Assembly: GCA_051453625.1 (NCBI GenBank)
Contig: JBOZIK010000001.1
Coordinates: 32,876,945-32,896,944, forward strand
From: Welwitschia mirabilis
Taxonomy: Eukaryota
Length of the DNA: 20,000 bases
Direction of reading: 5' to 3'
The notes beneath the pieces are model-generated. The model saw only the letters and a list, made by a program, of their open reading frames with translations, was not told where the DNA came from and did no database searches. Both the position numbers and the translations under genes were made by a program. Shown here piece by piece: positions 1 to 20,000 of the stretch. Each line of letters opens with the position of its first letter. The first letter of the stretch is position 1.

Positions 1-528
1 TCTATCCTATAGTTGTCAATTCTAGATTCTATTTTAACAATTTTACCATAGGCCTTGATTGCTAGGGATATTTTTAAATACTTCTTTTGATATCAATTAT
101 CAAGGTGTAATACTTTTTTTTGATAAATTATTTAAAAATTAAATTTTAATCATATTTAAATTGGTAGAATATGCCTTAAGAATAATAATATATATTAAAA
201 CATTATTGCATAATAAGCTCTTAGAAAAAAATCATCACATATAAAACTTAAATTAGCTTACCACATATAATTTCATATAGATCTTAATAAAGTTTATAAC
301 ATTAAAAAAACTCAATGATTTTTTTTTATGAAAAAAAGTATATATATTATACTAGAAAATGTACATTAAGAAGCAATAATGCCTAGGATTGACAAGAAAA
401 TTAAACTGTTCTGAAACAAAGAAAAGGTATTCCACTAACTATTCAGGAGAGAACTATGAAACAAAATAAAAATGGGAGTGAAACCACCCCCAAGGAAATA
501 GACTAAACATGGGGGACTACCTATTTAG

Positions 529-560
529 AAGAGTAAAAGCATAAAAGAGTAAAAGCATAA
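529..560. repeat. 16-bp perfect tandem duplication (AAGAGTAAAAGCATAA x2)
   Basis: Read directly at 529-544 and 545-560; lies in the T-rich putative 3' UTR of the minus-strand gene. Confidence 0.9.
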
Positions 561-653
561 AACTACTAATAGACTAGGGGCAAAAATTCCCATGCTACCA
601 TAAGCTACAAAAAAACTTAAGTTCGAAAAGGAAAAGACCTGGGAGGAGAAGAA

Positions 654-977
654 TTAGAGTCCTCTACAGAACGAGAACAGATTACCATGATTGTGATTGA
701 GTAAGAAATGACTCATATCATTAGAGAGTACCCAAATGCTTGATTTACCTCCTTGAATTCTTTAGCACCTACTGGATTTTTATCTGGATGCAGTCTGAGG
801 TCTTTCNNNNNNNNNNNNNNNNNNNNNNNNNNNNNNNNNNNNNNNNNNNNNNNNNNNNNNNNNNNNNNNNNNNNNNNNNNNNNNNNNNNNNNNNNNNNNN
901 NNNNNNNNNNNNNNNNNNNNNNNNNNNNNNNNNNNNNNNNNNNNNNNNNNNNNNNNNNNNATTTGACATAGAGTTTT
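654..977 (-). pseudogene. DnaJ/J-domain remnant spanning the 807-960 gap
   Basis: Before the gap: KTLCQI (977-961; cf. J-domain start 'xTLYxILG'). After the gap: KDLRLHPDKNPVGAKEFKEVNQAF (805-734; HPD at 790-782). After a 1-nt frameshift: VLSNDMSHFLLNHNHG (cf. AYEVLSD..R..YD.YG), stop at 656-654. Confidence 0.85.
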
Positions 978-1870
978 GAGCAGGTTGGAGCTTGTTACTG
1001 GCTGAGGAGAGGTCTGGTCATGCCTAACTTGCTCTTAAGATTTAGGAGAAGGATGTTTCTGAACTAGATTCTAAGTTGTCCCATGGGCAGGCTCTTGAAC
1101 TATCTCCTATTGGGCTAGGGGTAAAAACATCTCCTCTGAATAACCCAAGGGTAAAGTCACTCCCCTTGACTAGGGATGCCATGCATAGTAGTCCTCTCAG
1201 AATTAGGGGTCTCTCCCATAGTGGCTCTTCTTTTGAAGGCTCTCCTTGGGAAATTCTGATGTGCGCATTGTCAAGGAGGAGAGGGAGGGACCTCTCTTAA
1301 CCTAATTTCTTAGGCTACTCTCCACAGAGCCATAACTGAATCCAAGTTCCTTAGGGAATCTTTCCTGTGAAGAGATTGAATAAAAAAGAATTGGAAATTC
1401 ACTTCATTCCCTAGGTCAAGGGCTTTAAGAAAAGTGAAATGAATATCTGAAAGTTTAGAGCAATTCCTAGACTGAATGAAATGGTGGTCAACTAGCTCTA
1501 CACCTAATCCCCATGGGGACAGTAGTGCCTTTCTGCTAATGTGCCTGCTTGGCAATTTAGGAACCCCACTAGAGAAGAAGTAAAGTGCTTCACATTATCC
1601 TCGGCTTCTAAATGAAATATATTCTCCTTCTGTAGGGATCTCTAATAGCCTAGAGAGTGAATCTTCAGTGATCTCTATAGGGATTCTCCTAAACATAATG
1701 CACCTGCCTCTTTATCATTTGTAAAAGGGGGTAATATCAATCCCCTGGTCTCCCCTAAGCTTGTGCAGGAGGGGTTTCCATCCCATAGCTTGTACTTTTT
1801 CCCATAGGGTAGGGCAGCCTTCAAAGAGGCTACATTCGGAAGGCTCAATTGTAGGCATGGCTCTCATCAT
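654..1870 (-). pseudogene. Decayed ~400-codon gene: TE accessory-ORF-like N-terminal domain + S/P/Q-rich linker + C-terminal J (DnaJ) domain
   Basis: Manual minus-strand translation from ATG 1870 stays in one frame to 1310: MMRAMPTIEPSECSLFEGCPTLWEKVQAMGWKPLLHKLRGDQGIDITPFYK**RGRCIMFRRIPIEITEDSLSRLLEIPTEGEYISFRSRG*CEALYFFSSGVPKLPSRHISRKALLSPWGLGVELVDHHFIQSRNCSKLSDIHFTFLKALDLGNEVNFQFFFIQSLHRKDSLRNLDSVMALWRVA* (stops at 1717, 1714, 1597, 1312). After an inferred frameshift near 1160 comes a linker (..IVQEPAHGTT*NLVQKHPSPKS*EQVRHDQTSPQPVTSSNLL) leading into the J-domain. Joining these into a single ORF is inference. Confidence 0.6.
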
Positions 1871-1894
1871 GAGCCTAATTTGGAAATGATAGTG

Positions 1895-2209
1895 TTTGAT
1901 TCTCCTTACAGTATTTATAGAAAAATGTAAGGGGTTATTATTGAAAATCAGATTATTGGACCTTTTTGAAAAACTTTTGTTTTGGGTTTTGAAGNNNNNN
2001 NNNNNNNNNNNNNNNNNNNNNNNNNNNNNNNNNNNNNNNNNNNNNNNNNNNNNNNNNNNNNNNNNNNNNNNNNNNNNNNNNNNNNNNNNNNNNNTTTGAT
2101 TCTCCTTACAGTATTTATAGAAAAAGGTAAGGGGGTATTATTGAAAATCAGATTATTGGACCTTTTTGAAAAACTTTTGTTTTCAGGGCTCAGCCATCGG
2201 GTTTTGAAG
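1895..2209. repeat. Gap-flanking duplicate (1895-1994 vs 2095-2209)
   Basis: Near-identical sequence on both sides of a 100-N gap; the second copy has an extra 15 nt (CAGGGCTCAGCCATC) and a few substitutions. Confidence 0.9.
1912..1919 (-). promoter_or_regulatory. TATA box (TATAAATA) of the minus-strand J-domain fusion gene
   Basis: CTATAAATAC on the minus strand ~40 nt upstream of ATG 1870; preserved in the duplicate at 2112-2119. Confidence 0.55.
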
Positions 2210-2426
2210 CTATGAACACGCAGCAGTGGATTTTCGTTTCTACGCTCTTGTTTATGCACAGCAGATCACGTTTTCTGCGCTGCATTAATCTACGCGTAGC
2301 AGCGCTTTAGAAGTGCGTGGTGGTAGATTTTTTTCTCTATTGCATGCATAAAATAAAGATAGATCCTTACATGCACTGAGAGGTTTGGTCTTTAGCAAAG
2401 CCTTTGATAAGTCTTTTCAGAATATT
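2209..2426 (+). repeat. Second copy of the ~218-bp LINE 5' region (homologous to 3508-3725)
   Basis: GCTATGAACACGC...TTGCATGCATAAAATAAAGATAGATCCTT...GTCTTTTCAGAATATT aligns end to end with 3508-3725, with differences mainly C/T and G/A; truncated by the 2427-2526 gap. Confidence 0.9.
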
Positions 2427-3830
2427 NNNNNNNNNNNNNNNNNNNNNNNNNNNNNNNNNNNNNNNNNNNNNNNNNNNNNNNNNNNNNNNNNNNNNNNNNN
2501 NNNNNNNNNNNNNNNNNNNNNNNNNNGAAAAATTATCTTGAAAATCCCTTGTCATATAGAGTTTTTATAAGAATATTTCTTTGGATATTATGTTTATTTA
2601 TTTTTAATAAATTCCTTTTAATGAACATCTGATTTTCCCTCCTACCCTAAAGATTTAAACCTGATGTAAAGGGAGATAATTCAATACTCTTTAAGTTAAT
2701 TTAATGTTATAAAGTTATGAGTTCTCTTTAATTAATTTAATGTTATAAAATTTGTTTAGAAGAGAAGCCTTTTTTAATTTGATTTAATGTGATGATGTAA
2801 GTTTATGAGAGGAGGGAGAAATTTATTGCAAATGAATGGTTAGTGCTCACAGTGAGACTTAAACTGCCAAGCACTCCCTTTTCAATAACAGTAAATATGG
2901 AACAATTAAGGCATCATGGAGGAGAGAACCATCTTAAAGAGAGCCATTATTAAAGGAAGTTACAAATTCTTGAGATGCTCTTTTCAGAGATTAAATCTTT
3001 TATTAATAATATAGATAGTTTTTAATTAATGCTTTTGATAGAAGGGAATCATGAGGATTTAATCCCTTACTAACTGAGAAACATTTGTAAGTTTAAAAAA
3101 TAGAAATGTAGGCATTACATTTTGGTATCATAACATCTAGGTTAGTGATCCTATTTGGCATAGTCTCTGTGAAGATGTTATAAAAGCCTAGGTTATGATA
3201 ATGACTAAATAACTACAATAATAGCTAAGTAGTTTTTCATTTACCATATGGAATTTATAAGCCTATAATTAAAACGTTGAAAATATTTATATTTATAAAT
3301 TAAAAAAAACAAAAATAAAACTCCTTTATAGATTCTAGTGCAGTCTACTCATTCAATAAGGTCTTGGCCTGGTGATAAATATTCAAGGCATAACATTTTG
3401 TTTAGAAAACATTTTAAATTTCTTCCTACATAAGAGTCCACATGTTGTTATAAATGTTAAGGCGATGTATGAACCTTATTAAGATAGATAACTTGCATGC
3501 AATTAATGCTGTGAACACGCGATGGGAGGTTTTCATTTCTGTGCTCTTGTCTACACACGATGGATCACATTTTCTATGCTGCATTGGTTTATGTGCGGTG
3601 GAACTTTAGAAGTACATGGCTGTAGCTTTTGTTCTCCCTTGCATGCATAAAATAAAGATAGATCCTTGCATGCACTAAGAGGTCTGGTCTTTAGCAAAGC
3701 CTTTGGCAGGTCTTTTCAGAATATTTAGGGCATGCATGACATTTCTCCATAAATTCCATGCATGTCATGGCATCACCTCTCTTCTAGGAAAGTTATTCTA
3801 TTTTTCATATTCATCTCCCTTTTCTTTTGA

Positions 3831-6506
3831 ATGTCCTCACATATATCAGATTCATCTACATTAAATGCTTCTTCTAAAGAATGGAAAGTAGACATGGCTG
3901 AGATCCCTTATCATTCTGCATCATTAGACATGGAAAATGAGATAATTACAAAAGATGATTGTGTTATGGTAGATTTAGAATTTCCAAAATATATATTTAA
4001 CAAAACTATGTGCAAAGTTGAACAACTCTATGCTATCCACCTTTTCACTGGCAGGATTGCCTTCTTCTCTACTCTTAATAATTGGGTTTAGAAAAATTGA
4101 GTTACTAGAAACATCAAAGTTTCTATTGTTTCAAATATAACTAAAGGTTTATTTATCTTTGGCTTTGAATCTAAAGAAATAGCAGATTGGGTAAAGTAAC
4201 AACTAGTCTAGAATATTTCAAGGACTTATCTTATTCTATAGCCATGGTTCAAAGGGTTTGATCTTGAGAAAGTTGCTCAAATCACTATCCCTGTTTGGAT
4301 TGAATTCCCAAATCTTCTAGTTAATTTTCTTCATCATGTCGATATCTTGGCTACTAAAATTGGTAATGTTATTGGAATGGAGACCTTTTCAGGGTTATGT
4401 ACATGACCCATAAGAAGAATTTATGTTTCTGTTGATTTAAGTAAACTATTACCGAAGGTTATACATTTAACAGCAGATGGAATAGTTATTCTCCAAAAAG
4501 TTACTTATTTAACTTTACCAAATTGCTACTACTATTGCAAAGAACCTGACCATGTTAGGGCTCACTATCCTAAACTCCTAGCCAAGATGGAAGCTGACAG
4601 AGTTTTAGTAGAAAAATTAGCAAACAAACTCCATTAATCTAAGATTATGAAGGAAAATCTTAAAAATCCTCAAGAAGCAAATCAGGATAATTAGACTACT
4701 TAAGAATTAGTCGATCCTAAGGTCAACAAAGGTAATAAGAAAAACTTGGATCAAAGGAATATTGCTCATAAATCTGCAAAAGAGGTTCATTCTGCTAGTC
4801 AGGAAGATAATCAAGCAGATCCTCAATATTCTAAATNNNNNNNNNNNNNNNNNNNNNNNNNNNNNNNNNNNNNNNNNNNNNNNNNNNNNNNNNNNNNNNN
4901 NNNNNNNNNNNNNNNNNNNNNNNNNNNNNNNNNNNNTAGGAAAAATTTGTGTTTTTGTTGATTTAAATAAACCTTTACCAGAAGTTATACGTTTAATAGC
5001 AGATGGAATGGTTATTCTCTTAAAAGTTGCTTATTTAACTTTGCCAAATCGCTACTACTATTGCAAAGAACTTGATCATGTTAGGGCTCACTGTCCTAAA
5101 CTCCTAGCCAAGATGGAAGTTGCCAGAGTTTTAGTAGAAAAAGTAGCAAATGAACTTCATCAATCTAAGATTATGAAGGAAAATCTTAAAAATCCTTAAG
5201 AAGCAAATCAGGATAATCAGACTACTCAAGAATCAGTCGATCCCAAAGTCAACAAAGTTAATAAGAAAAACTCGAACAAAGGGGATATTGCTCGTAAATC
5301 TACAGAAGAGGTTCATACTACTAGTCAAGAAGATAATCAAGTGGCTCCCCAATATTCTAAATCTCTTAACAAGGAGAATGATGTAGAGGAAGGATGGCAA
5401 ATGGTTAATAGAAAATCGTATACTCATGTCACCCAGCCCAATCCCTTATTCAGCCCTTCAGGGGTTACAAATCATATGTTTAAANNNNNNNNNNNNNNNN
5501 NNNNNNNNNNNNNNNNNNNNNNNNNNNNNNNNNNNNNNNNNNNNNNNNNNNNNNNNNNNNNNNNNNNNNNNNNNNNNNNNNNNNNNNNNNNNNNNNNNNN
5601 NNNNNNNNNNNNNNNNNNNNNNNNNNNNNNNNNNNNNNNNNNNNNNNNNNNNNNNNNNNNNNNNNNNNNNNNNNNNNNNNNNNNNNNNNNNNNNNNNNNN
5701 NNNNNNNNNNNNNNNNNNNNNNNNNNNNNNNNNNNNNNNNNNNNNNNNNNNNNNNNNNNNNNNNNNNNNNNNNNNNNNNNNNNNNNNNNNNNNNNNNNNN
5801 NNNNNNNNNNNNNNNNNNNNNNNNNNNNNNNNNNNNNNNNNNNNNNNNNNNNNNNNNNNNNNNNNNNNNNNNNNNNNNNNNNNNNNNNNNNNNNNNNNNN
5901 NNNNNNNNNNNNNNNNNNNNNNNNNNNNNNNNNNNNNNNNNNNNNNNNNNNNNNNNNNNNNNNNNNNNNNNNNNNNNNNNNNNNNNNNNNNNNNNNNNNN
6001 NNNNNNNNNNNNNNNNNNNNNNNNNNNNNNNNNNNNNNNNNNNNNNNNNNNNNNNNNNNNNNNNNNNNNNNNNNNNNNNNNNNNNNNNNNNNNNNNNNNN
6101 NNNNNNNNNNNNNNNNNNNNNNNNNNNNNNNNNNNNNNNNNNNNNNNNNNNNNNNNNNNNNNNNNNNNNNNNNNNNNNNNNNNNNNNNNNNNNNNNNNNN
6201 NNNNNNNNNNNNNNNNNNNNNNNNNNNNNNNNNNNNNNNNNNNNNNNNNNNNNNNNNNNNNNNNNNNNNNNNNNNNNNNNNNNNNNNNNNNNNNNNNNNN
6301 NNNNNNNNNNNNNNNNNNNNNNNNNNNNNNNNNNNNNNNNNNNNNNCAACCCTTCAGGGATTACAAATCATATGTTTAAATCTGGTAGTGATGTCATAAA
6401 TCAATTCAGAAGACCTGACATATTAGTAGCCAATAGTTTCGAGTCTACAAATTTATGGCAGGTTGTTAAAGAGGGATTAAAGTCCTCTATTGACCTTTCC
6501 TCGTGA
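3831..6506 (+). pseudogene. LINE ORF1 (DUF4283-like + CCHC zinc knuckle), degenerate
   Basis: Reading through stops from ATG 3831 gives KGLFIFGFES, PWFKGFD, IPVWIEFPNL, KIGNVIG, RRIYVSVDLSK and TLPN(C/R)YYYCKE(P/L)DHVRAH(Y/C)P (decayed Cx2Cx4Hx4C), then a low-complexity tail with GWQMVNRK and NSFES, ending at TGA 6504-6506. Includes the duplicate 4411-4836/4937-5362 and an 862-N gap. Confidence 0.85.
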
Positions 6507-9500
6507 ATCTCATCTCTTGGAATGTTCAGGGACTCTTGGACCCCCGAAGAAAATTCATAGTCCAAGATTATATAGCAAAAAAGCATTTAGATATTGTCTT
6601 TCTTTAGGAAGTTAAATTTTAAGGTTTTTAGCTTTAAATTGCTTGTAATTGTATCTTTTTCAAAAGTTTCTTTTTCACTTTCAGCCACTCTAAAGGCAGT
6701 GGAGGACTAATTATTCTCCTTTATTAAAAGTTTAATAATCTTATTATTGATCATGGTAAAGATCCTGTAGGCAATTGTGTTTGGATTTATTCAAATTGGA
6801 ATAAATCTATTGTTGGCTTGGCCAATATTTATGCTTCTTGTAACATTTTAGATAGAAATGCTCTTTGGAATTGAATCTTTGATTCTCTCCCAAAAGCTTA
6901 TTGGATCATTTCAGGAGACTTTAAGATGATCGAGAACATCCATAATAAAAGAGGTGGTAATAAAGGTGGTCTGAACATTATGNNNNNNNNNNNNNNNNNN
7001 NNNNNNNNNNNNNNNNNNNNNNNNNNNNNNNNNNNNNNNNNNNNNNNNNNNNNNNNNNNNNNNNNNNNNNNNNNNNNNNNNNATAAAAGAGGTGGTAATA
7101 AAGGTGGTCTGAACATTATGGAGCTTGACAGTTGGTTGTCTCTCAAAAACAAATTTCAAGTACATGATGCTAATGATACCACCAAATCTACCTTAAGTAA
7201 AGGATGGGTTACTTGGTCCAATGCTAGATCAGGATCAACTTTTATCACTTCAAGACTTGATTAGATGCATTTTTTTTCAAATCCTCATATTAGTATCTCT
7301 CATCATATGAAGCTCCTAGGTTCAATAGATTTTACTCAGGTTTTATCTAACCATTTCCCCCATTTTTTGGTCCATCAAATCTCCAAATCTGCAGCATCTA
7401 AAAAAAGATCTCTTTATTTTTAATACTTCTTTTCTTCAGAATCATAACATGTGCTCTCTTCTCATGCACATTTGGAACCTTGTTCCTCTTGTGGGTAATA
7501 ATGGATGGATTGACTAGTGAAATAATAGTATTTTATGTACTCGATGGTTTTTTAAACAAGTAGAAAGACTTCTAGCAGCAAATATAACCTCTCATCAAAA
7601 AATCCTTATGGCTGAAGTAGAATTTTTTAGCTAAAAGTAAAATCTAGGCATGGTAGTAAATAGGACTTCGACTCTTTAAAAATCTGTAAATATAGTCTAA
7701 GGAAAGTTGAGCACTTAAGTTCAAGGAAGCTCTTCTTCATGCCCATTTATCTTGGCTAAGAATGAGAGACCAAGCCTCTTCATACTTTTTTAAATTCTTA
7801 AAAGGAAATTACTCTTCTCCTCATATAGAAGTTATTGATGATGGAACAGTTCTCCATACTTCCAGAGGATAAATTCTTTAAGTTTTTTATAATCAATGTT
7901 CTCAGGTCTTCTATGTTACCTTAGTTGATGACTCAACTATTGACACTTATCTTAATAATATTCAGCCTTTCAATCAAAATATTTTTGGAGAAGATTAGTG
8001 TCTCTCACTAGCTGAATTTCTCTATGTCCTTTGCCAGCTTAAAGATGGTAAAGCTCTAGGTTTAGATGGCCTTTCAACTGAATTCTTCTCCAAATTTTGG
8101 CATATTATTAGTTCAGATTCTTATAAAGTATATAAGGAAGCTTTAAGTAATAAGTTTCTTAGAACGTATCTCAATACAAGAATAGTTAAACTTCTTCCTA
8201 AATCAAGGGATTCTTATAATATCAATAATTAGAGACCTATTACTCTTTTGAATGTGATTTATAAAATTATCGCTAAGCTATGGATAATAGACTCAAGAAA
8301 TTTCTTTAGAATCTCATTAGTAAAGAGTAAATAGGTTTTGTTCAAAATAGGTATATCTTGGATAATGTTTTAACTACTGTCAAAGCTATGCATTGGGCCA
8401 CTAATTCCTCTTAGTAAGCTATTCTTTTAAAGCTTGATTTTGATAAAGCCTATGATAGACTGGATTGACATTTTCTCACCAGAATTATTCATCGTCATCA
8501 ACTAGGAAAAGTCTTTGAAAACCATGTTCATATGCTTCTTACCAATGCCACCTTATTTATCTGCATTAACAGTATCTTTTCTCATATTATCTCTCTTCAA
8601 TACTCAGTTCGACAGGGTTGTCCTTTAGCTCCTTATCTTTTTATCTTAGCAGCAGATGCTCTTGGATCTCTCACTAAATCTCATCAGTCTGTGGGTAATA
8701 TTGATGATATTTATCTTCCCAATGGCAACTCCGTTATGTACAGCCAATTTGCAGATGATACCTTCCTATTGATCAGGGAAACCGAATTTGATTTTTAGAC
8801 AGCTATTGATACTCTAAACATTTACTGTAAAGCTTTAGGTTCTCAAATTAATTGGAGTAAAACCGATGCAATCTGTTCTACATTTAGTGAAAGGCCCCCT
8901 TGATCTTACCATTTTAATATTCATTGGTTATTCCCTATTGATCACTTTAAACTTCTGGGAATTTCCATCACTTTTGTAGATACTTCTTCTAATATTTGAT
9001 AGATGGTTATCAATAAAGTTAAAGATAAAGTTCTTAAATGGTCTAGTAAACCCTTATCACTAACTAGAAGACTTACCGTTTGCATTCATATTCTAAGCAC
9101 TATTCCTATTTATTATGCTTGCTTCATGATTCCTTCTTCTTTAGCTTATGAATCTATGAATAGGATTATTTAAAGTTTTTTATAGAGAAATACCTTAAGT
9201 AATAAAGTCTTTTATTGAATGGCCTGGAGCACATGCTATCATTCCAAATCTTTAGGAGAATTAGGGATTCCTTCCTTAAAACATCAAGTATTTTATTAGC
9301 TTCTAAATAGATTATTCGATCCTTGGATGGTGATGAGGCTTAAAAAATATTATTTAGACATTATTTTTCTAATATCAATATGAGTCCTAATCATGTTCAG
9401 AAAAATCTTCATTGGAGCAATTCCATTTTCTTTGTTGGCACCTTTAAAAGTAAATGATCCTATGACTTTTAGTAAATTTTTAAGGCTTAGCACAAAATTA

Positions 9501-11010
9501 AACATTTNNNNNNNNNNNNNNNNNNNNNNNNNNNNNNNNNNNNNNNNNNNNNNNNNNNNNNNNNNNNNNNNNNNNNNNNNNNNNNNNNNNNNNNNNNNNN
9601 NNNNNNNGGAGCAATTCCATTTTCTTTGTTGGCACCTTTAAAAGTAAACGATCCTATGTCTTTCAGTAAATTTTTAAGGCTTAGCACCAAATTAAACATT
9701 TTCTTTAATGGAATATGGATAGGCTTAGCCACAATCAGCTAGCTACTCATTCTTCTTGGTGGTCTCTCACCTTTCAAATAGATAATAAATCCTTAGCTTC
9801 TCACTCTCCAGTTAGGTCTTATAGATTGGTTAAAGTAGGGCTTCTTCATTTGGATCAATTTGTTACCCTCTGAGAAAATTGCATCAAGATTAATTAGCCT
9901 CATCTCAAATCCAATTGAAAAGTTCACAAATNNNNNNNNNNNNNNNNNNNNNNNNNNNNNNNNNNNNNNNNNNNNNNNNNNNNNNNNNNNNNNNNNNNNN
10001 NNNNNNNNNNNNNNNNNNNNNNNNNNNNNNNAAATTTTTAAGGCTTGGTATAAAATTAAACATTTTCTTTTTTGGCATACGGACAATCTTAGCCATAATC
10101 AGCTAGTCACTCATTCTCCTTGGTGGTCTCCAACCTTTCAAATAGATGGTAATTCCTTAGCATCTTACTCTTCAGTCAGATCTCACAGATTGGTTAAAGT
10201 GGGGATTCTTCATTTAGATCAATTTGTTACTATTCGAGAAAACTACATCAAGATTAATTGGCCTTATCTCAAGTCCAAATGAAAAGTTTAAAAATTGGAT
10301 CTTCCTATTATCAAGTATATTGAAGAAGTAGTCTCTAAATATAATTGGCATTACAATAATACAAATTGATGGGATGATTGGTTTTGACTTGATGATAAAA
10401 AACTCACCCAACTATCCTTTTCTTCAGCTCAGACTTGGTTCTAAGATTTAATCAGTCAAATAAAGAAACTAAACTCTAGATGGCATCTCAACTAGTCGAA
10501 AAGTAAATGGAAACAATTCTTTAAAGAAGTTTGAAGGATAAAAGATCATCCCAAAACTAAACTTTTTTTTAATGTCTCATTCATCAGGGGATTCCTATGG
10601 CTCATTTTCTTCAACATTTTGGAATAACTCATCTGTTGTATCCTCTGTGTCAAGAAATAGAAATCGTTTAGCATACTTTTTAGGATTGTCGCAATGATAG
10701 ACAAGTCTAGGATTTGATCCAAAGTATTGACAGATTGAACACTTCTCTTTAGTATCCTAACTTCATTTTACTAAAAGACCCTAAAAACTCTTTCTCCAAG
10801 CATGATTGAAATATCTTAATTTTGGAACTTCTCCACTTTATTTGGAAGTATCGTTGTCAGGCTTGGTTCAATAAAGATTCTCTTCAAGACTACTCCACAG
10901 ACACTAAATATTCAATTCTTGCAGTAGTTCTTCTTCAAAATGAAGCTTTCAGCCTTTAAGAAGATTATAAAAACTTAAAGCTCCATTATTATAAGCTCCT
11001 ATAAGAAGCT
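6503..11010 (+). pseudogene. LINE ORF2 (APE-like endonuclease, reverse transcriptase, C-terminal zinc-binding motif), degenerate
   Basis: NLISWNVQGL (6506), DIVFL*EVK, NIYAS, WIISGDF, TWSN, SRLD, SNHFPI; RT motifs GKALGLDG, N*RPITLLNVIYKIIAK, LKLDFDKAYD, SVRQGCPLAPYLF (~8605), SQFADDTFL (~8742); remnant LYPLCQEIEIV*HTF*DC (~10635-10690). Many premature stops and frameshifts. Confidence 0.95.
9415..10290 (+). repeat. Overlapping diverged copies of one ORF2 segment separated by two 100-N gaps
   Basis: AAATTTTTAAGGCTT(A/G)G..AAATTAAACATTT occurs at ~9475, ~9668 and ~10032; ~9668-9931 aligns with ~10032-10295. Confidence 0.9.
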
Positions 11011-11169
11011 AAATGCTTTTTAGTCTTCTTTTTAGTCCCTAAGTGCTAATAGCTGTCCTAGGGGGTGCAGTTACTTTTTATCCTTTTTGGGCTCTACTAA
11101 GGTGCTCCCTTTTGTACAAGTTCTTTCTCTATCTTAACAACCCTCCCCTTTCCCCCACTAAATCAGATT

Positions 11170-12720
11170 GTTTCTAATTCTTCAAATCTACCAAAATGTC
11201 AAGTGAATCCCATCCATTAATTATGTATTAAAGGCATTATAGATCTGATAGTACTTATTTATAATAGAGATTAATTCTTTACCCCAAGTGCAATGAGGGA
11301 ATAAATGCTATGCTGTTTCAAGATTCGATTGGCAGATGGGATAGTTTGCATCCACTTGAAATCCTCTCTTGAGCAACTTGTCTTTACTTAAGATTCTATG
11401 GTGGTTCTTTAACCAACAAAAGACTTTAATTTTTTTTGGAATTTAACCCTTCCAATACTACTTGTATGAGTTATCTTTCTCATATTTCTTTAAGAGACTC
11501 TATTTGGTTAAATCAAACTGATAAATGTTTAAATCTAAAAGTTGTTGTNNNNNNNNNNNNNNNNNNNNNNNNNNNNNNNNNNNNNNNNNNNNNNNNNNNN
11601 NNNNNNNNNNNNNNNNNNNNNNNNNNNNNNNNNNNNNNNNNNNNNNNNAGTTTGCATCCACTTGAAATCCTCTCTTGAGTAATTTGTCTTTAGTTAAGAT
11701 TCTATGGTGGTCCTTTAACCAATAAAATACTTTAATTTTTTTTTGGAATTTAACCCTTCCAATACTACTTGTATGAGTCATCTTTCCCATATTTCTTTAA
11801 GAGAATCTATTTGGTTAAATCAAACTGATAAATGTTTAAATCTAAAAGTTATTGTCAGCTTTACTGAGGATTTTTTTTATGTAGGACTCTTCATGATCAG
11901 TGCTTTAATTTTTGTATTTNNNNNNNNNNNNNNNCATGAGGGTTATCCTCCTTCATGTAGTTTTTTTAAAATCCTATGAGATCTAGTAAGGATGTAATCG
12001 TTTGGTTTCTAGATCCCCTATCCCCCAGATTCTCTTGGGTGGGTAATAGTCTCCCATTTACAGAGATGAATTTCGTGATGATCTTTTCCTCCTGACCATA
12101 TAAACTCCTTTAAGATCCTGTTGATTTTTTGAATAAAATTTCTCAAGGGGGATTAAACAAGATTTTGTGAGGATGATCTTAGCTTTGGATGAGAGAAAGT
12201 TGTTCTGCCAAGAGTTTCACTACCTTTGAATGGACTCAAGGATGTAATTCTAGATAAGGTTCTTATGCCAGTTTCGAAGGGGAATGCCCAAGTATATATC
12301 CTGAAGATCTCCTAATTTTGCACTCAAGATTTGGGTAATTTCATCCCCTATGGTACGTTTTTTGCCCAAAGTATGGATTTTTGACTTATTCTAGTTGGTT
12401 TGAAGACCTTAGCCATTGCAAAAAGATTCATAGAATTTTTGATTACTTTTTCTTGCTGACCTGAAGCCCTAGTCATAATGATGGTATCATCTACATAGTG
12501 ATTGTTGATAAAGGTTTGACCTCCAATTCTGATTTCTGTAACTCCATTTCTTCTTTAAAAAACCTATAAAATATTCACCACAAAGAGAAAAAGGTATGCG
12601 GAGAGGGGGTCCCCTTGTCTTAACCCTCTACCTAATGAAAAGAAATTTGATTTATGATTATTGATCTCCATGCTGAATTCAGTTGAAACCTGCATGTCTA
12701 ATCAAAGATTAATGATATCT
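11170..12720 (-). mobile_element. Fragment of a second, different L1-type LINE (3' part of ORF2: RT core to zf-RVT)
   Basis: Minus strand: GRGLRQGDPLSAYLF (~12633-12590), NNHYVDDTII (~12500), YLGIP (~12295), HEGG (~11950), KIKVFYWLKDHHRILTKDKLLKRGF and PICQSNLETA*HLFPHC (zf-RVT-like). Contains the gap-flanking duplicate ~11343-11548/11649-11855. Confidence 0.88.
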
Positions 12721-12929
12721 TAATAAAAACCAGTTTTTTAAGAAAAAACTCAATGATTTAACACATAGAGAACATAAATAATTTAGAAGTTAAATCTATT
12801 TATTAAGAAAATAATCCCTTAAAGATATTATTATTGAAAAGCTTGGAATCCATTGTAATCATGTAAGAATACATTATAGAGATGTATGACAACTTGAATA
12901 AAATTGATATTATATGCTATCAAAATAAA

Positions 12930-14760
12930 AATGATAGCAAAAATGCATGAATCCAATGTGTTAACATAATGTACTAATGCAATGTAAGTATATATATCAA
13001 GATCACCACTTATGATAGTCATATTTCAAATCATTTATTATGGATGTTTTTTAGATAGTTATATGATATCAATCTTGATCATACTTATGGAATATTTAGT
13101 TATAGTTCTTGTAATAAAGGCATTATTACTTAACTAATAAATATTTGTTATTTTTTTAACATTTCTTAACTTTTATTAATTTGATTAACTACTATCACCT
13201 TTAGCTAATAGTTGTATCTCATATTAGTGTCTTTACTTTCCATCTAAAAGAATTTTTTCTCATGTAAAACTATTGATTATTATATATTCTAATTATTCAT
13301 GATATCAGCACTTACATTGTTTCTCCTTCATATTGTTTCTTGACTTCTAAAATGTTAGTTTGGTAAAAGGCTTTCTTCTTGAAATTAATACTTTAGGATC
13401 AATTTCATGACCTTTCATTTTGTTTCTTTATTTAATTAAAGAGGATGTGATATTTTCAAGAGATGAATGAACCTTTTTTAAAGTGAACACACCACTATTA
13501 AATATTTTTAGAAGACCAATTAAAAGGATGGTTTTGGTATTATTTTTCTTAATCAATGATTAAATAGTAGCTAACTATGTTACCAATGATTGAGAATAAT
13601 TGATATAATGCTTCATGTCCATCTTTTTACTCATTTTTAGGTTGTATTATTGATGCTTAAGATTTGTTATTTTTCTTCATCAGTAGATCCTGATATATTA
13701 CATAAAGTACTTTATTAATCATTATCTAGATCTACATAATGTAAATATGCATCATTTGGAGTCATGTCAATTATTACAATTGCTTGTTATTCATGTTTAT
13801 GCCATTTAATTTCTTTACCTAGGTATCTGGGCTTCTAAGTTGTGTCATTTACAATAATCTATAATCCTTTTTGTGTTAATGCAAGCTAAAGATGAACTTT
13901 CTGTTGGAGTTGAAGTCGAATCCTCTTTTGTATTTTTCTATTTTTCGCTTGTTGTAGCACTTTGTTTGTAAAGTGTAATTCTCTTCTTATATTATAAAGT
14001 GAGAGGGGGTTGTTTATAAAGTGAATGTAGAATTAGGTTTTTTAACCTAAAGTGAGCATATTTAAAGGCAAGGGTTTTGAGGGAGGAGCAACGTATTCTA
14101 AACACTCTAGCTATTGAGGACAACTTGTGTCCTTTGACTGTTTCTTGAAATCTTAAGAGAGCTCGGCAATGCTTCTGTGGTTTTTCCCCATATCAGGGTT
14201 TCCATGTAAATTCCTATGTNNNNNNNNNNNNNNNNNNNNNNNNNNNNNNNNNNNNNNNNNNNNNNNNNNNNNNNNNNNNNNNNNNNNNNNNNNNNNNNNN
14301 NNNNNNNNNNNNNNNNNNNNNNNNNNNNNNNNNNNNNNNNNNNNNNNNNNNNNNNNNNNNNNNNNNNNNNNNNNNNNNNNNNNNNNNNNNNNNNNNNNNN
14401 NNNNNNNNNNNNNNNNNNNNNNNNNNNNNNNNNNNNNNNNNNNNNNNNNNNNNNNNNNNNNNNNNNNNNNNNNNNNNNNNNNNNNNNNNNNNNNNNNNNN
14501 NNNNNNNNNNNNNNNNNNNNNNNNNNNNNNNNNNNNNNNNNNNNNNNNNNNNNNNNNNNNNNNNNNNNNNNNNNNNNNNNNNNNNNNNNNNNNNNNNNNN
14601 NNNNNNNNNNNNNNNNNNNNNNNNNNNNNNNNNNNNNNNNNNNNNNNNNNNNNNNNNNNNNNNATGCAAGCTAAAGATAAACTTCCACTATGTGAAGAGT
14701 TCTTTCTTCATATTTTTCAATACCTAATGACATTTCATCTCCTATTAATGTTACCACCTT
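12930..14760 (-). mobile_element. Ancient Ty1/copia gag-protease relic
   Basis: Minus-strand translation across the LTR insertion (with frameshifts): WKF-L*LALTQKGL*IIVND...KWHKHE*QAIVII...AYLHYV...YNLKMSKKMDMKHYINYSQSLVT*LATI...KTILLIGL (UBN2/Retrotran_gag_2 pattern); decayed knuckle KC*YHE*LEYII (~13315-13280); WYID-like protease remnant ~13000-12960. Confidence 0.7.
13902..14219 (+). mobile_element. LTR (5' portion; possibly a solo LTR) inserted in the old gag relic
   Basis: Begins TGTTGGAG exactly where the gag homology breaks; TATAAAG at ~13994; U5-like GTGGTTTTTCCCC...AGGGTTTCCATGTAAATTC before the 444-N gap. The 3' end is not visible. Confidence 0.65.
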
Positions 14761-16307
14761 ATGAGATTTTTCAAAATTAAACCTCTATCTTTCTTTTCTT
14801 TCCATTAAAAATAAAAGATGATGGTTATATAGATCTTATAAAATAAAATGTATCCCTTATCAAATATCATTTTTTTAATCCTCTAAAAGTCATTATTACT
14901 TAACCTTACTCAATCTTACAAAGTTACAAAAGCAATAATTACCTTTAATGCAAGATATAATAAATAAACTTTAAATTTGATGGAGATAAATCAATGGTAA
15001 GATAAATAAAAAGGTATATAAACAAAAGGAAATAGGAAAGATCCATTAAATTGTATCAAACATGCTTTGGGAAGAGTACAAAGAAACTTCTAGAAAGCAT
15101 ACAACCCATGGCTTGATAAGATGTTCATTATAAACCATGGCTTAATAATATGCTCATTGCAAATGTTAATTATATGGTACACTGCATAATTGTCTTTATC
15201 AAAATTAGCTAGAACTTCATGTTATGATTTATTTTCTAAAACTAAGTTTGTTTGAATGTTTTTAATTTTGATTGTTATGTGATTTGAAGTTTTATAAGTC
15301 TAAGAGCTTAAATAGAATATAAAAACATGACATTTATGCACTAATTAATGATCATTTATTTGGCTACTCAAATTCTCATTTTGATAAAGCTGAAGTTATT
15401 TGATAAAGTTATTTTAGATATATGATTATATGGAATTACAAATTTGTATTTAGTTCAATGTGATAAATGATACTATCTTTTGGAGTTGAGGTTGTTAAAA
15501 AGGAATGAAATCCAAAAATGTCTTTAACTTAAGTTACTTTGAGATTAAAGGGTGGTAGATGTTATCAATAGGAATGGAAAAGGCACTTTCAATTTTAAAG
15601 AAATATGGAACAACCTAACAAAGTTTTGAAAGATAATATAATAAAAAAATAATTTAAATAAAAAATTTATTAAATAATTAGCAAAGAGCTAACATTCCTT
15701 TAATTTCTCAATTCTAAAGAAATAATCTACCTTATACTCAAAGCAAGAAGCAACCTCTATCCAATTTAAAATGCTTAAATATTTGCAAGATAACAAATAA
15801 AAGATATGCAAATTTCAAGGAGAATATCTTCAAGGTCTCTTATTTTTAATAAAATAAAAAGCATAGATTAACAAATTTCAATGTTAACCTATGCTAAAGG
15901 GAAATTTCAGAAATGTTTATATAGTAAAATGTCTAATAAATAAGTGTACGATTCCTTTTGAATAATGGAAGGAATAAGGATTAAAAAAATAAAAAGATTA
16001 TTTTTCAGAATTCCAGTCTACAAAAATGTTGGCTTTCACAAGATGAAATTCAGATTTAAATTATAACAATAGTAGGAAAAGGACCGAGACGATCTAGAAT
16101 TAAGATTCCTTTGCAAGATTTGGCCCAAGTTTGTGTAATGAACTATGTCTTTCTCTCTTTTCCAATTACATCTTCTTGTCCTATTACTTCACATAATTTC
16201 TACCAGATAAATTGACATAGATTTCCAATTTGCTACTATCATCCCTTATCTCATGACTTATTTAGTCACCCTTATTCTTTTTGCCTTTAAAGGCTATAGG
16301 GATGACT

Positions 16308-16788
16308 TATAAGTATAAGCATAAATCACTTTAAGTCAAAAGGATTTTCAAATCTATGATTTTCACATACTTGAATTTGATGAAGAATAAGTCATACTAA
16401 TCAATTTATGTAGTACTCTGATAATTGGTTTTTATCCCTTTTTCCCTTTTCTTTTCAAACACACTCTATTCTAATGAAAATTTTGTGTGTACATTATAGG
16501 CAAAGAGAGGCCCAATTATATATGCCTTTTAGCTTAAATATAGTGAATCCATCAAGCTGTAAGGTGGATGGATGAGATTAGCCCTTAATAACTTCCTAAT
16601 TATTATAATTATTTATTAATATAAATATAGGTAACTGACTATTAGTGGGAAGTTTAATGATCAAATGTTATCCCTTAATAATTATCAAGATAAATATAGG
16701 TAACTAACTATTAGTGGAAAGTTTAATGGTCAATCATTATCCCTTAATTTTAGGCCACAATTAAGTTACCAAATGGTAACTTCTAACA
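16308..16788 (-). repeat. 3' LTR of the Ikeros-like copia element (distal end uncertain)
   Basis: Starts TGTTAG after the PPT; TATATAA at ~16523-16517 on minus. The distal end is tentatively CTTATA (a mutated ..CA end) at 16308. Confidence 0.6.
16621..16748. repeat. Imperfect 69-bp tandem repeat (x~1.9) in LTR U3
   Basis: ATAAATATAGGTAACT(G/A)ACTATTAGTGG(G/A)AAGTTTAATG...TTATCCCTTAAT starts at 16621 and 16690. Confidence 0.9.
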
Positions 16789-16799
16789 TTCTCCCACTT
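16789..16799 (-). other. Polypurine tract (AAGTGGGAGAA) of the copia element
   Basis: Immediately followed on the minus strand by TGTTAGAAG, a canonical LTR start, at 16788. Confidence 0.85.
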
Positions 16800-17169
16800 G
16801 GCCTGAAATTTGGATGAAATTAAACATAATAAAACATTGTATGATGCACAAGCTTTGAGTATTAAAACTCATCCTTCAAGACTTCATAATTACCTCAATA
16901 TGATAAAAATACTAAACATGGGTTATGATAGGTATACATTGAACACATAACATACTTCTTCCATATACCATATACATTAGTATCTTACATTACTAGGTTT
17001 ATAAGTAATACATACAATATTATAATAGTCCATGTTAATGTTTCTAGATCATTCATGTTATAACATTTAAAATATTATGTTCACAACATAACTAGAAACA
17101 AAATAGTGTACTTTAGAAATACAAAAGCGAGCTCAAAGTGTCATACATCCTTAATATATCATTCAAAAG

Positions 17170-20000
17170 AATAACCAAGATCCATTCTTATGCATGTTCT
17201 TTAAATTTCTTTGATTGTGATCCTTTAAGATCTGTTCTAATATGTTTAATAGACACTCTTTATTTCTGAACTTTCTCCTTAATGGAAAAATGCTTTAATT
17301 CGATATGGTTGGCACCTCTTGAGTATTTATACATTTTGGAGAAAAACATTGCTACAGAATTATCACAATAAATTTTTAGTGGCTTGGTAATGGTGTTGAA
17401 AACCCCAAGTCCTAAAATAAAGTTCCATAGCCATAATGCATGTACTATAGCTTCAAATCATGCCATAATGAGCCAATGACATATTACTTAGCATTTTTCT
17501 ATTATATTGCTCCTTCTTCAATAAGAAAAAAATAACCAAAAGTAGACTTTCTACTGTCAATGGACCTAGCAAAATCTAAATTTGAGTGTCCAATCACTTT
17601 CAAGTGACTAGATATCGTATACATGAGCATGTCATTCTTGGTTCCTTAAAGATATCTTAAAACTTTCTTTACAGCTTTCCAATGATCCATTCTTAGATTA
17701 CTTTGATACGTGCCTAGCATTTTGACTGCAAGTCTGATATCTAGTGTTATACAAGTTTGCACATATATAATACTTCTAATAACAAAAGCATAAGGAAATA
17801 ATTCCATTCATTTCCTTTCTAATTCATTGTTTGGACATTACATGAGACTATATTTATCCCCTTTCTGAATTGGAACAATTCCAGTAGAACAGTTTTGCAT
17901 ATTACATCTCTCAAGAATTCTTTCAATATATGCTTTCTGAGATAATCCCAATAGTTCTTGTGATCTATCATGGAATATTTTAATTCCTATCACATGAGAT
18001 GCCTTACCTATATCTTTGATTTTAAAATTCTTTGAGAGATAGTCCTTCATCTCATACAATATTCTCAAGTCATTAGTAGTAGGCAAGATATCATCAACAT
18101 ACAGAACTCAAAATAAAAATTTTCTCCCACTAATCTTTCGATATATGTAATGATCAACAAGATTTTCTTCAAAACTGAAAGAGGTAATGGTATCATTGAA
18201 CTTAATATACCATTGCCTGGAAGCTTGTTTTAGTTCATATATTGATTTCTTGAGTTTACACACCATATGACCTTTTCTTTCAATTGAGAAACCTTAAAGT
18301 TAATCCATATAAACTTCCTATTCAAGGTTAGCATTCAAAAAGGCTATTTGTATATCCATCTAGTATAACTCCAAGTAATAATGAGGCACCAATACCATAA
18401 TGATACGTAAAGGGTCTTTCTTTGAGATGGATGAAAATGTCTTTTTAAATCAATGCCATCCTTCTGAGTATATCCTTTAGCAACAAGTCTAGCTTTATAT
18501 TATTTTATATTACCATTTGAATCAAGCTTGGTCTTAAAGATTCACTTATAGCTATCTCATTTAGAACCTTCTAGCAATTCAATGATATCCTAGACTTTGT
18601 TCTCATACATAGATTTTAACTCTTCTTTCATAGCATTAATTCATTTCTCAGAATGAGCACATTCTATAACTATGAAATAATATCTTTATTAATTTGAATG
18701 TTAAGATCTTATTCTAGCAAATATGTTTCATAATTACTAGGAATAGCTGATTTTCGTATTCTTTGAGATCTTCTCAAAGGTACTTCCTATGNNNNNNNNN
18801 NNNNNNNNNNNNNNNNNNNNNNNNNNNNNNNNNNNNNNNNNNNNNNNNNNNNNNNNNNNNNNNNNNNNNNNNNNNNNNNNNNNNNNNNNNNGAGATGGAT
18901 GAAAATGTCTTTTTAAATCAATGCCATCCTTCCGAGTATATCCTTTAGCAACAAGTCTAGCTTTATATTATTTTATATTTCCATTTGAATCGAGCTTGGT
19001 CTTAAAGATCCACTTATAGCTAACTCATTTAGAATCTTCTAGCAATTCAATGATATCCTAGACTTTGTTCTCATACATAGATTTTAACTCTTCTTTCATA
19101 GCATCAATTCATTTCTCAGAATGAGCACATTCTATAACTCATGAAAATGAAATAGGATCTTTATTAATTCGAATCTTAAGATCTTATTTTAACAAATATG
19201 TTTCATAATTACTAGGAATAGCTGATTTTTGTATTCTTTGAGATCTTCTCAAAGGTACTTCCTATGGCTTGTTTGCATTAGATCATTGTGAGTTATTTCC
19301 TTCATGGAGTATTTAATAAATTATATATTGTTTAGCATTAATATGATGTTCTTTAACAACTAGAGCAACATTTTGAACAATAACGGATGTAGAACACTTA
19401 TAGGTAAAGGAATAATTACCTTAACTTTTTTTATGTCCACATTCTGTTGATATATACTCCTATTAACTTTACCATTTTCAAGGAATTTTGTATTACTAGT
19501 TTCACTATCCTTGGACTATGGTTAGGACAATAAAATATATGCCCTTTAGATTTCTTTAGGTAACCACTAATTGTTTGAAAATCTAGTTTCTTTTTGTATG
19601 AATCATAGACTCTTACTTTTGCTAGGCAATTCCAAACATGTAGGTGCCTCAGACTAGGTTTTCTATCTGTTCATAACTTAAAAGTAGTTCTTGGAACTAC
19701 CTTACTAGGAACCCTATTTATCAGATACATTGCTCTTTAATGCATACATCCACAAAGATTTGGATAATGATGAATCACTCATCATACTCCTAACCATATC
19801 AATCACTATTTTGTTGCATCTTTCGATCACACCATTTTGTTGAGATGTGTATGACATAGTGTATTGTGCACATATGCCATGTATTTCAAAAAGTTTTACA
19901 AATGGACCTAGACATTATCCTATTATCGCCACCTCTATTAGACCTTATGATTTTCACTTTCTTGTCTAATTATCATTCTACTTCATTAATATAAATCTTA
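17170..20000 (-). pseudogene. copia pol: integrase, RT and RNase H, with stops and frameshifts
   Basis: KVKIIRSNRGG, QQNGVIER, DMVRSMMS, NRVPSK (integrase, ~19960-19700); KARLVAKGYTQKDGID, KKSIYELKQASRQWY, YVDD at 18101-18090 (RT); IYCDNS, ANHIELKH (RNase H, ~17375-17290). Duplicate 18424-18791/18892-19266 around a 100-N gap. Confidence 0.95.

Follow-up and report, generated by a model that had tools for sequence, protein, structure and literature searches.

The J-domain is a universal handle for borrowing Hsp70, and viruses bring their own: polyomavirus T antigens carry a J-domain with which they use host Hsp70. In plants, methylated chromatin rich in transposons is a site of J-protein action, and DNAJ1/2, the partners of SUVH1/3, are among the plant J-proteins that act on chromatin. 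Among the sequences copied by LINE enzymes are processed pseudogenes and HAL1 of mammals, an ORF1-only ‘half-LINE’ element; copies that share an A-run but have unrelated sequence beyond it bear the hallmark of non-LTR retroposition. The available part of PMC8616336 (section 2.11) describes SILENZIO, which works with MBD5/6, as a class-C J-protein at plant chromatin, and the same source states that the plant mobile domain PMD (PF10536) occurs only in angiosperms. Extra ORFs of plant LTR retrotransposons include PMD in Ogre, Transposase_28 in Retand, ATHILA ORF-1 and Transposase_32; the frequencies of extra-ORF domains in LTR elements are given in PMC6317226, and Transposase_32 is placed in an Athila ORF of sunflower in PMC11728184. 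In the available parts of PMC6317226, PMC11728184 and PMC8616336, no J-domain is described on PMD, Transposase_28, ATHILA ORF-1 or Transposase_32 ORFs. The titles and abstracts of the literature searched contain no transposable element with a J-domain of its own; supplements (for example the tables of PMC6317226) could hold a DnaJ match.

Here we compare with these systems a locus from Welwitschia mirabilis, where the window denotes the whole stretch of 20,000 nucleotides that was analysed (contig JBOZIK010000001.1). The window is AT-rich, gap-rich DNA with retroelement debris. In the reading that we prefer, and hold tentatively, positions 319–2208 on its minus strand are one copy, now dead, of a retroposed unit that was non-autonomous, ended in poly(A) and would once have encoded a class-C J-protein. 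From its 3′ end to its 5′ end, the following features can be distinguished (depths refer to the contig sets X1 and X3 introduced below):

319–331, minus strand: A-run ending the repeated unit (its 3′ end on the minus strand); the window reads A9 plus TA.
332–653, minus strand: non-coding, 3′-UTR-like tail, multi-copy (depth 204–2880 in X1 and 526–1055 in X3), with no open frame.
654–761, minus strand: slipped frame ..WVLSNDMSHF.., running to a stop at 654; here the J-domain ends (region of helices III and IV).
713–806, minus strand: KDLRLHPDKNPVGAKEFKEVNQAF, a piece of the J-domain that covers the last part of helix II, the HPD loop and helix III, with PF00226 and PDB matches; depth 5185/5863 in the bin 701–800.
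807–960: sized scaffold gap of 154 N that falls within the J-domain or immediately precedes it; in contrast to the 100-N gaps, it has no duplicated flanks.
961–1034, minus strand: open frame of 24 codons, EQVRHDQTSPQPVTSSNLLKTLCQ, running into the gap with 0 stops; possibly the start of helix I.
1035–1309, minus strand: linker region with two frame changes and an 84-codon open frame at 1042–1296; multi-copy, bin depth 18–127.
1310–1870, minus strand: N-terminal pseudo-ORF of 187 codons with four stops; contig depth 75–992; no Pfam family.
1598–1867, minus strand: part of the pseudo-ORF homologous to the transcript-derived protein P0002 (tblastn over 1867–1598, E = 9.7e-40; E = 3.7e-32 and 70% identity in a protein scan).
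1871–2208, minus strand: 5′ leader with a TATA-like motif at 1911–1920 and again at 2111–2120; it contains a 100-N gap at 1995–2094, the flanks of which are 98% duplicates.

The unit resembles LINE-dependent retrocopies and poly(A) retroposons (processed pseudogenes, HAL1) in its A-run end, unrelated flanks, intron-less look and many copies, and in having neither reverse transcriptase (RT) nor endonuclease. It differs from them in carrying a J-domain and an orphan domain, in the repetition of ~340 nt upstream of the ATG, in that a target-site duplication was not found, and in that neither a parent gene nor a partner LINE has been identified for it. With the extra ORFs of plant LTR elements it has in common a plant-restricted, fast-evolving ORF within a repeat; unlike these, it has no HMM match, no LTR element and a poly(A) end. 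PMD differs further in being angiosperm-only, as stated in the available part of PMC8616336, whereas the sole relative of the N-terminal part comes from a gnetophyte. By analogy, an HPD J-domain joined to an unrelated targeting part, with Hsp70 recruitment as the expected outcome, would bring the unit close to SILENZIO and DNAJ1/2; these, however, are single-copy host genes, whereas the sequence here is a high-copy retroposed repeat, for which a link to a methyl-DNA reader would be hypothetical. A selfish element bringing its own J-domain for host Hsp70 would also be analogous to the polyomavirus T antigens, although these belong to an animal virus, carry the J-domain at the N terminus and have a sequence relation to the unit that is limited to the J-domain fold.

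Contigs of public DNA runs with the species label Welwitschia mirabilis (sets X1 and X3) were aligned to positions 1–3000 at a likeness of at least 90%. Aligned contigs numbered 3836 (X1) and 3376 (X3), mostly in the 90–95% band, and their summed depth, which according to the tool’s own warning does not equal copy number, was distributed as follows:

1–300, flank: depth 3.6–9.8 (X1 and X3 bins).
301–700, tail region: depth 204–2880.
701–800, J-domain bin: depth 5185 (X1) and 5863 (X3).
1001–1300, linker bins: depth 18–127.
1301–1900, bins of the N-terminal part: depth 75–992.
2101–2200, leader bin: depth 345/733.
2201–2500, flank: depth 0–15.7, with 2.9/0 in 2201–2300.

The preliminary description had taken the locus for transposon sequence, and that it belongs to a repeated, mobile-type sequence is borne out by depths of 18 to 5,863 over 301–2200, where the flanks reach only 0 to 16: 301–2200 is multi-copy, 1–300 and 2201–2500 are single-copy flanks, and the contrast between them spans two to three orders of magnitude. 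Single positions in the N-terminal part, and position 1099 in the linker, are each covered by 9–32 different contigs. No second copy of the element was found within the 20-kb window.

The loose parts of contigs before position 332 (18 in X1 and 17 in X3) share a run of ~12 T on the plus strand and then diverge, the letters past the T-run agreeing at chance level (0.58 overall), that is, with unrelated flanks. Together with the single-copy flanks of the window, this A-run of the minus strand and the unrelated sequences behind it indicate a retroposed unit of non-LTR type rather than an extra ORF of an LTR element. At the opposite end, the 5′ limit of the unit lies near 2208, where depth drops and where an older, unrelated repeat ends at 2209; the latter is a direct repeat (2209–2426 and 3508–3725, 79% alike) that lies entirely upstream of the unit. 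The ~340 nt upstream of the ATG that belong to the repeated unit are not needed in a plain processed mRNA copy. Only 6-mers are common to the 5′ side (2170–2280) and the 3′ side (270–345), so that no target-site duplication was found in this comparison, which is a weak one for an old copy with an inexact 5′ end. A TATA-like motif does precede the frame, as had been described, but the frequency of TATAAATA is within chance (7 occurrences against 4.4 expected, and at least 7 in 32 of 200 shuffles). Rfam gave 0 matches on the stretch.

In a six-frame reading, the minus strand over 1870–1310 presents a frame of 187 codons interrupted by four stops (TGA and TAA at 1717–1712, TAA at 1597–1595, TAA at 1312–1310), and each of the remaining five frames contains 7 to 22 stops. 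Shuffling the segment (n = 20,000) gave a mean of 11.3 stops and P(≤4) = 0.009; for the 94 open codons at 1313–1594, P = 0.0033 by shuffling. The motifs EPSEC, GWKPLL, IEITEDSLSRLLEIPTEGE, ISRKALLSPW and HFTFLKALDLGNEVNFQFFFIQSL are all present in the 1870–1310 frame, such that its earlier account (187 codons, four stops, minus strand and these motifs) was recovered in every element. P0002, an ORF of 91 amino acids, matches residues 2–87 of the N-terminal part (HMMER, E = 3.7e-32, 70% identity) and is its sole relative in an exhaustive HMMER scan of 1,835,955,588 representative proteins; word-index protein searches with the N-terminal part returned nothing besides it. It stems from a Welwitschia mirabilis Trinity transcript in EukProt, where it forms a singleton cluster. 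This match provides independent support for a coding origin and, judged from the sequences compared, demonstrates that the N-terminal part derives from coding sequence. In the alignment, the stop codons at positions 48, 49 and 88 of the N-terminal part correspond to R, W and Q in P0002. However, the annotation gives P0002 as a complete ORF, ending one codon past the stop at codon 88 of the N-terminal part, so that the real reading frame may have been a short one; the near-shared stop is a coincidence for which we have no explanation.

The J-domain signature proposed for the other part is confirmed. KDLRLHPDKNPVGAKEFKEVNQAF (805–734, minus strand) matches PF00226 with E = 6.2e-4 and 20.3 bits over profile positions 26–50 of 63, a score below the Pfam gathering cut-off of 27.8 bits; since the gap on one side and the frame slip on the other leave only 30 readable residues, a full PF00226 score is out of reach here. 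Its HPD, encoded at 790–782 (minus strand), aligns with the HPD of 2och_A, 2lo1_A and 2m6y_A, and every PDB match to this piece at E ≤ 1 is a J-domain (17 of 17), the best belonging to dnj-12 of C. elegans (2och_A, E = 2.2e-5) and to human DNAJA1; in both, the loop that follows the HPD is as short as here. Helix III is readable and helix II partly so; the position of helix I is that of the 154-N gap, and a one-base slip has to be passed to reach the helix IV region. The slip reflects the loss of a base behind 732, a base that 9 contigs of X1 and 8 of X3 retain. In other copies the helices are continued, according to hand translation of loose contig ends: those leaving the window at 790 (21 + 13 contigs) read ..SSYKKKALRL before the HPD, those leaving at 806 (9 contigs) read ..PQAIKSNYRK before KDLRLHPD, and those leaving at 733 (14 + 4 contigs) read ..EVLSDEMGYF after NQAF, in frame. 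These residues match the sequence expected of J-domain helices II and III, and by this sequence evidence the J-domain is real. Over the 10 codons before the HPD, the majority copies differ from the subfamily of the window at 10 of 30 bases, 7 of these differences being synonymous and 3 replacement in a hand count of a tiny sample (consensus letters with an agreement of 0.7–0.84); this excess of synonymous changes points to selection on the protein.

Selection on a protein would also fit a host gene, and the first alternative is that the repeat is a family of processed pseudogenes, copied by LINE enzymes, of a lineage-specific host gene that joins an unknown domain to a J-domain and serves as a host co-chaperone. 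We consider this unlikely. Such copies would end in an A-run with unrelated flanks and be free of introns, as is seen here, but the repeated unit also takes in the ~340 nt upstream of the ATG. The J-domain is nearest to the class-A type of cellular proteins (dnj-12, DNAJA1), and the subfamily differences counted by hand are rich in synonymous changes; yet a full-length protein with the N-terminal part is absent among the 1.84 billion representatives and from the word-index searches. The sole relative, P0002, is the ORF of an expressed transcript, but that ORF is itself cut short. Furthermore, depth is hundreds to thousandfold higher than in the flanks, and plant gene retrocopies usually lie far below such a contrast.

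As to whether the two parts belonged together, the N-terminal part and the J-domain lie on the same strand, in order, inside one repeated unit, as the parts of a putative single protein would; among the contigs listed from X1 and X3, none bridges the two. An S/P/Q linker had been described between them. The region is present, but 1309–1035 is not a single frame: the frame of the N-terminal part meets 5 stops within it (extended to 1040, it counts 9 stops in 273 codons), and KTLCQ is reached after two frame changes. Moreover, the frame of KTLCQ differs from that of KDLRL, and the 154-N size between them may differ from the true length, which leaves the phase unreadable. At the edge of the gap, ..KTLCQ.., with SSNLL.. 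preceding it, could begin helix I. A contig of 351 nt (X1 record 3, X3 record 13) spans 964–1245 and extends 69 nt into the gap, 9 contigs enter the gap from the side of the J-domain, and the gap size was probably set from read pairs. Linker position 1099 is covered by 9 contigs of X1 and 21 of X3. More generally, the window contains 12 N runs, 8 of them exactly 100 long, and at 7 of the 8 the flanking sequence is duplicated, which marks the assembly as poor.

The second alternative is that chance made neighbours of two repeats, one with the N-terminal part and the other with the J-domain plus tail, whether they adjoin in the genome or were brought together in scaffolding, and that no fusion ever existed. 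The 154-N gap between the parts, the poor assembly with its duplicated flanks at 7 of 8 100-N gaps, and the two frame changes needed in the linker all suit this explanation; against it, strand and order agree between the parts, KTLCQ with SSNLL.. before it could begin helix I, and a sized gap suggests placement from read pairs. The 351-nt contig that reaches 69 nt into the gap and the 9 contigs coming from the J-domain side also speak against it. The depth profile can be read both ways. The J-domain bin exceeds the bins of the N-terminal part and linker 5 to 50 times, and most J-bearing copies may therefore be without this N-terminal part; in addition, identity to the majority copies falls abruptly at 790 (at least 90% over 679–790, ~67% just upstream), which suggests a mosaic. 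Outside the peak at 733–790, however, depths are similar in order of magnitude (420/880 at 713, 82/240 at 1099, 264/455 at 1446), and a J-domain core with the highest depth, an N-terminal part with an intermediate depth and a linker with the lowest is what would be expected of a domain–linker–domain protein under selection. On balance, chance adjacency appears improbable.

Both the read-through protein (P0001) and P0002 matched 0 Pfam families at E ≤ 10, and the two open pieces of the N-terminal part matched 0 at E ≤ 1; since HMMER filters discard most matches above E ~0.1, a very remote relation could escape them. The proposal that the N-terminal part is Transposase_32-, Transposase_28- or PMD-like was thus not borne out at the profile level (no match to PF20167, PF04195 or PF10536 at E ≤ 10), and ATHILA ORF-1 (PF03078) likewise gave no profile match at this threshold. 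In the language-model space of the ESM Atlas, the best neighbours of P0002 are unnamed clusters of ~90 amino acids (scores 0.94, 0.94 and 0.93), plant-derived where their taxa are known, and its best 30 clusters are all unnamed, each lacking a common Pfam family. Among named clusters, one with PF20167 on 49% of its members comes closest to P0002 (0.89), followed by one of ATHILA ORF-1 (0.88); both fall below the 0.9 line of the Atlas, and the Transposase_32 neighbour is to be taken as a lead only. The second half of the N-terminal part (1313–1594) was not recognised as protein-like by the Atlas (recognition 1094, best score 0.78), and AlphaFold2, run from the two-sequence alignment, gave an unusable model (pLDDT 31.7). 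We take the motif pattern in both halves to resemble Transposase_32-type proteins, as a lead rather than a test. The N-terminal part is, then, an orphan domain of no known family, with an unproven relation to Transposase_32-type families.

That an accessory ORF of an LTR retrotransposon (kin of Transposase_32, Transposase_28 or PMD) was fused to a J-domain is highly improbable: the two named Atlas clusters (PF20167 on 49% of members, 0.89; ATHILA ORF-1, 0.88), a motif pattern that looks similar, as a lead only, and the existence of comparable ORFs in Ogre, Retand and Athila (PMC6317226, PMC11728184) are outweighed by the lack of any Pfam match at E ≤ 10, by the A-run that closes the unit, past which other copies have unrelated flanks, by the absence from the window of an LTR pair around the unit or of adjoining gag or pol (the only nearby direct repeat, 2209–2426/3508–3725, lies upstream), and by the type of the nearest RT remnants (LINE at 8469, opposite strand; copia at 17841). 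The retrotransposon extra-ORF setting assumed in the preliminary description consequently gives way to a poly(A)-ended unit that has neither LTR nor gag or pol beside it. An autonomous LINE is rejected as well, as Pfam detects no RT or endonuclease domain inside 319–2208. The LINE-type remnant (RVT_1, 8469–8795, plus strand; E = 3.2e-6, 27.4 bits, just under the cut-off of 29.6) lies 6 kb away on the strand opposite to the unit, and its presence in the same window is in line with a LINE-dependent unit; the copia-type RT (RVT_2, 17841–18107, minus strand) has E = 4.2e-15.

The preferred reading remains that of a non-autonomous retroposed unit. It would be ~1.6–1.9 kb long, would have spread via an RNA intermediate, and would run from a leader through an orphan domain of ~185 codons, ~100 poorly conserved codons and a J-domain with HPD to a tail of ~320 nt and an A-run. 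LINE machinery was probably its mover; alternatively the unit may be a much-amplified retrocopy, and in either form LINE enzymes would have acted in trans. The N-terminal part, linker and J-domain may once have formed one ORF of ~370–400 codons, the product of which would be a class-C (type III) J-protein with its J-domain at the C terminus. Such a J-domain would, through its HPD, switch on the ATPase of Hsp70, and the N-terminal part might pick the client, perhaps the element’s own RNA or RNP, or chromatin. A bolder version, which we regard as rather doubtful, is a gnetophyte-type retroposon family that encodes its own Hsp70 co-chaperone, with a client-binding domain distantly akin to plant retrotransposon accessory proteins and a C-terminal J-domain, and that was under purifying selection during amplification to hundreds or thousands of copies. 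If true, this family would be the first known case of a J-domain in a transposable element, and it might recruit host Hsp70 for RNP assembly or against chromatin silencing. If one protein had both parts, it would show a plant retroelement exploiting or warding off host machinery by a novel route, and the binding of clients or of RNA would then be a promising candidate role for the orphan N-terminal part. If instead the parts merely adjoin, or a host gene was retro-amplified, the locus would be ordinary debris of a large, repeat-rich gymnosperm genome.

The copy in the window had been called dead, and with 9 stops in 273 read-through codons in addition to the frame slips it is so. Two raw-read RNA runs placed 5 and 3 reads on 1–3000, all partial and mostly in the J-domain bin, and none of at least 99% likeness; expression of this copy was thus not seen in those runs, which does not imply that the family is silent. 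At all of the listed variant places within 1000–1900 (8 of 8), the window carries A or T against G or C in most contigs, showing that the copy decayed mainly by G/C-to-A/T transitions. A bias from G/C to A/T is the deamination pattern of methylated repeats.

A comparison of repeats within the window revealed that seven of the eight gaps of exactly 100 N are bordered by duplicated sequence, with the sequence preceding the gap recurring directly after it (flank identity 84–98%). These seven gaps lie at the following positions:

1995-2094
4837-4936
6983-7082
9508-9607
9932-10031
11549-11648
18792-18891

In the same comparison, the eighth gap (2427-2526) displayed no duplicate across its two sides. 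The duplicated flanks look like either unmerged overlaps or diverged copies that were joined by the scaffolder, and the apparent tandem repeats in the window are therefore probably artefacts.

In the J-bearing unit, a repeated, A-run-ended sequence on the minus strand (~319-2208), the N-terminal pseudo-ORF (frame from 1858) aligns with P0002, a 91-residue Welwitschia transcript ORF homologous to its first half. The third stop of the former (1595-1597, codon 88) and the stop of the latter (residue 91) fall on adjacent codons in this alignment, which may be coincidental, may mark where the ORF truly ends, or may point to a recoding site. In the linker region between the pseudo-ORF and the J-domain piece, the segment 1042-1300 has a higher GC content (0.46), and its minus-strand frame has no Pfam match; across one stretch, this segment is open for 84 codons on both strands.

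An older repeat is present in two direct copies that are 79% identical (2209-2426 and 3508-3725), at low depth of aligned public DNA contigs; the copies share a common end, ..GTGTTCA(T/C)AGC, and the first directly adjoins the J-bearing unit at its 5' end. Besides that unit, another very high-copy repeat occupies 2501-3000, where summed contig depth, which is not a copy number, ranges from 563 to 8879; it lacks a long ORF and sits beyond a single-copy stretch, on the far side of that stretch from the J-bearing unit.

Elsewhere, remnants of a LINE-type element, interrupted by several gaps, extend over 4400-10300 on the plus strand, and a copia-type remnant lies on the minus strand. The domain-level matches are:

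4939-5196, plus strand, ORF with a Cys/His knuckle-like piece (weak zf-C2H2_10 match, E 0.003)
8469-8795, plus strand, RVT_1 fragment (E 3.2e-6, slightly under the cut-off)
17841-18107, minus strand, RVT_2 fragment of a copia-type reverse transcriptase (E 4.2e-15)

A 69-nt unit is also found in two tandem copies, 87% identical, at 16610-16747.
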